Of a stretch of 64,000 nucleotides of DNA, positions 1-64,000 are shown one piece after another. Both the position numbers and the translations under genes were made by a program. Numbering within the stretch: the first letter of the stretch is position 1; every line of letters starts with the position of its first letter. This DNA is from an uncultured Methanosarcinales archaeon (GTDB lineage Archaea; Nanobdellota; Nanobdellia; Woesearchaeales; ARS49), in contig CAYGVI010000005.1 of NCBI GenBank assembly GCA_964353335.1, positions 1,858 to 65,857 on the forward strand. The letters are read 5' to 3'. The notes beneath the pieces were generated by a model that was given only the letters and a program-made list of their open reading frames with translations, searched no databases and was not told the DNA's origin.

Positions 1-1
1 T

Positions 2-448
2 GAGGCAAGGCCTGATGAGGAAACAAAAGTTGGTTTGGCGCCTGTTAAAAATGCTCATGCGAGCCAGCCGATAACATCTCTGGTTCCTGCTGTTCAGGCA
101 GTAACTGTTGAGGATTGTTTTAATGGCGGAAAACAGTTTTTAAGAAAAGAGGGCTTTTGCGTTGTAGAATCCTCCTGCCCTTACCAGACCCCTATTAAGA
201 TTCCAAAACCCGTGAAGCAAGGCGGCCAGATTGTTGGAAAAGACCTGCCGAAATGCGTTGCGTACTGCATTTGGGGCTGTGCCATTGAAGGCAACAGAAG
301 CCTTTACATGGGCAGTCCGCCGTGCTGCATGGCAACAGGTGTGAAAGGCGGCGATTGCGAGTATCGTGATGACGAGACAGCCCAGCCTATCGGCGACATT
401 CGGGTTGCTTTCTGCAGAAAGTCTGAAGAGGAATATAAAGAAGTCTAA
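2..448 (+). CDS. C-terminal fragment of a Cys-rich, probably extracellular protein (5' end lies outside the window)
   Basis: The frame is open from nt 2 to the TAA at 446-448, so the listed TTG at 35 is probably internal. Cys content is high (CFNGG, CVVESSCPY, CVAYCIWGC, PPCCM). No family recognised. Confidence 0.4.
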   Translation, partial: EARPDEETKVGLAPVKNAHASQPITSLVPAVQAVTVEDCFNGGKQFLRKEGFCVVESSCPYQTPIKIPKPVKQGGQIVGKDLPKCVAYCIWGCAIEGNRSLYMGSPPCCMATGVKGGDCEYRDDETAQPIGDIRVAFCRKSEEEYKEV

Positions 449-792
449 TGCCTTTTTTGCCTTTGGTAGCCGACTTCCTCAAGCGCTTTCTCAATGCTCC
501 TTGAGTTTGGCATTCCGACAATTGGCGAGCCTGTGCTTTTTCCCTGATGCCCGTCTTTGACAAAGAGCACAATCTGGCCGTTGTAAACCCTTGCGCCGCC
601 CACTCCGTACTGATTCACAATCTCCTCAAGAACTGCATTGACAAGGTGCGGGTCTGCTTCTTTCAAATGCTCATTTTCGTGCCCCTCTTCGTGCCTCATT
701 TCGTGCGGGTTTGGGACATATAAGGAAAAGTTGGGTATGCGCAGCCTTACATAGTGCTCCTGCGGCTCTTTTGAAACGTGGTATCGCGTCAT
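445..792 (-). CDS. hypothetical protein, 115 aa, His/Glu-rich
   Basis: ATG-initiated ORF, convergent with the previous gene (4-nt overlap). No motif recognised. Confidence 0.4.
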   Translation of the reverse strand: MTRYHVSKEPQEHYVRLRIPNFSLYVPNPHEMRHEEGHENEHLKEADPHLVNAVLEEIVNQYGVGGARVYNGQIVLFVKDGHQGKSTGSPIVGMPNSRSIEKALEEVGYQRQKRH

Positions 793-897
793 TTAAACCT
801 TGTAAGATTTGGTTTTTCTTAAAACTTGTGAAAAACAGCGGAAAAGCTTATATACAAAATTGCAGCTTTCAAGCTTACAAGTAATGAGGTGGTTGCC

Positions 898-1122
898 ATG
901 GCAAAAGAAGAAAAAACAAATATTCGTAATGTTCTCGCGGCGCTTATAGGCCTGCTGAGCTTTGGAATTGGAAGCGTGGCAGTGTATGAACTGTTCACAG
1001 GAGTTATTTCTAGAAGGTGGCCTATTCCAGTAGAATACGCTGGGCTTGCAAACGTCGGCAGTCTGCTGATATTCCTGCCTGCAATCTGGCTCGCGCTGAT
1101 AGCATTACTGCTGAAGGAATAA
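898..1122 (+). CDS. small membrane protein (2 predicted TM helices)
   Basis: The ORF track lists 889..1122. I prefer the ATG at 898 because GAGGTG sits 7 nt upstream. Two hydrophobic stretches (VLAALIGLLSFGIGSVAVY and VGSLLIFLPAIWLALIALLL). Confidence 0.45.
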   Translation: MAKEEKTNIRNVLAALIGLLSFGIGSVAVYELFTGVISRRWPIPVEYAGLANVGSLLIFLPAIWLALIALLLKE

Positions 1123-1136
1123 TTGCCAGCGCACAA

Positions 1137-1373
1137 TTAATCATCCAGGAAGCGGCCGTATTTCAGCGCCATTACTGCTGTGCCTGCTATTCCGCCAAAC
1201 CATGCGCATGCAAGAAGGCTGAGAAGCGGCATGCACTTGAATATTTCTGAAATCGCAGCAGGATTGCAGGTCTGCGGGCTGGTAGCTGTAACATAGCCTG
1301 AAACAACTGCACCTATTGCAGCTGCCCAAAATACAATGTTAAAATATGTCCTTTTTCTTATTAAGCGTATCAT
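1137..1373 (-). CDS. small membrane protein, 78 aa
   Basis: ATG ORF with hydrophobic segments (FNIVFWAAAIGAVVSGYV and LLSLLACAWFGGIAGTAVMAL). Its start lies 4 nt from the tRNA-Asp-like repeat. Confidence 0.45.
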   Translation of the reverse strand: MIRLIRKRTYFNIVFWAAAIGAVVSGYVTATSPQTCNPAAISEIFKCMPLLSLLACAWFGGIAGTAVMALKYGRFLDD

Positions 1374-1376
1374 AAA

Positions 1377-1390
1377 CGCCCACGCCGGGA
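1377..1390. repeat. 14-nt direct repeat of the 3' end of tRNA-Asp (att-like)
   Basis: cgcccacgccggga is identical to 6547-6560, which covers the discriminator, the 3' acceptor strand and the 3' T-stem strand of the tRNA-Asp gene. Same orientation as the tRNA. Confidence 0.5.
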
Positions 1391-1475
1391 GATGATGCTT
1401 TCCAAGCCCTTTTAGCCCAGCAAAAACTGATTTTTGAAAGAAATGATAGCAACTATTTAGTTTTTTCGGTGCTGT

Positions 1476-1531
1476 TGTAGCTACAATTTTGCTACAAGAA
1501 AAACGTGTTTGTAGCTACAGATGGACTACAA
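1476..1531. promoter_or_regulatory. duplicated operator-like motif TGTAGCTACA-N6-CTACAA
   Basis: The 10-nt perfect palindrome tgtagctaca occurs at 1476-1485 and 1510-1519. Each copy is followed 6 nt later by ctacaa (1492-1497 and 1526-1531). The region lies between the stop of 1544..3970 and the start of 1137..1373. Confidence 0.35.
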
Positions 1532-1543
1532 AATTAGCCTGAC

Positions 1544-3970
1544 TTACTCGCTGTTGTCCTGCCTTGTGCTGCAGCCTGAATCCATCAAATCCACAGCTCC
1601 GTCGCCGTCATCATCTGCGTGATTCTGGCAGGCAGCCATTGGTTCAAACTCACTCAAATGGTTCGGATTGTAAACTCCGTTTTCTATGCAGCTGAAGTCA
1701 GTGTTGTCTTTGAACCTGTCTGAGGGCTCGTCAAGAGCCGGGTCGTTGTTTATTCCGTCATTGCACTGGGTGAGACCGGGTGCAGTCCCTATTGTGATGG
1801 ATGCTACGTTGTTGGTTATGTCATTGACCCTGATTGAACTGCCGAACTGGTCAGTGTAAGTCCTGCCTATCTGCACTCCTTTCAAGGACCACGAGTCTGC
1901 TATGTTGAGGTCGTCCAATAAAATGTAGGGTGTTGAGCTTGATGTTGTGCCGTCTATTATGTGGATGACAACGCCATTTGGCTGCCTGAGAGAGCCGCCT
2001 TCTCCAAAAGGCACAAGGACAGATTCAGGATAGACTGTGGTTTCATAGCCTGGCTGCCTGAATTCGATGTAGTACTCGAAATTCGCATTGGGCACAGGAA
2101 CTTTTATTGCCTTGTATCCCGCTGTGTTTTTTTCAAGCGGCAAAAGCTGCAATGTGCCGCTTTTTACTGTCTGTATTTGGTCATTGGTTAGCCAGCCGAC
2201 TTGCAGCCTTTCGATTGAATTCAACTGCGTTGCAGGCTCTAAGCCGCCCATTGCCATGAGCGTATATGCATCCCATGGGCCGACAAACACGCACGAATTG
2301 CTCAGGAGCGTTTGCTGTCCTGAGCTGTCTGTGCAGTTCAGAAGGCCGCTGTGGCCCAGCCCGAATGAGTGCATGAACTCGTGGACAACAAGCCCTATGC
2401 TGTTCAATTGCACATACCAATCGAAATTTGCATCAGTGCTTGATAAGAAAGTGATTGTGCCGTCCTGCGTCTGAACCTGCAGGTTTGCAATTCCAGAGGA
2501 GCTTGGGATGCACAGCGGGTAATCTGTCAATATTATTATTCGCGAATACTGGCTTAAGTCAACATCAGGGTCAGCTGCAAGTATAGCCAGCCTGTGCATT
2601 TCCCTTCTTTGCGCTTCAAGGCCTTGCTTGTCGCACGCGCCTGGTCCGACCTTGTACGGCCCGACTGCTGTGCCTGACAGCCAGGTTTTGCCATAGGACG
2701 TTTTTGTTATGTAATCATTCATCTTCACAAAGATTTGTTCGTGCGCAATCGGCAGGTCGCTTGCAGTGTAGTTTTTGATTGGAGACTCTTCAAAGTCCGC
2801 AAGTATGACTAATGTCTTTTGCTCTCCAAGATTTGTGTTGGTTGGAGGCTGGCCTGGCTGTGTTGGCTCAGGCACATAAGTGCAGCCAGAAGTGTTAAAC
2901 TTGCACCCCGCAGTGCATGACAGGTCTCCTGTAAAACTGCTGCCCAAGTAAGAAGTGCAGGTGCCGCTTATTATGCTGCCATCGCAATACTCTGCAACAT
3001 AACCGCCAAGAGTATGATCCCATTCTCCATTTCCGCAGAGCTGGGAAGCGTTCGTGTATACGCTGAGTTTTACTGTTCCTGAACGCGAAGGCACGCCCGC
3101 ACTTGAAGCAGTAATGGTTATGTTATAATTTCCAACAGGCATTGATGACAATGTTGAAACAGCCAGATTGACATTTACCGAGCCCCCCGCAGGGATGCTT
3201 GGCGAGCTAGACGGCTCAAAAGTGCAGGTTGCTCCAGCAGGACAAGTCGCGGCCAGGCTAACAATGCCACTAAAGCCATCCGCAGAAGCCAAACCAACTG
3301 CGGCAGACACAGAATTGCCTCGCAAGACTGCCTGGTAAGATGGGCTCACATATGCTAAGTTAAAGTAGCCTGTTGGCAGGACCTGCACGCACGCGCCATC
3401 CCTGCACCCGTTTGCACACTCTATTTGAATGGAATAAGGACCGGTAGTACCTTTGCAGAATGTTTCTGTTAACATCTTGCTTTGGTTACTGTCCACGCAG
3501 CAGTCATTGAAAACAATGTAGCCTGCAGACCTGGCAAGGAGCCTTTGACCGCACTTGTTGGGGTTCTCGCCGGTTATTTGCGGGTATTGGGTGGCGAGGG
3601 CAGGTGCTGTTGCATTGCCCCTGACAAACAAGTCAGGATTCTTTTGTTGGGCATCCGGACTTGCGGTCGAGGGTATTCCCAGCACGCCGTAATCAATGCT
3701 TTTGTCAGTGTCAACACAGGCTGCAACAATCTTCTGGCATGTTGCATTACAAGTGGCTGTGTTCGGCGGCTCGCACTGCTCGCCAGCCTCAACCAGGCCA
3801 TTGCCGCAGATACGGACAGGAATCCTTGGGAATTTGAGCCTGGAAAATGACCAGAAAGCCTCACCGCTTGGTGATTCTGGTGCGCTGGTAAGCATAAGTA
3901 TCATGCCAACAGCGCCAACAGCAACCACAAACAGAATAACGCCAAGCGCAAAATAACCTCTTTTGAACAT
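1544..3970 (-). CDS. secreted or membrane-anchored zinc metalloprotease (metzincin-type) with Cys-rich modules
   Basis: N-terminal signal anchor (YFALGVILFVVAVGAVGMILML). HEFMHSFGLGH matches the HExxHxxGxxH zinc site. Several Cys-rich segments and an acidic Cys-containing C-terminus (HADDDGDGAVDLMDSGC). Confidence 0.75.
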   Translation of the reverse strand: MFKRGYFALGVILFVVAVGAVGMILMLTSAPESPSGEAFWSFSRLKFPRIPVRICGNGLVEAGEQCEPPNTATCNATCQKIVAACVDTDKSIDYGVLGIPSTASPDAQQKNPDLFVRGNATAPALATQYPQITGENPNKCGQRLLARSAGYIVFNDCCVDSNQSKMLTETFCKGTTGPYSIQIECANGCRDGACVQVLPTGYFNLAYVSPSYQAVLRGNSVSAAVGLASADGFSGIVSLAATCPAGATCTFEPSSSPSIPAGGSVNVNLAVSTLSSMPVGNYNITITASSAGVPSRSGTVKLSVYTNASQLCGNGEWDHTLGGYVAEYCDGSIISGTCTSYLGSSFTGDLSCTAGCKFNTSGCTYVPEPTQPGQPPTNTNLGEQKTLVILADFEESPIKNYTASDLPIAHEQIFVKMNDYITKTSYGKTWLSGTAVGPYKVGPGACDKQGLEAQRREMHRLAILAADPDVDLSQYSRIIILTDYPLCIPSSSGIANLQVQTQDGTITFLSSTDANFDWYVQLNSIGLVVHEFMHSFGLGHSGLLNCTDSSGQQTLLSNSCVFVGPWDAYTLMAMGGLEPATQLNSIERLQVGWLTNDQIQTVKSGTLQLLPLEKNTAGYKAIKVPVPNANFEYYIEFRQPGYETTVYPESVLVPFGEGGSLRQPNGVVIHIIDGTTSSSTPYILLDDLNIADSWSLKGVQIGRTYTDQFGSSIRVNDITNNVASITIGTAPGLTQCNDGINNDPALDEPSDRFKDNTDFSCIENGVYNPNHLSEFEPMAACQNHADDDGDGAVDLMDSGCSTRQDNSE

Positions 3971-4130
3971 TACGCATTACCTCTTTATAAGTATTAGAAC
4001 AACTGGCAAGGATATTTAATTGTTTCTAATAGCGATGGCTTACAATTGGACCGCCCAGATGGATGCTTTAGAAAGCGAAATGCGTTATCGAACATAAACA
4101 TTTATTAACACTCTTCTGTTAGTCAAACAT

Positions 4131-4661
4131 GTGGGAAGAACCAAACTTTTACTGATTGCTGGGATTCTGGTGCTGCTGCTAATACTCATTGTATTTTTTG
4201 TGTTATTCACAAATGCTTCTTTCTCTGAAACCAATGGCAGGGTTATGGAACCTGATGGCGCGCCTATCGAGGGCGCAAAGGTAACTATTGGTTATAGCTG
4301 CAAAGTGCCTGCAGTTGTTGAGAGCCAAACACGCAATTATGGGTCAGCAAGAGCCGTAACCAATGCTAATGGGGAATTCTCATTCAGCACGGTTTATGCA
4401 GGGTGGAAATTCCTTAATACTGATTGCCATAAAACAGTAGTTGCATTTAAGGAAGGTTATTGCGGGGATATTTCACGCTGCAAAACCGAGATACAGTATT
4501 CCCCTGGTCTTTCTGAAGGACAACTTCAAGGTGCAGACCAGTATTACATATTAAACTACAAAGGCAAATATTATGAGTCTGCAAGTTTTGATGCATCAAA
4601 ATGGCTTAATCCAGAGGAGAATTCTGTAACAATACAATTAAACAAGCTTGATACCGGGTAG
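4131..4661 (+). CDS. membrane-anchored protein with a carboxypeptidase-regulatory-like beta-sandwich
   Basis: GTG start. N-terminal TM (LLLIAGILVLLLILIVFFVLF). NGRVMEPDGAPIEGAKVTIGY resembles the CarboxypepD_reg motif. Confidence 0.5.
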   Translation: MGRTKLLLIAGILVLLLILIVFFVLFTNASFSETNGRVMEPDGAPIEGAKVTIGYSCKVPAVVESQTRNYGSARAVTNANGEFSFSTVYAGWKFLNTDCHKTVVAFKEGYCGDISRCKTEIQYSPGLSEGQLQGADQYYILNYKGKYYESASFDASKWLNPEENSVTIQLNKLDTG

Positions 4662-4807
4662 TTTTCTAGAATCCTTTGGTTGTATCAGGGTTTGGCTTTT
4701 AGTCACACATTTGTTTGAGGCAATCGCATATTTTTTATACATGCTCTTCCCCGCACGCAGATTATGGCCAGGTTTCGCATCTTCAAGACCGCGACGTACG
4801 ATGAGGA

Positions 4808-4972
4808 TTATGCAGGATTGGATATGTGCTTTGGCTTGATTTCTGTTATCCTACCGCGCTTGATATCCTCAAAACTTTTCTTTAGCTTCTCAACAAGCTC
4901 CCAGTCCACCTGAGACATCTCCTTAAGACGCTCATACTTAGCTCTTGGAATCGTGACTGTTTTTGTTGCCAT
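4808..4972 (-). CDS. small antitoxin-like protein, 54 aa (below the ORF-track cutoff)
   Basis: Hand translation gives MATKTVTIPRAKYERLKEMSQVDWELVEKLKKSFEDIKRGRITEIKPKHISNPA. The N-terminus resembles ribbon-helix-helix or VapB-like antitoxins. It lies 21 nt downstream of 4994..5260. Confidence 0.4.
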   Translation of the reverse strand: MATKTVTIPRAKYERLKEMSQVDWELVEKLKKSFEDIKRGRITEIKPKHISNPA

Positions 4973-4993
4973 CTTAATCACATTAATTAGTAA

Positions 4994-5260
4994 TTAGCTT
5001 CGCATCTCGATTTCCCTGATGTATGGGGTTTCTTGGGGGTAATTGTCGATTTTCTTTGGGTCTTTGCAGGACAGGTTTTTGACCATTTCAGCATACATTT
5101 CTCTTGAAAACTTGTCTGAGCTCTTAAGGCTCGCTTTTGCATAGCCCAGGAGCCTTAGCCGTAATTCGTTCCATGCCATGAACGCTCCTTTGTATGTTTT
5201 GTGAGCGCTATGTACGCTATTGTGTTCTGGTCCGTTATCGCCAACAAGGTATATCTTCAT
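4994..5260 (-). CDS. hypothetical protein, 88 aa
   Basis: ATG ORF directly upstream of the 54-aa ORF on the same strand. No motif recognised. Confidence 0.4.
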   Translation of the reverse strand: MKIYLVGDNGPEHNSVHSAHKTYKGAFMAWNELRLRLLGYAKASLKSSDKFSREMYAEMVKNLSCKDPKKIDNYPQETPYIREIEMRS

Positions 5261-5407
5261 GTTGAAATAATGCTCTGGGCGGTTGAGGGTGTGGACTCGC
5301 CCAGCAAAGAGCGTTTAGTTGCCCCCAGTACTAGGCATTTCTGCTTTTCCCTTTCTGCTCAAGCAATGGCGTAAACAACACAGGTATTATTTAATATTTT
5401 CTTTGAG

Positions 5408-5426
5408 ATCCGGAAACTTTCCGGAT
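5408..5426. promoter_or_regulatory. perfect palindrome ATCCGGAA-N3-TTCCGGAT (operator-like)
   Basis: 8-bp arms with a 3-nt spacer, about 20 nt upstream of the TATA-like box of the 5480 gene. Confidence 0.35.
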
Positions 5427-5447
5427 TTGATGAATTTGCCGGCAATA

Positions 5448-5458
5448 GTTTTAAAAAC
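5448..5458 (+). promoter_or_regulatory. TATA-like box for 5480..5803
   Basis: gttttaaaaac lies 22 nt upstream of the GTG start. Confidence 0.4.
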
Positions 5459-5479
5459 AAAAGAGTCTTTGTCTTTTTT

Positions 5480-5803
5480 GTGAATATTGAGGATTTCAAA
5501 AAGCTGGTGAGGAATCTTTCTGAGGCTGATGTTCTTACGGATGAGCCTCATGTTTCTATGCGTTGTGAAGAAAATAGTATAACGATTGATTTTGTGAAAA
5601 AGACTCTCCTTGGCCAGAATGCAGAGCTTGTCAGGCTGGTTGAGGACAGGCCGAATGTGTACAAGCTTTATTACCGCCTGAGCAAGCTGTGCGAGCTGAA
5701 ATTAGTGATTGACCTCTTAACGCACCAAAAGATCAACATCCGGACAGTCAAGATACTGAACAAGCAATCCCGAATCGCGTTCCTTTCAAGGCGAAGATTT
5801 TAA
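5480..5803 (+). CDS. DUF4258-like putative toxin
   Basis: GTG start. HVSMRCEENSITIDFVKKTL resembles the H-x3-R-x2-E-R-x-I signature region of DUF4258. It sits immediately upstream of a DUF2283 gene, which is a known pairing. Confidence 0.45.
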   Translation: MNIEDFKKLVRNLSEADVLTDEPHVSMRCEENSITIDFVKKTLLGQNAELVRLVEDRPNVYKLYYRLSKLCELKLVIDLLTHQKINIRTVKILNKQSRIAFLSRRRF

Positions 5804-5850
5804 ATACCACAGTATATAAATATATAAATAAAAAGAAATACCAAACAAAA

Positions 5851-6213
5851 ATGAGCGTTTCAAAAGACAAGTATTATTCGTGGGACTATAGTGAAAAATC
5901 TGATATTCTTAATGTTCACAAGGTTGACAAGAAAACAGCAGGCAGCGCAGAACTTGGGGACTTTACTGTGGACTTTGACAAAAATGGCAATATTGTTGGT
6001 GTTGAAATACTGAACGCATCAGAATTCTTCACACTCTTAGGCATTCTTAAAACACAATTGGAAAACATAAAAGAAGCGGAAATAATTATGAGAAAGCGCG
6101 GAGAAATGACACTAATCTGCCTTAAACTGCTTTTATCCGGAGAAGAAGCGCCACGCATTGTGTCATTGCCCGCAAGCGTCATGAACGAAGCGCCAATAAC
6201 CGCAACAGCCTGA
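5851..6213 (+). CDS. DUF2283 family protein (putative antitoxin) with a C-terminal extension
   Basis: WDYSEKSDILNVH and DFDKNGNIVGVEILNAS match the YD-x-E-x-D-x-L and G-x-IVGIEILNAS signatures of DUF2283. Confidence 0.65.
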   Translation: MSVSKDKYYSWDYSEKSDILNVHKVDKKTAGSAELGDFTVDFDKNGNIVGVEILNASEFFTLLGILKTQLENIKEAEIIMRKRGEMTLICLKLLLSGEEAPRIVSLPASVMNEAPITATA

Positions 6214-6461
6214 TTCAGAAACCAAGGTCAGCGCGGACAAATTTCTTTCTGCGGATATTCTTTGCAAAGCGGATAAGACGCCGGTAAAGGTATGTTTTTT
6301 CAGCAATCATATCTCCCAAATAGATAAAAGGATATTTAAGACTAATGAAACAACACCGCATTAGTGCTAAAAACTTCAAGCGTAACTTGTGGCTTTTTCG
6401 TAGCTACACGGTATTTTGCCCTTTTTTATTGTCGTGATAATGCCGTCAGAAGGTGGAAGTT

Positions 6462-6492
6462 AAGGTCAACGCCCGGTGAGAAGGTTGACCTT
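6462..6492. terminator. 9-bp hairpin (aaggtcaac / gttgacctt) with a 13-nt loop, flanked by T-runs
   Basis: Perfect inverted repeat seen directly. It lies 55 nt downstream of the tRNA-Asp 3' end on the minus strand. Confidence 0.3.
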
Positions 6493-6546
6493 TTAGGTTT
6501 TCTGGAAAAAATTATCGTCGATAAATATGCCTGAAAAATAAAAAAG

Positions 6547-6619
6547 CGCCCACGCCGGGATTTGAACCCGGGTCGGGACCGCGACAGGGTCCCATCCTAG
6601 GCCACTAGACTACATGGGC
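6547..6619 (-). tRNA. tRNA-Asp (anticodon GTC)
   Basis: Hand-folded cloverleaf. Acceptor GCCCATG/CGTGGGC, anticodon stem GGACC/GGTCC, loop CTGTCGC, T arm CCGGG-TTCAAAT-CCCGG, discriminator G. CCA is not encoded. Confidence 0.9.
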
Positions 6620-6760
6620 AAATTGATTGTGTCTATTGACGGCATTACGAATAAATGGCGGGTTTTTAAACCTTTTGAGTGTTTGCCAGCAAGATATTTA
6701 AAGACCCGTGAATAAGCAAAGTGCTGAGTGAGGGGCGGAGTGAAGACCGCTTTTTTTGAA

Positions 6761-7147
6761 ATGCATTGTTCAACAAGCTTTGACATAACGCACAGTGTTG
6801 CTGACCTTGTGGAAAGGGTTATGGACGCTTACAAGGGCCCGTTCAGTTTCAACAAGTTTAAGGAAGTTAGTACACCTGTTAGTGCACATAATAGTTCTTC
6901 AGTCATTTACACCGGCGCGGTTGATGTGATAATTTTCAGAAACCCGAACAAGGCTGTCAAGGGCAAAAACGCATACTGCAAGAACAGGGAGAGTTATGTC
7001 AGCATCACAATAAGCGGCCCTGACCAAAGCGTAATACACGGCATTGAAGCATATCTTGAGAAGAATGTTCCTGCAATCGGCAGGCGTATGCACAAAATAT
7101 CAACATACAACAGCAACGCAGGCCACATTGTAAAAAGAGCGCAGTAA
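6761..7147 (+). CDS. hypothetical protein
   Basis: The ORF track lists 6728..7147 with a GTG start. The first ATG is at 6761, downstream of a TATA-like gatatttaaag near 6693. No motif recognised. Confidence 0.4.
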   Translation: MHCSTSFDITHSVADLVERVMDAYKGPFSFNKFKEVSTPVSAHNSSSVIYTGAVDVIIFRNPNKAVKGKNAYCKNRESYVSITISGPDQSVIHGIEAYLEKNVPAIGRRMHKISTYNSNAGHIVKRAQ

Positions 7148-7149
7148 AA

Positions 7150-7983
7150 TCACTTTGCGAATTTCTGGTAAACCATTTCTTCCTGCTTGACCATGTTATG
7201 CGTGAAGTCACTATAGGAGATTACTCTTGCCCTGTCGCCTTCTTTCACATTCACTTTGATTGGCAGCCCTGTTATCATTTCCAGGTGCAAAGTGTATTCG
7301 TCGCCGTTCTCTACAAATGTGAGCACGGGGTTTACCGCCTTCCAGCCTGTTAAGTCCTTGACATACTGGTCATTTGCCTGGGCAACTGTCGGTGAAGCGT
7401 AAGAGAACCTTGTAAGCCAGTCTTCAGGCAGTATCGGGTTGTAGTCTTCGTAAGGCAGGACAAATTCCATGTCTATTATTCTCGCGCAGTTGCTCCTGTC
7501 AGGGTCAAACTCGCCAAGAATTTCCCCTTCCCTGCGCGGGTCGCAGTAGCCCACAGCCTTTTTTTCGCTCCTGTCGATGAAAATGTCAGTGATTGTCACA
7601 GGAATGGTTCTGTTGACCCTCATATCCAGTTTTTTGATGAATTTAGGCTCAATGCGGACAAGGTTTCCCCTTACCAAATATTTTGTTTCGCCTTCCTGGT
7701 ATGAATAGCCTGTCACTTTCTGCCTGAATTTTATCATCGCGTCAGAAATGTGGCTGTTTTTAGGCGTCTGTGGCCCAATAGTCTTGTTGATTTGCGGCAA
7801 TGTACTGTTCTCATACCTGTCGCATATCTGGTTTGGCTCAGCGTCAAGGCAGCAGTCGCCTGGTGAATACTCATAATAAGGCTGCTTGCATTCTGTTACC
7901 GTTGCGTTCTGCTGTGGAATAACCGCAGGCTGGCAGCCAATCAGGAAAATTATTGCCAGAACCAGCAAAACATTGCGCATCAT
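7150..7983 (-). CDS. putative lipoprotein or secreted protein
   Basis: MMRNVLLVLAIIFLIGCQP is signal-peptide and lipobox-like. The track ORF extends to a TTG at 8010. Confidence 0.55.
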   Translation of the reverse strand: MMRNVLLVLAIIFLIGCQPAVIPQQNATVTECKQPYYEYSPGDCCLDAEPNQICDRYENSTLPQINKTIGPQTPKNSHISDAMIKFRQKVTGYSYQEGETKYLVRGNLVRIEPKFIKKLDMRVNRTIPVTITDIFIDRSEKKAVGYCDPRREGEILGEFDPDRSNCARIIDMEFVLPYEDYNPILPEDWLTRFSYASPTVAQANDQYVKDLTGWKAVNPVLTFVENGDEYTLHLEMITGLPIKVNVKEGDRARVISYSDFTHNMVKQEEMVYQKFAK

Positions 7984-8089
7984 TCTCACCATTCCCGCGT
8001 GAGGACACAACTTGCTTTTATTCTTTGCGGTTTGCTTAGCGGTAATATTTATATAGGCATAATCAAACAGCGGGCAAAGAGGTGATGCG

Positions 8090-8536
8090 ATGGCGTTTTA
8101 TGTATTGCGAGAGGAAGACAAGCAGTTCCTTACTTCGCTGCTTTACGCCACAGGCATCATCCTGTTCTGGCGCGGCATCTGGGATATTTCTGTCAAGATT
8201 CCCCTGCTGAAAACCCCGCTGTTCTGCGCAGCAGTCGGGCTGATTATTATAACACTCACAGGATACCTTTACCGCGAGTATGACCCGATTTCAAACAGGA
8301 TGCACAAGATTGGAAGAGTCCTGAACGATGTTATCAACCAGGCCAAGAAAGGCGAGCCGCACGAGATTTTCTATTATGACCAGGTCGGCAAGCACCACCA
8401 CAAGATTTTGCCCCATAAAATCAGGAAGATTGAGCACGACTACATAATAATTGAGGAAAAAGGGCATGAAGTGTTTATTCCAATGCACAGGATAACTCAC
8501 GTGCACAAGCAGGGCAAGGTAATCTGGCGGCGTTAA
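8090..8536 (+). CDS. membrane protein with a C-terminal MJ1316/DUF504-like domain
   Basis: Two N-terminal hydrophobic helices. The C-terminus (EVFIPMHRITHVHKQGKVIWRR) matches the IP-x-HRI...G-x-VIW-x-R signature of the MJ1316 RNA cyclic-end recognition domain. Confidence 0.55.
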   Translation: MAFYVLREEDKQFLTSLLYATGIILFWRGIWDISVKIPLLKTPLFCAAVGLIIITLTGYLYREYDPISNRMHKIGRVLNDVINQAKKGEPHEIFYYDQVGKHHHKILPHKIRKIEHDYIIIEEKGHEVFIPMHRITHVHKQGKVIWRR

Positions 8537-8538
8537 AT

Positions 8539-8904
8539 TCAGGATTTTCTTCGCCTGTTAAATGTTGCCTGCGCTGCGTTTATCATGTCAGAAAGTTCTA
8601 TCTGCTGGACATATGGCAGCTCTGGCTCCTTTTTCCGCCGGCTCTTGCTTTTTTGGGCATACATCACATTGCACCTTTGCCAGAAAGATTGCCTTGTAAT
8701 CGGCTTTGCAAACAGCGTCTTTGCCTCAGTATAGCTTATTGGAATTTCACCATGAGGCGCTGCAAGAGAACCGTTAAAGACTTCCAGCAGACCAATGTCC
8801 TTGACCTGATAGCTTGGCTTTGACCCTGGAATGCTTACAAAGATGTAGTTTGTTGCTTCACTCATACCCTTAGGTGAAAGCCACCTCTTTATAAAATTTG
8901 GCAA
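8539..8904 (-). CDS. hypothetical protein
   Basis: TTG start at 8904, with an alternative ATG at 8865. Same strand as the Nudix gene and just downstream of it. Confidence 0.4.
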   Translation of the reverse strand: MPNFIKRWLSPKGMSEATNYIFVSIPGSKPSYQVKDIGLLEVFNGSLAAPHGEIPISYTEAKTLFAKPITRQSFWQRCNVMYAQKSKSRRKKEPELPYVQQIELSDMINAAQATFNRRRKS

Positions 8905-8913
8905 AAAAGCAAT

Positions 8914-9429
8914 TCACAGCTTTCCTGTTTTCTGCCATTTCTTGAAGCAGTCACATGCAACCCTGCACAGTTCCTTGCTTACTTCACCCCATTGGATGTG
9001 CTTGTTGAATTCCTCAGGTGTGACAAACTTTCTTTCGTAAAGCAAGCCTGTTGCAGGGTCTAGTTTTGTTTCATTAATTTTTTCTATTATTGCCACATAT
9101 CTTAATTGGTAAAATTGTTCTCCTTCTTTTGGGTTTGGGTTGTTTGGAAAGTCAATTTTGAAGCAGCCAATCATTTTGCATTCAGATATAATGACTGATG
9201 CCTCCTCTTCAACTTCGCGCTTGAGTGTTTGTTCAGGAGTTTCCTTGTTTTCAGGCTTTCCTCCTGGAAGATGCCATTCTGGTGTTCTTCTGATAATCAG
9301 TATTTTGCCTTCTTTTGTAAAGCACATGCCTGAAACCTGGGTGTATTTCCTGTATTTTTCATAATTATCTGCTGCAATCCACGTAGAACATATGGGCATC
9401 CCCTGCCATACCCAATTTTGTTTTATCAT
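8914..9429 (-). CDS. Nudix hydrolase
   Basis: GGKPENKETPEQTLKREVEEEASV matches the Nudix box G-x5-E-x7-REUxEExGU. Confidence 0.8.
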   Translation of the reverse strand: MIKQNWVWQGMPICSTWIAADNYEKYRKYTQVSGMCFTKEGKILIIRRTPEWHLPGGKPENKETPEQTLKREVEEEASVIISECKMIGCFKIDFPNNPNPKEGEQFYQLRYVAIIEKINETKLDPATGLLYERKFVTPEEFNKHIQWGEVSKELCRVACDCFKKWQKTGKL

Positions 9430-9440
9430 AATAAAAAATA

Positions 9441-9572
9441 TCCCCGCGGCCGGATTTGAACCAGCGACCTTTCGGGCTCAACGCGGCTGACCCGCTTTCA
9501 TGCAATGGCCTTCGCCGTTGTCTGCGGGCGACTGCTCTACAGCCGAATGCTCTGCCGCTGAGCTACGCGGGG
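9441..9572 (-). tRNA. tRNA-Tyr (anticodon GTA) with an intron of about 60 nt at or near position 37/38
   Basis: Acceptor CCCCGCG/CGCGGGG (C1-G72, the archaeal Tyr identity pair), discriminator A, D arm GCTC/GAGC, anticodon stem TTCGG/CCGAA, loop CTGTAG, T arm GCTGG-TTCAAAT-CCGGC. Exons are about 9537-9572 and 9441-9476. Confidence 0.85.
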
Positions 9573-9616
9573 ATGATACGACGATGAATCCACTGACGAT
9601 TTTTAAATGTTGTTGT

Positions 9617-9721
9617 TTCCGAGCTGCTGAATGAGCGCGAGGAACGAGCGGAACCGCAGTGTAGCGAAGTTATGAGCGCGAATTCGCAGCGAGTGTCTCT
9701 CACCGAAGGTGCGTTATTTGG
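9617..9721. repeat. intergenic element, copy 1 of the TTCCGAGC...GCGTTATTTGG family
   Basis: Shares ordered blocks with 33217-33360: ttccgagc, agcggaacc, gtg-n-agcg, agcgagtgtct, gcgttatttgg. Contains the palindrome gcgaattcgc. Confidence 0.5.
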
Positions 9722-9748
9722 AATTTAGTGCTGCAAAGAATGACGCGA

Positions 9749-11185
9749 TTACCCCAAAAACTTGACTTTCGGCCTGTTTGAGCTTGTTGTCCTTTCTTTT
9801 CCTGTCGCTGTTGTGAACTTGGACACTGCTTCTGGCAAAGAAACTCCTCCGAGTATGCTCAGCGATGACCTCACCTTGTATGAAATAATGCGCTCTTCGC
9901 GTGCCATTATGTCTCCAACTTCATACTTGATAATTGTGCCCTTGCGCTCGTTCCTTATGGAATTCGAGGGCGTAAGTGTTCCGACATCGTATTCCTTTAT
10001 CAGCTCTGCAATCCGTGGAATCAAATCAATTACTGTCGCACTGCGTATTGGCTTGCCTGACCTGTTCTTCAGCTCCAAAAGAATCTTCAGCTCGCTTATT
10101 CCGCCCTCGCGCGTGCTGAGTACAACAGCAGACTTCTTTATTGTCAGCGGGCTGCGGAACACCAAGTAAACTATGAGCAGAATAATTCCAAGCGTCATTA
10201 TTATCGCCAGGGGCCTGTAATTTGTCGTGACGCGGATTTCACGCGAGTTTCCGACATTTATCTTCACGTCCCAGACAAACGAGCCGTTCTCAACGCGCGA
10301 CGCAAGGTCTGACTTTGTGAACATGCGGGCATACCACGGCATTGCAAAGGCAAACGGCTGCTCAAGAAGGACGTTTGCATCATTGGTTAAAGTGATTATC
10401 CTGACTGTCTTGAGGAATGACTTCACAATCTCAACAGTGGGCATCAATTGGCCGTAAGACGCAACCTCGTAGTCAACAGGTGGCAAATCAAACTGGAATC
10501 CCTTTCCTTTTTCTGTCGCGATAAGTGAGACTTCAAGCACATCGCTCTGTGGACGGGTCTGGCGGTCAACGCGCGCCATGAACTTCACTGTCTTTCGCTC
10601 CAATGGACCCAGCGAGGTTACAAAGTCCTGGTTGATGACATCGCTCCTTACTTTTACCTTCAGCTCTGTGAGGTTTCTCCTGTTCTGGTTCTCAAAGTTT
10701 ACTGTTATCTCTATTTCATTTCTCGGGTCAACAAATATCGGAATCTCAGCTGTCCCCCTCACTGCGGGCATGTAAGTGTTGGTTGCCGGCGGTCCTGAGA
10801 CCTCCATATAGAGCATTGCCTTCTTCAGTTCATTTGTCCCTGTGCGCTTTACGTGGATTGGAACGCCATAAAGCCCTGGGTTGATGTTTAATGGCTGTAT
10901 TGTGAGGATTGTCGTGAACGGCTTTCCTGGCTTTATCTGCAATGTGTCCTTTGTCCTGATGTCCCAAAGGACTTCAGGGGAGTAAATTTCAAAGAATTCC
11001 GTGCTGGAAAAGTCGTGTGATATGGTGACATTGTATTCTGCCATGTCATTTGTGCCTATTGTCTGCTGCGGAGGCGCGAATTCTGCTGAGAAATCTGCTG
11101 CGACAACACTAGAAAGCATCACTGCAATTGCCAGCCACAGAAATTTGCGCAACTCTATCACCGCCTTGCTCGGTGATTTACTCAT
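9749..11185 (-). CDS. membrane-anchored surface protein (beta-sandwich-rich), unknown function
   Basis: N-terminal signal anchor (FLWLAIAVMLSSVVAA) and an internal TM (AIIMTLGILLIVYLVF) followed by a C-terminal domain. The architecture resembles archaeal COG1470-type proteins (inference). Confidence 0.6.
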   Translation of the reverse strand: MSKSPSKAVIELRKFLWLAIAVMLSSVVAADFSAEFAPPQQTIGTNDMAEYNVTISHDFSSTEFFEIYSPEVLWDIRTKDTLQIKPGKPFTTILTIQPLNINPGLYGVPIHVKRTGTNELKKAMLYMEVSGPPATNTYMPAVRGTAEIPIFVDPRNEIEITVNFENQNRRNLTELKVKVRSDVINQDFVTSLGPLERKTVKFMARVDRQTRPQSDVLEVSLIATEKGKGFQFDLPPVDYEVASYGQLMPTVEIVKSFLKTVRIITLTNDANVLLEQPFAFAMPWYARMFTKSDLASRVENGSFVWDVKINVGNSREIRVTTNYRPLAIIMTLGIILLIVYLVFRSPLTIKKSAVVLSTREGGISELKILLELKNRSGKPIRSATVIDLIPRIAELIKEYDVGTLTPSNSIRNERKGTIIKYEVGDIMAREERIISYKVRSSLSILGGVSLPEAVSKFTTATGKERTTSSNRPKVKFLG

Positions 11186-11205
11186 ATTTATACTTTGCGT
11201 TTTGA

Positions 11206-13260
11206 TTAGACGAGCACTTTGCTTGTATGCTCCTCTTTCACCACCTTCAAGACGTGGTCAGCAAGGCTTTCTATCTTTGCTTCATGGCTAACAAGTATGA
11301 TTTGCCTTGCTTTCAGCTGGTCAAGCACGTCCCTCATGCGGTCAATCTGCTCTGCGCTGAAGCCGTCTGTGGGCTCATCTAATATTACAATGTCCTTTGT
11401 GTGTATTGTTGAGCGCAATGCAGTGATTACCTTGTTCAATGCGAGCCTGTATGCCAATGCACACGCTGTTTTTTCTCCTCCTGAAAGGTTGTTGACCTCT
11501 GTGTCATAGCCGTTCTGCTGGACAACAGGCGAAAATTCCTCGTCCAAGCGCGCCACAAGCACATCATCCTCAATCAAAAGCCCGAACCACTGCTGGAACA
11601 ATGAATTAAATTCGTGGTAGACCTTTGTCATCACATGCTTTTCCATCACAGACATCAGGTTTGTGAAGAAATCTCCGACCCACTGGTTCATCACGTCAAG
11701 CTTTGCAAGCTGTTCGTGCGCTTTTTGCTTTGCCTCAATGTCTTTTTCAAGCAAAGTTATTGTTTCAAAGAGCATCTTTTGCCGTGTTAAAAGTGTTGCG
11801 TGCTCTATGTTTGTCGTTTGTTCCTGCTGCTGAAACTGTTCAAGCCTTGTTTTTTCTGCCTGATACCTTGTTTCAACAGAGTTTGCGCTCTGTAATAATG
11901 CCGATGCCTGCTGTTTTCTCGCTTCTGCTGCTGAAACTGCTGAGATTGTGTCTGTTAACCGCTTTTCCGCCTCCTGTTTTCTTGTGAGGCTTGTTTGGTA
12001 CTGCTGGAATTTGTACTGTGCATCCCTTGCTGCTGCCTGCTGCTGCATCAATGCGCTTATTTCCTGCTGCAGTTTTGTTTTTGCCAGCTCTTTCTGGCTT
12101 GCTGCTGTTTCAAAAGTGGTTATCTGCGCAGTTATTGAATCAGTATTCTGCTTTTCCTTGTCAGCAAAAACGTGCTTGTGAGTCTCCCCGACTTCCTGCA
12201 GGCATGTTGGGCACTTGTTAAGCTCCAAAATGCGTTTTATCGTAAGCTCTGACAGCTGCTTTTTTGCCTTGAGCTCTGCGTGCGCTGTGATATGGGTGCG
12301 CATTTCCTTTTCTGAAACAAGAACTTCCTGCTGTTTTTGCTGCATGACCCTGGCAATTTCATCCGGAGTCTGCGCTGGCTGAACTGGAGCCTGTGAAACC
12401 TGCGGGGCAAGCATGGCAATCTCTGAATGGAGGCTTTTTTGCGTGTTTGCAAGGTTTTTCAGCTCTGTTTCAGCTGTGTTGTATGCAAGCCTGTGCTGCT
12501 GCAGTGCGTTTCTTTCCTTTTCAACGCCTTCAATTATCATTTTTTGCTGTGCCACTGCCTGTTTTGCTGATTCAAGCCTTGGCTGGATGTCAAGAAGTGA
12601 TATTCTTACGTCTGATGACTGGTTTTGTTTTTCCTGCAATTGCTGTTTTTTCACAGGCTCATCTGTTAATTGGCCTTCAAACAGCCTTCTTCTTTCGCGC
12701 AAAAGCTTGGCATACACGCCTGCATTGTCAGAAATCCGTCTGTACTTGTCAATGTCAAACACTTTCCTGAGAATCATCAGCCTTGATTCCTTGTCTTCTG
12801 TGATTATTCTCTTCATTTCCTCCTGTGGCGTGTAGACTGTGTAGCGGTAAATCATGCTCTTGCTTTTTGTTACAAGCTCTGCAGGATAGCCAAGCAGGTT
12901 CAGGACTGCTGTTTTCAGCTCAACTGCTGTTGCTTCCCTGCGCATTCCTTCTTTGATTATGTAGCCTGCGTCCTGTTCAATGCTGTCTTTTGTCCTTTTC
13001 AGCTTTCTTCCGATTGTGTATTCTTTGCTGTTCAGCTCAAAAGTAAGCTCAACATTTCCTTCTTTTGTGCCGTTTCTTAGCAATGCTGCGCCAGAGAGCT
13101 CTCCGCGCATTATTCCAAACAGCGCAAACTCAATCGCAAGGAGTATTGTTGATTTTCCAGCGCCAATATCGCCTGCGAGAAGAACTATGCCCTCAGGAAA
13201 CACAAGCGACTCTTCAATATAGCTTCGTATGTTTTTCAGCTTCAGAGATTTCAGGAACAT
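11206..13260 (-). CDS. rad50: Rad50/SbcC-type SMC ATPase with a zinc hook
   Basis: Walker A GDIGAGKST, a long Q/E/K-rich coiled coil, CPTC zinc hook (LNKCPTCLQEV), signature LSGGEKTACALA, Walker B IVILDEPTDG, H-loop LVSHE. Confidence 0.8.
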   Translation of the reverse strand: MFLKSLKLKNIRSYIEESLVFPEGIVLLAGDIGAGKSTILLAIEFALFGIMRGELSGAALLRNGTKEGNVELTFELNSKEYTIGRKLKRTKDSIEQDAGYIIKEGMRREATAVELKTAVLNLLGYPAELVTKSKSMIYRYTVYTPQEEMKRIITEDKESRLMILRKVFDIDKYRRISDNAGVYAKLLRERRRLFEGQLTDEPVKKQQLQEKQNQSSDVRISLLDIQPRLESAKQAVAQQKMIIEGVEKERNALQQHRLAYNTAETELKNLANTQKSLHSEIAMLAPQVSQAPVQPAQTPDEIARVMQQKQQEVLVSEKEMRTHITAHAELKAKKQLSELTIKRILELNKCPTCLQEVGETHKHVFADKEKQNTDSITAQITTFETAASQKELAKTKLQQEISALMQQQAAARDAQYKFQQYQTSLTRKQEAEKRLTDTISAVSAAEARKQQASALLQSANSVETRYQAEKTRLEQFQQQEQTTNIEHATLLTRQKMLFETITLLEKDIEAKQKAHEQLAKLDVMNQWVGDFFTNLMSVMEKHVMTKVYHEFNSLFQQWFGLLIEDDVLVARLDEEFSPVVQQNGYDTEVNNLSGGEKTACALAYRLALNKVITALRSTIHTKDIVILDEPTDGFSAEQIDRMRDVLDQLKARQIILVSHEAKIESLADHVLKVVKEEHTSKVLV

Positions 13261-13309
13261 AACATCACCAAAAAATTAAAACTATATATTATTAGTTGTG
13301 ATGGAGTTG

Positions 13310-13933
13310 TTATTGGCGTTGTTTCTCCAATTCATCAATTATTTTTTCAAGAGCTTTTGTTTCTGGCTTGTCCATAAACTGGGGTGCAACTTCAAAAAGA
13401 AGCACTTTGCCTGGTTGCGAACAGTCGCCACAACCACAGCCAAGATTGGATATGCGTATCCCTGTCTCAACAGAATGTTCATGAAACTCTTCAGGATAAT
13501 AGCCCAATTCAAATGCAAACAGCTTATAGTCCACACAGGAAAGGCTCGAAATTACCACACGACTGAATACATCAAATGCAGTTTTTGTTTTTTTGTAAGC
13601 TTCTGGCACAGAATCAGGGCGAGGAATCCTGACATTTATTTTTTCAGGCTTTCCTCCTAAACTAATCTCGCGAATTTCATCTTTGTCAAGTGAGATTTCA
13701 AGCATTTTTGGGACTTTTGAGAACAAGCAAAGGAACACATTGCCATCGTGCATAATTTCATATTCGCACACCAATCCAGGCAGCACAGTGCCGCACGATG
13801 GCACAAATGAAGCTCTCAGGTAGCCCTGTTCCATCGCTGGCGCCTTGCTAAGCAGATAACGAATCTCATCTGCGGTTGGCCTATACAATCCCGGCATTGT
13901 CTTACGGGTCTGGGCAAAAGTTGTATCAGCCAT
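13310..13933 (-). CDS. hypothetical protein, 207 aa, immediately upstream of rad50 (not Mre11-like)
   Basis: The ATG at 13933 has AGGTGA 4 nt upstream. The longer track ORF (to 14140) would overlap the upstream gene. No phosphoesterase motifs. Contains GCGCGDC. Confidence 0.55.
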   Translation of the reverse strand: MADTTFAQTRKTMPGLYRPTADEIRYLLSKAPAMEQGYLRASFVPSCGTVLPGLVCEYEIMHDGNVFLCLFSKVPKMLEISLDKDEIREISLGGKPEKINVRIPRPDSVPEAYKKTKTAFDVFSRVVISSLSCVDYKLFAFELGYYPEEFHEHSVETGIRISNLGCGCGDCSQPGKVLLFEVAPQFMDKPETKALEKIIDELEKQRQ

Positions 13934-13977
13934 AAAATCACCTAAAAAAGATAAATAAAAAAATAAAAACAGCGCGT

Positions 13978-15342
13978 TCAGATAAACGCGCCTGAGCCGA
14001 ATGATGGCGGCCTGTTGACGTCGGTTACAACAATTGTCACGTCCTTCTTGACAGTGTTGATGCCGTCGCTGACTGTTATCGTCACCAGGTGGGTTCCTTG
14101 GTCCTCGTACGTCGATGTGTACGTGTTGGACTTCATCCATCCTGAGTACGTTATTGTCAGCTCGTCTCCCTCTGGGTCTGTTATTACAGGCGTGAGGGTT
14201 ACTGTCTGGCCTTCGTCAATTGTCAGCGTATCAGCCATCTGGATGACAGGAGCCTTGTTCAATGACTCTACAGTTATTGCAAAGCTCGTGCTGTCTGCCA
14301 GGTTGCCGTCAGAGGCTGTGACATTGACATTGTACTTGCCAACATCATTGCTCGTGGTCTGCCAGGTTCCGTCAGGTCCCAATGGCGGGGTAAAGGTGAA
14401 CGCCACCTTGTCGCCGTCAGGGTCTGTTGCGGTCGGCTTGACTGTTATCTTGTCGCCTTCCTTGACCTTGACATCGCCAATCGGCCCGATTGTCGGAGGC
14501 CTGTCAACGTTCTCCACGATGACTCGGACAGTCTCGCGGGCAGTTGCCTTTCCGTCAGAGGCAAGTATGTTGACTTCGTGGGTTCCTGCATCAGTGAATC
14601 CTGTTGCCTTTGCAGGGCCATTCATCCAGCCGTCAAAGCTGATTGAAATCTTGTCGCCGTCTGGGTCAGATGCCTGCGCGTTAATGGTCACGGTCTCGCC
14701 TTCCTTGACGCGTATTTCCTTGGAAGCAATCTGAAGTACTGGCGCCATGTTCTTTGGCTTGACCTGGATTACAATCATCTGGTTGATGCTGTTCTTTCCG
14801 TCAGACGCTGTGATTGTTACCTTGTAATCACCCGTGTCTCCGACCTTTGTCTGCCATTTTCCTGTGGCATCCAATGGTGGCGTGAATGTGTATGTTATTG
14901 GGTCGCCGTCAGGGTCTGTTGCCTTGAGATTGGGGAAGTTCACAAGGTCTCCTTCTATCACGACCTTTCGCGGAAGGCTTGCATCCTCTGGAGCGACAGC
15001 TGGTGCTGTCTCTACAGGTGCAGTTTCAACAGGCACTGTCTCTACAGGTGCGGTTTCAACAGGTGCTGTCTCTGCCGGTGCTGCAGGAGCAGTCTCTACA
15101 GGTGCAGTTTCAGCAGGCGCTTCGCCCACAACTTCCTCTGCAACTTCAATATTCTGAGGCTCATTTGTCTCCTCAATCACGCTGACATCCTCGCCTGCAG
15201 CATCTAGTTCTGCAGCGACCGAGCCTGTCGGCGTGTCATCGCCTGTCGAGTTCCATCCCGGCGGAAGCAGCTGTGCGCATCCTGCCAGCATAAGAACTGC
15301 GATAACTCCGAGAACAACCGGAACAAAAACTGTTTTTGCCAT
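13978..15342 (-). CDS. lipoprotein with a Pro/Thr-rich linker and four tandem Ig/cadherin-like repeats
   Basis: Lipobox-like LAGCAQ. (APVET)n linker. Four repeats of about 90 aa, each with a DPDGD/DPEGD motif (ATDPDGDPITYTF, ASDPDGDKISISF, ATDPDGDKVAFTF, ITDPEGDELTITY), as in He_PIG/cadherin-like domains. Confidence 0.7.
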   Translation of the reverse strand: MAKTVFVPVVLGVIAVLMLAGCAQLLPPGWNSTGDDTPTGSVAAELDAAGEDVSVIEETNEPQNIEVAEEVVGEAPAETAPVETAPAAPAETAPVETAPVETVPVETAPVETAPAVAPEDASLPRKVVIEGDLVNFPNLKATDPDGDPITYTFTPPLDATGKWQTKVGDTGDYKVTITASDGKNSINQMIVIQVKPKNMAPVLQIASKEIRVKEGETVTINAQASDPDGDKISISFDGWMNGPAKATGFTDAGTHEVNILASDGKATARETVRVIVENVDRPPTIGPIGDVKVKEGDKITVKPTATDPDGDKVAFTFTPPLGPDGTWQTTSNDVGKYNVNVTASDGNLADSTSFAITVESLNKAPVIQMADTLTIDEGQTVTLTPVITDPEGDELTITYSGWMKSNTYTSTYEDQGTHLVTITVSDGINTVKKDVTIVVTDVNRPPSFGSGAFI

Positions 15343-15400
15343 ATTACACTCCCCCTTTAAGAGTAAATCTCTGTTACCTTTCCGGAATGGTAAATCATAT

Positions 15401-15982
15401 TTAAGCTTTTTGCTTCTGGACTATATATCCGAACAGAAAGAAGGCCGCAGAATAAGCAAGTGTCAGGCGGGTTATGTAAGTGAAAAATGCCTGGAAGAAC
15501 TGCTCTGGGTACAATAGTATGAGCATGCTGCCTTCAGGGAAAATCCAGGTTTCCTCTGAAAAGAAAATCTTGTGAAAATTTCCAAAGATGTTATCAAATG
15601 GCACAAATCCAAGAATCAGAACAAGCAACAGCAGAATCCAGAATCCGCGCATGAAAACCCTGCCAAGGTCTGCCTTTGGAAGCAGTGCGAGGAAAACAAC
15701 AAGCAAAATGAGAGAAGCATACCTCAGCAGGTGAATTACATCCTTCACGTCTGCCAGATGCGATTTTTCCCTCTCGTTAAAAATATCCGGAAGCACTGCC
15801 CTGCCTTCAAAATAATCAAGCACCTGCATTGTTGTCGGCAATGCCCCCTGCCTGAGCATGGAATTGTATGCCTGCTGGTCAAACACAAGCGCATTGCCAA
15901 TCAATAACAGCATCAAGAATGGGAAAATTACTGCGCAGAGCCAGGTTGTGTTCATAAGAATAGGATTTGCCCATCTGCTCAT
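15401..15982 (-). CDS. integral membrane protein (possibly DUF1461/TIGR01906-like)
   Basis: At least 4 hydrophobic helices. EREKSHLADVKDV resembles the conserved H-x-x-DVK region of that family (weak recollection). Confidence 0.45.
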   Translation of the reverse strand: MSRWANPILMNTTWLCAVIFPFLMLLLIGNALVFDQQAYNSMLRQGALPTTMQVLDYFEGRAVLPDIFNEREKSHLADVKDVIHLLRYASLILLVVFLALLPKADLGRVFMRGFWILLLLVLILGFVPFDNIFGNFHKIFFSEETWIFPEGSMLILLYPEQFFQAFFTYITRLTLAYSAAFFLFGYIVQKQKA

Positions 15983-16041
15983 AAAGTTTTCTGAAAAGGT
16001 GGTAACATAAGTTTATATTCCGCAAGGATTTTCTGCGGTTT

Positions 16042-16506
16042 ATGGCAGACACAATTGATGATGTTGTTGATCAGCAAATACAAATAATCCAGCAGACTGC
16101 AGATCAAAGCATTGCAGCAGCAAAATATATTGCAGATATGATTAAGGCAGATTTCAAGAAGTATGCAAATGCGTTTAATCCTGACCAGCAGGACGTTTCT
16201 GCAGAACAGCTTTACTTGGGAATCTTGGAGTATGTGCGTTCTTTTGACAAACACCATTCTCATGCCATTGGCGGTGTAATGAGCTACGAAAAGCCCAATA
16301 ACAGCGATATTCCGCCTGATCCGGACATAGTTCTTGGCTGGACAACCTATGTTGAATATGGAGAAAACAGGGTTACCAAAGATCTGACAGAGGAAGGAAA
16401 GAAAATGCTTTACGGTTATCGTTCTGCACTTGGCTTGGTTTCAGTTGATGAGCAGAAAAAACTGGATAGGGCAGCAGTAAAGACATTTACCCGCGATGTT
16501 TGCTAA
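16042..16506 (+). CDS. hypothetical protein, 154 aa
   Basis: ATG ORF, no overlap with neighbours, no motif recognised. Confidence 0.45.
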   Translation: MADTIDDVVDQQIQIIQQTADQSIAAAKYIADMIKADFKKYANAFNPDQQDVSAEQLYLGILEYVRSFDKHHSHAIGGVMSYEKPNNSDIPPDPDIVLGWTTYVEYGENRVTKDLTEEGKKMLYGYRSALGLVSVDEQKKLDRAAVKTFTRDVC

Positions 16507-16509
16507 GAA

Positions 16510-18531
16510 TCACCTTACTGTTGCATTGTCTCCTATCTGGACTGAGATTTCTTCTGTTTTTGTCTTCAGGGGCTTGTCCTTGTAGACTGCCTTGCAGGAT
16601 TTTGTTGTTATCTTTACCTTTGCAAAGTCATCAATTGTTATTTCGTCGTGCTCGCAGGGCATTCCTTCGACATAAACATCAGAGCCAGGGGCAGAATTTG
16701 GCGCCTCAAGCACTTTTACTTCGTTTCCAACCTGCGCAGCGAGAAGCATTCCCTTGCTTTCAATGCCTCTCAGCACTGCCGGCTTGAGGTTTGAAACAAT
16801 TACAAGGTGCTTTCCAACAAGCTGGTCTGCAGAATAATAAGCGCGAAGACCTGCAACCAACTGCCTTTGTTCTGTTCCAAGGTCAATCTTGAGCACAAAT
16901 AACTTGTCAGCGTTCGGGTGCGGTTTTGCCTCAATTACTTTTGCAACCCTTAACGCGAGCTTTCTGAATGGCTCAATATCAGTGACTTTCTCAGGCGGTG
17001 TCTGCCCTGCCTCGTTTGGCTTTTGAACAGCAGTGTCAAGCTTTTTGAAAAGTATTTCCGGCTGCAATAATATTCCTTTTGTTGAGCGCTTGAACTTTGC
17101 TTTTTTGAAGTTGCCCAGCTTCTGACCGAGCTGTTTGCTGATGTTTTCAGCTGTTGCAGGGATAAATGGCCAGGTGAGTACACTCGCAAGGCGCAATGAT
17201 TCAACAACAACATACAAAACTGTTGCAAGGCGCTGCTGGTCTGTCAGTTTCCACGGCTCTGAGTCATTCACATACTTGTTGCAGGCGTGCAGGAATGTCC
17301 AGACTGTTTCAACAGCGCGGTTCCACTCGTATTTCTGCATCAATGCATTTGCTTCTTCAAGCACTTTGTTTGCGTGTTCAATGAGCAATTTATCCTCTTT
17401 TGTGAATTTGCCTGGCTTTGGAATCTGCCCTTGGAAATTCTTGTGAACGAGAACAGAAGTTCTTTGCAAAAGGTTGCCAAGCGTGTCTCCTAATTCAGAG
17501 TTTGCCCGCGCAATCAATGATTCCTCGCTGAAATCTCCGTCATTTCCTGCCGGAATTTCGCGCAAGAGAAATAATCTGAGTGCGTCTGCTCCGTATTTGT
17601 CAACAAGCCGGATTGGGTCAACAACTGTTCCTGTGCTTTTTGACATTTTTTCCCCGCCTGTCAAAACCCAACCATGAGTGTGGATTGTTTTTGGCAGCGG
17701 CAGTCCGATTGCCTGCAGTATTGCAGGCCAGATTATGACGTGGAACCATGCAATGTCTTTTCCTATGACATGCACATTCGCAGGCCAGTATTTTTTGAAT
17801 TTCTTTCCGTCAGGATATCCAAGAGCGGAAATATAATTTAGCAAAGCGTCAAACCAGACATAAATCACATGAGACTTGTCGTTTGGAAGCTTAATTCCCC
17901 ACTTCAATGTTTTTCTGCTGACGCTCAAATCCTTTAGCCCTTCTTTCAAGCGGTTGACTATCTCGTTTTTCCTTGATTCAGGCAGGCAGAATTCAGGATG
18001 GGACTCAAAATGCTTCAGGAGAAAGTCCTGGAACTGTGACAATCTGAAAAAGTATGATTCTTCGCTGATTTTTTCAGGCGCTTTCTGGTGCACAGGGCAC
18101 ACTCCGCCAACCAAATCCTTTTCTGTATAGAATGCCTCGCAGCCAGAGCAGTACAAGCCGTCATAAGTTCCCTTGTAAATCAATCCCTTGTCAAGAACGC
18201 TTTGGAAAATGCTTTGGCAGATTTTTTTGTGCTTGCCAGAGCTTGTCCTGATAAAGTCATTGTTGCAGATATTGAGCTTCTTCAATAATTCCTGGAAGCA
18301 GACAACAAGTTCATCAACAAACTGCTTTGGCTTTTTTCCCTGCGACAAAGCTGTTTTTTCAACCTTTGAACCGTGCTCATCAGTGCCTGTCAGGAAATAA
18401 ACATCCTCGCCAAGCTGTTTGTGCCATCGCGCGAGAGCGTCAGCTATTATTTTCTCATAAGCGTGCCCAATGTGCGGCTTTGCATTTGTGTAATCAATAG
18501 CCGTTGTGATGTAAAACGGTTGCTTTGCCAT
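16510..18531 (-). CDS. metG: methionyl-tRNA synthetase with a C-terminal tRNA-binding (Trbp111/EMAP-like) domain
   Basis: HIGH motif (HIGHAYE), KMSKS motif, zinc knuckle CSGCEAF...CPVH, C-terminal LRVAKVIEAKPHPNADKLFVLKIDLG. Confidence 0.95.
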   Translation of the reverse strand: MAKQPFYITTAIDYTNAKPHIGHAYEKIIADALARWHKQLGEDVYFLTGTDEHGSKVEKTALSQGKKPKQFVDELVVCFQELLKKLNICNNDFIRTSSGKHKKICQSIFQSVLDKGLIYKGTYDGLYCSGCEAFYTEKDLVGGVCPVHQKAPEKISEESYFFRLSQFQDFLLKHFESHPEFCLPESRKNEIVNRLKEGLKDLSVSRKTLKWGIKLPNDKSHVIYVWFDALLNYISALGYPDGKKFKKYWPANVHVIGKDIAWFHVIIWPAILQAIGLPLPKTIHTHGWVLTGGEKMSKSTGTVVDPIRLVDKYGADALRLFLLREIPAGNDGDFSEESLIARANSELGDTLGNLLQRTSVLVHKNFQGQIPKPGKFTKEDKLLIEHANKVLEEANALMQKYEWNRAVETVWTFLHACNKYVNDSEPWKLTDQQRLATVLYVVVESLRLASVLTWPFIPATAENISKQLGQKLGNFKKAKFKRSTKGILLQPEILFKKLDTAVQKPNEAGQTPPEKVTDIEPFRKLALRVAKVIEAKPHPNADKLFVLKIDLGTEQRQLVAGLRAYYSADQLVGKHLVIVSNLKPAVLRGIESKGMLLAAQVGNEVKVLEAPNSAPGSDVYVEGMPCEHDEITIDDFAKVKITTKSCKAVYKDKPLKTKTEEISVQIGDNATVR

Positions 18532-18554
18532 ACCTAGAAAGCGTTTGGGGATAG

Positions 18555-18562
18555 TATATAAA
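18555..18562 (-). promoter_or_regulatory. TATA box for metG
   Basis: The minus strand reads tttatata, 24 nt upstream of the metG ATG (18531). Confidence 0.45.
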
Positions 18563-18591
18563 GATTACCCGTTGGGCACGGAAAACAAAGC

Positions 18592-18601
18592 TTTATAAAT
18601 A
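18592..18601 (+). promoter_or_regulatory. TATA box (tttataaata) for 18623 ORF
   Basis: Preceded by aaagc. The ATG at 18623 lies 22 nt downstream. Confidence 0.4.
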
Positions 18602-18622
18602 TTTAACTACTAGACAGTGATT

Positions 18623-18862
18623 ATGGAAGCAATAAAATTCGGCGACATTGAATCCGCAAGATTTGTTTACAACAGGGTCAGGGGGCATTACAAGGCGATA
18701 GGCGCCACGCACGAAGGAGTCAGTGCAAGGGGCCAGGTTATTTTTGTTAGAGACAACGTCTTGCAAACCCACCTGCCGATAGTTTTGTATTATGCAAATC
18801 ACATAGACGCAAGATTTAAGAGACAAACAGTTGATGATAAAGTCACTTCATCTTCTTTGTAA
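18623..18862 (+). CDS. hypothetical protein, 79 aa
   Basis: Chosen over the antisense ORF 18593..18826 because a consensus TATA box sits at leaderless distance. It overlaps the 3' end of 18843..19256 by 20 nt. Confidence 0.3.
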   Translation: MEAIKFGDIESARFVYNRVRGHYKAIGATHEGVSARGQVIFVRDNVLQTHLPIVLYYANHIDARFKRQTVDDKVTSSSL

Positions 18863-19256
18863 CTGCAATCTGTTGCCCGCACTTGGGGCAGTTGAAGATT
18901 AATGCGTCTGCCTTGACTTCCTTGTTTTCTTCCGCGTCAAACAGCTTGACTTTTTTGCGCTTGAAAGGCATTTGGTGGTCTCCTGAGAATCCGCATTTCG
19001 GGCACGTGTACTGGATGTTCGCGGTCAATGTATCTTCGTATGCCTGCTTTTCCATTGTGAATCCGCAGGCAGAACATGTATATTCTTTTGCGCGGATTTT
19101 TACCTTGCCGTCGCTTCCTTTTGGCTTGCCCATCATTGCTTTCTTGCACTTGGGGCATTTTTCCTTTGATACCCACGCGACAACATTGGGCTTTGAGCGC
19201 CTTGTGAAGTAAATGCACTCTTCAACCGAGTCAGGCATTTTGAGAGCCATAAACAA
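18843..19256 (-). CDS. multi-zinc-ribbon protein
   Basis: Four CxxC pairs (CPKCKK, CSACGF, CPKCGF, CPKCGQ) give at least two zinc ribbons. No family assigned. Confidence 0.6.
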   Translation of the reverse strand: MFMALKMPDSVEECIYFTRRSKPNVVAWVSKEKCPKCKKAMMGKPKGSDGKVKIRAKEYTCSACGFTMEKQAYEDTLTANIQYTCPKCGFSGDHQMPFKRKKVKLFDAEENKEVKADALIFNCPKCGQQIAVTKKMK

Positions 19257-19274
19257 AGAACTTGCAGAACTGTA

Positions 19275-19679
19275 TTAAATAGTTTTCCCTTTGCCAAATA
19301 GGCCCCTTCTAAGAACCCCTGCGAATTCTTGATTCTTTTCTGGAGGGATTTCAAGGTCTTTTATCTGCCAGAGTATAAGGTTGTCAATTGAGTTGCCTGG
19401 CATTTGCGTAGTTGCCTGCCACCTGAAAGGCGGCTTCATTCCTGCGCGCGCATAAATCTCCCTAATCTGCATATAGCCGTCTTCGCGGATTTCAACCGGC
19501 GCAGAATCTATCAGCGGGCTGTATTCTGTGCGCAGGACAATGCACCTGCCTGCTGCGCGCTCTTCAAGTGACGCGTGCAGTTCGCATTTAATCATGTCCC
19601 TAATGCACTGCGGAACATAAACCGCGCCATTTTTCCCAAGAGTTGCATCCTGTGACGTTATGTACTCTGTCATATGCAC
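19275..19679 (-). CDS. hypothetical protein, 134 aa
   Basis: ATG ORF 18 nt upstream of the zinc-ribbon gene on the same strand. Confidence 0.5.
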   Translation of the reverse strand: MHMTEYITSQDATLGKNGAVYVPQCIRDMIKCELHASLEERAAGRCIVLRTEYSPLIDSAPVEIREDGYMQIREIYARAGMKPPFRWQATTQMPGNSIDNLILWQIKDLEIPPEKNQEFAGVLRRGLFGKGKTI

Positions 19680-19696
19680 GACAAAAAAGGCAGGGC

Positions 19697-19705
19697 TTTA
19701 TAAAT
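19697..19705 (+). promoter_or_regulatory. TATA box (tttataaat) for the methyltransferase gene
   Basis: 22 nt upstream of the ATG at 19727. Confidence 0.45.
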
Positions 19706-19726
19706 CACCCTCTCTTCCTGAAATTC

Positions 19727-20206
19727 ATGGCATACTACGCAGGAATCTCAAAGGGCTATGAGGAACTGCACAAGGAAGAGCAATTGGGAAAGCTAAGGCA
19801 GGTCATTGAAAGGCTGCCTTACAATAAGACAGACAAAATTTTGGACATCGGATGCGGAACAGGATTGAGCTCTTTGCTGTTCAACTGCCAGAAATTCGGG
19901 GTTGACCCCACATTTGAATTATTGGAGCAGGCAAAGCCAAGGCTTCCTGTTGCGCAGGGAGTGGCAGAGCATTTGCCGTTCAAGGACAACTCATTTGACA
20001 TTGTAATCTGTTTGACAGCTTTGCACAATTTCACAGACCCATTACGGGGTTTGCTTGAGATGAAGCGCGTTGGCATGGGAAAGTTTGCAATCTCAATCCT
20101 GAAAAGGGCAAAAGAGTGCGACAACCTGATGAAAATGGTCAGCCAGACTTTCAAAGTGAAGGAAATGCTCGAAGACCCAAAGGACTTTATCCTGTTCTGT
20201 GAGTAA
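19727..20206 (+). CDS. class I SAM-dependent methyltransferase
   Basis: Motif I ILDIGCGTGLSS and post-I FGVDP. The ATG at 19727 was chosen from the TATA spacing and because it avoids overlap with 19275..19679. Confidence 0.8.
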   Translation: MAYYAGISKGYEELHKEEQLGKLRQVIERLPYNKTDKILDIGCGTGLSSLLFNCQKFGVDPTFELLEQAKPRLPVAQGVAEHLPFKDNSFDIVICLTALHNFTDPLRGLLEMKRVGMGKFAISILKRAKECDNLMKMVSQTFKVKEMLEDPKDFILFCE

Positions 20207-20238
20207 TATTTATATAACAAAACAGGTCTGGCAGTCTC

Positions 20239-21012
20239 ATGGCAGGATTTTTCAAGGAACTGGCTGAGTCATTCATGCCCTCGCACTGGGATGAGATAAG
20301 CCAGAGGTCAGCCAGCCAAGGAATTTCGTTCTTCACAAAAGTGCTTTTGCTTGCTTTCCTCGTGATGATACTGCTCGCAATTCCCTCGATGATAAAGCTG
20401 CCTGCGACAATCAGCGAGCAGTTGAACAAGTTTGACACAATCCAGCTGTCAGGCGATTTCAACATGAGCTCGCCGATAAAACTGCCAAAGTCAGACCCTT
20501 ACTTTGTCTTTGACACAAGCGGCGCATTCACAGAGCTGACAACAGAGCGCATCCTGATTACAGAGGACAAGATATTTTACAGGCCCTTGTTCGGCACGCA
20601 TTATGTCAACACAGAGCAGCTGAAAGACTTAAAGCACAACCGCGACAATGTCAAAAGGTTCCTCGCAGCGCTTGTGTTCTTTGTACTGCCTTCAATATTA
20701 TTTTACGCATTTGTGACTGTGTGGCTGAAATACTTCCTTATGATTCTCACGCTGTCAATAATACTGTTTGTCCTGCTTGACCTGACGCACTGGCGCAGGA
20801 CCTGGAAAGAGCTTTTCCTGGCTGCATGTTATGTGTCAACAGTGCCTGTTTTCGCAGAGGTAATTGTGGGCGCGATTAATTCAAAACTGCTGGTTCCAAT
20901 CGTGAGCATCGCAGGGCTTGTCCAATTGTATCTTGCCCCGGCAGTGATTCTTTGCGTGCTCGCAATCGGCGCAGCAATGTGCGTGTATTCCAACAAGGAA
21001 GAAGAGAAATGA
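20239..21012 (+). CDS. polytopic membrane protein, unknown function
   Basis: Several long hydrophobic segments. Its stop overlaps the next start (ATGA). Confidence 0.6.
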   Translation: MAGFFKELAESFMPSHWDEISQRSASQGISFFTKVLLLAFLVMILLAIPSMIKLPATISEQLNKFDTIQLSGDFNMSSPIKLPKSDPYFVFDTSGAFTELTTERILITEDKIFYRPLFGTHYVNTEQLKDLKHNRDNVKRFLAALVFFVLPSILFYAFVTVWLKYFLMILTLSIILFVLLDLTHWRRTWKELFLAACYVSTVPVFAEVIVGAINSKLLVPIVSIAGLVQLYLAPAVILCVLAIGAAMCVYSNKEEEK

Positions 21013-21503
21013 TATACAACCCAAGGCAGACAGTTCTTGTTTCGTGCAGGGGGACTTTTCACCACCTTGGCAGGGATGAGGAAATAGAGGACATTCTTCC
21101 ATTGGACTGGCACTCGCCTGCCTCAGAAGTGCCGAAAAAATATTTGATTCTTGTCAGCAAAAAAGCAGCTGCTTTGACATTAATCCAGAATTCAAAGGCG
21201 TTTGTTGTCAACTTCATGCCATTTTCGCACACAGACCACATTGTGAAGGCAGGGATGCTTCACGGCGCATTCCACGACAAGTTTGCAGCCACAGGGCTTG
21301 AGCGCGCTGCTTGCGAGCACCTTCCTGACACTCCGCGCATCAAGGACGCTGTTGCCTGGCTTGAGTGCCGTGTTGAAGGCGAGTTTGATATTGGAGACCA
21401 CGTGCTGTTTCTCGGCGAAATCCTTCACGAGGAAGAAACGCATTCTGATGCCAAAAGGCCGTTCCACATTGACGGCACACAGTTCACAACAACAAGAGAC
21501 TAA
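21009..21503 (+). CDS. flavin reductase-like (FMN-binding split barrel) protein
   Basis: RQTVLVSCRG...VVNF...DHVLFLGEI is typical of Flavin_Reduct domains. The ATG at 21009 is coupled to the upstream stop. Confidence 0.7.
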   Translation: MIYNPRQTVLVSCRGTFHHLGRDEEIEDILPLDWHSPASEVPKKYLILVSKKAAALTLIQNSKAFVVNFMPFSHTDHIVKAGMLHGAFHDKFAATGLERAACEHLPDTPRIKDAVAWLECRVEGEFDIGDHVLFLGEILHEEETHSDAKRPFHIDGTQFTTTRD

Positions 21504-21556
21504 TAATATACTGTGACACACAAAATATTATATAGTATTCTAATAAGGCAGGGTGT

Positions 21557-21994
21557 ATGGTTGATGATGAACGCATAGACCCTGAAGCTGCTGGCAGGAT
21601 AAGCCAGCTCGCTAAGAACCTGAAAGACCTGCATCTTGCCACATCAGCAGAAGAGGCGTACGCGAGGGCAAAGGAAATAATTCTCGGCACTGCAACACAG
21701 GGACAGGAGAAATCAATAAAGGAGCTGATGACAGAGGCAGGAGTCACACAGCAGGATTTGCAAAAAGCAAAGGAGCTTCTCAAGCAGGAAGAGGAGGAGC
21801 TCAGCAAGCTCAAGAAAGAACTCACTGACCTCAAGGCAAAGCAGATTGAGGAGACAATGCACCACGGCGAGCACGTCAGCGAGACAGAAAAGCTTGACGA
21901 GGAATTAATAGAGGAAGAGCACGATATCGGGGTTGTCGAGGAAAACGTGGAAGTCGCAGAGGAAGTCCAGAAAGAACCCAAAGACGGCAAATAA
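21557..21994 (+). CDS. acidic coiled-coil protein
   Basis: E/K-rich heptad-like sequence. No motif recognised. Confidence 0.5.
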   Translation: MVDDERIDPEAAGRISQLAKNLKDLHLATSAEEAYARAKEIILGTATQGQEKSIKELMTEAGVTQQDLQKAKELLKQEEEELSKLKKELTDLKAKQIEETMHHGEHVSETEKLDEELIEEEHDIGVVEENVEVAEEVQKEPKDGK

Positions 21995-22065
21995 ACCCCA
22001 ACCTTTATATTCTACGGCATACACTATGCGAAATAGAGTTTACAGTGGTCATAAAAGCATAAGCT

Positions 22066-22075
22066 TTATAAATAA
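22066..22075 (+). promoter_or_regulatory. TATA box (aagc-tttataaata)
   Basis: About 55 nt upstream of the ATG at 22130. GGGGTGG lies before the start, so this mRNA probably has a leader. Confidence 0.4.
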
Positions 22076-22129
22076 TGTGACTACTCTACACTCATAACAA
22101 ACCAATACTCAAGTGGGGTGGCAATAAAA

Positions 22130-23551
22130 ATGAACAAATTTGCAACAATGATTGCATTGGTCGCCATGTTTGTGCTCGCTGCTGTAAGCGTTTCTGCGCT
22201 GCAGCTTGGCGCGGCTACAATCGGCGGCGAGAACCAGGACCGTATCAAGAACGTGTCCACAACTTTCACCGTAACTAACAACGAAACAAGCGCTGTTTCT
22301 GTCTCGTTCGCATCAAGTGCGGACAGCAAATACAACGTTCGCTTTGAACCTGCGACTGTCACCCTTACTGCAGGCCAGATCCAGAGCGTTAAGGCAATTG
22401 CAGACATCCCGCTTGATTTCAATGCTGTTGACACAGTAAAGAGCTCAGCTGATTACCTGAATCCGGTCGCATTCAAGATTGGCGACATACAGGCAAAGGT
22501 CAGCACAACTGTTATTGCAACTTCTGATTTGAAGATGCAGGCAGTTAACCAGCTCGAGATAAAGAAAGCCCGCATCGACTGCGACGGCAAGACAAAGACA
22601 TTGGACGACGGCGACAAGATGGAAGATTTGAAGCCGGACACAACTTGCTCGCTTGAAATCGAAGCAGAGAACAACTTTGCAGCAGACGATGATGAGGACG
22701 ATGCAGGCAATGAACTCAAGACAGGCGACATCGAATTCAACACAGTCACTGCAAGGGCAGTCATTGACGACTCCAGCTTTGACCTTGATGAGGACATGGA
22801 CATGGACGGCCTAAGCGCAGATGACACTGATGCAGTCACAATGGACTTTGACATTGCAGAGGACGTTGATGACGGAACTTACACGATGTCAATCACTTTG
22901 ATAGGCAAGGATGACAATGGCGCATACCACGGAGAGATACGCGAAGTCCGAATGGACGTTGTCAAGCTCTCGCACGACATCCAGATACGCGGCCCGTCGC
23001 TTTCGCCTACCTCAGTCAGCGCATGCGATGGCGGAACAATCCGCATTATCTCGCGCATTGCCAACTTCGGCAAGCGCGATGAGAACGACGTTGCTGTCGA
23101 GCTCAGCGTTCCTGACCTGAAATTCACAAAGCGCATTGACCAGATGGAGCTTGATGCTGATGACAGCACTTCAGTCAACTTTGTTGTTGATGTGCCTGCA
23201 AAGGCAAAGCCAGGCATCTACCGCGCGACAATAAGCACATTCTTCGGCGGCACTGCACCGAGCAACTCCCAAGCATTGGAGTTCACGGTTGACAAGTGCG
23301 ACGTGGCTGAAGTTGTTGTTGTCACACCGGTTCAGCAGAACGCAACAGTAACACCGCAGACAGGCGCACAGCCGTCAACACCTGCAGGCAGTGCAGTCGC
23401 AGTGCCTCGCGCACGCGTTGTCAGCTCAGGAAGCTTCACCGAGGGCGCAGGATACCTGTGGCTTTTGGGCGGAGTGGGCGTCGTGTTGCTGATAATCATT
23501 GTGATTTTGCTGTTCGTTGCCTTCCGCAGGCCAAGAACAGACGTGCTGTAA
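22130..23551 (+). CDS. cell-surface protein with a C-terminal membrane anchor (CARDB/S-layer-like)
   Basis: Signal peptide MNKFATMIALVAMFVLAAVSVSA, an acidic D-rich middle region, a CARDB-like segment (RIANFGKRDENDVAVELSVPD) and a C-terminal TM followed by basic residues (RRPR). Confidence 0.65.
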   Translation: MNKFATMIALVAMFVLAAVSVSALQLGAATIGGENQDRIKNVSTTFTVTNNETSAVSVSFASSADSKYNVRFEPATVTLTAGQIQSVKAIADIPLDFNAVDTVKSSADYLNPVAFKIGDIQAKVSTTVIATSDLKMQAVNQLEIKKARIDCDGKTKTLDDGDKMEDLKPDTTCSLEIEAENNFAADDDEDDAGNELKTGDIEFNTVTARAVIDDSSFDLDEDMDMDGLSADDTDAVTMDFDIAEDVDDGTYTMSITLIGKDDNGAYHGEIREVRMDVVKLSHDIQIRGPSLSPTSVSACDGGTIRIISRIANFGKRDENDVAVELSVPDLKFTKRIDQMELDADDSTSVNFVVDVPAKAKPGIYRATISTFFGGTAPSNSQALEFTVDKCDVAEVVVVTPVQQNATVTPQTGAQPSTPAGSAVAVPRARVVSSGSFTEGAGYLWLLGGVGVVLLIIIVILLFVAFRRPRTDVL

Positions 23552-23562
23552 AAAGCACGTAA

Positions 23563-23600
23563 TTTTTTGTTTTTTCCGCGTTTTTCTCGATTTTTCTCGA
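23563..23600 (+). terminator. oligo-T terminator region
   Basis: T-runs (ttttttgtttttt, then tttttctcga twice) start 12 nt after the stop, preceded by the short hairpin cgtgc/gcacg. Confidence 0.4.
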
Positions 23601-23750
23601 ATTTCTTTCGACGTCTTCGCATTCTTTCCGGCTGTTTTTAAGCCATTTTGAAAGGGTTCCGGCTGGGCTGTAGTTTCTTGCGGTTCCGTCGGAAAAACAG
23701 CTGGTTTTGAACCAAAACGCACTTTAAAACAGGTTCATTACCTGCTCTGC

Positions 23751-24902
23751 ATGAGACTTGTTTTGTGGATTTTGGCTTTGCTTGCGCTCCTGAATGCTGC
23801 GCAGGCATCTGTTGTGGTATCACAGGTGCTTTACGACCCGATTAACACTGAATCAGGAGGAGAGGCTGTGGAGCTGCGCAATGATGGCAGTTCTGCTGTA
23901 AACATCAGCAAATGGGTATTGGCAACAGAATCAACTCCTAATGACGCGGTAATACCTGAGAGCACGTTTCTTGAGCCTGGCAAAACATATCTTATCGCAG
24001 ACAAGGGATGGGATTCATCAAAGGACAATCCTGCGTGGAAAGTTGCAGACCTTGAGGAGATAATAACAATGGCAAATGCAGACTCAGGAATCGCAATCAA
24101 GGATGCCTCTGGCGCTGTGATTGACGCAGTTGGCTGGGGAAAGGCAGAAAACATCAAGGCAGGATTGTTTGAAGGAACTCCTGCTCAGCTAGTAAAAGAA
24201 GGAAAAGCCCTTGTGAGAAAGCAGGACACAAATAACAATATCGCTGATTTTATTGAGGGAGAGCCTGATTTCCTCTCAGGCGAAATTGTGACAATAATCG
24301 TGAATGTCACAAATGGTTCTATCACCAATTTGACCACCCTTCCTCTTGGTGCAGCGCTGAACGATGATGACAGCGCAGAGCAGGGCGTGCAGCTCAAACC
24401 AGTGGCAGGAGGCACGCGGGCGTTGCACCTTGAGGCTTATTACAATGGGACGCGGGTGAGCGCTGGCTGGTTTGGAAAAAGCGTTGAGCTTGTGAAAGAT
24501 GGAAATGTTTGGAAGGGCGAACTGCCTTTGGAATATTGGTATTCTGCAGGAGCCCAGCAGATTGTCGTTAATGCAGATTCCCAGAGCACGTCAATCCCTG
24601 TGACAATACTTGAGCTGAGGTCTGCGAGGATTGAGACAAAGACAGTGCTGTTGAAAGCTTCGCCTGGCAGGACAGCTGAGGGTGAAATAAGGGTGAAGAA
24701 CGAGGGCAATGTCGCTGTTGATGTTTCGTGGACAGGCAATGACCTTGTGTTTGGCAACAGGACAATACCCTCTTCAAACCTTCAGCTTGCTGCTGCGAAT
24801 GTAAAGCCTGCTGAGACAAAAAGCATCACTGTTGCCCTCAGTGTGCCTGAAAGCGCTGTTCCTGGAGAGTATCGGGCTATTGTGCGGATGAATGAGGGCT
24901 AG
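23751..24902 (+). CDS. secreted lamin-tail-domain (LTD) protein
   Basis: Signal peptide. VVVSQVLYDPINTESGGEAVELRNDGSSAVNISKWVL matches the LTD signature (I-S-E-V-x-Y-x-P...E-x-V-E-L-x-N...L-x-G-W). Confidence 0.65.
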   Translation: MRLVLWILALLALLNAAQASVVVSQVLYDPINTESGGEAVELRNDGSSAVNISKWVLATESTPNDAVIPESTFLEPGKTYLIADKGWDSSKDNPAWKVADLEEIITMANADSGIAIKDASGAVIDAVGWGKAENIKAGLFEGTPAQLVKEGKALVRKQDTNNNIADFIEGEPDFLSGEIVTIIVNVTNGSITNLTTLPLGAALNDDDSAEQGVQLKPVAGGTRALHLEAYYNGTRVSAGWFGKSVELVKDGNVWKGELPLEYWYSAGAQQIVVNADSQSTSIPVTILELRSARIETKTVLLKASPGRTAEGEIRVKNEGNVAVDVSWTGNDLVFGNRTIPSSNLQLAAANVKPAETKSITVALSVPESAVPGEYRAIVRMNEG

Positions 24903-24926
24903 CAAAAGCTTAAATAGGTGAAAACA

Positions 24927-25088
24927 ATGAGAAAACACATGGCATCCATCCTGAACAGAAAAATTTATGTTAAGCTGGACTACCCTGTAAAGCCAATACC
25001 CGGGCGCGTTGTTATTGATGAAAAAAGCGACACGCCAGGGCTTCTAAAGGACGTCTGGAAAAAGTTCGGGTGGAGCAAAAATGGCTGA
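24927..25088 (+). CDS. small ORF, 53 aa (below the track cutoff)
   Basis: AGGTG lies 8 nt upstream of the ATG. Its stop overlaps the next ATG (ATGGCTGA). Hand translation begins MRKHMASILNRKIYVKLDYPVKPIPGRVVIDEK. Confidence 0.3.
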   Translation: MRKHMASILNRKIYVKLDYPVKPIPGRVVIDEKSDTPGLLKDVWKKFGWSKNG

Positions 25089-25269
25089 AGAAGTCGGCTT
25101 TATCCTAACAATAAGGGCAAACCAGAATCCTGACGGCACACTCGCAGGCTATGCTGTGCAAAGCGAGGATTACGGGCTTGGCAAGGAAGCAGTGTTAACA
25201 CTTGCCAGAAACTGGCTGAGAATGGTTGAAGACACTTATCACGAAAAATTCAAAGGCAAGCCTGACTGA
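25081..25269 (+). CDS. small ORF, 62 aa
   Basis: Translationally coupled to the preceding small ORF. No motif recognised. Confidence 0.35.
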   Translation: MAEEVGFILTIRANQNPDGTLAGYAVQSEDYGLGKEAVLTLARNWLRMVEDTYHEKFKGKPD

Positions 25270-25272
25270 GAA

Positions 25273-25398
25273 TTACTTCCGGTTCCTAAACGAAACTAGG
25301 CAAGAATTTTTTATCCAGCAGCTTGTGCACTGCGGATGCGTTTCGTAGTGCTTGCCGAAGCAAGGGTCTTCTGCAAGCTTAATCATCTTCACGTCCAT
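25273..25398 (-). CDS. possible 41-aa Cys-containing ORF
   Basis: Hand translation gives MDVKMIKLAEDPCFGKHYETHPQCTSCWIKNSCLVSFRNRK. The only support is an open frame in an otherwise empty gap. Confidence 0.2.
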   Translation of the reverse strand: MDVKMIKLAEDPCFGKHYETHPQCTSCWIKNSCLVSFRNRK

Positions 25399-25458
25399 TT
25401 CGGTATTGATATATTCTAACTATTTAAAGGTTTCGGGGAATTTATAATTTATATAAAA

Positions 25459-26286
25459 TCACCTTCCCTCTATTACGCGCCTCATTGTGTTAACAAAGTC
25501 CTTTGCAAGGGCTGCGTATTCGTCAAACTTCTTTCCCGGAATGTCCCTGATTTCCCTGTGGGTTATCTGCTTGCTCAACTCATAGAAGAATTTCATTATG
25601 TCAGCATATCTCTTTGCGACCAGCCCTGGGCGGACAAGCTTTTGGTATATCAGGTCTGAAACATGAGCCGGGCTTGGTGGAACCTCGCCCATCTTCATAA
25701 GTGCGGCGTGCGCAGCGTCGACAACAGCCCAGTAAAGGTCAAGTGTGCCCTGCAGAACGTGCCATTCTGCGTTTGCCAGTGTTGCAGGCGCCCTTGCGTA
25801 GTAATTCCAGACGCTTTCTTTTGTCGGCCTGATTCTTCCCTGGAACAAAAGCATCTGTAATGGCTCAAATATCCCCACATCCTGCAGCGGCACTCCGTCC
25901 CTCAGCATGTTAATCGCTATCGGGTCGCCATTGCGCATGTATTCCCAGAAGCTCGTGAGTTTCATTGTGGTTATGTGCAGCCGCTTGCTCACTTTCGAGG
26001 CTGTTGTTTCTGTTATAACGCGGTATGCCTCCACAACTTCAGGGGACATTATCATCGTGAGGTCATTGACTATCGCGAGAACGTCAATGTCGTGCTCGTG
26101 CATCCCCCTCTCGGGCTTTGCCTTGCGCTCTGCATCCCTTGCCGCGCTGCCGAAAAGAACAATTGCCTTCACGAAATCGCCAAGCTCCCGCTTCAGCGCT
26201 GCAGCGAACTTTTCCGCAAGCTGGTAATCGCCTGTCGCATAGCGCGGAACGTTAGGGTGTCTCCTCTGCTTGACTTTGAATTCCAT
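25459..26286 (-). CDS. fused minimal nucleotidyltransferase (Pol-beta fold) plus C-terminal helical HEPN/KNTase_C-like domain
   Basis: LFGSAARD...HDIDVLAIVND matches the GS-x(n)-DxD NTase motif. The C-terminal half is helical (YWAVVDAAHAALMK). The ATG at 26286 sits at leaderless distance from a TATA box. Confidence 0.7.
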   Translation of the reverse strand: MEFKVKQRRHPNVPRYATGDYQLAEKFAAALKRELGDFVKAIVLFGSAARDAERKAKPERGMHEHDIDVLAIVNDLTMIMSPEVVEAYRVITETTASKVSKRLHITTMKLTSFWEYMRNGDPIAINMLRDGVPLQDVGIFEPLQMLLFQGRIRPTKESVWNYYARAPATLANAEWHVLQGTLDLYWAVVDAAHAALMKMGEVPPSPAHVSDLIYQKLVRPGLVAKRYADIMKFFYELSKQITHREIRDIPGKKFDEYAALAKDFVNTMRRVIEGR

Positions 26287-26308
26287 AGTGGTAACACCGC
26301 TTTTGTGC

Positions 26309-26317
26309 GTATATAAG
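26309..26317 (-). promoter_or_regulatory. TATA box for 25459..26286
   Basis: The minus strand reads cttatatac, about 23 nt upstream of the ATG at 26286. Confidence 0.45.
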
Positions 26318-26410
26318 ATTTGTTTACTATTTGAGAATGAAGATATTCGCTTAATCATAAGTGTTGAAGAAGCGAAAACAATAAAAACAAGCTGGCAAAA
26401 AGCGTGCTTG

Positions 26411-26953
26411 ATGAAAAAAGAGGGGTTGTTTGCAAAACCCGCAGGTTTTCGCAAGCTCACCGAAACCGCAGTTTCGGGGTTGCACTATCTTGCTTATTTG
26501 CTGACTCTTGACCCTGCTGAGGAAATCCGCGGCGCTGTTGAGGATGCGCGCAGCAAAAACTGGCAGGAACTGCCTTCAATTGACAAAATTCTTGAGGAAG
26601 CGCCCGCGTCAGAGATTGAAGCAGCTGTTGAGCAAGCCCCTGTTGTCTACAAGGGCAATGAGGCATCTTACAGGATTGATGCTGCGCCAGTGCAGGAGAA
26701 TTACAAGGACTCAGGATACAAGGCGCCTTCTGATAACGATGATGACGCAGAGGTTTCTTACTCTTCTGAGCAGGAAACCGCAAAGGTTTACGATCAGGAG
26801 CTTGATGCCCAGATGTTTGCAAATGTCTGGAAGCAGGAATTCAAGCCGATTTACGCTACAGCTGAAATGGCAGAGCGCATGGAAAACTACAAGCTTTCAA
26901 TCGGGCTTGCAGCAAGCTTCCTGAACTACGCGATGAAATCAGCCACGTTCTAA
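26411..26953 (+). CDS. acidic hypothetical protein
   Basis: The track ORF starts at 26270 and would overlap the divergent gene, so I chose the first ATG clear of it, at 26411. Confidence 0.4.
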   Translation: MKKEGLFAKPAGFRKLTETAVSGLHYLAYLLTLDPAEEIRGAVEDARSKNWQELPSIDKILEEAPASEIEAAVEQAPVVYKGNEASYRIDAAPVQENYKDSGYKAPSDNDDDAEVSYSSEQETAKVYDQELDAQMFANVWKQEFKPIYATAEMAERMENYKLSIGLAASFLNYAMKSATF

Positions 26954-26986
26954 TTAGCCACCCGCCAGTGACTACATTGCATAAGC

Positions 26987-26996
26987 TTTATAAATA
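26987..26996 (+). promoter_or_regulatory. TATA box (aagc-tttataaata)
   Basis: Consensus box about 150 nt upstream of the ATG at 27147, which has GGAGGT. Implies a long leader or an unannotated small transcript. Confidence 0.35.
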
Positions 26997-27146
26997 CCGC
27001 AATAGTAAAACCACTTTAACTTAGTCATCTGGAGGAACCAGCAGCACTCCCCCACACGAGCGCATTCTGACCTCCACGATGGCTTTGTTATTTTTTTCTG
27101 CATCTTATCTGCTTAACTTTTTATTGAACCGGAGGTTATTCTCAGT

Positions 27147-27986
27147 ATGGCGACATTTTTGTGCGTTGCAGACGTTCACGAGGACGAGCAGAAGCTGGAA
27201 AAGATAGTTGGGTTCTCCAAAGGGTGTGATGCAATACTTGATGCAGGCGATGACCTTGACAGGTTTGTTAACAACGGTGACGAGTCTGCGGCAATAATAC
27301 GCAATATTTGCCGCGAGTTTAGCAACATGATTCCAAGCCAAAGGAGAACACTTGCAATGAAGGACGCGTTCAGGAAGGTTTACGAGGATAAGGCTGTGAA
27401 AATCAATGAGTATTACAGGCGCGCAGGAATTCCTGTTTTTGCAACTTTGGGCAACCATGACCCTTCTTTCATTGTGAGCAGGATGAGCGCTGTGAATTAT
27501 ATCCAAGGAAAGTACACTGAGTTTATGGGCCTGACACTTGCGGGCCTGCCTGCAACAGGCGAATTTGTAAGAATGGTTCAGGATTTCTGCCCTGAATATT
27601 ATCCGCACATTAATTGGTATGACCGGGTCGAGTCAGAAAGAACCGCAGGGGAGCCTTCAAATGCTGCAAAGAATATTCTCGGCAGCGGCAAGGTTGATAT
27701 CTTTGTCACGCACAAGGCTTTCAGGCCTGAGTTTCATTCCTGGAGCAGCAGGCCTGGCTTGCGGTCGTGTGATTACGCATACCGCAATGGCGTTGATGCA
27801 GGTGCTGTGGCTGTTGATAGGAAATTCAAGCCGCGGCTGAATGTTTTCGGCCATTATCACATGAGGGAGCCCCGCAGTGCAATGATTGAAGGCAGGATGT
27901 TTCTGGGTCCTGGCGTCAATCATGCTGTCAAAGTGGCAATGAATGACGGAATGCCTGAAATTATTGAGGCACTGAAATACACCTAA
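27147..27986 (+). CDS. calcineurin-like metallophosphoesterase
   Basis: Ordered motifs are present: DVH (CVADVHED), GDD (AGDDLDR), GNHD, a conserved H (VTHKA) and GHYH. Confidence 0.75.
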   Translation: MATFLCVADVHEDEQKLEKIVGFSKGCDAILDAGDDLDRFVNNGDESAAIIRNICREFSNMIPSQRRTLAMKDAFRKVYEDKAVKINEYYRRAGIPVFATLGNHDPSFIVSRMSAVNYIQGKYTEFMGLTLAGLPATGEFVRMVQDFCPEYYPHINWYDRVESERTAGEPSNAAKNILGSGKVDIFVTHKAFRPEFHSWSSRPGLRSCDYAYRNGVDAGAVAVDRKFKPRLNVFGHYHMREPRSAMIEGRMFLGPGVNHAVKVAMNDGMPEIIEALKYT

Positions 27987-28031
27987 AGGTTTAAATATAA
28001 TCAGTTACTGTTTTCTCACGGGGTGAGTTTT

Positions 28032-28658
28032 ATGAACAAAATATTATGGACATTATTGGTTTTATCAGTTCTGTTTGTGGTTGGCTGCCAGCCAGCGGCA
28101 CAGCCTGCTGCTCCAGCGCCAGCTGCTCCGGCAGCGCCAGCGGCACCTGCGGCACAGCCTGCAGCGCCAGTTGAAACAGCGCCTGCAGCGCCGGCAGAGG
28201 TTCCGCCAGCGCCATTGGAGAATGCGCCTGCTCCTGTTGAGACAGGAATAGACCTTTCGCAAAGGTGCTTTGAGCTGTTGTCTGCAGACGAATTCAAGGA
28301 AATCTGCGCAAATGACGGCAACATCATCGTGACTCCCAAGATAACAAAGGGAGACTGCTGGGTTCCTGTTGTTGACCAGTTAAACACCAAGCTTACTGGT
28401 GGATTTGAAGTTGTCAACATGCACACTGCCAAGGACGCAAACCGCGAATTTGACCGCGGCGTGACAATGCGCAGGACACAGGGAGCTGTTGAAGGAAAGG
28501 AAGTTGGAGAGCGCAGCTACCAGTACGCAGAGCTTAACAGGCACAACATCGCGTGGGTGCAGAACGAGTTCCTTGCGCACATAGGCACAATGGACACACT
28601 TTGCCCGCCTGAGAACCTTGTTGCGCTTGCAGAGAAGATGAATTCAAGGATGCAGTAA
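28032..28658 (+). CDS. lipoprotein with a Pro/Ala-rich linker
   Basis: MNKILWTLLVLSVLFVVGCQP is signal and lipobox-like, followed by an (AAPAP)n linker. The track ORF starts at a GTG at 28023. Confidence 0.6.
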   Translation: MNKILWTLLVLSVLFVVGCQPAAQPAAPAPAAPAAPAAPAAQPAAPVETAPAAPAEVPPAPLENAPAPVETGIDLSQRCFELLSADEFKEICANDGNIIVTPKITKGDCWVPVVDQLNTKLTGGFEVVNMHTAKDANREFDRGVTMRRTQGAVEGKEVGERSYQYAELNRHNIAWVQNEFLAHIGTMDTLCPPENLVALAEKMNSRMQ

Positions 28659-28669
28659 ATGCGCCTTGA

Positions 28670-28693
28670 TTTTTTTATTTTTTTATTTTTATT
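28670..28693. terminator. bidirectional oligo-T/A terminator between convergent genes
   Basis: tttttttatttttttatttttatt lies between the stop at 28658 (+) and the stop at 28689 (-). Confidence 0.4.
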
Positions 28694-30533
28694 CCAGCGG
28701 CACTTCTGACCAGAGCTTGAACTCATTGCTTGGGGCGTAAGCGCCGAACATGAACTGTGGCGAGTATGTTTTTCCGAAATAATTTTGCTGGACATCTCCC
28801 CAGCGCCTCACAGGAACCCCTCCGCCTGCACCATAGCCTGACGCCAAAGGCGCGTTGAAGTGCTGCCAGGTCTTGAGCCCCATTCTTCCCTCGCCAAACT
28901 TCTCCTCCTCGTGGCCTTCAGCTGTCACATAGCCATTGAAGCCGCCTTTCAGCTTCAGCAGTTCAACAGCATCCTTTACCGGAAGTATTCCCTGGCCTGC
29001 CGGCAGGTGTCCGTGGCCTGCGCCTGCGCTGTCAACTGCCTGTATTGCGCCGATAATCTGCTCTTTTTTGTTTATTTTAGCGAGCTCTTCCATTTCGTCC
29101 ATGTACCATTTCTTGAATTTCTTTATGCGGTCATCCCATGGAAGCTCTGGGTGGAAGTTCTGCAGCCACATTCCGACGTGTGAAGTGTCAAGCGTGCCCT
29201 TGATGTGGCGCCTTGCCTCATCATGTGCTGTTGAGCGTGCATAGCCCTGCTCAACCAGCTTGTTTTCCATCACTTTTCTTGACTCAAGTATCAGCTGTGC
29301 GAATTCCTTTGGGTGGCTTCCGAAGTATTGTGGCCATCCTGTCTCAGGGCCGACATACAGGTCTTTTTTCATGTTCTTTGGGCCGAGCTTGTCCTGCATC
29401 TGCATTGCCGTGATGCCTGCCTCTGCGTATGATTCCTCGCTCTTGCCAAGCACGTATTCATCCATAGGAGTCCAGCTTTCAATGCGCTGCCTCATCTGCT
29501 CCTGCACCCTCTTTTGCTCGCCGACTCCTGACTTGAAGTATTCTTTCATCTGCTCAATTTGCCTCTTTCTGTCTTCCAGCGGTTTTATTTGACTTTCAGG
29601 CGCGCCTTTCTCGCGTGCCTGTTCAATCCTCTTCTTTATGTCTTCGACTGCGTCGAGAGAGTCATCATACTGCCGTAGGTAATATGCTGTCTGCGCTTTT
29701 GCCATTTCAAGCTGTTCGCCGAGGAAATGGTCTTTTACCAGCGTTGTGATTGGCTTTTTTTCCTTTTGCGCCCACCTTTCAAAATCCTCATAATACCAGA
29801 CATCAGGCTTTGCGTCAGGGTCTGCTGCCTCAATTTTTTCAAAAGTTTCTTTATTAACGAACATCGGGATTCCGTCGCGGATAGGGATTGTTCCGATTTG
29901 GCCTGAGCGCCTGTCAACAAACCTGATTTCCTCTTTCTGCCTGTCCATTTCAGCGAGCTTCTTGAATGCCTTTGCCTCGGATGAGTCCTTGTCCCACCAA
30001 TTTGCCCTGTGCACAGGCCTGTCATATTCCCAGCTTAGAATGTCAACTCCTCCGCCCTGTCCGACATCTGCTGCGAACTTTATCATTTCCTTGACTTCAT
30101 CAAGGTCTCTTTGCCGCTTTTCCTCGTCTACAATGCCCCTTTGCTGGTCCCATCCTGAAAGGTTTGACAGCGAGGTCGGCATTTCCATTCCTGTGACCAT
30201 AACCTCGTTTGCCATGGCGACTTCCTTGATTGCCCTTCTTACTTCCTCGCCGTATGCCTTTGGCCTTCCGCCGATTGGTGATTCAATAGGCGTCTGGAAG
30301 ACTATTTGCAGGTTGCCTGTTCCTCCCCTGATTGCCGCCTGCACGTTTTGGAGAATGTTCTTGAATCTGCCTGACGGGTCGTGTTCGGGGGCTGTCATGC
30401 CGAGGTGGGAAATCGGGATTATCGGTTCTTCAATTGCCGCGGTTGGCCTTGCCGGCTCTAACTCAATCTGTTCATGGTAGCCGCGGTCCATCGGCGTGTA
30501 GTACTCTGTCTTGAACTCAGCCATAGTATACAA
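28689..30533 (-). CDS. xylose-isomerase-like TIM-barrel protein with a large coiled-coil insertion
   Basis: GTLDTSHVGMW and AGHGHLPAGQGILPVKDAVELLK...GYVTAEGHEEE resemble the metal-binding DT-x-H and H-x-x-G-x-G-x-I-D strands of AP_endonuc_2 barrels. Residues of about 200-450 are charged and helical. Confidence 0.5.
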   Translation of the reverse strand: MYTMAEFKTEYYTPMDRGYHEQIELEPARPTAAIEEPIIPISHLGMTAPEHDPSGRFKNILQNVQAAIRGGTGNLQIVFQTPIESPIGGRPKAYGEEVRRAIKEVAMANEVMVTGMEMPTSLSNLSGWDQQRGIVDEEKRQRDLDEVKEMIKFAADVGQGGGVDILSWEYDRPVHRANWWDKDSSEAKAFKKLAEMDRQKEEIRFVDRRSGQIGTIPIRDGIPMFVNKETFEKIEAADPDAKPDVWYYEDFERWAQKEKKPITTLVKDHFLGEQLEMAKAQTAYYLRQYDDSLDAVEDIKKRIEQAREKGAPESQIKPLEDRKRQIEQMKEYFKSGVGEQKRVQEQMRQRIESWTPMDEYVLGKSEESYAEAGITAMQMQDKLGPKNMKKDLYVGPETGWPQYFGSHPKEFAQLILESRKVMENKLVEQGYARSTAHDEARRHIKGTLDTSHVGMWLQNFHPELPWDDRIKKFKKWYMDEMEELAKINKKEQIIGAIQAVDSAGAGHGHLPAGQGILPVKDAVELLKLKGGFNGYVTAEGHEEEKFGEGRMGLKTWQHFNAPLASGYGAGGGVPVRRWGDVQQNYFGKTYSPQFMFGAYAPSNEFKLWSEVPLE

Positions 30534-30556
30534 AAAGGTATATTGAGTTTATAATA

Positions 30557-31162
30557 TTATTGGTTGCGGTAGAACTGCTTTGCCCCTGTGGTGTACATTA
30601 TTGCCTTTTCAGCTGCGGTGAGGAGGTGTTCTGCCTTTCTTCCTGGCTGGTATTCGCCTTCCCTGATTGCCTCTTCCTTTTCATGCAATGCTTCCCTGAA
30701 CTGCTCAAGCCTTTCCTGCTGATAGCTTGACATCAGCCCTGTTGTCCTGATTTCATCCCTTATCTTGTTAACCCTCTCGTAAATGTTTTCAACAGGCTGC
30801 TGGGCAAGCCTTGAGATGTATGCCTGCTGTTCCAAAGATGTTGGAGGCGTCTTTGGGCCTTCCTGCTCTGCAATCTGCTCAAGCTCCCTGCCCTGCTTCT
30901 TTTTTTCAGGCTCAAAGAGCTTTTCAACATTGACTTCTTTTATCTTCGGCGCCTCTGCCTGCATTTCCTCAAGCACCTGAAGCTCTTCCTCTGCATCTTT
31001 CAGGAAATCCTGCGCGTCCCTGATTTCATCCTGGCTTGTTGAGATTTCCTTTTCGCGCTCCTTGATGAACTCATCGAGCTTTTCCTGCAGCTCCCTTAAT
31101 GTTTTTATGCGCCTGTCAGGAGCCATTTTCCTTATTTTGTCAAAGTCAATGTTTTCCATCAT
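30557..31162 (-). CDS. acidic coiled-coil protein, 201 aa
   Basis: E/K/Q-rich. 24 nt upstream of the TIM-barrel gene on the same strand. Confidence 0.5.
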   Translation of the reverse strand: MMENIDFDKIRKMAPDRRIKTLRELQEKLDEFIKEREKEISTSQDEIRDAQDFLKDAEEELQVLEEMQAEAPKIKEVNVEKLFEPEKKKQGRELEQIAEQEGPKTPPTSLEQQAYISRLAQQPVENIYERVNKIRDEIRTTGLMSSYQQERLEQFREALHEKEEAIREGEYQPGRKAEHLLTAAEKAIMYTTGAKQFYRNQ

Positions 31163-31193
31163 AGAAGTACAACTGCTGCTTTGTATTTAAGCG

Positions 31194-32822
31194 TTAGCCC
31201 TGCTTAACAGGGGCATCCTTCGGGGCAAAGTAGTTCAGCATCTGGTCAAGCTGGCTCAATAATGCCATTTCATCACTCGGAGCCTGTTCCTGATGCACAA
31301 TGTCATCCATTTCTCTCGCAGCAATCTCAATTATCGTGTGAATCTTCCGGTTCTTGTCATCAATCCTTGAGTATGCGTTCTTTACTCCGCCAACAAGCCT
31401 TGCAAGCAACTCATACATTTCCTGCTTTTGCTGTGCGATCTCTTCGCGCGATTTGGCAAGCTCTTCGCGCGATTTGCCCGATTCTGCAGCCTGTTTTGAT
31501 AAGTCTGAATTCTGTCTTGAGAACTCAACTGTGTTTTTAACATACTCTTTCTGGCCGTCTGAGAGAAGCTTTTCGCGCCTCTCAAGCTCTGCGTATTTTC
31601 CTGCCAAATCTTTGTATTTCGCTCCAACATCCTCTTCGCGCGTTGTGAGCTTGGTATTGTCCTGCTCGTATGCCGCAACCATCTGGTCCAATGCAGCCCT
31701 GTCCTGTTGCAGCTCTTTGCTCTTGGCGTCAAGAGTCATTGCAAGCTCGTCAAGCGCGTTCTTTTGCGCAGGGTCAGCTGCAGGTGCTGCTGCGAGAGTT
31801 TCACGTTCTTTTGCAATTGCCTCGCGTTCTGCTGCAATCTTCTTGTATTCCCCTTCTATTGCCTGCTGTTCCACTGCAAGCGTTTCATGCTCGCGCTTTA
31901 CTTCCTCAATTCCCATCCTTGCAATCCTTTCTGCGTCGCTGGCATCTGAAAGCTTTTGCTCTGCTTCTGTGAAAGCTTTCTGAATAATTTGTTCCTGTTT
32001 TGTTACGTGGTCAATGCGTTCCTGAAGGCTCGCGCTTTGCGCCTGAAGGCTATCGCTTTGCGCCTTAAGAGCTGCCTTTACCGCGTCAATCTCTTCCTGC
32101 TGTTGCGTAAGCTTGCGGTATGAATCTGCGCCAGGTCCGTTCTGCAAATGCTGTATTTTTGTGTCAGCGCCTTCTGCCTTTGCCTTGTAATCAGCTGCAT
32201 GAGCAAGGAATGTTTTTATCGCCTCGTATAACTTGTGGTGATCAGCGAGTCTCTTTGCAACAATATCGCGGTATTGCTCGTTCTCCTTGATTGCCTCAGG
32301 AAGGACAAGGTTCCAGTCTGGCTTGCTCCTGAATTGTTCAAGCACAATTGTTTCCACTGATTCTTTAACAGTAGTATAAAACATGTCAAGCGCGGTAATA
32401 GGATTTAACACTTTTGTCGAGGACGGTGTCGGCGCCGCAGAAATCCTTTGTGATGCAGACGGCGGAAGAGCTGCCGGCTTCGGGATTACGCCTGACGGCC
32501 TTGGAATTGAAGGAGGAGTTGGAGCTGGCTTTGGCGGCATTGCAATTCTTTGTGATGCAGGCTTTGCTGATGGTTCTGGCATTGCAATTCTTTGCGATGC
32601 TTTCTTTTTTTCATCTGCCCGTGTCTTTTCAGCATCAAGCATTTTGTCAACAAGCGGATTACCGTGGGTATCGTCTGCTCTGAGAACTACAGTCTTGCTC
32701 GGATCGTCAGAAAACTGTGCAGGAGCAGCTAATTCAGTTGGCAAAGCATGTTTTGGCTGAGCTGGCTTTGCCTGAACGGGTTTGCCCTGCGGTCTTTTTG
32801 GTGTGTCCGCCATTGTCTTCAC
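31194..32822 (-). CDS. Pro-rich N-terminus plus a long coiled-coil protein, 542 aa
   Basis: GTG start at 32822, with an alternative ATG at 32813. Triple ASQRI(A/S) repeat. About 300 aa of heptad-like A/E/K/Q sequence. Confidence 0.55.
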   Translation of the reverse strand: MKTMADTPKRPQGKPVQAKPAQPKHALPTELAAPAQFSDDPSKTVVLRADDTHGNPLVDKMLDAEKTRADEKKKASQRIAMPEPSAKPASQRIAMPPKPAPTPPSIPRPSGVIPKPAALPPSASQRISAAPTPSSTKVLNPITALDMFYTTVKESVETIVLEQFRSKPDWNLVLPEAIKENEQYRDIVAKRLADHHKLYEAIKTFLAHAADYKAKAEGADTKIQHLQNGPGADSYRKLTQQQEEIDAVKAALKAQSDSLQAQSASLQERIDHVTKQEQIIQKAFTEAEQKLSDASDAERIARMGIEEVKREHETLAVEQQAIEGEYKKIAAEREAIAKERETLAAAPAADPAQKNALDELAMTLDAKSKELQQDRAALDQMVAAYEQDNTKLTTREEDVGAKYKDLAGKYAELERREKLLSDGQKEYVKNTVEFSRQNSDLSKQAAESGKSREELAKSREEIAQQKQEMYELLARLVGGVKNAYSRIDDKNRKIHTIIEIAAREMDDIVHQEQAPSDEMALLSQLDQMLNYFAPKDAPVKQG

Positions 32823-32913
32823 TATGCTTATTGATAACCTTCAGAACCCACACTTTCTGTATAGCCCTCCTACTATTTTGGGCTTTATAAAGTTTCGTAT
32901 TCGCTGAGAACAA

Positions 32914-33087
32914 TCATCGTTTCTGTGTGCTGTCCTGCTCATCTGCCAAAGGCTGTTCGCAGACAGCGCAAATCTCTGCGTCAAGGTCGTCAAGGTACTG
33001 AGTTGTGACGCCGTGCTTTATCGGCGTCCCGCAGCTCGGGCACGCAGAATCATTTGCGTGCTTGTGCGAAAACACTCCGTTTGCCAT
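32914..33087 (-). CDS. small zinc-ribbon protein, 57 aa (below the track cutoff)
   Basis: Hand translation gives MANGVFSHKHANDSACPSCGTPIKHGVTTQYLDDLDAEICAVCEQPLADEQDSTQKR, with CPSC...CAVC. Confidence 0.4.
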   Translation of the reverse strand: MANGVFSHKHANDSACPSCGTPIKHGVTTQYLDDLDAEICAVCEQPLADEQDSTQKR

Positions 33088-33216
33088 AGGGGATATTATG
33101 GATTGGGAGCTTATATGCGTTATTCTATAAAATTTATAAAACGAGAAAACGACTACAAGTTACGGCTCCTTACAGTCGCGGTGCCAACGATAATGGAAGT
33201 TCTTTTTCTTTATTTA

Positions 33217-33360
33217 TTCCGAGCGACTTCGTGAGGCTGCGAGCAAGCGGAACCGGGTGGAGCGCAGTGAGCAGCCGAACGAGGAGCGAGTGTCTTGATG
33301 CGAGCGAAGCGAGCTAATTGGAGTCTTCTGCTTTGAATGAAGTCTGTGCGCGTTATTTGG
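33217..33360. repeat. intergenic element, copy 2 of the TTCCGAGC...GCGTTATTTGG family
   Basis: Same ordered blocks and same orientation as 9617-9721. It carries extra internal sequence, including gagcgaagcgag, which also occurs at 40476-40487. Confidence 0.5.
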
Positions 33361-33405
33361 GGTCTGCGTTATTTAATGAACGTTATCGAATGCAAAATGT
33401 AGAAA

Positions 33406-35025
33406 TCACCACGACAATAATCTGTGCGCTTTCTTGAAGTTCTTGTAGTTCTGCCACAAATCCTTTGTCGCTAAGACTGCGGCAGTTGTTGTCTCGGCAT
33501 CAAGCTTTGCCTTGCTTTGGCCCTCTTTTTTCTTTTTCTCAGGCAGTATTGAGGTGAATGTGTCTGCAAAGCCCTTTCCAATCGCCTTGAACGGCTCGAA
33601 AAGGTCCATCTTTTGCACCACCTTGACTTCTTTTTTCTTTTCCTCGCGCAGGCCGCGCGCTTCCTTGAGGTAATTTTTCAAATCAGCGCCAAGCGCGTCC
33701 ATTGCCGCGTTGAGCGAGCGGTCAATGCTGCTTATCAGCTCAAAGTCCTCCTCGTCCTTCATCGCCTTGTATTCCTCAATCTGCTTTTCTGTCCATGCAT
33801 ATGCGCGCCAGAAAATCTTTGTCTCGCCCTGGTGCAATGGCCCGCGGTGGTAGCCGCCTTCCTGCGAGAACTGCATTTCAGGCCTTGTCCTGTACTGGAA
33901 CGTGAGCATTATGCACGAGTAAACATCCTTGTTGTTCTCGGGAATCTTCTGCCCGAGCACTTCAATCTCAACCAGCGAGCCTTCAAAAGCGGCTATCAGG
34001 TCTGCCGAGCTCATCTTTGTGACATCTGAGCCGAGCTTTTTTATGTGCTTCAGGTACGGCTTGACCCAGCTCATGTACATCTTGATTACCTGATAGTGCT
34101 GGTCAAGGTATTCGAGAGTGAAGCGCCTGCGCTGCTGTATCTCAATCCACGTTTCCGACTTCCAAACAAGGTACTGGTAGAGCTTTCGCTTGAGCACATT
34201 CTTCATTTCCTTGTTGAACCCGCCTGCCTGCTTTTCCACAAGCTCGTCAACCATCTTCCTGCAATCCTCATCAGTCACCTTGTCAGCAGGCTTGCCCTTG
34301 ATTTTTCCCACGATTTTCTTTGTGATATGGATGTTGAAGAAAAGGTCAGGCAGTGCTGAGAACTGCAGCTGCTGCGCCATCACGAAAAGGTTGCTTGAAG
34401 TCCTTTGCCCGCCGACAACGCCGTCAACCATGTCTGTCCAGAGCCCTTTCAGAGCGATTTCAGCCCCTTCCTGCCCCAAGTCAGAGTCCTCGTAATACCT
34501 CTTTCTCTCATCAATCCACCTGAGTTCGCGGACCAGCTGGAACATGTCTTTTATCATCTTGCCGATTGATGCCAAGTACTGCGCGACTTTGTCCTGCGCG
34601 AGCCCGAGGCGCTGTGCTGATGCGCCGTAGAATGATGAATGCTCTGCTGCGGTGAATATGTCTGAGATTTTATGCACGACAGGGTAGCCCCAGTCATTGG
34701 TCATGTGGCCGAGGCACCAGTAATAGACCGGCTCTATGCTTTCGTGCGGAACCTCGTAAATCAGGTAGTACTTGTTAGAGGGCTTTGGGTAAGGCATTGT
34801 CAGTATCTGGTCGCGCTGGATTTCAAGCTCGTCGTGGTCTGCGTACTCCTCTGCTTTTTTGGAGTCCATTCTTGTGAGGAGCGCTTTTTTCTCTTCATCC
34901 TTCAGTTTTTCCCAGTTCGGGAAATCCTTCTTGAACTTCTTGTTGAAGAAATCGTGTAATATCATGCGCTTGCTTGCAGCGCCCTTTACATCCTCTGTCA
35001 GCCACGGCATATTGTCATCAGGCAT
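33406..35025 (-). CDS. orphan protein, 539 aa
   Basis: Long uninterrupted ATG ORF with its own TATA box and AGAGGGA upstream. No motif recognised. Confidence 0.6.
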   Translation of the reverse strand: MPDDNMPWLTEDVKGAASKRMILHDFFNKKFKKDFPNWEKLKDEEKKALLTRMDSKKAEEYADHDELEIQRDQILTMPYPKPSNKYYLIYEVPHESIEPVYYWCLGHMTNDWGYPVVHKISDIFTAAEHSSFYGASAQRLGLAQDKVAQYLASIGKMIKDMFQLVRELRWIDERKRYYEDSDLGQEGAEIALKGLWTDMVDGVVGGQRTSSNLFVMAQQLQFSALPDLFFNIHITKKIVGKIKGKPADKVTDEDCRKMVDELVEKQAGGFNKEMKNVLKRKLYQYLVWKSETWIEIQQRRRFTLEYLDQHYQVIKMYMSWVKPYLKHIKKLGSDVTKMSSADLIAAFEGSLVEIEVLGQKIPENNKDVYSCIMLTFQYRTRPEMQFSQEGGYHRGPLHQGETKIFWRAYAWTEKQIEEYKAMKDEEDFELISSIDRSLNAAMDALGADLKNYLKEARGLREEKKKEVKVVQKMDLFEPFKAIGKGFADTFTSILPEKKKKEGQSKAKLDAETTTAAVLATKDLWQNYKNFKKAHRLLSW

Positions 35026-35053
35026 GTTTTCCCTCTTTTTGCATCTGCTTTAT

Positions 35054-35062
35054 GGGGAAGTG
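35054..35062 (-). promoter_or_regulatory. TATA-like box for 33406..35025
   Basis: The minus strand reads gtttaaata, about 30 nt upstream of the ATG at 35025. Confidence 0.4.
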
Positions 35063-35071
35063 GTATTTAAA

Positions 35072-35311
35072 CTATGGCGTTATCTTCTTCAGCACCGCGA
35101 CAAATCCCACCTGTGCGACAAGCTGCGTGCCTGACCTTTCAGCCAGCTCCCTTGCAAACGCCTTCTTGTCCTTTCCTGACGCCTGCACAGGAAGGAACTT
35201 GACCTTGATTACCTGTCTTTTCCTGACTTGCTTTTTTATCTCGGCAATAATCGTGTCAGTAATTCCGGCTTTTCCGATTCTTACAATTATTGGCAGTGAA
35301 TGAGTGTCCAT
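35072..35311 (-). CDS. YhbY/CRM-domain RNA-binding protein
   Basis: IVRIGKAGITDTIIAEIKKQVRKRQVIKVKF matches the CRS1_YhbY signature (G-K-x-G-x-T...E-L-I-K-V). Confidence 0.7.
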   Translation of the reverse strand: MDTHSLPIIVRIGKAGITDTIIAEIKKQVRKRQVIKVKFLPVQASGKDKKAFARELAERSGTQLVAQVGFVAVLKKITP

Positions 35312-35326
35312 TATTTCACAGAACTT

Positions 35327-35401
35327 TCAGCAGTATCTGCAGGTTTTTCTCTTTGACTTCTTGCCCTTCTTTGCCGTTCTCTTCGCCTTCTTTTTCGCCA
35401 T
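35327..35401 (-). CDS. 24-aa highly basic micro-ORF
   Basis: Hand translation gives MAKKKAKRTAKKGKKSKRKTCRYC. GAGGTGA lies 6-7 nt upstream of the ATG. Its stop is 15 nt before the YhbY start. Confidence 0.25.
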   Translation of the reverse strand: MAKKKAKRTAKKGKKSKRKTCRYC

Positions 35402-35455
35402 GATTTTTCACCTCTGTTTTATTAAAAATGTATATTGCACATTTGTATATAAACA

Positions 35456-36247
35456 TTACTGCTTTGCCACGCGCATTTCACCGGATGGCAGAGCGCTGAT
35501 TATTTCATCAGGTGTTCCTGCGCCGAACTGGTGAATCAGCTTTTTTGCGATTTCCGAGGGCCTTTCATCGCCCTGCTTGATTACTGCGTATTTTTTGCAG
35601 TGTTTTTTTATCGCTGGCAAAGGGCCTGACATTATCCTTCCGTCGTCAAGAATTCCTATCGCAACTTCCAGAGTCGGATGATAATAAGTCCTTTTTCCAA
35701 TCACCATGAACGCCCCTTTTGTGAGGTATTCTCCTGCTTTTGCCTCTTTTGTGACCTGCTCTGGCGTGACGTGGTAGACTTCCATTGAGGTTAAGCCGAG
35801 CTTCCAGCCTTTTGAGAATGTTGCAGCTGCCTGCGCGGTTTCCTCTTTTGTTGCTTCGCCTATTTGCTTGTTTTCTGCCTTGATTATGAAGAACGGGCTT
35901 CCCGGCGCTTCTGTGTGAAAGATTAAGTCTCCTGGCTGGGTGTGCTTCTTGACTATAATGTCATTTGTTGTCGCGTCCCTTCCTCCGACGCAGAGCATTC
36001 CCTCGCTGGAGTAGAACCACCTGAATTTTTCATACCATTCTTTTTTCCTGTCAGATGCCACAGGCTTTTGCTTCTCTAACTTCGCGATTACATTCGCCTG
36101 CTCTTTTTGCAGTTTTTCCTTTTGTTTTTCAAACCGCTTTAATGCCTCTTTCAACCCCTCAATCTTTCCCTTTGCCTTCTTTCCCTTTTCGAAATAGAAT
36201 TCAGCGTTCTTTTCTATTGTCTTCTTGGCGTTAAGGATGAGGCGCAT
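35456..36247 (-). CDS. NFACT-R (DUF814) RNA-binding protein, short form
   Basis: N-terminal K/E coiled coil, then DATTNDIIVKKHTQPGDLIFHTEAPGSPFFIIK, typical of the NFACT-R domain. The ATG at 36247 is 1 nt after the Fic stop. Confidence 0.7.
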   Translation of the reverse strand: MRLILNAKKTIEKNAEFYFEKGKKAKGKIEGLKEALKRFEKQKEKLQKEQANVIAKLEKQKPVASDRKKEWYEKFRWFYSSEGMLCVGGRDATTNDIIVKKHTQPGDLIFHTEAPGSPFFIIKAENKQIGEATKEETAQAAATFSKGWKLGLTSMEVYHVTPEQVTKEAKAGEYLTKGAFMVIGKRTYYHPTLEVAIGILDDGRIMSGPLPAIKKHCKKYAVIKQGDERPSEIAKKLIHQFGAGTPDEIISALPSGEMRVAKQ

Positions 36248-36248
36248 T

Positions 36249-37121
36249 TTACTCAGCGTACCTCTTTTTGTGTATTGAAAGGTAGTGCCTGACAAAATAC
36301 TTTATGAACCCTGCTTCGTCTTTCTTCAGCGCACGGTAGTATGAACTTCTTTTCTTGTATGGAATGATTATCATTGGATAGCCTGCGTGCCAGAGGACGT
36401 GGTTGATAAGCAGGCGCCCGATTCTTCCATTGCCGTCGCCAAAGGGATGGATTTTCTCAAACCTGTAATGCATCAGCCCCGCGAACTCAGGAATGCTTAT
36501 TTCCTTTGGCCCCTTGTTTATTTCTTTTATTAGTTCTTCCATTAATTGCTCAATGTCCTGCCAGTCAGGCGCTCGGTAGTCTCCGACTCTTACGAGGTAA
36601 TCCCTGAATTTTCCTGCAATGTCGCGCTTTGTTTCGTGGAAAATGTCATTGTGCCACTTCAGGATGAGCCACTTTGTGATTTTTTCCCGGTTTTTTAACA
36701 TTTCAAGGAATGTTCTTGCGTGCGCTTCTGTTTCTTTTATGTCCCTTAATGGCTTGTTTGGCGATATCTGCTCTTGAAGTATTTCCCTTGTCTCATCCAG
36801 TGTGATTGTCGAACCCTCAATCGCATTGGTGTTGTAAGTGAAGGCGATTGCTATCTCTTTCAGCTCGTTTTCCTTTGCAGTATCCGGAAGCCTTTTCCAC
36901 TCCTTCTGGAAGCTGCTTTTTATTTTTGCAAGCTTTTTGAGAAGCTCGCCCCTTTGTTCCTGCATAAGCTCCTTTCCGGCTGATTCAATCAGTTCCTCAG
37001 AAGGCAGGTTCTTTCCCACATATTTCTCGCGCGTGACTATTTTTCCGTTCTTCCTGAATGAGTGCTTCAAATAATAGAATTCCTCTTTCCCTTTCCTTCG
37101 CTTCACTACCCTCACAGCCAA
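36249..37121 (-). CDS. Fic-domain protein (AMPylase family)
   Basis: HPFGDGNGRIGR matches the Fic motif HxFx(D/E)GNGRxxR. An upstream TNAIEG matches the inhibitory (S/T)xxxE(G/N) helix motif. Confidence 0.85.
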   Translation of the reverse strand: MAVRVVKRRKGKEEFYYLKHSFRKNGKIVTREKYVGKNLPSEELIESAGKELMQEQRGELLKKLAKIKSSFQKEWKRLPDTAKENELKEIAIAFTYNTNAIEGSTITLDETREILQEQISPNKPLRDIKETEAHARTFLEMLKNREKITKWLILKWHNDIFHETKRDIAGKFRDYLVRVGDYRAPDWQDIEQLMEELIKEINKGPKEISIPEFAGLMHYRFEKIHPFGDGNGRIGRLLINHVLWHAGYPMIIIPYKKRSSYYRALKKDEAGFIKYFVRHYLSIHKKRYAE

Positions 37122-37217
37122 CCTTACCCTTACAAAGTATTTAAATATTGCGTTTTCTTATTAATTGTAAGGGTAATGATGCCAGCAGCTTAATAAACGG
37201 CCGCAAAGGGATTTGAA

Positions 37218-37586
37218 ATGATGGAGCCAACTGTCGTTTACGGGACAAGGAGAAAAAGGCAGTGGGTGCTCTCGCAGTCTCCTGACTTTCCGCTTCACAA
37301 AGGCAACAGCATAATCAACAGCCTTGTGAACAGGGTCTTGAATCTTGAGCCTGATGCAAAAACAACCTACAAGTTCTTCAGGGGCGAGCCAAGAATAGCA
37401 AAAGTGCAAATAACCCACACTGCTTTCAGCATTATTGCAAGGTACGATCCGCCTTACGCCCCAGTCTACGCAAACATGATGTCAGGCCCTTCTGCTGAAA
37501 TAACTGCAGAGCTGAAATTTAACACTGACATCCAGTATGACCCTAAAAAGCGCGAAAGCCTGGTGGCTATTGTCCGCAAGCTCTGA
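37218..37586 (+). CDS. hypothetical protein, 122 aa
   Basis: ATG ORF. No motif recognised. Confidence 0.45.
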   Translation: MMEPTVVYGTRRKRQWVLSQSPDFPLHKGNSIINSLVNRVLNLEPDAKTTYKFFRGEPRIAKVQITHTAFSIIARYDPPYAPVYANMMSGPSAEITAELKFNTDIQYDPKKRESLVAIVRKL

Positions 37587-37658
37587 TTCTGGCTAAATGT
37601 TTTTATATTCCGTTGCCTTTATATATCCTAGATGCGCCTCTTTTCGCTAAAGAGGTGC

Positions 37659-38960
37659 ATGATGGACGAGCAGCGAGTGCGCAGGGTTGTAAAGCTTATC
37701 AGTGACTACTGCGGGCGCATACAGGAATTACGCCAGAGGCGCATTGGCAAAATGTCCTCTTTGGAATTTTGGAATGCGCTTGTCGCGACAAACAAGGCGA
37801 TAAAGACAACTGATGATCCTAACGCAAAGTCAGAAAAGATAGGATTGAAGCACGTCTGGTTCAATCCCAGCGTGTTTCGGTCAGAAATTGGCGCGCTTTC
37901 AGCACTGATGGATGCTTTGCAGTCATTGCTTGATGCAGATGTGCTCGCTGAGATTAAGGCAGAAGGTTATGACGCTAATCGGATAAGGTTATTGGTTGAA
38001 AAAGGCGCTAAAATGGCAGAACAGGCTAAGGCTTTCATTGGAGCTTGGGAAAACGCATATGGACGGCTTCTTACAGGACAGCCGGTCAAGTCAGATGAAC
38101 TTTCAGCTCTTGAGTATAAAATAGCAGGAATGGTGCACGGCCTTGAAGACGCAATTGTAAAGCAGCAGGCGCCGGCAGTTGCCCGCGTTACACAAAACCC
38201 TGCTTATACCCGCAGGGGATTTCTTAGCATGTTTGCAAAAAGAGCAGCCGCAGCGATTGTGCTGGCAGGCGCAAGCTCAATAATGACCGCAACAGGAACA
38301 AAAGCAGCATACGGCCAGGACATAGCACAAAAAGCAGACGAAATAACCGAATCAGAAATCACAGACATGATGAAAAAAGATACGGTTGAAGAGATACTGA
38401 AAGGGGCGAATGTGGAGTATGTCCAGCGCGTTGGAAATGACACTAATTTTGATGCGCTTGTTTATCAAAAGAATTTAAAACCAGAAGAAAGAAAACCTGT
38501 GCTGGTGTTCTTTTATCATAATAGAGATCCACCTAGTGCTAAGGGAAAAGGTTCCGCACATAGAGATGCAATTATTTTCATATCATTAGCAAAAATGTTT
38601 CATAACAGGATTAAATTTGTTGGGTATAATGCTGATGTGCGCCAAGAAACTAATGCGGATTGGTTCAATAAAATGGGACTTCTCGGAATCCCCTCAATAT
38701 CCATGTATTCCACTTTTGATGTGTTAAAAGGAGAAACTGTTGAAAAGAATAGTGGACAAATAAAGCAGATAGATGTTATCAGGGGCGGTCCTTTGGAAGA
38801 TAAGTTCATCGCGCCCCGAACTAGAAACAATGCGAATTATTGGATACCCACGAACCTGTTTATGAAGCAAAGCATTGACAAAGACAACAAAGTGTATAGA
38901 TACAACAATACTGGTGAAATAAAAGTTGTTGGAGAATCCATTCTTTTGGCAAAAGAGTAA
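37659..38960 (+). CDS. two-part protein: helical N-terminal half, internal Tat-like or TM segment, thioredoxin-fold-like C-terminal half
   Basis: The ATG at 37659 follows AGAGGTG (the track start is 37632). TRRGFLSMFAKRAAAAIVLAGASSIM sits mid-protein. PVLVFFY...GIPSISMY resembles a thioredoxin fold but lacks CxxC. Confidence 0.5.
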   Translation: MMDEQRVRRVVKLISDYCGRIQELRQRRIGKMSSLEFWNALVATNKAIKTTDDPNAKSEKIGLKHVWFNPSVFRSEIGALSALMDALQSLLDADVLAEIKAEGYDANRIRLLVEKGAKMAEQAKAFIGAWENAYGRLLTGQPVKSDELSALEYKIAGMVHGLEDAIVKQQAPAVARVTQNPAYTRRGFLSMFAKRAAAAIVLAGASSIMTATGTKAAYGQDIAQKADEITESEITDMMKKDTVEEILKGANVEYVQRVGNDTNFDALVYQKNLKPEERKPVLVFFYHNRDPPSAKGKGSAHRDAIIFISLAKMFHNRIKFVGYNADVRQETNADWFNKMGLLGIPSISMYSTFDVLKGETVEKNSGQIKQIDVIRGGPLEDKFIAPRTRNNANYWIPTNLFMKQSIDKDNKVYRYNNTGEIKVVGESILLAKE

Positions 38961-39007
38961 CATTTATAACAGCAATTTCTAATCCAACGCAATAAAAAGA
39001 GGGAGAA

Positions 39008-40453
39008 ATGAAGCTCAAGACATTTTTAATGTTATCATTAATCTGCATTATATTTTTACCTATCGTTATTGCTATTGAAAAAGGAGGAGAAAGTGTTGAA
39101 CAAACAACAAAACCATCCCCTGCCGAACAGTTCAAGGAAAAATATCCAAACGTTCCTGCCCAGCAGGTCAGTACATTCACTGATAATGGCGATGGGACTG
39201 TTACTGTGAATTTTGGGGAGATTACTTCTGATGGTGCAACGTACAAAAACGGAGTCGGTGTGAAAATGGACGCAAATGGCAAACTCATCCATGCAGACAA
39301 AATAACACTACCGAGCGGGGCAACAGTGGAAAATGCAGACATGTTAAGTTCAAGTGGAAAAGATAATTATCAAGCAGGCCATGTTGGCGAACTGCGCGAG
39401 GGACCGATAATCCTGAGCAATGCACAAAACGTCCAATGGAACAACGGCGTAATGACCGCGAGCTCTGCTGATTCTATGGACTACAAGGGAAGCACTTCAA
39501 ATGATGTGATTATGCTTGTTGCTGATAACAAGCAGTTTAGCGTTGAAAAGGCAAGCGCTGTGCAGGCTGGGTGTTTTCTTGTGGAGGATGTTAATGATGC
39601 GCAGTTCAATGTTGGAAGAATAATGACAATGACCACGAGCGGAAGCGGAAAAGTTGTTTATGACCAGGGGCAGAAGGTTGATTACACTGCAAAAGACCTG
39701 AACAGCTCGATTGTTGGAAGCATAACTGCGTGCAGAAGACCGACTTACCAAGTAAAAGCAATGGAATTGAACACGAAAACAGGCAATTTAACAGAACTTG
39801 TCAATGGCTCAGGGGAAATACAATTGGACGGCAGGTACGGGGTTGTCTGCATGAACCTCACCCCTGTAAGCACTTATGACATTGACACAGGCAGGTTTGA
39901 ATACAGCTTTGGTTTCATAATAAAGGAATACGCTTACAAATTATGCGTACAAAAAGCAGTCTCACAGCAACTGGTTTCTGACTGCCCGTTATGCGGCTTG
40001 GTTGATTTGGCAAACCAGAAATTATTGCTCAATGGCATGATAGAATACACAAGGTATGTTTATGACAGCGCATTGATTGACGCAAACAAGCGCACTGCCT
40101 TCAAGTCAATGGGTTTTGGAAAGAACACAATTGATTTGGCAACAGGGGAAGTGATGATTGAAACAGACGCTCCTGAAATTTACACAGTGCCGGGCAATTA
40201 TTTGGAACTGCGCGAAATAAAAGAGGCAGCAGGAACTCACAGGTTTTTGGGAATAAATGAAAAGCTTGGCAGGGTTTCAAAAAACTGGGGCGTGAAATAC
40301 ACTGCGTCTTATTCAGACTCCACAACCACAATCACTGACAACCTGCTGGATTACAAGAGGGGGCTGTGCCATGTAACTGTTCTGCCTCCTGACAGCAGCC
40401 AGATAGCATCAATAATGTCGTCATTAAACGAGCAAAAGGCAAGATTCCCATGA
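39008..40453 (+). CDS. secreted orphan protein, 481 aa
   Basis: Signal peptide MKLKTFLMLSLICIIFLPIVIA. AGAGGGAG lies upstream. Confidence 0.55.
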   Translation: MKLKTFLMLSLICIIFLPIVIAIEKGGESVEQTTKPSPAEQFKEKYPNVPAQQVSTFTDNGDGTVTVNFGEITSDGATYKNGVGVKMDANGKLIHADKITLPSGATVENADMLSSSGKDNYQAGHVGELREGPIILSNAQNVQWNNGVMTASSADSMDYKGSTSNDVIMLVADNKQFSVEKASAVQAGCFLVEDVNDAQFNVGRIMTMTTSGSGKVVYDQGQKVDYTAKDLNSSIVGSITACRRPTYQVKAMELNTKTGNLTELVNGSGEIQLDGRYGVVCMNLTPVSTYDIDTGRFEYSFGFIIKEYAYKLCVQKAVSQQLVSDCPLCGLVDLANQKLLLNGMIEYTRYVYDSALIDANKRTAFKSMGFGKNTIDLATGEVMIETDAPEIYTVPGNYLELREIKEAAGTHRFLGINEKLGRVSKNWGVKYTASYSDSTTTITDNLLDYKRGLCHVTVLPPDSSQIASIMSSLNEQKARFP

Positions 40454-41217
40454 GTGAAACGAATGGTGTCCGCAGAGGAGCGAAGCGAGTCGGCGGCATG
40501 ATGAAAGCGCAGGTAACACTTTTCATAATGCTTGGAATGGTTCTTCTTGTACTGTCAGCAATTGTTTTTTACATTGTTGACCTCACCAGCCAGAAAGTGT
40601 TTGTGCACCCTATCGAGCCCTCAAGCGCAGAACAGCTTGTTGAGCAATGCCTTGGCCTGTTAGCAGACGATGCGCTGTTGGTAATAGGAAAGCACGGCGG
40701 CTATGCAGAGCTTGGCGTTAATTACTTTGAGCCGTTAAAAACATCTTATCTTTATGACGCAGGGGTTAACAATGCCCCTGACTCAGCAACAGTTGAACAG
40801 CAGTTGTCAGAATACATTGACGCGCACATAATGAACTGCCTTGGGAATTTTGAACTGCTGAGAGACAAGGGCATTGAAGTAATTGAGAAGGCGCAGCCGA
40901 GGACGACAACAATAATCGCAGGAAATAGCGTCAGGTTCACAATAGACTACAAAATTGAGGAAAAGAAAGGCGACATGATAACAACGCCTGAATTCCTGCC
41001 AACAATGAAAGCAGTCAGGCTGGCAGAAATCCTCCAGCTGGCAAATGACATCGTGGCATCAGAGCAGAAGAACAACAACCTGTTTGACCTGGATGTTGAG
41101 TGCAGCCTTGAAGTCACGCACTTCCCTGTTGAAAAAACATTAGTGACTGTTATTACGGATACTAATTTCTTAATCCAGGATTCCCCTTACCGCTTTGTCT
41201 TCGCGCACAAGAGGTAA
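40450..41217 (+). CDS. membrane-anchored orphan protein, 255 aa (target gene of the repeated FVFAHKR end)
   Basis: ATGA overlap with the upstream gene. An alternative start is MMKAQV at 40498. One TM (VTLFIMLGMVLLVLSAIVFYIV). Confidence 0.55.
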   Translation: MSETNGVRRGAKRVGGMMKAQVTLFIMLGMVLLVLSAIVFYIVDLTSQKVFVHPIEPSSAEQLVEQCLGLLADDALLVIGKHGGYAELGVNYFEPLKTSYLYDAGVNNAPDSATVEQQLSEYIDAHIMNCLGNFELLRDKGIEVIEKAQPRTTTIIAGNSVRFTIDYKIEEKKGDMITTPEFLPTMKAVRLAEILQLANDIVASEQKNNNLFDLDVECSLEVTHFPVEKTLVTVITDTNFLIQDSPYRFVFAHKR

Positions 41218-41237
41218 CTACCAACCAGTAGTTAAAA
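41192..41237 (+). repeat. repeat copy A (true 3' end of 40450..41217 plus 20 nt)
   Basis: gctttgtcttcgcgcacaagaggtaactaccaaccagtagttaaaa. 43 of 46 nt are identical to copy C. Confidence 0.85.
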
Positions 41238-41246
41238 AACAAAAGG

Positions 41247-41254
41247 TTTAAAAG
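41247..41254 (+). promoter_or_regulatory. TATA-like box (tttaaaag) for 41276 ORF
   Basis: 22 nt upstream of the ATG. Confidence 0.4.
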
Positions 41255-41275
41255 CATTCTCCGCTTGAGAAATAT

Positions 41276-42037
41276 ATGCAAAATGATTTTGGCGCAGAAG
41301 AAATAAAGGAGATTTCCAAACGAACCATGCAGCTGATTATCTGTCAGTATTTAACTGGAATAAATTTCATACGCTCCGAAATTGAATTGCCTAAAACCGC
41401 AGTAATAATCCATTACCTGCATGACTCTGAAAAGCAAATAGATTTTGTTCTTGATGAATTGAAAAAATTCGGCTCATACGAATCAATGATTCTTCCAAGG
41501 CATGCACAGTACTATTTCCACCCGAAATACACAAAGAAACCGCGGTTTATTGAGGAGTACCAAAATGCACAATTTGTGGATGCAGAATTAAATAAAGTCA
41601 CAATAGAAGAAGTTGTAAAAAATCCAGAGAATAAAGTGGTGGTAAATGATGAGATTGATTTGGTAATCCCTTTGCAGTCAGGAGATATCGCCCCGCTCGT
41701 AACCCACATTCAAAAAGCAGACCTTGAAGGACCTAAGCATTTTGTGCACCCTGCAATTATTGTCAGAGGTGATGCTAATTTTCCCGCCGCACCCGGATTC
41801 GTGAAAAAAGATTACGCATCGTTGCGCAGAAACCGTGCTGAGTTTTACTCTATAGTATCCGGAGAAATCAGGAAAGAACGGCTTATGAAGCGCTTAGAAG
41901 CAATTTGCAGAGAACTCAAAGGCAGCGCGCAGGCGCAGCTTACACAGGACTCAGTCCTTTGGTTTTCCGGACAAATAAATCCTGAATTGGATTTATATAT
42001 TAATGAGACTCTGCATGAACAGGATCTGCCAGAATAG
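41276..42037 (+). CDS. orphan protein, 253 aa (cassette 1)
   Basis: Leaderless-type ATG ORF. A/T-rich. No motif recognised. Confidence 0.5.
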   Translation: MQNDFGAEEIKEISKRTMQLIICQYLTGINFIRSEIELPKTAVIIHYLHDSEKQIDFVLDELKKFGSYESMILPRHAQYYFHPKYTKKPRFIEEYQNAQFVDAELNKVTIEEVVKNPENKVVVNDEIDLVIPLQSGDIAPLVTHIQKADLEGPKHFVHPAIIVRGDANFPAAPGFVKKDYASLRRNRAEFYSIVSGEIRKERLMKRLEAICRELKGSAQAQLTQDSVLWFSGQINPELDLYINETLHEQDLPE

Positions 42038-42320
42038 AATCAAGCTCTGATACCGCATAAACACCAGTCAGCGTAGGATGTTTCCCTCCATTTCCCTCTT
42101 TCAAAAGTCTTAACAGTTCCTCACCTGTTTTGGCAGTATGCACGTGATACTTGTATACAATACTCCCCCACGCATAACGCCATTCACTGATATACTTTGC
42201 ATCAGGAAAATTAGCCAGCGCGCGAATTACGTCGCTCTTATGTTCGGGCACCATCACCGGAAAACCGTTGATTTGTGGGTCCTGTAATGCCTGAAGCATT
42301 TTTTCAAGATACGGTTGCAT
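42000..42320 (-). CDS. orphan protein, 106 aa (cassette 1)
   Basis: A minus-strand TATA (ttttaaatag) lies about 25 nt upstream of the ATG at 42320. The 3' ends of this gene and 41276..42037 overlap by 38 nt. Confidence 0.45.
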   Translation of the reverse strand: MQPYLEKMLQALQDPQINGFPVMVPEHKSDVIRALANFPDAKYISEWRYAWGSIVYKYHVHTAKTGEELLRLLKEGNGGKHPTLTGVYAVSELDSILADPVHAESH

Positions 42321-42373
42321 ACCCCTGCTAATGTGTTCTAACTATTTAAAATTGCTGGAAACTAGACTGTCTG

Positions 42374-42397
42374 TTTGTTTTCGCGCACAAAAGATAA
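42374..42397 (+). repeat. repeat copy B (orphan gene end LFVFAHKR-stop)
   Basis: tttgttttcgcgcacaa is identical to copy C, followed by aagataa. The differences from A and C (aaa aga versus aag agg) are synonymous. Confidence 0.7.
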
Positions 42398-42405
42398 GCG
42401 AAAAG

Positions 42406-42413
42406 CTTATATA
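42406..42413 (+). promoter_or_regulatory. TATA box (cttatata) for 42440 ORF
   Basis: 27 nt upstream of the ATG. Confidence 0.45.
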
Positions 42414-42439
42414 CCTAAACGCATTACATTTGTAGTACA

Positions 42440-42667
42440 ATGGCAATGGAACTAGTCCAGGTGAGGCTTCCGAAAAAGCTGATTGACGCTATTGAGGGTT
42501 ATGTTGACGGTGAATTCTACGCGAGCAGGTCAGATATAATCAGGGACGCCTTGAGGAAGTTTATGCTTGATAAGGTAATCGGCTCAATACCCAACACAGG
42601 AGATTCTGTGGAAGAAGTCAGGAAAATAAGAAGAGAGTTATCAAAAAAAGAACGCAACCTCAAGTGA
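42440..42667 (+). CDS. CopG/ribbon-helix-helix DNA-binding protein (cassette 2)
   Basis: VQVRLPKKLIDAIEGYVDGEFYASRSDIIRDALRKFM has the RHH beta-alpha-alpha pattern. Confidence 0.7.
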   Translation: MAMELVQVRLPKKLIDAIEGYVDGEFYASRSDIIRDALRKFMLDKVIGSIPNTGDSVEEVRKIRRELSKKERNLK

Positions 42668-42843
42668 ATGAGCCGTTTGTAAATTCTTCAGGTTTTCCCG
42701 CAGTTACCCCGTTATCACGCGCGGCCTGGATGAGCCATGCATCAGGCAGTATAAGGCAGCTGAAATATAAATACGCCAGTAAGAGTTTCCGGGTTAATCG
42801 GAAGGTTTTCGAACCGGAAATGTTTTGAAAAATTAACTCTGCA

Positions 42844-42889
42844 GCTTTGTTTTCGCGCACAAGAGGTAACTACCAATAAGTAGTTAAAA
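42844..42889 (+). repeat. repeat copy C (orphan gene end SFVFAHKR-stop plus 20 nt)
   Basis: gctttgttttcgcgcacaagaggtaactaccaataagtagttaaaa. An in-frame TAA lies 10 codons upstream, so no gene is attached. Confidence 0.85.
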
Positions 42890-42896
42890 TCATAAG

Positions 42897-42906
42897 CTTT
42901 AAAAAG
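42897..42906 (+). promoter_or_regulatory. TATA-like box (ctttaaaaag) for 42931 ORF
   Basis: 25 nt upstream of the ATG. Confidence 0.4.
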
Positions 42907-42930
42907 ACGTTCTGAGTATCTTAACGTGAT

Positions 42931-44472
42931 ATGGCGCGCATCTACTCAGCTGTTTTCCCGGTCAACAGCAGAAAGACTCTTGATGACCTTACAGGAGTTG
43001 TTGCTGAATGGATTGCATCAAGCCCGTACAGGAAAATCAACAGGGCTGAAATTTCTGGAATTGCGCAGGACGGGTTTATGTTCGAAAAGGGCCATGTTAC
43101 AATTCACACCGTCCGCTACGAAGGCCGCCACTATGAAAAACAGCATGACCTTGGCGTGCAGAAAAGCATTGGCATCCGCCTGGTGGAGCAGAAGCAGGGG
43201 GCTGTGCGCACCTCAGAGGTTGTCGGACACATTGCAAATGACAAGTTCAATGTCGTGTTCACCAATGATTATGAGGCAACAAGGACAGGAGAAAAATACG
43301 GAAAAATACTGAAGCCAAGGATAGTCAATGACATTATCCGCGCGCTTGGCGGCGGCTATGACGGCCTTGACCTCGAAGTCAAGACAACGCCGCACTGGAT
43401 TATGGATGATGACCTTCCTTTTGTCGCAGACATTATCAGGAACAAGTCTGAAAACACGCTTCCTGTGGTTTATGTCAGCAGGTACAGGCAGGATATAACG
43501 CCTGTCAACCCAAATGACCTTGCTTTCCTGCTTGGCGGAATTGCCCACGTTATTGTGGAGCCTTCGCCGTCAATTCCTTTCACTTTCAATCTGAAGGACG
43601 CGACAAAGGGCATCAATGCGTACAATGGCGCAGTGGGCATTTACTGGCCCAATGGAGTCCGCCATCATTTGCTGCCGAAAACAACGACCGCACCGGAAAC
43701 AGGCTCATTGGCGCCAGAAACCGGCTCGTTGACACCCGGAACCAGCGCAATGGTAGATGAGATTCATGAAATTATCAGGGAAAGCGCGCTGTACACAGTG
43801 GTTCCTGACTGCAGCACTTTCAACGGCATAAAGGGATTGCAGACTGCAAAGCGCTTTGAGGATTTGAAAAAATCCCACGCAGCAAAGATTGTGGAAATCG
43901 AGCAGTCAAAAAAAACCGGTGCGGATATAACCACGCTTGAGGACCAGGTTAAAGAGCTTAATGCACTGCTCCAACTTGCATCAGATGAAACTGGAAACAG
44001 AGACACCCAGATTGAGGATCTTAAGCGGCAAAATTATGGAATGGGGCAGCAGCTTGCCAGATTCCAAAAGAAAGCAGGCACAGGCGGAGAAATGCTCACT
44101 GTGCCTCCGGACATGAATGAGTTTTATTCAGGAGAACTGCGCGACATGGTCATTGCGGCTCTTGACAACTACTTCACAAACAACCTCACTGACACAAGAA
44201 GGGCTGACATGATACGCGCAATCCGCGAAGCAAACCAGCCAAGCAACACAGGAGAGGAGATTCTCGAACAGATTCAGAAGATTTTCAAGAGCACAAAGCC
44301 TGTTGACAAGGTCATGAGCCAGCTCAGGACTCTTGGTTTTATTGTTGATCAGACAGGGGAAGTGCGCGTGACAATTCCAGGAAGCGGAAGGCAGGTTCAC
44401 ATTTCAGGCACTCCGGGCGACCTCCACTCAAGGGAAATTGAGCTTAGAAGGATCTTTAAGAAACTGCTATAA
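42931..44472 (+). CDS. orphan protein, 513 aa
   Basis: Long ATG ORF. It has an N-terminal globular part, a tandem APETGSL-APETGSL linker and a coiled-coil region (EDQVKELNALLQLASDE...IEDLKRQN). No motif recognised. Confidence 0.6.
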   Translation: MARIYSAVFPVNSRKTLDDLTGVVAEWIASSPYRKINRAEISGIAQDGFMFEKGHVTIHTVRYEGRHYEKQHDLGVQKSIGIRLVEQKQGAVRTSEVVGHIANDKFNVVFTNDYEATRTGEKYGKILKPRIVNDIIRALGGGYDGLDLEVKTTPHWIMDDDLPFVADIIRNKSENTLPVVYVSRYRQDITPVNPNDLAFLLGGIAHVIVEPSPSIPFTFNLKDATKGINAYNGAVGIYWPNGVRHHLLPKTTTAPETGSLAPETGSLTPGTSAMVDEIHEIIRESALYTVVPDCSTFNGIKGLQTAKRFEDLKKSHAAKIVEIEQSKKTGADITTLEDQVKELNALLQLASDETGNRDTQIEDLKRQNYGMGQQLARFQKKAGTGGEMLTVPPDMNEFYSGELRDMVIAALDNYFTNNLTDTRRADMIRAIREANQPSNTGEEILEQIQKIFKSTKPVDKVMSQLRTLGFIVDQTGEVRVTIPGSGRQVHISGTPGDLHSREIELRRIFKKLL

Positions 44473-44512
44473 GCACAGGAGTCTGCGATTTAACCCCTTA
44501 AAAAGCGTAACC

Positions 44513-44522
44513 TTTATAAATA
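44513..44522 (+). promoter_or_regulatory. TATA box (tttataaata) 140 nt upstream of tRNA-Lys
   Basis: Consensus box with no ORF of 60 aa or more downstream. It may drive a long tRNA leader or a small RNA. Confidence 0.35.
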
Positions 44523-44661
44523 GCCCTCGGAAAATTCGATATAATTGCGAATAGAGTGAGGAGACACATTTTTTTGCATGGAGCAGCACTCATTTCCCAG
44601 CATTTCAGCAATACCTGCCTGTTTTACATCTAGTTTCACAATCATATTCAGTCAAACTTAT

Positions 44662-44771
44662 GGGCCCGTAGCTCAGCCTGGTCAGTTTGCCGCTGTAAAA
44701 AGCGACTACTGAGGCACTAGAGCAGCTGGCTTTTAACCAGCTGGTCGCGCGTTCAAATCGCGTCGGGCCCG
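44662..44771 (+). tRNA. tRNA-Lys (anticodon TTT) with an intron of about 35 nt in the D arm (non-canonical position)
   Basis: Acceptor GGGCCCG/CGGGCCC, D stem GCTC...GAGC interrupted at about 44686-44720, anticodon arm GCTGG-CTTTTAA-CCAGC, T arm GCGCG-TTCAAAT-CGCGT, discriminator G. Confidence 0.8.
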
Positions 44772-44796
44772 CTTACACTGAGAGGCCTCGCACAAA

Positions 44797-45039
44797 ATGG
44801 GAAAAGAATTTGACGTGAGCAAACACGTACTGGTTCCGAAACACGTGAAACTCAGCGAGAAAGAAAAGAAAGACCTCTTTGACAGGTATGTTGCAGACCT
44901 TCGCGACCTTCCAAGGGTATACAAGGATGACCCTGCGATACAGGGGCTTGACGCAAAGGAAGGCGACATTATCAAAATCGCAAGGAAATCGCCGACAGCA
45001 GGCGAGGCAGTGTTCTACAGAAGGGTGGTGAGCAGATAA
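44797..45039 (+). CDS. rpoH: DNA-directed RNA polymerase subunit H (Rpo5)
   Basis: HVLVPKHVKLSEKEKKDLF...IKIARKSPTAGEAVFYRRVV is typical of RpoH. Position is first in the rpo operon. Confidence 0.9.
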   Translation: MGKEFDVSKHVLVPKHVKLSEKEKKDLFDRYVADLRDLPRVYKDDPAIQGLDAKEGDIIKIARKSPTAGEAVFYRRVVSR

Positions 45040-46526
45040 TGCCAAGCATAGCCAAGACGCTCATCGCAAAGCATTTCGCTGACAATTCTTTGGTGAACAG
45101 CAACATTGAGAGCTTTAACTTCTTTGTCGAGCACGAACTGCAGAGGATAGTCAACGAGAACAAGGACATTGAGCCCACAATCATTCCGCCAAATGTTGAG
45201 TCATTCAAGATACGCCTTGACAAGATTGAGGTCAAGGTGCCAACGATAACAGAGGCAGACGGCTCAGTCAGGGAGCTTCTCCCTGTCGAGGCAAGGCTGA
45301 GGAAGCTCAGCTACGCAGCGCCTGTATTCATCGAGGTCTCTTCGCACATCAATGATGTCCAGAGGGAGACTTTCACAACACAGATTGGCTCGCTTCCGAT
45401 AATGCTCAAGAGCAAGAAGTGCCACCTTAGCAAGATGTCAAGGGAGGAGCTCATCAAGAATGGCGAAGACCCTGACGACCCAGGAGGCTACTTCATAATC
45501 AACGGTACAGAGCGTGTCCTTGTCAACATCGAGGACCTTGCAAGCAACAGGTTTATCGTGGAGGAAAGCTCAGGCGTAACAAACTTCACAGGCAAGCTCT
45601 TCTCGGAAAACGGCCCGTTCAAGATTCCGCACACGATTGAGCGCCTCAAGGACGGATTGTTCTACCTTTCGTTCACCCGCGTCAAGCGCGTCCCTATTAT
45701 AATAGTCGTCAAGGCCCTCGGGCTGCTGAAGGATGAGGAAATAATGCAGTCCATCTCAAAGGACAAGCAGTATGACGAAGTGCTCATCAACCTTTTCGAG
45801 TTTGTCAACGTGAAGAACAGCGAGGACGCGATTGACTACATCGCAAAGAAGATAGGCATCACGCAGGCAAAGGAAATCCGCCTGGAAAGGATGAACGAAA
45901 TAATTGACAAGTATCTGCTTCCGCACGTCGGGACTCTCAAGGAGGACAGGATTTTCAAGGCATACAACATCTGCAAGATGCTGCGCAAGTACATTGCGGG
46001 CGCAAACGGCGAAGTGCCATTGGACGACAAGGACCACTACATGAACAAGCGCATCAAGATGTCAGGCGACTTGCTTGGTGACCTGTTCCGCATGAACCTC
46101 AAGGTGCTTATCGGCGACATTCTCTACAACTTCCAGCGCATCGTTAAGCGCGGCAAGTTCCCAAGCATCAGGGTGATTATCCGCGACAAGCTTCTCACAA
46201 GCAGGATTTACAGCTCAATGGCGACAGGAAACTGGGTCGGCGGAAGAAAAGGAGTTTCGCAGAGAATCCAGCGCCTTAACCACCTGAACACAATCTCACA
46301 CTTGCAGCGTGTTGTCTCGCCCTTGTCAAGCTCGCAGGAGAACTTCGAGGCACGCGAGCTTCACGCAACACACCTTGGCAGGCTCTGCCCGGCAGAAACG
46401 CCTGAAGGAACAAACATCGGACTCAGAAAGAACCTTGCCCTTTTCGCGCAGGTCTCAAAGGAAACTGACGAGCAGGAAGTATTGAAACAGCTCAAGGGAA
46501 TGGGCATGAGGAGCGTGCGACCGTGA
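45039..46526 (+). CDS. rpoB2: RNA polymerase subunit B'' (N-terminal half of Rpo2)
   Basis: Conserved Rpb2 N-terminal blocks (SFNFFVEHELQRIV, GGYFIINGTERVLV, LSSSQENFEARELHATHLGRLCPAETPEG). 1-nt overlap with rpoH. Confidence 0.95.
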   Translation: MPSIAKTLIAKHFADNSLVNSNIESFNFFVEHELQRIVNENKDIEPTIIPPNVESFKIRLDKIEVKVPTITEADGSVRELLPVEARLRKLSYAAPVFIEVSSHINDVQRETFTTQIGSLPIMLKSKKCHLSKMSREELIKNGEDPDDPGGYFIINGTERVLVNIEDLASNRFIVEESSGVTNFTGKLFSENGPFKIPHTIERLKDGLFYLSFTRVKRVPIIIVVKALGLLKDEEIMQSISKDKQYDEVLINLFEFVNVKNSEDAIDYIAKKIGITQAKEIRLERMNEIIDKYLLPHVGTLKEDRIFKAYNICKMLRKYIAGANGEVPLDDKDHYMNKRIKMSGDLLGDLFRMNLKVLIGDILYNFQRIVKRGKFPSIRVIIRDKLLTSRIYSSMATGNWVGGRKGVSQRIQRLNHLNTISHLQRVVSPLSSSQENFEARELHATHLGRLCPAETPEGTNIGLRKNLALFAQVSKETDEQEVLKQLKGMGMRSVRP

Positions 46527-48325
46527 GTGAGATATTTGTTAACGGCAAGTTCGCAGGGGATATTGACAATGGAAAGGAGTTTGTCAGCCAGATACGCTCT
46601 GCACGCAGGGCAGGAACGCTTTCCTCAAACATGAACGTGATGCTCGAAGAGCACCTTAACCAGGTTTTCATCGAGACAAACCGCGGAAGGACAAGAAGGC
46701 CATTGATTGTTGTCAAGGACGGAATCCCGCTTCTCACTGAAAAGCACATCAAGCAATTGCAGAAGAATGAGATAAGCTGGAATGACCTTGTCCAGCAGGG
46801 AGTAATAGAATACCTTGACGCAGGAGAGGAGGAGAACGCGCTCCTCGCATTTGACGAAAAAGAGCTAACTCCTGAGCACACGCATTTGGAAATCACCCCG
46901 TTGGCAATGATGGGAATCGTTACAACACTTGTTCCGTTCGGAGACCACAACCCTTCAGCAAGGCTTGCAATCGGCTCAAAGAACCAAAAGCACGCAATCG
47001 GGTTCTATGCCGCGAACTTCCCTGCAAGGATGGATATGGACGTCAACCTTTTGCACACTCCTCAGGTTCCGATAGTGCAGTCAATAATGCACGAGCTTTC
47101 GGGCTATGAGACCCACCCCTGCGGCCAGAACATTGTCGTTGCGGTGATGAGCTACAAGGGCTACAACATGGAGGACGCAGTCATCCTCAACCGCGGCTCA
47201 ATCGAGCGCGGATTTGCGCGTTCAAGCTACTTCCGCCCGGCTGTCGCAGAGGAATTGAGGTACTCAGGCGGGCTTATGGACAACATCTGCATCCCTGACA
47301 AGGAAGTCAAGGGATACAAGAGCGAAAAAGACTACAGGATGCTTGAAGGCGACGGAATAATCTATCCTGAAGCCCAGGTCAGGGAAGAGGATGTCATAAT
47401 CGGAAAGACCTCGCCGCCAAGGTTCCTCAGCTCGCTTGAAGAATACTCACTCTCATCAAACATCCGCCGCGAGAGCTCAGTTGCTTTGAGGCACGGCGAG
47501 GAAGGGGTTGTTGACTTTGTCCTCATTACTGAAAACGAGGAGGGAAACAAGCTCGTCCAGGTCAGGATACGCGACCAGCGCATCCCTGAAATCGGCGACA
47601 AGTTCTGTTCAAGGCACTCACAAAAGGGAGTTGTCGGATTGATCGTGCCTGAGTCAGACATGCCATACTCTGCGTCAGGAATAGTCCCTGACATGCTTTT
47701 CTCGCCGCACTCAATCCCGTCGCGTATGACGATGGCGCACCTGCTTGAGCTGTTGGGCGGAAAGATGGGCGCGCTGGCAGCAAGGCACATTGACGGCACA
47801 ACCTTTGAGTCAGAGCCTGAAGAGGCAATGCGAAGGGAGCTTTTGTCATTGGGATTCCGCGAGAACGGAACAGAAACACTGTACAATGGAATCACGGGCG
47901 AAAAGCTGGATGCCCAGATTTACATCGGAAGCATGTACTATCTCAAGCTCAAGCACATGGTCGCGAACAAGATACACTCTCGTGCACGCGGCCCAATCCA
48001 GCTTCTCACAAGGCAGCCGACAGAAGGAAGGGCAAAGGAAGGCGGCCTCAGGCTTGGAGAAATGGAAAAGGACACATTTGTCGCGCACGGAGCCTCATTG
48101 CTGCTCAAGGAGCGCTTTGACTCTGACAAGACAGTTGTCCCAATCTGCGAAAACTGCGGAGTCATCGCGATTCACGACACTTACAAGGACAAGCGCTACT
48201 GCCCGATATGCGGGGACAATGTTGACGTGAATGACATTGAAATCAGCTACGCATTCAAGCTCATACTGGACGAATTCAAGTCGCTTGGAATATATCCAAA
48301 GCTCGTCCTGAAAAACAAGTACTAA
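46523..48325 (+). CDS. rpoB1: RNA polymerase subunit B' (C-terminal half of Rpo2)
   Basis: GYNMEDA, GDKF-x-SRH-x-QKG, MPY...G-x-VPD, RLGEME and a C-terminal Zn ribbon CENCG...CPICG. GTGA overlap with rpoB2. Confidence 0.95.
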   Translation: MSEIFVNGKFAGDIDNGKEFVSQIRSARRAGTLSSNMNVMLEEHLNQVFIETNRGRTRRPLIVVKDGIPLLTEKHIKQLQKNEISWNDLVQQGVIEYLDAGEEENALLAFDEKELTPEHTHLEITPLAMMGIVTTLVPFGDHNPSARLAIGSKNQKHAIGFYAANFPARMDMDVNLLHTPQVPIVQSIMHELSGYETHPCGQNIVVAVMSYKGYNMEDAVILNRGSIERGFARSSYFRPAVAEELRYSGGLMDNICIPDKEVKGYKSEKDYRMLEGDGIIYPEAQVREEDVIIGKTSPPRFLSSLEEYSLSSNIRRESSVALRHGEEGVVDFVLITENEEGNKLVQVRIRDQRIPEIGDKFCSRHSQKGVVGLIVPESDMPYSASGIVPDMLFSPHSIPSRMTMAHLLELLGGKMGALAARHIDGTTFESEPEEAMRRELLSLGFRENGTETLYNGITGEKLDAQIYIGSMYYLKLKHMVANKIHSRARGPIQLLTRQPTEGRAKEGGLRLGEMEKDTFVAHGASLLLKERFDSDKTVVPICENCGVIAIHDTYKDKRYCPICGDNVDVNDIEISYAFKLILDEFKSLGIYPKLVLKNKY

Positions 48326-48326
48326 A

Positions 48327-48767
48327 ATGGAAACACAAAAAGATACGCAGAGATGTAATTCACTAGTTCCAGAACCAACTGAAATGAATTGCCTGGAAAA
48401 TATGCTTGTAACTGCAGCCAGAACAAAAGGAGTCAGCGCAAGGGTGGACTCGCAGAATGAGTCAACACTCCTTGTTGATATTGACTCTGGCTTTTCAGGC
48501 AACATGGCATTCACATTGGACCAAAAGGACAAAAACACAATTTATTGCTCTGCCAAGTCATACAAGATGGGCGGGGATTACCGCATAAGGGATGCGCTTG
48601 CAAAGGCAGGCATTTCTTCAGAAGTGGTTCCCTCAGGCCCTGAAGGCTACAGCAATGAAGTCAAGTTCACAGTTCCATACACTGCGTTTGAAAACTACGA
48701 AGCATTTGAAAAAGCAGTTGATGCTGTTTACACAACATTCAAGAAAATGGAATCAAACGGAGTATAA
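48327..48767 (+). CDS. orphan 146-aa protein embedded between rpoB' and rpoA'
   Basis: The ATG is 1 nt after the rpoB' TAA, and its own TAA abuts the rpoA' ATG. No motif recognised. Confidence 0.6.
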   Translation: METQKDTQRCNSLVPEPTEMNCLENMLVTAARTKGVSARVDSQNESTLLVDIDSGFSGNMAFTLDQKDKNTIYCSAKSYKMGGDYRIRDALAKAGISSEVVPSGPEGYSNEVKFTVPYTAFENYEAFEKAVDAVYTTFKKMESNGV

Positions 48768-51569
48768 ATGCCAAGAAAAAAGAAAGAAGAAGCGGTTGAA
48801 GCACCGCAGGCAAAGGACGCGCTCGCAGCAGCGACAGAGCCAGAAGCTCCTGTTGTCAAGGTTGCTCCTGCCAGCGAAGAGACCATGAAGGCAGAAGTGG
48901 CGCAGAAGCGCACTGAGAAGCTTGCCACAGAAGAGGAAAAGGCTGTTGCCGCAGTAGCTGAGGTTCCAAAGAAGCCAATCTCGCCTGAGCGCATTGAGGC
49001 GCAGGTGCACTCTGTGTTTAAGCAGGTTGAGAGCGTTGTTTTCGGCCTTTTGAGCCCGAAGATGATAAAGAAAATGGCTTCAGCAAAGATTGTCACTCCT
49101 GAACTTTATGACAAGGAAGGTTATCCTGTTGACGGCGGCCTTATGGACGTCCGCCTTGGAGTCATTGACCCTGGATTGAGGTGCAAGACCTGCGGAAGCA
49201 AGCTCAAGGAATGCATCGGCCACTTTGGCTACATTGAGCTCGCCCGCCCTGTTGTCCACGTCAAGTTCGCAAGAATAATCCAGTCGCTTTTGAAATGCAC
49301 CTGCAAGGAATGCGGAAGGATTCTTATCCCGCAGGAAAAGATAACCCGCTACAATGCCCTGCTTAATGAGGTTGAGCAGGCAGAGGGAATTGAGGCGCGC
49401 AGGGCAAAGATAAAGGAGATAATTGACTCAACCAAATCAACCAACAAGTGCCCGCACTGCAAGGCAAAGCAGACAAAGATAACCATTGAGAAGCCAACCA
49501 CGTTCATGGAGGGCGAAAAGCGCCTGAGCCCGATTGAAGTCCGCGCGCGCCTTGAGAAGATTCCGGACGATGACTGCAAGCTCTTCGGCATTGACCCGAC
49601 TTACGCGCGCCCTGAATGGACAATTTTGACTGTTCTCGCAATTCCTCCTGTCACAGTGCGCCCAAGCATCACTCTTGAATCAGGAGAGCGCTCAGAAGAC
49701 GACCTTACGCACAAGCTCGGCGACATTGTCAGGATTAACCAGCGCCTGTTTGAAAACATCAACGCAGGAGCGCCTGAAATCATAATCGAGGACCTGTGGG
49801 ACCTTTTGCAGTACCACGTCACAACGTTCTTTGACAACACAATCGCGCAGGTTCCGCCTGCAAGGCACCGCTCAGGACAGCCCTTGAAGACAATCACAGA
49901 GAGAATCAAGAGCAAGGAAGGAAGAATCAGGCACAACCTCGCAGGAAAGAGGACAAACTTCTGCGCGCGCTCGGTCATCTCGCCTGACCCAATGCTCAAG
50001 ATTAACGAGGTCGGAGTGCCGAAAGTGATGGCAATGAAGCTCACAGTTCCGGAAACAATCAATGACTGGAACATGGCATACTTGAAGAAGTTCGTCGAAA
50101 ACGGGCCGGGCAAGTATCCGGGTGCGAACTATGTTGTGCGCCCTGACGGAAAGAAGAAAAAGATAACAGACGAGACAAAGGAGGCTGCGCTTGAGGAGCT
50201 GCAGCCGGGCTATGTCGTTGAAAGGCACATAATGGACGGCGACATCGCAATTTTCAACAGGCAGCCGTCATTGCACAGGATGAGCATGATGTGCCACCGC
50301 ATCAAGGTTTTGCCGGGAAGGACTTTGCGCCTCAACCCTGCAGTCTGCGCGCCGTACAACGCTGACTTTGACGGAGACGAAATGAACCTTCACATTCCAC
50401 AGACAGAGGAATCTCGCGCAGAGGCTGAGATTTTGATGGAAGTCCAGACACAGCTTGTCTCGCCAGGCCACGGAATGTCCGCGATTGGCTGCATCCACGA
50501 CGGAATTTCAGGAAACTTCCTGCTCACATCAGAGCTTGAGCTTGACCGCGAAAAGGCAATTGAGCTGCTTTGCGCAGCCGGCGTCACAGAGTTTTCAAGG
50601 CTGCCGCACAAGAAGACAGTGCCGGGAAAGGAAATATTCAGCGTTTTGCTGCCGGAAGACTTCAACTACAAGGGAACTGACAAGGCAGGAGCGCCTGTTG
50701 TTGTCGAGAATGGAAAGCTTGTTGAGGGAGTCATTGACAAAAACAGCGTCGGAGGAGAGGGCTCAGGAGTCATGCTCAGGACCCTGCACAGGTATTACGG
50801 CCCTGCAAGGACAGTTGACATTTTGCACAAGATACTGAAGCTCGGAATTGAGGTGCTTCTCATGACAGGATTCAGCGCCCCAATCTCTGACAATGACCTT
50901 CCAAAGGCAGCGAATGACCAGATTGACGAAACCCTCACAAAGGCAGAGGAGGAAGTCAATGTCATAATCAAGAGCTTCCACGAAGGCACGCTTGATGCAT
51001 TCCCAGGGCGCACTCTCGCTGAGACTCTTGAGCTCAAGATACTTGAAGTTTTGAACCGCGCGCGTAACAAGTGCGGTCAGATTGTCAAGGAGAACACTCC
51101 AAAGGACATCCAGACAATGATAATGGTCAAGTCAGGTGCGCGTGGTAACATACTCGCGCTGACGCAAATGAGCGCATGTGTCGGACAGCAGGCTCTCAGG
51201 GGCAAGCGCATTGACAAGGGATACACAGGAAGGACATTGAGCTGCTTCAAGAAGGGCGATTTGTCGCCTGAAGCGCGCGGATTTGTCAGGCACGGCTTCA
51301 AGCACGGCCTTAACCCGCGCGAGTTCTTCTTCCACGAGATAACAGGAAGGGACTCGCTTATGGACACTGCTTTGCGTACTCCAAAGTCAGGTTATCTGTA
51401 CCGCAGGCTGGCAAATGCAATGCAGGACCTGCGCGTCGAGTATGACAGGACTGTCCGTGACGCAAACGGAAGGATTATCCAGTTCGAGTACGGTGAGGAC
51501 GGTATTGATGTTTCAAGGTCAGAAAGCGGCCAGATTGATGTTCAAAAAATAATTGACTCGGTGAAATGA
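48768..51569 (+). CDS. rpoA1: RNA polymerase subunit A' (Rpo1N) with an A/E/K-rich N-terminal extension of about 85 aa
   Basis: FGLLSP, Zn site C-x2-C...GHFGYIEL, NADFDGDEMN active site and other Rpb1 blocks. The canonical N-terminus starts near residue 85. Confidence 0.95.
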   Translation: MPRKKKEEAVEAPQAKDALAAATEPEAPVVKVAPASEETMKAEVAQKRTEKLATEEEKAVAAVAEVPKKPISPERIEAQVHSVFKQVESVVFGLLSPKMIKKMASAKIVTPELYDKEGYPVDGGLMDVRLGVIDPGLRCKTCGSKLKECIGHFGYIELARPVVHVKFARIIQSLLKCTCKECGRILIPQEKITRYNALLNEVEQAEGIEARRAKIKEIIDSTKSTNKCPHCKAKQTKITIEKPTTFMEGEKRLSPIEVRARLEKIPDDDCKLFGIDPTYARPEWTILTVLAIPPVTVRPSITLESGERSEDDLTHKLGDIVRINQRLFENINAGAPEIIIEDLWDLLQYHVTTFFDNTIAQVPPARHRSGQPLKTITERIKSKEGRIRHNLAGKRTNFCARSVISPDPMLKINEVGVPKVMAMKLTVPETINDWNMAYLKKFVENGPGKYPGANYVVRPDGKKKKITDETKEAALEELQPGYVVERHIMDGDIAIFNRQPSLHRMSMMCHRIKVLPGRTLRLNPAVCAPYNADFDGDEMNLHIPQTEESRAEAEILMEVQTQLVSPGHGMSAIGCIHDGISGNFLLTSELELDREKAIELLCAAGVTEFSRLPHKKTVPGKEIFSVLLPEDFNYKGTDKAGAPVVVENGKLVEGVIDKNSVGGEGSGVMLRTLHRYYGPARTVDILHKILKLGIEVLLMTGFSAPISDNDLPKAANDQIDETLTKAEEEVNVIIKSFHEGTLDAFPGRTLAETLELKILEVLNRARNKCGQIVKENTPKDIQTMIMVKSGARGNILALTQMSACVGQQALRGKRIDKGYTGRTLSCFKKGDLSPEARGFVRHGFKHGLNPREFFFHEITGRDSLMDTALRTPKSGYLYRRLANAMQDLRVEYDRTVRDANGRIIQFEYGEDGIDVSRSESGQIDVQKIIDSVK

Positions 51570-51643
51570 TGAAAATGAACGCATTTTCAGCACCATCGTC
51601 AACCTCATCTAGATGTATGACTGAAAGGAGGTTGACGAGGTAA
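51566..51643 (+). other. 25-codon relay ORF that bridges rpoA' and rpoA''
   Basis: Its ATG overlaps the rpoA' TGA (ATGA) and its TAA abuts the rpoA'' ATG. The peptide is MMKMNAFSAPSSTSSRCMTERRLTR. It contains the AAGGAGGT that precedes rpoA''. Confidence 0.2.
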
Positions 51644-52780
51644 ATGACTCACGCAGAACTGAAGGAATATGAGGACAAGATGCCTCCGAAGCTGTTGCAG
51701 GAGCTTGAGGAGAAGTGCCCTGCCAGCAAGCTCAAGAGGGCTGCTGAAAAGCTGTACCAGGAATTCCTTGCTGCGCGCATTGACCCTGGAGAGGCAGTCG
51801 GCCTGATTGGCGCAGAAAGCATCGGCGAACAGGGCACGCAGATGACACTGGACACATTCCACTTCGCAGGAGTCGCTGAGCTCAACGTCACAATGGGTTT
51901 GCCCCGTATTATTGAGATTCTTGACGGAAGAAAGACACTCGCGACGCCAATGATGGAGATTTTCCTCAAGGCGCCTTACAACAAGGGCAAGGATATCCGC
52001 GAGCTTGCGCTCAGGATTAAGGAAACAAAGCTTCACGAGCTTGTTACTGATTACGTAATCAACATAGTTGACATGAAGATTGAGATAAAGCTCAATGTGC
52101 AGAAGATGCAGGACATCGGCGTAACACCTTTAGCGCTTGGCAAGGCAATGGAAAAGGACATTGGAAAGGCAGGCACTGTAAAGCAGGGCGACGGCGTTGT
52201 CGAGGTCAAGCTGAAAGGCAAGGACGAAAAGAACCTCAATGAGCTTTACAAGATGAAGGAAGACCTTAAGACCATACACATAACAGGAATCAAGGGCATC
52301 ACCCAGGTTCTTCCTGTCAAGAGGCACGATGAATTCATCATTATCACAGCCGGCACAAACCTGAAGAAGGTTCTTGAGCTGGACTTTGTGGACCCAACAA
52401 GGACCGTAAGCAATGATATTTACGAAATTGCCGAAGTGTTTGGAATCGAGGCTGCAAGGCAGGCAATTATTGACGAGGTTTTCAAGGTCATTGAGGCGCA
52501 GGGTTTGACAGTTGACATCAGGCACATAATGCTTGTCGCTGACACAATGTGTGTTTCAGGCGGCGTAAAGGGCATCACCCGTTATGGTGTTGTGTCTGAG
52601 AAGGCGTCTGTTTTGGCGCGTGCTTCGTTCGAGACGCCTATCAAGCACATAATCAACGCTGCCTTGGCTGGCGAGGTTGACGAGCTTGACTCTGTAGTTG
52701 AGAACATAATGCTTAACCAGCCTGTGCCTGTCGGAACAGGGCTGCCAGGGCTGATTACAAGGGTAAAGAAGGAGAAGTGA
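51644..52780 (+). CDS. rpoA2: RNA polymerase subunit A'' (Rpo1C)
   Basis: GEAVGLIGAESIGEQGTQMTLDTFHFAG and the C-terminal FETP...LAGE...ENIMLNQ blocks. Confidence 0.95.
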   Translation: MTHAELKEYEDKMPPKLLQELEEKCPASKLKRAAEKLYQEFLAARIDPGEAVGLIGAESIGEQGTQMTLDTFHFAGVAELNVTMGLPRIIEILDGRKTLATPMMEIFLKAPYNKGKDIRELALRIKETKLHELVTDYVINIVDMKIEIKLNVQKMQDIGVTPLALGKAMEKDIGKAGTVKQGDGVVEVKLKGKDEKNLNELYKMKEDLKTIHITGIKGITQVLPVKRHDEFIIITAGTNLKKVLELDFVDPTRTVSNDIYEIAEVFGIEAARQAIIDEVFKVIEAQGLTVDIRHIMLVADTMCVSGGVKGITRYGVVSEKASVLARASFETPIKHIINAALAGEVDELDSVVENIMLNQPVPVGTGLPGLITRVKKEK

Positions 52781-52784
52781 AAAT

Positions 52785-53063
52785 ATGGCTGATACTGCTG
52801 CGGAAATAAGGAAATTGATGGCTGACAAGAGGCTTGTGCTCGGTACAGCGCAGGCAATGAAGCTTGTCAGGCAGGGCAAGCTCGCAAAGATTTATTTGTC
52901 CTCAAACTGCCCGCCAAAAGTGAAAGAGGACCTGCAGAAGTACTGCGGATTGGCAGGCATAGAGTGCCAGGATCTGCCTGTTTCCAACGAGGAGCTTGGA
53001 GTCTGGTGCAAAAAACCGTTTGCGATTTCTGTCGTGGGCGTTCTTAAGAGTGCAGCGCAATGA
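52785..53063 (+). CDS. rpl30e: ribosomal protein L30e
   Basis: LVLGTAQAMKLVRQGKLAKIYLSSNCP is typical of eL30. Canonical position after rpoA''. Confidence 0.85.
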   Translation: MADTAAEIRKLMADKRLVLGTAQAMKLVRQGKLAKIYLSSNCPPKVKEDLQKYCGLAGIECQDLPVSNEELGVWCKKPFAISVVGVLKSAAQ

Positions 53064-53491
53064 GTTCAAAGATTGTTTACGACACCGGCACCATGCAGGT
53101 CATCGCGCATTTTGAGCAGATGACGCGCGCAAGGGTGAGGGACTGCATAATCACAGAACAGCAGGTTATTTTCATTGTTGAGCCTGGCGATATTGGCAAG
53201 GCTATTGGTCCGCGAGGGGCTAATATTCGCCGCATTGAGGCTGGTTTGAAGAAGAAAGTCAAGATTGCAGAGTTTTCGCACGAACTAGTAACCTTTATAA
53301 AGAACTTGGTTTATCCCATCGACGTGAGGGAGGTCAAGGAGCAGGACGACGGGGTCGTCGTGCTTGTGCCTCCGGATCTTAAGGCAAGGGGTCTTCTGAT
53401 CGGCAGAAACGCCCAGACATTAAGGGCGTACGAGTCTGTCGTGCAGAGGTACTTTCCGATAAAAGAACTAAAGGTAGCTGATTATGGCTAA
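53060..53491 (+). CDS. nusA: archaeal NusA-like protein (two KH domains)
   Basis: GxxG KH loops ([11 protein letters not shown] and [10 protein letters not shown]). Canonical position. ATGA overlap with rpl30e. Confidence 0.85.
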
Positions 53492-53921
53492 CAAAAGCAA
53501 CGGGCTGAACACTGCAAAGAGATTGAAGCAGCGAAGGCACCACAGCAGGATGCTGAAAAAGATGTTTGTACGCCGCATACTCAACACCCGCCGCACGTCA
53601 GACCCTCTTCAAGGCGCTTCGCAGGCAAAGGGGATTGTTTTGGAGAAGAGACAGGTTGAGGCAAAGCAGCCAAACTCAGCCATGAGGAAATGTTGCCGTG
53701 TGCAGTTGATTAAGAACGGCAAACAGGTTACTGCTTTTATGCCCGGCGACGGAGCGCAGAAGCTTATTGACGAGCACGATGAGGTTATTATTGAAAGCAT
53801 TGGCGGCCGCAAGGGCGGTCCTGTCGGCGACCTGTCAGGAATCAGGTGGCGCGTTATCAAGGTCAATGATCAAAGCCTTTTGGCATTACGCCAGAAGAAG
53901 ATAGAGAAGGCACGCAAGTAA
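53484..53921 (+). CDS. rps12: ribosomal protein S12 (uS12)
   Basis: KGIVLEK...[22 protein letters not shown]...DEHDEV. Confidence 0.95.
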
Positions 53922-53922
53922 A

Positions 53923-54543
53923 ATGGCAACTGAAGCTGAAACACAAAGTGAGATTCGGGTTTTCAACAAATGGGGAACTGCCGGAATAACAGTTGAAGAT
54001 CCGGGCTTGCAGCGCTATATTTCTACTCAAGCAAGGATTGTTCCAAAGACCGGTGCGCGCTATGCTGGGCGAAGGTTCCACAAGAGCAAGGTATTTATCG
54101 TTGAAAGATTGATTAACAAAGTCATGATTCCTGGCCACAAGTCAGGAAAGCATACTCGCACAAGTGAAAGCTGCACTGGAAAGGCAATAACCGCAATGGA
54201 AATTGTCAAGGGGACTTTTGAGATTATTGAAAGGCATCTGAAGCTCAATCCGGTCATGGTTTTTGTCAAGGCAATTGAGAATGCTGCTCCCCGCGAGGAA
54301 ATACTCACGATTGAATACGGCGGTGCCCGTTATCCTAAAGCAGTTGAATGTGCGCCTCAAAGGCGCATTGACTTGGTATTGCACTACCTGGTTGAAGGCG
54401 CTGCAGATAAATCGTTCAACAAGAAGAAAGGCATTGAGAACGCGCTTGCTGACGAGATAATCGCCGCTTACAGGATGGATTTGAAGTCTTTGGCAATATC
54501 GAAGAAGAACGAGATAGAAAGACAGGCTGATTCTGCGAGATAA
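53923..54543 (+). CDS. rps7: ribosomal protein S7 (uS7)
   Basis: Conserved uS7 blocks (ERLINKVM and NAAPREE). Position after rps12. Confidence 0.95.
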   Translation: MATEAETQSEIRVFNKWGTAGITVEDPGLQRYISTQARIVPKTGARYAGRRFHKSKVFIVERLINKVMIPGHKSGKHTRTSESCTGKAITAMEIVKGTFEIIERHLKLNPVMVFVKAIENAAPREEILTIEYGGARYPKAVECAPQRRIDLVLHYLVEGAADKSFNKKKGIENALADEIIAAYRMDLKSLAISKKNEIERQADSAR

Positions 54544-54545
54544 AA

Positions 54546-54860
54546 TTACTGCACGCGCACATAAACTTTGCTTGGGCCTCCTTGCCTGTCGCAGACTGCT
54601 CCTTTGGTTTTCAGCAGTTCATAGCCTGCAGGAGACAGGAGTATCATTTGTGTGGTTATTTCCTCAAAGCAGGCATCCATTGGAAATGAGTTAATGTCAA
54701 TGTAAAGGTTTTTGGTTGGTGCAACAGTCAGCATAATTTCCCTCTGCAACTCAGTCTCCTGCACTTTTGCCACGCAGTGCAATACCCACCTTTCCAATGG
54801 AGATATCTCTTCGGGTGTTAATGCCACCTCAAGTTCAGAACCGACGATTCTTGCTTTCAT
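54546..54860 (-). CDS. hypothetical protein, 104 aa
   Basis: ATG ORF with a TATA box at leaderless distance. Convergent with rps7. Confidence 0.45.
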   Translation of the reverse strand: MKARIVGSELEVALTPEEISPLERWVLHCVAKVQETELQREIMLTVAPTKNLYIDINSFPMDACFEEITTQMILLSPAGYELLKTKGAVCDRQGGPSKVYVRVQ

Positions 54861-54884
54861 TGCAGAATAAATGAGTATTGGCGG

Positions 54885-54894
54885 CTTATAAAAG
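54885..54894 (-). promoter_or_regulatory. TATA box for 54546..54860
   Basis: The minus strand reads cttttataag, about 25 nt upstream of the ATG at 54860. Confidence 0.4.
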
Positions 54895-54965
54895 TGGTGA
54901 AGGATAAGGACGTATATTCTCCACTGCGATAATCGTTAAAAAGGGGGTAGTGTTTCTTCTCTTTA

Positions 54966-55970
54966 ATGGAGGAGGTTGCCATTATTGCTGATTCTAAGGG
55001 CACAGGGCACTATTTTGCTAAAGGCGTTTATAATTATCTGAAGGGCAAGGAATGTGACAAGTTTTCTGTGTTTTTGGTGGATATTGACAGGATTGTGTTT
55101 AAGGACGGCGAGGTAAAGCTGAAAATCACAGAGAATATCAGGAACAAGACGTGCTTTTTGATTCACGACAGCAACAAGCCGCCGTATGAGTGGTTTACAG
55201 AGCTGGTTTTCAAGCTTGAGGCAATGGGATTTTCGTCGCCAAAAGAGATTAATGTGATTCTGCCTTATACAAGGTTTGCAAGGCAGGACAGAAAGGACGA
55301 GTCAAGAGTGAGCGTGAATGCAAAAGCCCTGGCTGATGTTATTTCAATGTATGCTGATAGAGGCATGACTGTTGATTTGCACACCCCTCAGATTCAGGAA
55401 TATTTCAGCATTCCATTTGACAACCTGTATTCGATGACCAGCCTGCTGAATTATATGCTGAAAAACCACCCTGATTTCCTTCAGGACCTTGTTATTGTAA
55501 GCCCTGATTTGGGAGGCGGTAAACGCGCTGATTCTTTTGTCAAAAAGCTCGCGGAAAAAGGCATAACGGCAGAGGTTGCTTTTGGCCACAAGACGCGGGA
55601 AAAGGCAAACGAGGTTGACAAAATAGTGATTATCGGCGATGTTAGCGGCAAAAACTGCCTGATTGTCGACGATATTATTGACACTGGCAACACAATGATT
55701 AAGACTGCTGAGAAATTAAAGGAAATAGGCGCTAAAAAGGTGTTTTGCTATGGAACGCACGGGCTCTTTACAGACGGAATGGACAAATTCAAGGTCTTTG
55801 ACAAGGTATTGGTTTCTGATACGCTTAAGTCTCCTGAATCTGGAAATATCGAGGTAGTCAGCCTGATTAACCTGTTCGGCGAGGCGATTTACAGGACAGC
55901 AATGGGCCAGTCATTGAGCGTGCTGTTTGACAATGGAAAGCACGGCGTGCTTGACAAATACGAGATTTAG
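54966..55970 (+). CDS. prs: ribose-phosphate pyrophosphokinase (PRPP synthase)
   Basis: ILPYTRFARQDRK, VSPDLGGGKRA and the PRPP-binding loop LIVDDIIDTGNTM. Confidence 0.9.
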   Translation: MEEVAIIADSKGTGHYFAKGVYNYLKGKECDKFSVFLVDIDRIVFKDGEVKLKITENIRNKTCFLIHDSNKPPYEWFTELVFKLEAMGFSSPKEINVILPYTRFARQDRKDESRVSVNAKALADVISMYADRGMTVDLHTPQIQEYFSIPFDNLYSMTSLLNYMLKNHPDFLQDLVIVSPDLGGGKRADSFVKKLAEKGITAEVAFGHKTREKANEVDKIVIIGDVSGKNCLIVDDIIDTGNTMIKTAEKLKEIGAKKVFCYGTHGLFTDGMDKFKVFDKVLVSDTLKSPESGNIEVVSLINLFGEAIYRTAMGQSLSVLFDNGKHGVLDKYEI

Positions 55971-55986
55971 TTCTAATAATGCGCAA

Positions 55987-56514
55987 TTAAATGTGTAAGA
56001 ACATTCGGTAAATAGTGGTAATTGCATTAAGCCAGTGCATATCTATAACAAATACAACAATCAGCACCAACAAGACAAGAAGCAGCCATAATGCGCTTTT
56101 TCCAAATCTGCCAGTGCACACTGCGAGGGATATTGCAAAGCTGCAGAGGACAACCAGATAGAAAAGTATTCCTGCTATATCCGGGTCGTTAAACAACAAA
56201 GGGATATTAAGAAGTATAAACGTGGCAATCCCAATCAGAATAGCTATTGCAGGCGGGTTTTGTCTGAATTTTATAGTGGAAGACAAAGGTTTTCTTATAA
56301 GCAGCCCTATGCCGATGAATAAAAGGGAAATTACATACAATATGGCGCCACAGTACAGCCCAGTCATAAACAATGAAGATATTGAATCTCCGAAAATGCC
56401 TTTGCAGCCTGAAAGAAGCAGTAAAGAAATAATCAAAGCAATATTGATGAACTTCATAATAACGCTCAATAGTCTTAGGTATATATGTTTTATGCGTATT
56501 AGGAATCCGCGCAT
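55987..56514 (-). CDS. polytopic membrane protein
   Basis: Five hydrophobic helices. No motif recognised. Confidence 0.5.
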   Translation of the reverse strand: MRGFLIRIKHIYLRLLSVIMKFINIALIISLLLLSGCKGIFGDSISSLFMTGLYCGAILYVISLLFIGIGLLIRKPLSSTIKFRQNPPAIAILIGIATFILLNIPLLFNDPDIAGILFYLVVLCSFAISLAVCTGRFGKSALWLLLVLLVLIVVFVIDMHWLNAITTIYRMFLHI

Positions 56515-56602
56515 ATTATATGGGGAAAAATGTGTGAATTATCTTCACTATTGTAGATTAATATATAAAGCAATTCACTGATGAGTGATAAAAACAGAAA
56601 GA

Positions 56603-56629
56603 TTTATATAGAAGCAGCCTCTTATAAAG
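56603..56629 (+). promoter_or_regulatory. two TATA-like boxes (tttatata and cttataaag) upstream of tfb
   Basis: The second box is 32 nt upstream of the ATG at 56661. GGGGTG lies in between. Confidence 0.4.
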
Positions 56630-56660
56630 CTTCTGAAGGGGTGAATAGCGGGGTGTCGAC

Positions 56661-57554
56661 ATGCTTAGTGAACTCAAGTGTCCAGACTGTGGAAGCCATA
56701 ACTTCTTCCACAACAGGGAAAAAGGCGAAATAATTTGTAGGCAGTGTTCTATGGTTCTCGACGAGTCAACTATTGACTTCGGAAGGGATTCAAGGTTCTT
56801 TGAAGACGAGGGAGACGGTGAGCACAGTTCGCGCACAGGAGCTCCTTTTGACCCATTGGTTGTTGACAACCTCGGGACAAGCATTGGAAACTCGTCTGAC
56901 TTGCACAAGCTTTCAGGAAGGAACAGGGCATTGTTCCAAAGGATAAAGAAAAGGCAGCACTGGACTGCAACTTCATTTGAGCAGAACCTTAAGACTGCTT
57001 TTAACAATTTGAAACTCATGTCAGGCGCATTGAACCTGCCTACCGCAGTTGAGCGTGAGGCAGCTGTGATTTACCGCAGGTGCGTCGAAAAGGGCCTTAC
57101 AAAGCGCTCTGCAATTGAGCACTTGGTCATTGCGTCTCTTTTCCTGGCAAGCAAGATGCACGGATTTGCTCGTGCTATGAAGGAGTTTGCAAACGTTGCC
57201 AAGATAGACATGACTATTCTCGGCAAGAACTACAAGCTGATTATGCGCGAGATTGGAATAAAGATCAGTCCGACAAACCCGCTTGATTATGTTACAAAGT
57301 TCGCCACTGCGCTGAAATTGTCTCCAAAAGTCCAGACAAAGGCAGTCAGGTACATCGAGCAGATGGAAAAGATGGGGATGACATCAGGATTGTCTCCATT
57401 GTCTGTCGCAGCTTCAACTCTTTACATAGCTGCACAGCTCGAGAAGGAGAAAAGGACTCAGCGCGAGTTCGCTGAAATCTCCGGCGTAACCGAGACAACC
57501 CTGCGAAACAGGTGCAAGGACCTTGTCAAGGCGCTGAAAGTAAAGGCGAAATAA
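56661..57554 (+). CDS. tfb: transcription initiation factor B (TFIIB homologue)
   Basis: N-terminal Zn ribbon CPDCG...CRQC, a B-reader/linker region and two cyclin-fold repeats. Confidence 0.9.
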   Translation: MLSELKCPDCGSHNFFHNREKGEIICRQCSMVLDESTIDFGRDSRFFEDEGDGEHSSRTGAPFDPLVVDNLGTSIGNSSDLHKLSGRNRALFQRIKKRQHWTATSFEQNLKTAFNNLKLMSGALNLPTAVEREAAVIYRRCVEKGLTKRSAIEHLVIASLFLASKMHGFARAMKEFANVAKIDMTILGKNYKLIMREIGIKISPTNPLDYVTKFATALKLSPKVQTKAVRYIEQMEKMGMTSGLSPLSVAASTLYIAAQLEKEKRTQREFAEISGVTETTLRNRCKDLVKALKVKAK

Positions 57555-57609
57555 GTTTTTCCTTTGTTTTTCAGTCATATTTAAATACTGATTTCTGTTC
57601 TTTTTATTT

Positions 57610-58215
57610 GTGAAAAAAGAGTCTTTTCTTCAGTGGACAGAGCATGAGCTGAAGGCAATAGCAAAGCCAAAGGTTCCGAAAAGGACTTACAGGGAGTTTG
57701 GGGAGATTTTTGTAAGCGAAATGATCTCGGTTACAGGCGGGATTTTTGCAGGGACAATGCTTGCATTGGCAGTTGACAAGCTCGCATTGATTCCGGGCAT
57801 ACTGATTCTCATGCCAGGCTTCCTTGAGATGAGGGGCAATATCGCAGGCTCATTGGCAGCAAGGCTGAGCACTTCGCTCCACCTGAAACTGCTGAACGGC
57901 AAAAAAGGTTCGCGCATAAAGACCTCAAATGTCTGGGCTGCGTTTATGCTCGGAATACTTGTGTCTGCATTTCTCGGTTTTGTTGCGTATGTTGGGACAC
58001 TGTTGTTTTTCAAAATCAATTATCCCAAGATAATGATTGTTGCGCTGGCAGCAGGGATTGTTTCAAACCTGATAATGATTCCAATAACAACAAAGACAAC
58101 AATCTGGCTGTACAGGCACGGCCATGACCCTGACAACATAATGGGTCCGTACATCACGACTCTTGGCGATATTGTAAGCGTGGCATCGCTTCTGCTGGGG
58201 ATCTGGCTGGTATGA
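57610..58215 (+). CDS. MgtE-type divalent-cation transporter membrane domain protein (half 1)
   Basis: GTG start. PGFLEMRGNIAGSLAARLST and HDPDNIMGPYITTLGD are typical of the MgtE/SLC41 TM domain. Confidence 0.7.
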   Translation: MKKESFLQWTEHELKAIAKPKVPKRTYREFGEIFVSEMISVTGGIFAGTMLALAVDKLALIPGILILMPGFLEMRGNIAGSLAARLSTSLHLKLLNGKKGSRIKTSNVWAAFMLGILVSAFLGFVAYVGTLLFFKINYPKIMIVALAAGIVSNLIMIPITTKTTIWLYRHGHDPDNIMGPYITTLGDIVSVASLLLGIWLV

Positions 58216-58772
58216 GGCTTTTCTGGAAAATAATAACTGAAAGCGTATGGATTCTTCTGTTTGCGTCGCTGTTAAGCTCAATCGGCGGTTTTGGAGTGGA
58301 AGGAATCAAGCAGGGAATCATCGCCCTCCTGCCGTTATTGATACTTATGCCTGCGCTTAATGACATGACAGGCGATTACGGGATAATAATCACGTCCAGG
58401 TTCACCACAATGCTTTTTGAGGGAAAAATAAAGCCGAAAAACTGGTGGAAGTCGCATTTGCTTCACAGGCTGCTGGGCGAAGTCGTGATTATCGGGCTGT
58501 TTTCAGCAATTTACATCGCAGTGCTGGCAAGCATTATCGCGGGATTCAAGGGATTTCCAATGGCTTGGGAGCTGTTCCAGAAAGTCCTGCTCATTTCAGT
58601 CGCAACAACCATCGCACTCATAATACTGCAGTTTTTTGTCTGCATTCTTGGCGGCTTTTATGTCTACAAGCACAAGCACGACCCTGACAATTACCTGATT
58701 CCATTGTCAACAGGCATTGCTGACCTTGGCTCAATGTTAATTCTCACTGTCCTTATCAGGGTGCTTTTCTAG
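58212..58772 (+). CDS. MgtE-type transporter membrane domain protein (half 2)
   Basis: ATGA overlap with half 1. PALNDMTGDYGIIITSRFTT and HDPDNYLIPLSTGIAD. Confidence 0.65.
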   Translation: MRLFWKIITESVWILLFASLLSSIGGFGVEGIKQGIIALLPLLILMPALNDMTGDYGIIITSRFTTMLFEGKIKPKNWWKSHLLHRLLGEVVIIGLFSAIYIAVLASIIAGFKGFPMAWELFQKVLLISVATTIALIILQFFVCILGGFYVYKHKHDPDNYLIPLSTGIADLGSMLILTVLIRVLF

Positions 58773-60654
58773 ACTCGTACATCTCCTTGACTTTCACAGG
58801 GCAGATGTATTTGAACTGCCTGCCTTCAATCAGCAGCTCTTTGGGAACATCCTTGAGCTCATTCTTCATCAGAAGCACTTTTTCCTCTGTTAGGCCTATC
58901 TTATTGAGCGCTGACTTGAGCTTGTTATAGTCCTTTGCTGCAATGCTCACAACAGCTTCTGTTGTCAAAGTTTTAGTGTTGGTATAAACCTGTGCCATCA
59001 GCGCCCTGCGAGCCCAGTCGTTAAGGCGGTCAGCGTTCTTGAAAATGTCCTTGTCTTTTCCAAGGGGCATTTCAACAACTAATCTGCTGTTTGCGCCTTC
59101 CTGCAGCTCCCTGATGTCTTTTTTCAGGTAGTTTGAGTTGATGCTGTGGTATGTTTCTACGCGCCTTTCAAGCACTCCAAGCACTTTTTTATCTTCTGCA
59201 GTTATTATTCCGTACTTGATGTGCTCCTTGATATTGGCCATCTTCGGGTGGTTGTTTTCCCAAATCCTGTCTCCCCAGCCATAAGAGCGGTCAGCAAGAG
59301 TAACAAGGTCGCTAATGCCGTTGAAATACTTGGCAAGGGCCTTCTTGTTTTCCCTTTCAAAATGCTCGACAGTCATGCTTTTTGACTGCAACAGCCTGCA
59401 AGGGTCATCTATCTGCTCTGAAAAATTAGCCACCATCTTCTTTATCCGTGCATATTTCTGGGAGTTTGGAAGATTGCTGATTTCCTCCCTTATTTTCTTG
59501 AGCTGTGCCTGCTCAACGCTGTAAGTGTGGTCTTTGGCATACTGGAGCTTTCTTCCTATCACAATAAGCCCGTCAATTTTTTTGCCAAAGTCTTCAACCG
59601 GCTCAATTCTCAGGGCAATGTTGCGCAGCCTGAGCCTGTCTGCCCCCTGCAAATGCTGTGTTGAGCCAAATGCCCACCTTTTCAGGCACTTTGAAACAAG
59701 CCTGTAATCCTCGGGTGAAAGCACCTTGTTGAAGCGGTACTCCTGTGCGAGCAAATCATCGCGCCAGAGATGTTTGTCATGCTCAACTGCAGGGATGATT
59801 TCCTCAAGTATTGTTGCCAGAGACTTTCCTTCTGGCTCATACTGTTTCAAAAATTCAGTGTTTTTCTCAATCCTGTATCTGATTGGGTCAACTCCTGCTT
59901 TTGTCCAGATTTCTTTTGCTTCTGAGCCCGTGTATTCAACCTGCTCCCTAAGAAGCATTGCTAAATCACTTCTGCCCATGTGCTCCAAATCCTTTGCGAT
60001 TGGCTCATACATGTCAGCAGGGAAGCTCCTTGCGCCCTCAACATAGTCAAGAATCTTTGTGACAGCGGTTCTTCCTGGCCTTGCAAAAGTGTCTTTTACC
60101 AGCTTTGCAGCCTGGAGCACATCGTCAGGGACATTTTTCTGGTTCAGGACCCATTGGACCTGTGAGTAAAGGTAGCTTTCATTTTTCTTTGCTGGCTTGT
60201 GGCTTAGCAAAGTGACTGGCTTTTGGCCTTCAGCGACAAGCGCGTCAAGGTCATTGTTGACTTCGTCAGCCTTTTCTTTTGCGCTTTTCTCGTCTACAGC
60301 AGCAAGAACGCCGGTGTTTAAGCCGTATTTGGCAAGGTGCTCTTTTGCGCAGACATTGCCAATAGCATAATCCCTTCCCTTGAAGCGGACATGGTATGTG
60401 TCATTGTGGGGAGTTCCGCACACCCAGCAGGACTGCAAAGTGTCAGTCTTGACTCTGCCAATAACCTCTACGCTCTTAACTGCGTTTACAAGGTTCTGGT
60501 GCTCTCCAATCTGGTAGAGGTGTGTAAACCAGGTCCATTTCTTGGATTTCTTTGCAAAAGCGTCTTTTACATCGCCAAGTATTGCCTTGCGCGATTTCTG
60601 GTCGGCAACATCGTTAACCGCCCAGCCCTTTATTGTTTGGTATTCGTTTTTCAT
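58756..60654 (-). CDS. orphan protein, 632 aa
   Basis: Long ATG ORF with a leaderless-distance TATA. The N-terminal region contains CWVCG...H...C. No family recognised. Confidence 0.6.
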   Translation of the reverse strand: MKNEYQTIKGWAVNDVADQKSRKAILGDVKDAFAKKSKKWTWFTHLYQIGEHQNLVNAVKSVEVIGRVKTDTLQSCWVCGTPHNDTYHVRFKGRDYAIGNVCAKEHLAKYGLNTGVLAAVDEKSAKEKADEVNNDLDALVAEGQKPVTLLSHKPAKKNESYLYSQVQWVLNQKNVPDDVLQAAKLVKDTFARPGRTAVTKILDYVEGARSFPADMYEPIAKDLEHMGRSDLAMLLREQVEYTGSEAKEIWTKAGVDPIRYRIEKNTEFLKQYEPEGKSLATILEEIIPAVEHDKHLWRDDLLAQEYRFNKVLSPEDYRLVSKCLKRWAFGSTQHLQGADRLRLRNIALRIEPVEDFGKKIDGLIVIGRKLQYAKDHTYSVEQAQLKKIREEISNLPNSQKYARIKKMVANFSEQIDDPCRLLQSKSMTVEHFERENKKALAKYFNGISDLVTLADRSYGWGDRIWENNHPKMANIKEHIKYGIITAEDKKVLGVLERRVETYHSINSNYLKKDIRELQEGANSRLVVEMPLGKDKDIFKNADRLNDWARRALMAQVYTNTKTLTTEAVVSIAAKDYNKLKSALNKIGLTEEKVLLMKNELKDVPKELLIEGRQFKYICPVKVKEMYESRKAP

Positions 60655-60676
60655 ACCCGTTACTATGTTTCCCGTC

Positions 60677-60686
60677 GTATATATAG
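60677..60686 (-). promoter_or_regulatory. TATA box for 58756..60654
   Basis: The minus strand reads ctatatatac, 23 nt upstream of the ATG at 60654. Confidence 0.45.
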
Positions 60687-60798
60687 TTGTGTGGTGATAT
60701 TACTCACCACAATTATGCTCACCCGCGTTTGCAGTGTTGTGATAGACGCTTCATGCGTTTAATAATGTGTGTAGTCTTGACTGCGACGTTCGGAAAGG

Positions 60799-60806
60799 TT
60801 TAAATA
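60799..60806 (+). promoter_or_regulatory. TATA box (tttaaata) for 60829 ORF
   Basis: 23 nt upstream of the ATG at 60829. Confidence 0.45.
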
Positions 60807-60828
60807 CGCTCATCTGCTCGTCTTGGAC

Positions 60829-61041
60829 ATGGGGGAAATAGACGATAAAAAGAAGAAAAAGAAGGACGAGCCAGAGCTTCAGGAGGAGTTTGAGGAGATA
60901 GAGGGAAAGAAGCACACTCCTGAAGAGCACAAAAAGGAATGTTCTGAAGATGTTGAAAAGCTCGTCAAGGAAATAGAGGAAAAAGAGCCTGAGGAAGAGG
61001 AACGCGAGGAAGACAAGGACGAGAAGGAAGAGGAAGAGTGA
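60829..61041 (+). CDS. K/E-rich low-complexity protein, about 70 aa
   Basis: ATG at leaderless distance from the TATA box. Extreme charge content (KKKKKKDE and EEEEREEDKDEKEEEE). Confidence 0.4.
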   Translation: MGEIDDKKKKKKDEPELQEEFEEIEGKKHTPEEHKKECSEDVEKLVKEIEEKEPEEEEREEDKDEKEEEE

Positions 61042-61042
61042 T

Positions 61043-61618
61043 TCAGTAATCTATGCCTTTTTCGCCTGTGAGTTTTTTGGGCCCTTTTTTCATCACAATC
61101 TCATTGACATAATCAGCCCTTTTGATTAATTCTTTTGGGGCATTCCTGCCTGTAAGGTAAACGTGGACCTTGGAAGGCACTGTGTCAAGGAATTTTATGA
61201 CTTCCTTTGGGTTGATAAGACCAATATCACAGGCAAGGTTTACCTCGTCGAGAACCAGCAAGAACGGCTTTTGTTTTGCTTTCTTTTTCGCGAATTCAAG
61301 CGCTTTTTTCGCAAGGGCTTTATCCTCTTTTGCAGGATTTTTCAGGTTCACCCATCCTTTTCTTCCGAACTGGTAAATCTCAAACAGTTTGCCGAGCTTT
61401 TTCCTGACCTTGTACTCGCCTATTGCGTTCTTCCTGCCTTTCATGAACTGGATTATTACAGCGTTATAGCCGTGCCCTATTGCCCTTAGAGCCACGCCTA
61501 ATGAAGAAGTTGTTTTTCCCCAGCCCTGCCCTGTCCAGAGATATACTGGTGCTTTTACCATGCCGACGACAAGCGTGCTTTGGTATAAAAACATATCTCT
61601 AGATATTGTAATCACCAA
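61043..61618 (-). CDS. cob(I)alamin/corrinoid adenosyltransferase family protein (CobA/CobO/BtuR-type)
   Basis: GQGWGKTTSSLGVALRAIGHGYNAVIIQFMKG, LLVLDEV and YLTGRNAPKELIKRADYVNE match the family. The start is either the TTG at 61618 or the ATG at 61561. Confidence 0.75.
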   Translation of the reverse strand: MVITISRDMFLYQSTLVVGMVKAPVYLWTGQGWGKTTSSLGVALRAIGHGYNAVIIQFMKGRKNAIGEYKVRKKLGKLFEIYQFGRKGWVNLKNPAKEDKALAKKALEFAKKKAKQKPFLLVLDEVNLACDIGLINPKEVIKFLDTVPSKVHVYLTGRNAPKELIKRADYVNEIVMKKGPKKLTGEKGIDY

Positions 61619-61639
61619 TAAGTAGTCAAAGTACTAAGG

Positions 61640-61647
61640 TTTATAAA
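61640..61647. promoter_or_regulatory. palindromic TATA box (tttataaa), possibly bidirectional
   Basis: 25 nt upstream of the ATG at 61673 (+) and about 21 nt upstream of the TTG at 61618 (-). Confidence 0.4.
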
Positions 61648-61672
61648 CGCCCCTTCAGTACCTTCGCACGAT

Positions 61673-62215
61673 ATGATAACTGATTTGTTAGACCATGAAC
61701 AGCCATCAAAGATAATTATTCCCACTAAAAAGGACATTCAGGCAATTATCATGCAGGATACTGACTGGAGCCCCCTGAACCCTATCATGGTTGTCGAAGA
61801 CCTGGTGAAAGTTTCTGACTTTGAAAAAGGGTACTTTCTCACAAGGCGGTTGGGGGCAAATATCAACGGCAATTGTTATGACATCCCTGTGCTCCATCAA
61901 GTTTCTGAAAAATCACTTGACCGATTCTATAACATTCCACTTATCCCTTGGAATTCAGCATCACCTGAATCCGTCTTCCTAACTGCATTTGAAATGCTGT
62001 GCCAACATGGGCAAAGAAGGATTTTTGTAAGGAATCCTAAAGCAAAAGAGCCGTATCTCATTGACGCGAATTTTGATGGCGCAGCAGTCACCTGCCAATT
62101 CTCAACATACACGCGCATGAGTATTGACAGGGTTTTCAGCGATGACAAGGAAACAGGAGAGCGGTTCAAGCGCAGGGTTGCTGTGCTAACTGAAGAATCA
62201 GGCTACGCGAGATAA
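61673..62215 (+). CDS. hypothetical protein, 180 aa
   Basis: Leaderless-type ATG ORF. No motif recognised. Confidence 0.5.
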   Translation: MITDLLDHEQPSKIIIPTKKDIQAIIMQDTDWSPLNPIMVVEDLVKVSDFEKGYFLTRRLGANINGNCYDIPVLHQVSEKSLDRFYNIPLIPWNSASPESVFLTAFEMLCQHGQRRIFVRNPKAKEPYLIDANFDGAAVTCQFSTYTRMSIDRVFSDDKETGERFKRRVAVLTEESGYAR

Positions 62216-63295
62216 TACGCCATCATCATTGATTTCTACCGCCCAAATTTCATCCGCAACTATATTTTTTTGTCTTAGAATCTGCAATATGTGGCTTACT
62301 TCCGCATCATTTGAGAGAATAATAACCCGTGTTGGCGGGGGAATCTGCAATGCAACCAGCAAGAGCTCCATTTCACCGGTTGTTGATATGTGCTGTGCCT
62401 TCTTGTGCTTAAGACTTTCCCATGCGTCGACAATCACCTTCACAAACTCAGGAGTCCTTTTAACAACAGGGATCACTAAATTGGGATTGATAGTTAGAAG
62501 GTACTTTATCATCCAATCTGGAACGCGCTGAATCCCTTTGTTATCCTTGCGTTTCATTTCCACCATGACGAGTGGTGTGACATAAACGGCCTTCGTAGGG
62601 AATTTAAAATTAATAGACGACTTTTTTGCCTTGTCCCTTTGCTGAATCACATGCGTCAAAAAACAGGTATCAATCAGGAAAATCGCTCTTCTAATGTCAA
62701 TATCCCTAACAACTCCCCCAATCGCGGTTTTGCTGAAGTCAACGACAAATGTTATTGCTTCTTTAATCGCTTCGTTAAGTTTTTCGCTGTTGACAGCAAG
62801 ATACTTCTTTAATGCCTCCAATACCTCCAAAAGCAGCTGACCATTATTGTCAATAATGGTTATATCACTCTTGACATGCCCTGCATTAAATGGCATCGTG
62901 GTTAATGTTGTCTTTAAGACGCTGTTTTCCCCCAAATATTTTTCAATTTCACAGATATACCTTTCCAGCATATCTTGGGCTGATTTAATTTCATCAAGGC
63001 TCATCTTTTCTGCTTTAAGCGCGTCCTTGACTTCAGGCAGCTTTGTCAAAAGAGTATTACATTGCTTGATGAGCCCATCTGACACAGGGGTTACTTTTCC
63101 CAGGAGCTCGAGGCACTTGTTTATTCCGAAAGACTGCCTTTTGGCAAACATTACTTTTTCAGCTTCTGCATTGACTTCAGAAAGCTTGCCAGACATATCC
63201 AAAACTGCAGTCTCAATCGTGTCAATCAGGTCAATTATTACAGCGATGGGGGTTATTATTCCTGTTAGCGGCATACTCGTAAAAACAAAGAGCAA
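62198..63295 (-). CDS. two-domain protein: unknown helical N-terminal domain plus a C-terminal PIN-like nuclease domain
   Basis: Ordered acidic residues fit a PIN fold: FLIDTCF, VMVEMK, GEMELLL, ILSNDAEV. Confidence 0.55.
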   Translation of the reverse strand: MLFVFTSMPLTGIITPIAVIIDLIDTIETAVLDMSGKLSEVNAEAEKVMFAKRQSFGINKCLELLGKVTPVSDGLIKQCNTLLTKLPEVKDALKAEKMSLDEIKSAQDMLERYICEIEKYLGENSVLKTTLTTMPFNAGHVKSDITIIDNNGQLLLEVLEALKKYLAVNSEKLNEAIKEAITFVVDFSKTAIGGVVRDIDIRRAIFLIDTCFLTHVIQQRDKAKKSSINFKFPTKAVYVTPLVMVEMKRKDNKGIQRVPDWMIKYLLTINPNLVIPVVKRTPEFVKVIVDAWESLKHKKAQHISTTGEMELLLVALQIPPPTRVIILSNDAEVSHILQILRQKNIVADEIWAVEINDDGVLSRVA

Positions 63296-63312
63296 GTATA
63301 AATAAATAACTG

Positions 63313-63762
63313 TTACAAAACAACAAACTCCGTCTTAACCTGGTGCAGTGATGTCAGCGAGATAACTTTTGCAAATCCGTATTTCTTTACTGCGTTCTTT
63401 ATGAACGCGTAATATTCGTCAATGTCCTTTGACCTGAGCTTGACTATGAGCTCGTATTCTCCTGTGCAGATGTCAACGCTTTCCACCTGGGCGTTTTTGG
63501 CTATTTCTCTTGCCACTTCCTCAGGATCGCCGTATTTTTCCTGTATAAGGTTGATTAGCAGGTAAGTGCAGTGGCCTTCATTGATTTTTTTGTAGTTGAA
63601 CACTGCCTTGTATGACTTGATTGCACCCTCTTCCTCGAGCTTTTTCACATTGTAATGTATTGTCGTGGCTGGCTCGCTGAGCTTCTTAGCTATCCTGCCT
63701 ATTTGCGGAGTGCAGTAGCCATGCTTGAACAGCTCTATGAGCCTGGGCCTGATATCTTTCAT
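63313..63762 (-). CDS. Lrp/AsnC family transcriptional regulator
   Basis: HTH (TPQIGRIAKKLSEPATTIHYNVKKLEEEGAI) plus a RAM-like C-terminal domain. I chose the ATG at 63762. The track extension to 63819 runs into hairpin H1. Confidence 0.8.
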   Translation of the reverse strand: MKDIRPRLIELFKHGYCTPQIGRIAKKLSEPATTIHYNVKKLEEEGAIKSYKAVFNYKKINEGHCTYLLINLIQEKYGDPEEVAREIAKNAQVESVDICTGEYELIVKLRSKDIDEYYAFIKNAVKKYGFAKVISLTSLHQVKTEFVVL

Positions 63763-63766
63763 ATGT

Positions 63767-63910
63767 CGGAAACTCCTGCACGGAAACCATATTGGAGTTT
63801 CCGAGCATGACTTGAGCAACGCTTTGCGTTGTCAAGTTCCCGAAAACGCACGTTGCGTTTTCGCGACTCAAGAACCGCCACAATATGCATTAATCGCTGG
63901 CGGTTCTTGA
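63767..63910. other. chain of four near-perfect hairpins upstream of lrp
   Basis: H1 is 63767-63776/63794-63803 (10 bp, 17-nt loop). H2 is 63810-63822/63826-63837 (12 bp, one bulge, 3-nt loop). H3 is 63841-63850/63854-63863 (10 bp, 3-nt loop). H4 is 63868-63880/63898-63910 (13 bp, 17-nt loop). Confidence 0.6.
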
Positions 63911-64000
63911 CAATATTCGTATAATATTCAACTATTTATAAGGTTTTCGCTTAATAATTGAATATTATTCCGTTATCAATATATCTGTCAGGCATTTGAG

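Follow-up and report, generated by a model that had tools for sequence, protein, structure and literature searches.

How does the end of one gene come to stand three times in a genome, each time in front of a promoter and another gene? The question was raised by a preliminary description of the 64-kb stretch of woesearchaeal DNA analysed here (the window), which had attributed these copies to serial site-specific integration, or else to an integron-like array. DPANN archaea are host-dependent organisms with tiny genomes, whose gain and loss of genes are poorly understood. From sequence comparisons, the three copies (A, B and C) appear to be recombination scars, in which a core gene's conserved 3' end has been displaced and now separates accessory cassettes, and the islet seems to behave as a small 'additive' flexible genomic island. 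Host homologous recombination at the conserved gene end is the explanation that we favour, at about even confidence.

Three copies of a gene end in a variable islet

All three copies are present in the window, A at 41194-41217, B at 42374-42397 and C at 42846-42869. When the 24-nt sequence TTTGTTTTCGCGCACAAGAGGTAA is searched for with up to 3 mismatches, exactly these 3 sites are found in 64 kb, and 100 shuffles give none (0 expected by chance vs. 3 observed). A is the genuine 3' end of the ORF at 40450-41217 (...RFVFAHKR*), B codes for (L)FVFAHKR*, and an in-frame TAA lies ten codons 5' of C. A and C align without gaps over 63 nt (41192-41254 and 42844-42906) at 83% identity, with 43 of the first 46 nt matching, and this pair is the sole long-range non-coding direct repeat within the window. 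Behind each copy come a TATA-like box and, 20-35 nt on, an ATG (41276, 42440 and 42931), and the copies do bound promoter-plus-gene cassettes, as first described. The arrangement is seen at 100% identity in two independent assemblies, one spanning all three copies (L001) and the other stopping shortly 3' of B (L002).

The core gene (40450..41217, + strand) encodes 255 aa without a Pfam or NCBIfam family. Its product is a conserved membrane protein, with a hydrophobic N-terminal segment (MKKAQ-VTLFIMLG...) and a C-terminus, PYRFVFAHKR, conserved across 21 homologues; translation may really begin at one of two ATGs, 40498 or 40501. The 5' neighbours of the array are conserved genes with products of 442, 481 and 255 aa, none with a family match, which on a simple reading would carry signal peptides or be secreted. 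The variable islet is bounded by the core gene on one side and by tRNA-Lys and rpoH, of the rpoH-rpoB operon, on the other. Its order is the gene, K1 (253 aa + 106 aa), B, K2 (a ribbon-helix-helix, RHH, gene + a dead PIN gene), C, K3 (513 aa), an ancestral promoter and tRNA-Lys. The ancestral intergenic region (44488..44585, +) holds a TATA box (CGTAACCTTTATAAATAGCC) and a conserved leader (GTGAGGAGAC..TTTTTGCATGGAG). The tRNA-Lys(UUU) gene that forms the right border (44662..44773, +) has an intron of ~35 nt in its D-loop region. No partial copy of it is found in the array; the repeated target is the protein-gene end.

The gene-end repeat might alternatively have a function of its own as DNA or RNA, for instance as a terminator or an operator, and have been recruited before each cassette. 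Every copy does lie 5' of a promoter, and TTTGT..ACAAA forms a weak palindrome. The motif, for which a generic role had been considered, is nevertheless present nowhere else in the 64 kb; its copies keep the reading frame and the stop codon, the distance between stop codon and TATA ranges from 0 to 30 nt, there is no T-run and the folds are not significant. We consider a recruited motif extremely improbable. B and C rather appear to be what they had been taken for, displaced (orphan) ends of one gene family with the conserved C-terminus PYRFVFAH[RK]R.

The cassettes and their heads

The 20 nt after the stop codon had been included in copies A and C. The similarity of A and C in this region is that of a palindrome-plus-TATA head, which belongs to K1 and K3 and not to the downstream flank of the gene, and which accompanies both of them to other loci. 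In the head of K1 (41218..41254, +), a palindrome AACTACCAACCAGTAGTT is combined with an A-run and a TATA box. This head is homologous to that of K3, though diverged from it, and goes with K1 in L009, L018 and L012. The head of K3 (42870..42906, +) has a palindrome AACTACCAATAAGTAGTT plus TATA. At a second locus, in L017 and L018, K3-like genes stand behind diverged forms of it in which the palindrome has kept its right arm alone. At such other loci, K1 and K3 are present without any gene-end copy.

K1 contains two convergent genes, both with no assigned function. The first (41276..42037, +; 253 aa) has 2 homologues only, and the second (42000..42320, -; 106 aa) has a promoter (GTTCTAACTATTTAAA) that is kept in L009, L018 and L019, where a very diverged variant of the first gene occupies the same place. 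In L012, the gene pair lies at another locus and is inverted. The low G+C content described for this cassette is confirmed in part, with 0.36-0.38 over 41100-41700 vs. 0.43-0.47 upstream and 0.47-0.53 over 42931-44472.

K2 starts with the gene that had been called an RHH regulator, rightly so (42440..42667, +; CopG family, antitoxin-like; PF01402, E 1.3e-5). It is followed by the remnant of a PIN (VapC-like) toxin gene (42666..42738, -), in which the C-terminal ~30 codons, matching the PIN C-terminus with an E of 8e-12, are joined to the start-codon region. About 340 nt are missing relative to L017, where the PIN gene (PF01850) is intact. An RHH gene beside a PIN-domain toxin gene is the composition of a type II toxin-antitoxin module. 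The two genes are convergent, which is an unusual arrangement for toxin-antitoxin pairs. The hairpin described just before C (42786..42820, unstranded) exists as a palindrome, TTTCCGG...CCGGAAA, but as single-stranded DNA it is no stabler than shuffles (z -1.2). A homologous palindrome lies 5' of the intact PIN gene in L017, and the palindrome probably serves K2 as an operator or promoter element. K2 is 83% identical in the window and in L017, the same divergence as that of core genes.

K3 is a single gene (42931..44472, +; 513 aa) that matches the PADLOC defence candidate HEC-07; the match to its model PDLC04161, which is without curated cut-offs, is weak (E 8.3e-8, residues 128-398). A long coiled coil comes after the N-terminal domain, which bears a weak likeness to a START/Bet v 1-like fold. 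With 10 homologues, the gene is rare, and its sequence is a mosaic, exchanged between lineages.

Variation of the islet among relatives

When compared with about 15 related Woesearchaeota/Nanoarchaeia contigs, the locus is highly variable, without the single fixed arrangement that would have been shared by all relatives. Seven cassette types are found in at least eight arrangements across the window and L003, L005, L009, L010, L012, L017, L018 and L020. In L005, L007, L008, L011 and L015, the stop codon of the gene is directly followed by the ancestral intergenic region with the tRNA-Lys leader, and gene then tRNA is the ancestral state. In the close relative L003, the proposed check for an empty site gives an exact one, as the left side of A is joined straight to the sequence 3' of C around a single copy.

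The other arrays differ in content. L010 has the gene, an inositol monophosphatase (IMPase) gene, an orphan of 66 nt and K3. L012 has the gene, a dTMP-kinase-like/NUDIX/APH/GT2 block, an orphan and a 112-aa ORF. L017 combines the gene, IMPase and the four genes of L012 with an orphan, RHH-PIN, a second orphan and the tRNA. In L018 and L019, the gene is followed by a K1 variant and a decayed orphan, in L009 by a K1 variant and an orphan, and in L020 by two small ORFs and an orphan. The cargo thus comprises the 253-aa + 106-aa pair, RHH-PIN, the 513-aa protein, inositol monophosphatase and the kinase/NUDIX/APH/glycosyltransferase block, in cassettes of 0.4-3.6 kb. Outside the window, orphan gene ends, i.e., the target copies typical of additive islands, are present in L009, L010, L012, L017 (two) and L020. 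All orphans retain only the last 6-21 codons, with about 21 kept in L010 and L009.

The junctions show the order of events. A (left junction, 41192..41224, +) is the true gene end plus a shared core H (GCTTTGTYTTCGCGCACAAGAGGTAACTACCAA); its left side matches the empty-site relative L003 and its right side is cassette sequence. As the right half of A is homologous to the flank of K1 in other genomes, it arrived with the cassette. C (right junction and orphan gene end, 42844..42876, +) is identical to the lone copy of L003 at all 63 positions, at about 11 of which A differs, and its left junction, CTCTGC[A/C]|GCTTTGT, is kept in L017. B (42374..42397, +) is homologous to orphan 1 of L017 (PYRFVFAHRR*), and the junction of B with the RHH promoter is kept in both genomes. 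An orphan with its right flank is resident sequence, and the true end with its right flank incoming, the newer block adjoining the true gene end and the older gene end being displaced to its right.

These junctions bear on two other explanations. The first is that a transposase- or casposase-like enzyme made a staggered cut, and that the gene-end copies are target-site duplications that later diverged. A local sequence is indeed doubled on either side of inserts at several sites. The identity of C with L003 and the ~11 differences of A are, however, unexpected for two copies that diverged after a single duplication; moreover, the length varies between 18 and 66 nt from one event to another, no inverted terminal repeats and no fixed-length duplication are found at the inserts, and there is no transposase. 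Such an origin is most improbable. The second is that the orphans are remains of tandem paralogues whose bodies were deleted or overwritten, with no insertion process. Surface-protein genes often form tandem families, and the ~21 codons kept in the L010 and L009 orphans could be taken in this sense. No relative, however, has two full or half-length copies, the extreme 3' end alone ever remains, the empty site of L003 is exact, and the orphans follow the true gene end beside them in the lineage to which they belong. The closest true end to an orphan is that of its own genome in L012 and L020, the L020 orphan even sharing the unusual ...HRK* end of its own gene, and is joint-nearest in L017. We regard decayed paralogues as very unlikely.

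Exchange at the gene end is seen when L003 and L010 are compared. Over the stretch from CCGCTTTG to the end of the first ~1 kb of K3 they are 99-100% identical, but identity is only 73% in the gene on the left and 85-91% across the rpo genes. The orphan of L010 combines sequence of both lineages. One cassette has thus moved between lineages about 12% apart, in a tract that begins exactly in the gene end. In this 5' kb of K3, the cassette is uncoupled from the core phylogeny, as expected of additive islands.

Search for recombination machinery

No integrase, transposase or replication gene is found in the seven cassette types of ~10 arrays or nearby. Pfam reveals no recombinase among 30 window ORFs (the cassette proteins and 20 further ones), and no integrase in the cargo of relatives and about 8 kb of flank per locus. 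The fold check of the K1 253-aa and K3 513-aa proteins, suggested for finding a cryptic recombinase, shows no recombinase fold. The 'site-specific' nature of the integration is left unproven by these searches. The gene-end site has no copy in a viral contig collection.

A trans-acting recombinase, or integrative elements that have since decayed, could nonetheless account for much of the locus. A tyrosine recombinase would have inserted elements serially into an attB overlapping the 3' end of the gene, each bringing a replacement end. Direct repeats flanking inserts, a regenerated gene end, an exact empty site and tandem re-use of the site, all seen here, are classical signs of an integrase. 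Crenarchaeal att sites measure 29-69 bp, about the size range of the repeats here. A 9-nt sequence, TTCGCGCAC, is common to nearly all copies and may be a core site; the shared stretches, which differ in extent between the few events available, all include it or a close variant. The restriction of the orphans to the last 6-21 codons is also more natural for a fixed attachment site than for random fragment ends. Of 68 integrated elements in Thaumarchaeota, 14 lie in the 3'-distal part of a protein gene, and single sites that bear arrays are on record (PMC6563490). Against this explanation are the missing integrase and a cargo that is metabolic, toxin-antitoxin or defence-related, without mobile-element hallmark genes. 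The lineage-specific codon choices of the orphans, repeat lengths and boundaries that vary per event, the presence of K1 and K3 elsewhere without a gene-end copy, and similar diverged repeats that bound cassettes at two other, unrelated sites likewise argue against it. In L003, an NT5C gene is flanked by a 44-nt repeat of 75% identity, and in L012, a HAD gene by one of ~48 nt containing the NFACT start codons. Furthermore, a 48-nt insert with a diverged repeat of 22 nt sets L018 and L019 apart. Overall, we hold an integrase origin to be rather unlikely, although it is the main rival of the explanation that we favour.

An integron-like platform, with a dedicated integrase capturing promoterless cassettes via folded attC-type sites, would explain an array of small cassettes that is combinatorial in content, and integrons are present in archaeal metagenome-assembled genomes (PMC9668308). 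However, no integrase stands beside the array, where the upstream genes are the conserved ones without family match. When folded as single strands, A, B, C and the palindrome before C do no better than shuffles (z -0.6 to -1.2), with no attC-like fold and no Rfam match at the array; what is repeated is local coding sequence, and the cassettes have TATA boxes of their own. The integron-like array is thus not borne out, and is scarcely credible. Inspection by eye for a Xer/dif site, a weak test here, shows only 5-bp inverted arms (TTTGT/ACAAA) around 8 nt in the gene end, whereas the dif-like sites that bound Xer-dependent modules (IMEX, pdif modules) have ~28 bp with 11-bp inverted arms.

Proposed homology-driven exchange at the gene end

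The explanation that we favour starts from the protein. The last codons (FVFAH[KR]R) would be kept constant by selection on the protein, and would therefore be the sole stretch beside the variable region that is similar enough for recombination between lineages. Their synonymous positions vary freely among lineages, and there is thus no sign of an extra constraint at the DNA level. The DNA of a relative, carrying 'gene end + cargo', would recombine there through host homologous or short-homology recombination, either by one crossover after the fragment has been circularised (Campbell type), or by a homology anchor at one end and an illegitimate join at the other. The outcome would be an intact gene, with the old end left as an orphan. 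Recombination between two copies could then delete cassettes cleanly, as in L003, or release circles able to enter other genomes, and a dedicated integrase would be unnecessary. As long identical repeats would soon recombine out, the survivors may be the short, diverged ones.

Orphans that mostly match their lineage, repeats of 18-66 nt and repeats at two other sites are easier to reconcile with homology-driven recombination than with one sequence-specific integrase. Counting against host recombination, the shared stretches have only 10-33 identical nt, and classical RadA/RecA recombination usually needs longer identity. Moreover, the origin of the first repeat-flanked cassette requires a circular or illegitimately joined intermediate, which is hypothetical. 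As for K2, since it is as diverged as core genes between the window and L017, it could be old, vertical and repeatedly lost rather than mobile.

Comparison with known systems

The closest likeness is with the additive flexible islands of marine bacteria (Alteromonas etc., PMC4898812), in which one spot likewise has cassettes differing in number and kind per strain, near-identical cassettes lie in diverged backgrounds, the cargo includes toxin-antitoxin and niche genes, and a tRNA gene stands at the site. The islet differs from them in its repeated target, which is the 3' end of a protein gene and not the adjacent tRNA (a tRNA/tmRNA target is usual in such islands but not obligatory), in belonging to a DPANN archaeon with a very small genome, and in its tiny cassettes with no integrase in any version seen. 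With integrase-mediated integrative elements, the islet shares direct repeats that are tens of bp long and, like attL and attR, overlap the end of the target gene, a newly supplied gene end with its stop codon, empty sites and re-use of the site; these elements nevertheless encode an integrase, mostly together with replication or virion genes, and have near-identical att repeats instead of diverged ones of variable length.

The microcin H47 island of E. coli (PMC3191183, PMC5426353) is likewise small, without a recombinase gene and with imperfect direct repeats, between which it recombines to excise. Its mobility has been demonstrated by experiment, that of the present cassettes being read from sequence, and it is a bacterial, single island and not a combinatorial array, with repeats that are not gene-end copies. 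Tycheposons and cargo-only remnants of Prochlorococcus (bioRxiv 10.1101/2020.12.28.424599) also occur in streamlined genomes with niche or defence cargo, and their hotspots have serial insertions separated by partial target copies; they differ by their own recombinases and tRNA-gene targets. Integrons, including archaeal ones (PMC9668308), similarly have small swappable cassettes at one platform, but IntI and attI or attC structures are lacking here and the cassettes have their own promoters.

Significance

The locus is a concrete, repeatedly used site of gene exchange with clear scars, and combines useful features: exact empty sites, cassettes common to lineages about 12% apart and no visible mobile-element machinery. 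A bolder reading, which we think unlikely, is that of a cassette-exchange system of Woesearchaeota, perhaps of other DPANN, that would use the last codons of the core gene as attachment site, via an unrecognised trans recombinase or a host pathway of very short homology, as a functional analogue of integrons. If this were true, defence, toxin-antitoxin and metabolic genes would be shuffled among lineages with minimal genomes. If a recombinase is involved, it would be one not yet recognised. If the exchange is driven by homology, as we favour, streamlined genomes would have a simple way to keep a flexible pool of genes for defence, toxin-antitoxin functions and sugar/nucleotide metabolism without integrases.

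Three copies of a gene end downstream of the core gene

A pattern search with TTTGTTTTCGCGCACAAGAGGTAA (≤3 mismatches) confirms that the end of the core gene occurs three times, as claimed in the preliminary description: within the 64-kb window, the only sites are 41194, 42374 and 42846, and 100 shuffles yield no match. Copy A (41194-41217) is the real end of the core gene (ORF 40450-41217, plus strand), and copies B (42374-42397) and C (42846-42869), hereafter called orphans, lie outside any long ORF. The similarity between A (41192-41254) and C (42844-42906) covers 63 aligned nt at 83% identity. A whole-window scan detects no other long-range non-coding direct repeats, and the gene-end pattern has no match in IMG/VR viral contigs. 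A fourth, degenerate copy right after cassette K3 (44474-44500) was considered and rejected, with a match of only 5-9 nt that is conserved in neither of the related loci L003 and L010. The arrangement is found at 100% identity in two independent Logan assemblies from different runs (samples ERR4334727 and ERR4334728), L001 containing all three copies and L002 stopping just after B. Because these two assemblies match at 100% identity, the three-copy arrangement is unlikely to be an artefact of one assembly.

The window originates from a DPANN archaeon; the annotation of the core-gene homologues points to MAGs of Candidatus Woesearchaeota or Nanoarchaeia. Immediately downstream of the locus lie rpoH and a split rpoB. 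In relatives, the core gene comes last in a conserved block, after YhbY, NFACT, a gene of 120 aa and two large ones (about 440 and 480 aa) of unknown function. The core protein has 21 homologues, all of about 230-255 aa, each with a hydrophobic segment at the N-terminus and with PYRFVFAH[RK]R as a strongly conserved C-terminal motif. We take the N-terminus to be a putative pilin-type signal peptide; a type IV pilin-like identity is not claimed, as this reading would be its single basis and neither Pfam nor NCBIfam assigns the 255-aa protein to any family. Upstream, a hypervariable stretch (38345-39269) runs from the end of the 442-aa gene into the start of the 481-aa gene, with 38-70% identity to L003 between flanks of 92-99% identity, which suggests allele replacement or diversifying selection in the two proteins.

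Content of the cassettes

The order downstream of the core gene is K1, B, K2, C, K3 and tRNA-Lys. K1 (41255-42373) carries a convergent pair of unknown genes, which is also present in the related locus L012, at a different place and inverted. In L009 and L018, the same place between conserved flanks is occupied by K1 versions so diverged that their proteins fail to align (E 0.17 and 0.64). K2 (42398-42843) consists of an RHH gene and a PIN toxin gene remnant; the RHH-PIN pair is intact in L017, and the window retains the last ~30 PIN codons fused to the start region. The hairpin of the preliminary description is present, and is identified here as a palindrome upstream of PIN. K3 (42931-44472) encodes a rare 513-aa protein weakly matching the PADLOC candidate HEC-07 (E 8e-8), whose homologues in other archaea stand alone, in contexts that are unrelated, with one distant homologue annotated in a bacterium; a K3-like gene also lies between YhbY and NFACT in L017 and L018. 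K3 is a mosaic: over its first ~1 kb, L003 and L010 are 99-100% identical to each other and 68-93% identical to the window, whereas at 44038-44238 the window is 100% identical to L010, and L003 88%.

The A/C similarity past the stop codon, termed the head, is shared by K1 and K3 and is not the core gene's own flank. It comprises a palindrome (AACTACCAAnnAGTAGTT) together with an A-run and a TATA box, of which at least the right palindrome arm and the TATA box accompany the two cassettes to other loci.

Empty site, ancestral state and other arrays

The window was compared with 15 related loci by BLAST and junction alignment. In the close relative L003 (98-99.5% identity in rpo genes), the gene end is joined directly to the sequence following C: a single copy combines A's left flank with C and its right flank, and the 1,652 bp that separate A from C in the window are missing. 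In five other relatives (L005, L007, L008, L011 and L015), a TATA box (CGTAAGCTTTATAAAC) comes within 10-60 nt of the stop codon and is succeeded by a conserved leader and tRNA-Lys; the window has this TATA box and leader at 44488-44585. Being the simplest and most widespread, this state, without cassettes, is taken as ancestral.

Further relatives carry other contents at the same place. The gene is followed in L010 by an inositol monophosphatase (IMPase) gene, a 66-nt orphan (21 codons) and K3; in L012 by dTMP-kinase-like, NUDIX, APH and GT2 genes, an orphan (PPYRFVFAHQR*), a 112-aa ORF and the tRNA; and in L017 by IMPase together with the dTMP-kinase-like/NUDIX/APH/GT2 set, an orphan, RHH-PIN, a second orphan and the tRNA. 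L018 and L019 have a K1 variant, a decayed orphan and the tRNA, L020 and L021 two small ORFs, an orphan (...FAHRK*) and the tRNA, and L009 a K1 variant and an orphan, inside which the contig ends. Both the empty site and the variable cassettes between gene-end copies had been predicted from the window, and both predictions are borne out.

Direction of change at the junctions

In every array, the orphan with its right flank is the older, resident state, and the true end with its right flank arrived with the newer block, which implies that the live gene end is where new blocks enter, the old end being displaced to the right. The orphans are not copies of one element-borne site, judging from their relationships: the genome's own true end is the nearest one in L012 and L020, even in its lineage-specific codons, and in L017 it is tied with two others as nearest. 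Repeat length varies from 18-20 nt in L020 to 66 nt in L010, with 39 nt in L012 and 33 nt in the window, or 63 nt when the head is included. Among lineages, FVFAH[KR]R is encoded with freely varying synonymous positions, so that the gene-end DNA shows no constraint beyond that of the protein. Remnants of paralogues, a target-site duplication and a regulatory motif are each unlikely as explanations.

One exchange is directly legible in the sequences. L003 and L010 are 99-100% identical over a tract that reaches from CCGCTTTG in the gene end to ~1 kb into K3, whereas their identity is 73% in the gene to the left and 85-91% in rpo genes; moreover, the L010 orphan is L010-like on its left side and L003-like on its right. 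As identity jumps at this point and the orphan is hybrid, the conserved gene end was the crossover point between these diverged lineages.

K2 is 83% identical between the window and L017, the same value as for the core and rpo genes, so that there is no evidence of its recent transfer between the two, and its junctions with both flanking gene ends are identical in arrangement. K2 and both junctions would then be as old as the window/L017 split, which favours, for K1-K2, either a loss in L003 or the acquisition of a larger tract by the lineage of the window.

Search for recombination machinery

No integrase, transposase or replication protein is found in any cassette, in the flanks of the relatives' loci (~8 kb per side) or among 30 ORFs of the window searched with Pfam, the 30 including 20 ORFs beyond the cassette proteins and their neighbours, all larger than a remainder of ~35. 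When cassette proteins and their neighbours are searched with Pfam, PHROGs, PADLOC and NCBIfam, the only matches are RHH, the weak HEC-07 match of K3 and the cargo enzymes of the relatives, and none is a recombinase. Foldseek of AlphaFold models against the PDB returns nothing at E <= 1e-3 and no recombinase match, either for K3 (pLDDT 75) or for the 253-aa K1 protein, whose model is poor (pLDDT 60). tRNA-Lys was ruled out as the att site, since the window contains no partial tRNA-Lys copies.

The preliminary description had proposed serial site-specific integration. A serious rival explanation is a recombinase that would act in trans, or integrative elements that have since decayed. A fixed site would suit two observations: all orphans retain only the last 6-21 codons, and TTCGCGCAC is common to nearly all gene-end copies. 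With no recombinase found in the regions searched and with repeats that are variable and lineage-matched, the term site-specific is nevertheless unsupported, and we regard this rival as clearly less probable than host recombination. The likeness to an integron-like cassette array does not hold either, as no integrase is found and the gene-end repeats fold no better than shuffles; an integron is unlikely.

Similar inserts and indels elsewhere

Among the loci compared, three cases of inserts flanked by diverged copies of local sequence are found that involve other sequences. An NT5C gene (5'-nucleotidase/HAD, minus strand) of L003 (4428-5132) is inserted in an intergenic region between 44-nt direct repeats of 75% identity, and the corresponding intergenic site of the window (37587-37650) is empty, with a single copy. 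Upstream of NFACT in L012 (3098-3243 and 3800-3937), a HAD-family gene lies between two diverged ~48-nt copies of the NFACT promoter and first four codons (ATGCGCCTC...), and its ORF seems to have borrowed its start from NFACT. Finally, the contigs L018 (about 10010-10060) and L019, whose core proteins are identical, are distinguished by an insert of 48 nt in the promoter region of tRNA-Lys, with a diverged 22-nt repeat on either side (ATTCTGCCAAAATACCGTAAGC / ATTTCTGCTGAAATACCGTAACC). A Fic-domain gene (36249-37121, minus strand; indel 36254-37181) ends 1 nt before the NFACT start codon in the window and is absent from L003, where a 33-nt spacer precedes NFACT; by eye, the junctions of this indel show no convincing direct repeat.

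A 17-nt repeat (AAGCTTTATAAAT) around the 112-aa ORF of L012 was rejected as a scar, as it is a common promoter consensus. AAG[CG]TTTA[AT]AAA has 14 matches in the window (18588, 22061, 26983, 61636 and others) against 2.7 expected and looks like the BRE/TATA promoter consensus of the organism. Short repeats containing it should not be counted as recombination scars.

tRNA genes and leader

The tRNA-Lys(UUU) gene (44662-44773) has a ~35-nt insert in the D-loop region, between GGGCCCGTAGCTCAGCCTGGTC and TAGAGCAGCTGGCTTTTAACC. It is missed by ARAGORN in default mode and by Rfam at the gathering threshold, and is miscalled tRNA-Leu by ARAGORN with introns. The gene has no intron in L008, L011 and L020, and a different insert at the same place in L017, L018 and L005. 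Rfam at the gathering threshold reports only two tRNAs in the window, both far from the locus; one of them (9441-9572, minus strand), absent from the ARAGORN output, presumably contains an intron, since it spans 132 nt. Past the TATA box and ahead of tRNA-Lys, there is a conserved block, GTGAGGAGAC(N10-12)TTTTTGCATGGAG (44556-44585), which has equivalents in L005, L007, L008, L011, L015, L017 and L018, and is kept across lineages only ~78-84% identical in rpo genes. It has no Rfam match and could be a leader, a small RNA or the start of a short ORF.

Proposed gene exchange at a conserved gene end

Integrase-bearing archaeal elements are known to integrate into the 3'-distal parts of protein genes and to form arrays at one site (PMC6563490). 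Unlike these, the window locus and the related arrays have no detected integrase, and their repeats are diverged, variable and lineage-matched; host recombination is favoured for these reasons. DNA would join at the conserved gene end through host recombination, of Campbell type or homology-anchored, and recombination between gene-end copies would lead to clean cassette loss. We give recombination of this kind about an even chance of being the mechanism.

The locus forms an additive flexible island as the term is applied to marine bacteria, in which a hotspot harbours varying cassettes, a partial target copy follows the inserted cassettes, and near-identical cassettes occur in diverged genomes (PMC4898812). 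The window locus shares these three features but differs in that it belongs to a DPANN archaeon and that the repeated target is the end of a protein gene. The finding is a variant of an already known type of genome plasticity, and its interest lies mainly in providing an unusually clear, testable site of gene exchange in DPANN archaea.

Follow-up and report, generated by a model that had tools for sequence, protein, structure and literature searches.

What is an open reading frame (ORF) of 146 codons doing between the genes for the two catalytic subunits of an archaeal RNA polymerase (RNAP)? Few gene orders in Archaea are as stable as rpoH-rpoB-rpoA, and the subunit composition of RNAP has changed rarely and long ago. 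In the window (the whole stretch of 64,000 nucleotides of woesearchaeal DNA analysed here) rpoB' and rpoA' are separated by such an ORF, which a first-pass annotation, made from the sequence alone, thought could be a lineage-specific accessory subunit or regulator of the polymerase, or a domesticated insertion.

The locus and its coupled junctions

All features described here lie on the forward strand. Upstream, rpoB' (46523-48325; subunit B', 600 aa; TIGR03670 rpoB_arch, 890 bits) ends in a TAA at 48323-48325, and the 441-nt ORF (48327-48767, ATG to TAA) begins after a single A, giving the junction TAA-A-ATG (48323-48329). At the downstream junction (48759-48770) a GGAG lies in the last two sense codons of the ORF, and its TAA directly abuts the ATG of rpoA' (48768-51569; subunit A', 933 aa; PRK08566, 1226 bits over residues 82-932), which is read in the same frame. 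In letters, the two junctions are TACTAAAATGGAA and GGAGTATAAATGCCA. Pfam finds Rpb2 and Rpb1 domains in the two neighbours, which are RNAP subunits beyond doubt. The first-pass placement of the ORF in the rpoB'/rpoA' junction was correct to the nucleotide, and the spacing fits its expectation of co-transcription and translational coupling with both genes. Its description of the coupling as maximal is right as far as the tight spacing goes, but not as something special to the ORF: from rpoH to S7 (44797-54543) every junction is an overlap or a gap of at most 4 nt, so tight spacing is the rule in this operon.

The upstream junction is the same in the relatives L001, L086, L090 and L091, and the equivalent position in L008, which lacks the ORF, reads GTACTAAAATGCCAAGAAAAAAG. 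At the 3' end, the GGAG followed by TAAATG is kept in all five lineages that carry the ORF, while the C-terminal residues vary (GV or GA); this Shine-Dalgarno-like GGAG is putatively a ribosome-binding site for rpoA'. Public gene callers start the ORF at an internal ATG (M20, 48384-48386), which gives a 127-aa product. Since all orthologues keep the ATG at 48327 and an N-terminal M-x-T-A-x-D motif, the start at 48327, as first annotated, is preferred, and M20 is probably not the true start. Within the ORF, an in-frame 18-nt tandem duplication (GCGTTTGAAAACTACGAA / GCATTTGAAAAAGCAGTT, 48684-48719) matches the six-codon length gap relative to the 126-aa orthologues.

Evidence for a protein-coding gene

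Orthologues from NCBI, Logan, JGI and ENA occupy the identical junction in five lineages (L001/L002, L003/L004, L086-L089, L090 and L091), and the ORF is found in at least eight independent assemblies; the family comprises nine distinct protein records, which fall into four clusters at 90%. Only 6.5e-5 of composition-preserving shuffles contain an open frame of 146 codons, and the frame of the ORF is open in all five lineages across about 35% nucleotide divergence, where the three indels (of 13, 1 and 6 codons) are all in frame. With as many random substitutions as are observed, the frame would stay free of stop codons with a probability of 0.008 between the window and L086, and of 0.03 between L086 and L090. 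In deep pairs, differences fall on the three codon positions as 48/27/61.

A sceptic might hold that this is not a protein gene at all but a chance ORF, a structured RNA or spacer, or an assembly artefact, and could point to the dip in GC content to 0.42-0.46 at the ORF, to an RNA folding z-score of -2.0 (4 of 100 shuffles fold as well) and to a nearest-pair comparison that looks neutral (below). The independent assemblies, the improbable length of the frame, its persistence with in-frame indels only, the codon-position bias with dN/dS below one in deep pairs, and a confident AlphaFold2 (AF2) fold prediction all contradict this. Rfam has no match for the region, and a structured RNA at the junction was rejected on that empty result together with a z-score of only -2.0. 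The comparative data have thus effectively refuted the non-coding explanation already, and I regard it as barely credible. The ORF is very probably a real protein-coding gene that was gained by a single insertion. Its GC3 (0.41-0.43, against 0.55-0.64 in the flanking genes) fits a gene of low expression or foreign origin better than a stoichiometric partner of the polymerase.

Origin and phyletic range

A neighbour-joining tree of RpoB' unites the four ORF-bearing lineages that it includes in one clade, whose sisters, L006, L008 and L010, lack the ORF; so do L007 and the deeper lineages. The fifth lineage, L091, is known from a 999-nt contig outside this tree and groups with L086. The sister genomes, whose RpoB' is 88-90% identical, do not have the ORF, and in the five nearest ORF-less genomes the rpoB' stop is followed after 1-5 nt by the rpoA' ATG (start context ATGCCAAGAAA). 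The ORF was absent from the sister L006-L010 and from all other Woesearchaeota surveyed (80 loci fetched, 73 with a readable rpoB'-rpoA' interval). Since the lineages with the ORF form one clade and the closer outgroups join rpoB' to rpoA' directly, a single insertion is indicated. It was precise, 381-441 nt in size and flanked by AAATG, and took place in the ancestor of a narrow, genus-level clade of woesearchaeal (DPANN) archaea. The first-pass view of a lineage-specific insertion is upheld by these five genomes. Its premise of a conserved rpoB'-rpoA' order holds among the near ORF-less relatives but is weaker across the phylum, where other Woesearchaeota have unrelated small ORFs at this junction or have rpoA'' moved in between. 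These other junction ORFs are coupled less tightly than the 146-aa ORF. A common family for those of L013, L037, L051, L033/L040 and L042 was rejected (hhalign probabilities of at most 0.3%), and BLASTP finds only that of L033 to resemble that of L040; with no mutual similarity otherwise, they are treated as independent insertions.

The ATG of the upstream junction is the rpoA' start codon in the ORF-less relatives. The insert captured the old rpoA' ATG, one nucleotide past the rpoB' TAA, and brought with it a new, putative restart site for rpoA', GGAG...TAA-ATG, which leaves the ORF inside an unbroken coupled chain from rpoH to S7. Beside the insert there are no mobile-element hallmarks, only the 5-nt AAATG microhomology. 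A search for a paralogue or donor (tblastn and blastn over the window and 84 loci) returned orthologues only, and searches of up to about 15 billion proteins gave no further homologue. Among IMG/VR contigs there was no match, JGI metagenome contigs yielded only a contig already known, and a literature search for such an arrangement in Woesearchaeota found nothing relevant.

The same operon carries a second insertion, of 74 nt, between rpoA' and rpoA''. It contains a bridging mini-ORF of 25 codons (51566-51643), whose ATG overlaps the rpoA' TGA and whose TAA abuts the rpoA'' ATG. The mini-ORF is strain-specific, being missing from L001, L004, L086 and L090; the insertion is independent of the 146-aa ORF and has the same bridging layout.

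Rate of evolution and selection

The ORF has a dN about 10 times as high as its neighbours, and on the stem its dN is higher than the flanking dS. Across pairs dN/dS is 0.31-0.62, with Fisher p values from below 1e-4 to 0.03, except for the pair of the window and its nearest relative, L001. Among the 126-aa orthologues the values are 0.39 (L086-L091, p=0.024), 0.31 (L090-L091) and 0.39 (L086-L090, p=2e-4), and between the window and L086 the value is 0.43 (p=3e-4). Between the window and L001, dN/dS is 0.99 (24 non-synonymous and 7 synonymous substitutions); the three codon positions share the substitutions evenly (12/10/9), and columns conserved in other orthologues are not avoided (odds ratio 1.1, p=1). 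By Tajima's relative-rate test the window lineage has 38 unique changes against 7 (p=4e-6), a roughly five-fold acceleration, which suggests that the window copy may be decaying.

The check on selection that the first-pass annotation had called for therefore comes out differently in two parts of the clade: purifying selection is evident among the 126-aa orthologues (0.31-0.39) but not between the window and L001. In the window lineage the protein has changed quickly, and its present evolution is nearly neutral. I infer that its function is accessory and weakly constrained. A narrow clade, a roughly ten-fold rate and a dN/dS of 0.99 in the window lineage argue against an indispensable core subunit; of the proposed accessory subunit or regulator, the lineage-specific part stands and the subunit part is weakened.

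Sequence families and predicted fold

The proteins of the family are small (126-146 aa) and acidic (pI 4.8-6.1, charge at pH 7 of -1.3 to -6.1), and the window copy is not hydrophobic overall (GRAVY -0.49). No recognisable domain had been seen in the first pass, and profile searches agree: Pfam has nothing above threshold, and no model of NCBIfam, PHROGs or PADLOC matches. The sole Pfam match, CRIM1_C, scores 20.6 bits where 27.2 are required; it does not recur in the orthologues and was discarded. A profile of five orthologues run against all PDB sequences gave nothing usable, including no YbjN chain, and the YbjN (PF10722) and CesT profiles do not match at E<=1 (hmmscan against Pfam with the window protein, P0003 and P0006). 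Two long proteins of near-identical repeats that came up in the exhaustive search were also set aside. One, P0004 (2026 aa), has the look of a bacterial adhesin and was rejected because its E value of 3.5e-17 sums 10 copies of a repeat that singly scores only 25.4 bits; the other, P0005 (1228 aa; four stretches, E 7.5e-6), reads like a surface protein and was rejected by reasoning carried over from the first.

AF2 models the window protein with a pLDDT of 75.7 and a pTM of 0.70 from the single sequence, and of 82.8 and 0.79 from five sequences. The predicted topology is an acidic alpha-beta4-alpha-beta2-alpha sandwich of three helices and six strands (H19-34, E38-44, E47-52, E58-64, E71-78, H83-93, E98-103, E109-117, H125-143), and the best-conserved stretch, residues 82-106 (GG..IRDAL..GI.S..V..GPE), corresponds to the central helix and the loop and strand that follow. 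The top Foldseek matches in the PDB are E. coli YbjN (6vu7; E 7e-5, probability 1.0), Erwinia AmyR (5fr7), a Methanothermobacter protein (MTH, 3cxj) and Deinococcus DR_1245 (4h5b), together with the class I type III secretion (T3S) chaperones SycN/YscB (1xkp) and AvrPphF ORF1 (1s28). Thus the AlphaFold and Foldseek check proposed at the outset does return a fold, with YbjN proteins and T3S chaperones nearest; the superpositions (E 7e-5 to 5e-4, rmsd 5.3-6.6 A) reach a TM of 0.40-0.47, which is borderline, the same-fold level being 0.5 or more. With the better, alignment-based model, the C-terminal domain of T4 MotA and ACT-domain proteins score comparably to YbjN.

The model follows the element order of the YbjN and class I T3S chaperone structures, whose three helices pack against one face of an antiparallel sheet, with one extra beta-strand, AmyR being alpha-beta3-alpha-beta2-alpha (helices 10-20, 67-82 and 115-138; strands 34-35, 47-53, 56-64, 88-92 and 100-106). 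In YbjN proteins the most conserved region forms the dimer interface and the surfaces are very divergent (PMC5398634). The product of the ORF resembles them in both respects, its conservation lying on the helix and following loop and strand that correspond to that interface, and it is small and acidic like the class I T3S chaperones (about 130 aa). Unlike any of these, it is encoded inside an RNAP operon of an archaeal host without a T3S system.

Chaperone-effector gene pairs place the chaperone gene beside that of a client with a long non-globular N-terminus, and the ORF likewise adjoins a gene whose product has such an N-terminus. The profile match of RpoA' begins only at residue 82-85, leaving an N-terminal extension of about 84 aa (48768-49019), rich in K, E, A and P, outside the profile. 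Within the ORF-bearing clade, dN in this extension is 0.76-1.1 times that in RpoB'; in all 18 other pairs the factor is 1.9-5.4. The signal rests on only 5-8.5 non-synonymous changes per pair, with pairs that are not independent. This constraint hints, suggestively only, at a chaperone-style client segment, and the apparently disordered extension is possibly the most plausible candidate client of the product. The extension is also present in the sister lineages without the ORF.

Possible roles of the product

At this point the reading that I favour, with confidence somewhat short of even, is that the ORF encodes a chaperone- or adaptor-like protein that is not essential and is produced along with the RNAP, its frame held open by a translational relay. 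The relay itself I consider rather probable, judging from the junctions. Ribosomes finishing rpoB' would restart on the ORF and those finishing the ORF would restart on rpoA', which would tie the amount of the protein to that of both catalytic subunits. If a frameshift or an early stop interrupted the ORF, RpoA' synthesis would fall, and it is proposed that the frame stays open for this reason. Termination and reinitiation at overlapping or abutting stop and start codons would then be the mechanism, the ORF inheriting the upstream restart site and recreating one downstream; what differs from ordinary prokaryotic coupling is that the putative relay is a newly inserted gene splitting two essential catalytic-subunit genes. 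More doubtful is the function of the product as an RNAP-linked chaperone or adaptor. Judged by the model, it would most likely be a dimeric protein-binding chaperone or adaptor rather than an enzyme or DNA binder. Among the observations that sit uneasily with the favoured reading are the RNAP of the sister lineages, which works without the ORF, and the borderline fold match to YbjN, with MotA and ACT domains scoring similarly.

The ORF might instead be a foreign or orphan cassette caught at a permissive point of an essential operon, with no RNAP-related role and perhaps, in the window lineage, no role at all; its frame would persist mainly since stops and frameshifts would uncouple rpoA' translation, and the constraint seen in some lineages would reflect avoidance of misfolding or toxicity, or an unrelated minor function. 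The near-neutral comparison with L001 (dN/dS about 1, even codon positions, conserved columns not avoided), the five-fold acceleration, the ten-fold dN, the low GC3 and the very narrow range all suit this account, as do the independent origin of the 25-codon mini-ORF at rpoA'/rpoA'' and the small ORFs, unrelated to this one, that L013, L037 and L051 carry between rpoB' and rpoA'. It fits poorly with dN/dS of 0.31-0.39, significantly below one, among the 126-aa orthologues, including the short-range pair L086-L091, with a complex alpha/beta fold predicted confidently even from the single window sequence, with a conserved helix-loop-strand motif typical of an interface, and with the greater constraint on the RpoA' extension in the ORF-bearing clade. 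I take it to be possible, though on the unlikely side. At the other extreme, the clade may recently have recruited a dedicated RNAP accessory dimer that grips the RpoA' extension and is coupled to RpoB' and RpoA', with the acceleration in the window lineage as adaptive co-evolution. Such a dimer might help assembly, or tether or regulate the polymerase; this stronger version I consider improbable. A precedent for an RNAP composition that varies between archaeal lineages, with small accessory subunits that can be clade-specific, comes from Rpo13 and Rpo8/RpoG (PMC3479171).

If the gene came from a virus or mobile element, its product could be a transcription modulator, possibly a MotA-like 'double wing', that modulates or protects the RNAP in a host-virus or host-symbiont conflict, and positive selection in an arms race would account for the window lineage's bursts of change. 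The MotA C-terminal domain (1kaf, 5jlt) does have the highest target-normalised TM (TMt 0.58-0.64, TMq 0.46-0.49; rmsd 3.8-4.1 A over about 125 columns, identity only 10-12%), the closest matches among predicted structures of viral proteins are to uncharacterised proteins of phages (TM 0.50-0.63), and an orphan gene with low GC3, lineage-specific acceleration and a stem dN above the flanking dS is what capture might leave. Like the product of the ORF, that domain is small and alpha/beta, and it acts on the transcription machinery. It also binds DNA, however, for which a net charge of -1.3 to -6.1 is unfavourable, and the ORF product lacks the N-terminal sigma-binding domain of MotA. IMG/VR contigs, PHROGs and PADLOC show no match, the flanks carry only the AAATG microhomology and no mobile-element hallmarks, and a dN/dS of about 1 from 31 substitutions is indistinguishable from relaxation. 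A viral origin of this kind is thus decidedly improbable. The viral inhibitor of archaeal RNAP, ATV ORF145/RIP, is of similar size (about 145 aa), and its helix-4 and C-terminal tail plug the DNA-binding channel of the polymerase (PMC9501531). It shares no sequence similarity with the ORF, and its complex (7oq4) is not among the best 50 Foldseek matches listed.

Very unlikely is a divergent canonical or stoichiometric subunit, such as Rpo8/RpoG, Rpo13 or a second Rpo11/L-like protein, in spite of the place in the core operon, the coupled layout and weak partial Foldseek matches to Rpb11/subunit L (TMq 0.34-0.37, TMt 0.40-0.52, about 90 columns). Pfam and NCBIfam profiles of RNAP subunits (Rpo8/RpoG, Rpo13, Rpo11/L, Rpo10, Rpo12 and others) are silent at E<=1, the ORF is missing from sister genomes with 88-90% identical RpoB', and it evolves about 10 times faster than RNAP subunits. 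Rpo8 is a beta-barrel and Rpo13 is helical; a sandwich of three helices and six strands is unlike either fold, and the ORF differs from both subunits in its far narrower range as well. The possibility raised in the first pass, that a known subunit had gone unrecognised, thus falls away, with no Rpo8, Rpo13 or RpoL profile match and a predicted fold that is neither an OB barrel nor all-helical.

Whichever explanation is correct, the insertion can be dated to one small clade, and the states before it (the ORF-less sisters) and after it are visible at single-nucleotide resolution. If the product binds RNAP, a subunit or accessory factor would have been acquired very recently here, and the N-terminal extension of RpoA' in these DPANN archaea, so far uncharacterised, would gain a function; a recruited accessory dimer, if real, would show in progress how multisubunit RNA polymerases gain subunits. 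Practical impact is limited, since the family is very small and its hosts are uncultured. If, on the other hand, the product does not bind RNAP, the locus would still show how insertions are tolerated in an essential, translationally coupled operon: they persist only in the form of bridging ORFs, which hand the ribosomes to the next gene. The 25-codon mini-ORF that this strain has between rpoA' and rpoA'' speaks for such a view.

An additional gene within the RNA polymerase operon

The product of the 146-codon ORF at 48327-48767 (+) may be an RNA polymerase (RNAP) accessory subunit or regulator, an inference drawn from its position, from the fold predicted for it and from a single weak signal of co-variation. 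A tiny phyletic range, a tenfold rate of change, low GC3 and a near-neutral pattern in the window lineage all count against an essential role. The ORF represents a new orphan family whose fold is probably a known one, in a genomic position that is both unusual and well resolved.

The RNAP genes form a packed string on the plus strand, in which rpoH (44797-45039) is followed by rpoB'' (45039-46526), rpoB' (46523-48325), the ORF, rpoA' (48768-51569) and rpoA'' (51644-52780), and then by L30e, NusA, S12 and S7 in that order. Pfam and NCBIfam confirm the B' and A' subunits, and from rpoH to S7 every junction overlaps or has a gap of at most 4 nt. The ORF starts 1 nt past the rpoB' stop (TAC TAA A ATG GAA) and shares a frame with rpoA', from which one TAA divides it (GGA GTA TAA ATG CCA); both junction sequences are as the first-pass annotation described them. 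For the ORF product the only Pfam or NCBIfam hit is CRIM1_C, which I rejected as below threshold and not common to the orthologues. GC over the ORF is 0.42-0.46 against ~0.52 in the flanks, and its GC3 of 0.41-0.43 (flanks 0.55-0.64) falls in the lower tail among window genes.

About 30 nt upstream of rpoH lies a tRNA-like element (44709-44766 (+)) with the anticodon loop CUUUUAA (UUU, Lys). It scores 26.5 bits, just under the Rfam tRNA threshold of 29, and ARAGORN calls no tRNA there; it may represent a tRNA that is non-canonical, split or degraded.

Homologues and origin of the insertion

A word-indexed protein search recovered the ORF product as two clusters, P0001 (99% identical) and P0002 (87%). 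P0003 (47%) came from an exhaustive HMMER scan over 1.84 billion representatives, P0006 (41% identity on the codon alignment, 39% by BLASTP) from a profile search and P0010 (~90% identical to P0003) from a cluster look-up; a further profile search for homologues gave nothing new. The exhaustive scan also returned P0004, which looks like a bacterial adhesin, and P0005; both are long repeat proteins and were rejected as artefacts, because near-identical repeats had been summed and a single P0004 repeat scores only 25.4 bits. Every true homologue sits exactly at the rpoB'-rpoA' junction, with the same TAA-A-ATG at its start and GGAG then TAA-ATG at its end. As this site recurs on NCBI, Logan, JGI and ENA contigs, the ORF is not an assembly artefact.

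At 80 related genome loci I surveyed how far the RpoA' core lies from the RpoB' end. At the five nearest loci lacking the ORF (L006-L010, RpoB' 88-90% identical to that of the window), the interval holds only the N-terminal extension of RpoA', and the junction reads rpoB' stop, 1-5 nt, ATG CCA AGA AA (in L008, for example, GTACTAAAATGCCAAGAAAAAAG). In an NJ tree of RpoB' the ORF bearers form one clade, (((window, L001), L086), L090), whose sister is L006/L008/L010; L007 and deeper lineages are also without the ORF. The earlier proposal of a lineage-specific insertion is thereby established. The simplest history is one insertion, 381-441 nt long and with the 5-nt repeat AAATG on either side, which would have taken over the former rpoA' start codon and supplied rpoA' with a new stop-start, TAAATG. 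No donor was found in the window, the 84 loci searched for one or IMG/VR contigs, and the sole match among JGI metagenome contigs was an already known contig.

Every RpoB' relative among the GTDB species representatives is a DPANN archaeon, labelled Woesearchaeota or Nanoarchaeia, although some carry the wrong name 'Methanosarcinales' from bulk MAG submissions. Among MAGs with an RpoB' 72-90% identical to the Woesearchaeal one of the window, many (e.g. L009, L012 and L014; binchicken co-assemblies) are deposited as 'uncultured Methanosarcinales archaeon', apparently a mislabel in public records.

The rpoB'-rpoA' junction in other Woesearchaeota

This junction is less inviolable in the phylum than the first-pass annotation took it to be: unrelated small ORFs and relocations of rpoA'' occur there. 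Small acidic orphan ORFs lie directly upstream of rpoA' in L013 (7812-8150), L037 (7813-8166) and L051 (2866-3180), where they occupy the rpoB'/rpoA' junction itself, and in L033 (9128-9478), L040 (5400-5720) and L042 (~4237-4686). These six encode 104-149 aa and are more loosely coupled (gaps of 4-80 nt); none detectably resembles the window ORF (hhalign probability <=0.3%), and only those of L033 and L040 are alike (60% identical). The site upstream of rpoA' may have received small genes repeatedly.

Eleven loci (L033, L034, L040, L042, L043, L044, L046, L047, L056, L061 and L065) have the order rpoB'-rpoA''-(small ORF)-rpoA', several carrying small ORFs just upstream of rpoA'; the placement of rpoA'' upstream of rpoA' departs from the canonical archaeal order. 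The rpoA'' homologue of L047 (4815-7517) is a 901-aa ORF in which a large, intein-like insertion immediately follows the conserved GEPGTQM motif.

Selection on the ORF

Only 6.5e-5 of shuffles yield an open frame as long as this one, and the frame stays open across the clade despite ~35% nucleotide divergence, the chance of which under random substitution is 0.008 (window-L086) and 0.03 (L086-L090). All three length differences (13, 1 and 6 codons) are in frame, and the 6-codon difference from the 126-aa orthologues coincides with an 18-nt in-frame tandem duplication inside the ORF (GCGTTTGAAAACTACGAA / GCATTTGAAAAAGCAGTT, 48684-48719 (+)). By the Nei-Gojobori method, dN/dS is 0.31 for L090-L091 (Fisher p <1e-4), 0.39 for L086-L090 (p 2e-4), 0.39 for L086-L091 (p 0.024), 0.43 for window-L086 (p 3e-4) and 0.62 for window-L090 (p 0.03), and differences by codon position in the deep pairs are 48/27/61. 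These data show a protein-coding family on which purifying selection acts, though weakly. The flanking RNAP genes have dN/dS of 0.06-0.09, and dN of the ORF is ~10x that of its neighbours.

The dN/dS check proposed earlier thus returns purifying selection throughout the family (0.31-0.62) except between the window and L001, where RpoB' is 99.3% identical and the ORF differs by 24 non-synonymous and 7 synonymous substitutions (dN/dS 0.99). By codon position these fall 12/10/9, against 6/1/30, 1/1/13 and 5/0/23 in neighbour genes, and they show no avoidance of columns conserved in other orthologues (odds ratio 1.1). In a relative-rate test the window has 38 unique changes and L086 has 7 (p=4e-6). 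Relaxed constraint would explain this pattern as well as positive selection would.

Predicted structure and a candidate client

The AlphaFold2 model is confident even when built on the single sequence (pLDDT 75.7, pTM 0.70) and better when five orthologues are used (pLDDT 82.8, pTM 0.79). Approximately the first 18 residues are of low confidence and are followed by a helix (19-34), four strands, a helix (83-93), two strands and a helix (125-143). In the published structure of AmyR the elements run alpha-beta3-alpha-beta2-alpha (PMC5398634). Foldseek against the PDB places the YbjN family on top (E. coli YbjN 6vu7, AmyR 5fr7, MTH 3cxj, DR_1245 4h5b), with probability 1.0 and E between 7e-5 and 5e-4, though TM reaches only 0.40-0.47; the type III secretion chaperones 1xkp and 1s28 come next. 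The better model also matches ACT-domain proteins and, at TMt 0.58-0.64, the C-terminal domain of T4 MotA; matches to Rpb11/subunit L are partial and weak (TMq ~0.35), and among predicted viral structures the best are uncharacterised phage proteins. Because TM scores are borderline and sequence profiles do not place the family in YbjN/CesT, the product is predicted to be a secretion-chaperone-like sandwich at the level of fold only. In the YbjN family conservation centres on the central helix and the next loop, which form the dimer interface, and surfaces vary freely (PMC5398634). The ORF family, whose members are acidic (pI 4.8-6.1), has a like pattern, with one best-conserved stretch, GG..IRDAL..GI.S..V..GPE (residues 82-106), and a fast-diverging remainder.

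RpoA' begins with an N-terminal extension of ~84 aa (48768-49019 (+)), rich in K, E, A and P and outside the RpoA' family profile, which is found across this Woesearchaeal group in variable sequence and is older than the ORF. Its dN relative to that of RpoB' is 0.76-1.1 in three pairs within the ORF-bearing clade and 1.9-5.4 in all 18 other pairs, a signal of 5-8.5 substitutions per pair in non-independent pairs; its synonymous divergence is ordinary. This would fit an extension that gained a binding partner when the ORF arrived, and is offered as a lead. The clients of type III secretion chaperones are often products of a neighbouring gene, and the chaperone binds them at an extended N-terminal segment (PMC5398634). 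The ORF adjoins rpoA', whose extension is a candidate client.

Proposed translational coupling

The GGAG five bases before the TAA-ATG at the ORF end is conserved whether the C-terminal residues are GV or GA. An insertion at rpoB'/rpoA' would persist only if ribosomes still reached the essential downstream genes. Between rpoA' and rpoA'' a 74-nt insertion, present in the window strain alone (absent in L001, L004, L086 and L090) and resembling nothing else in the window or loci, creates a 25-codon mini-ORF (51566-51643 (+), MMKMNAFSAPSSTSSRCMTERRLTR and stop), whose ATG overlaps the rpoA' TGA, whose TAA abuts the rpoA'' ATG and which contains GGAGG. Because its bridging layout is similar, it supports a putative coupling in which selection on the 146-aa ORF would act partly to keep it a translatable bridge.

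Divergence between the window and L001 is mosaic (42931-44472 (+), 53484-54543 (+)). A 513-aa orphan ORF upstream of rpoH (42931-44472 (+)), for whose L001 homologue no Pfam domain is recorded, shows dS 0.33 and dN/dS 0.33; dS is 0.37 for S12 and 0.20 for S7 (53484-54543), 0.04-0.11 for the rpo genes and 0.016 for L30e. This unevenness suggests recombination between related populations.
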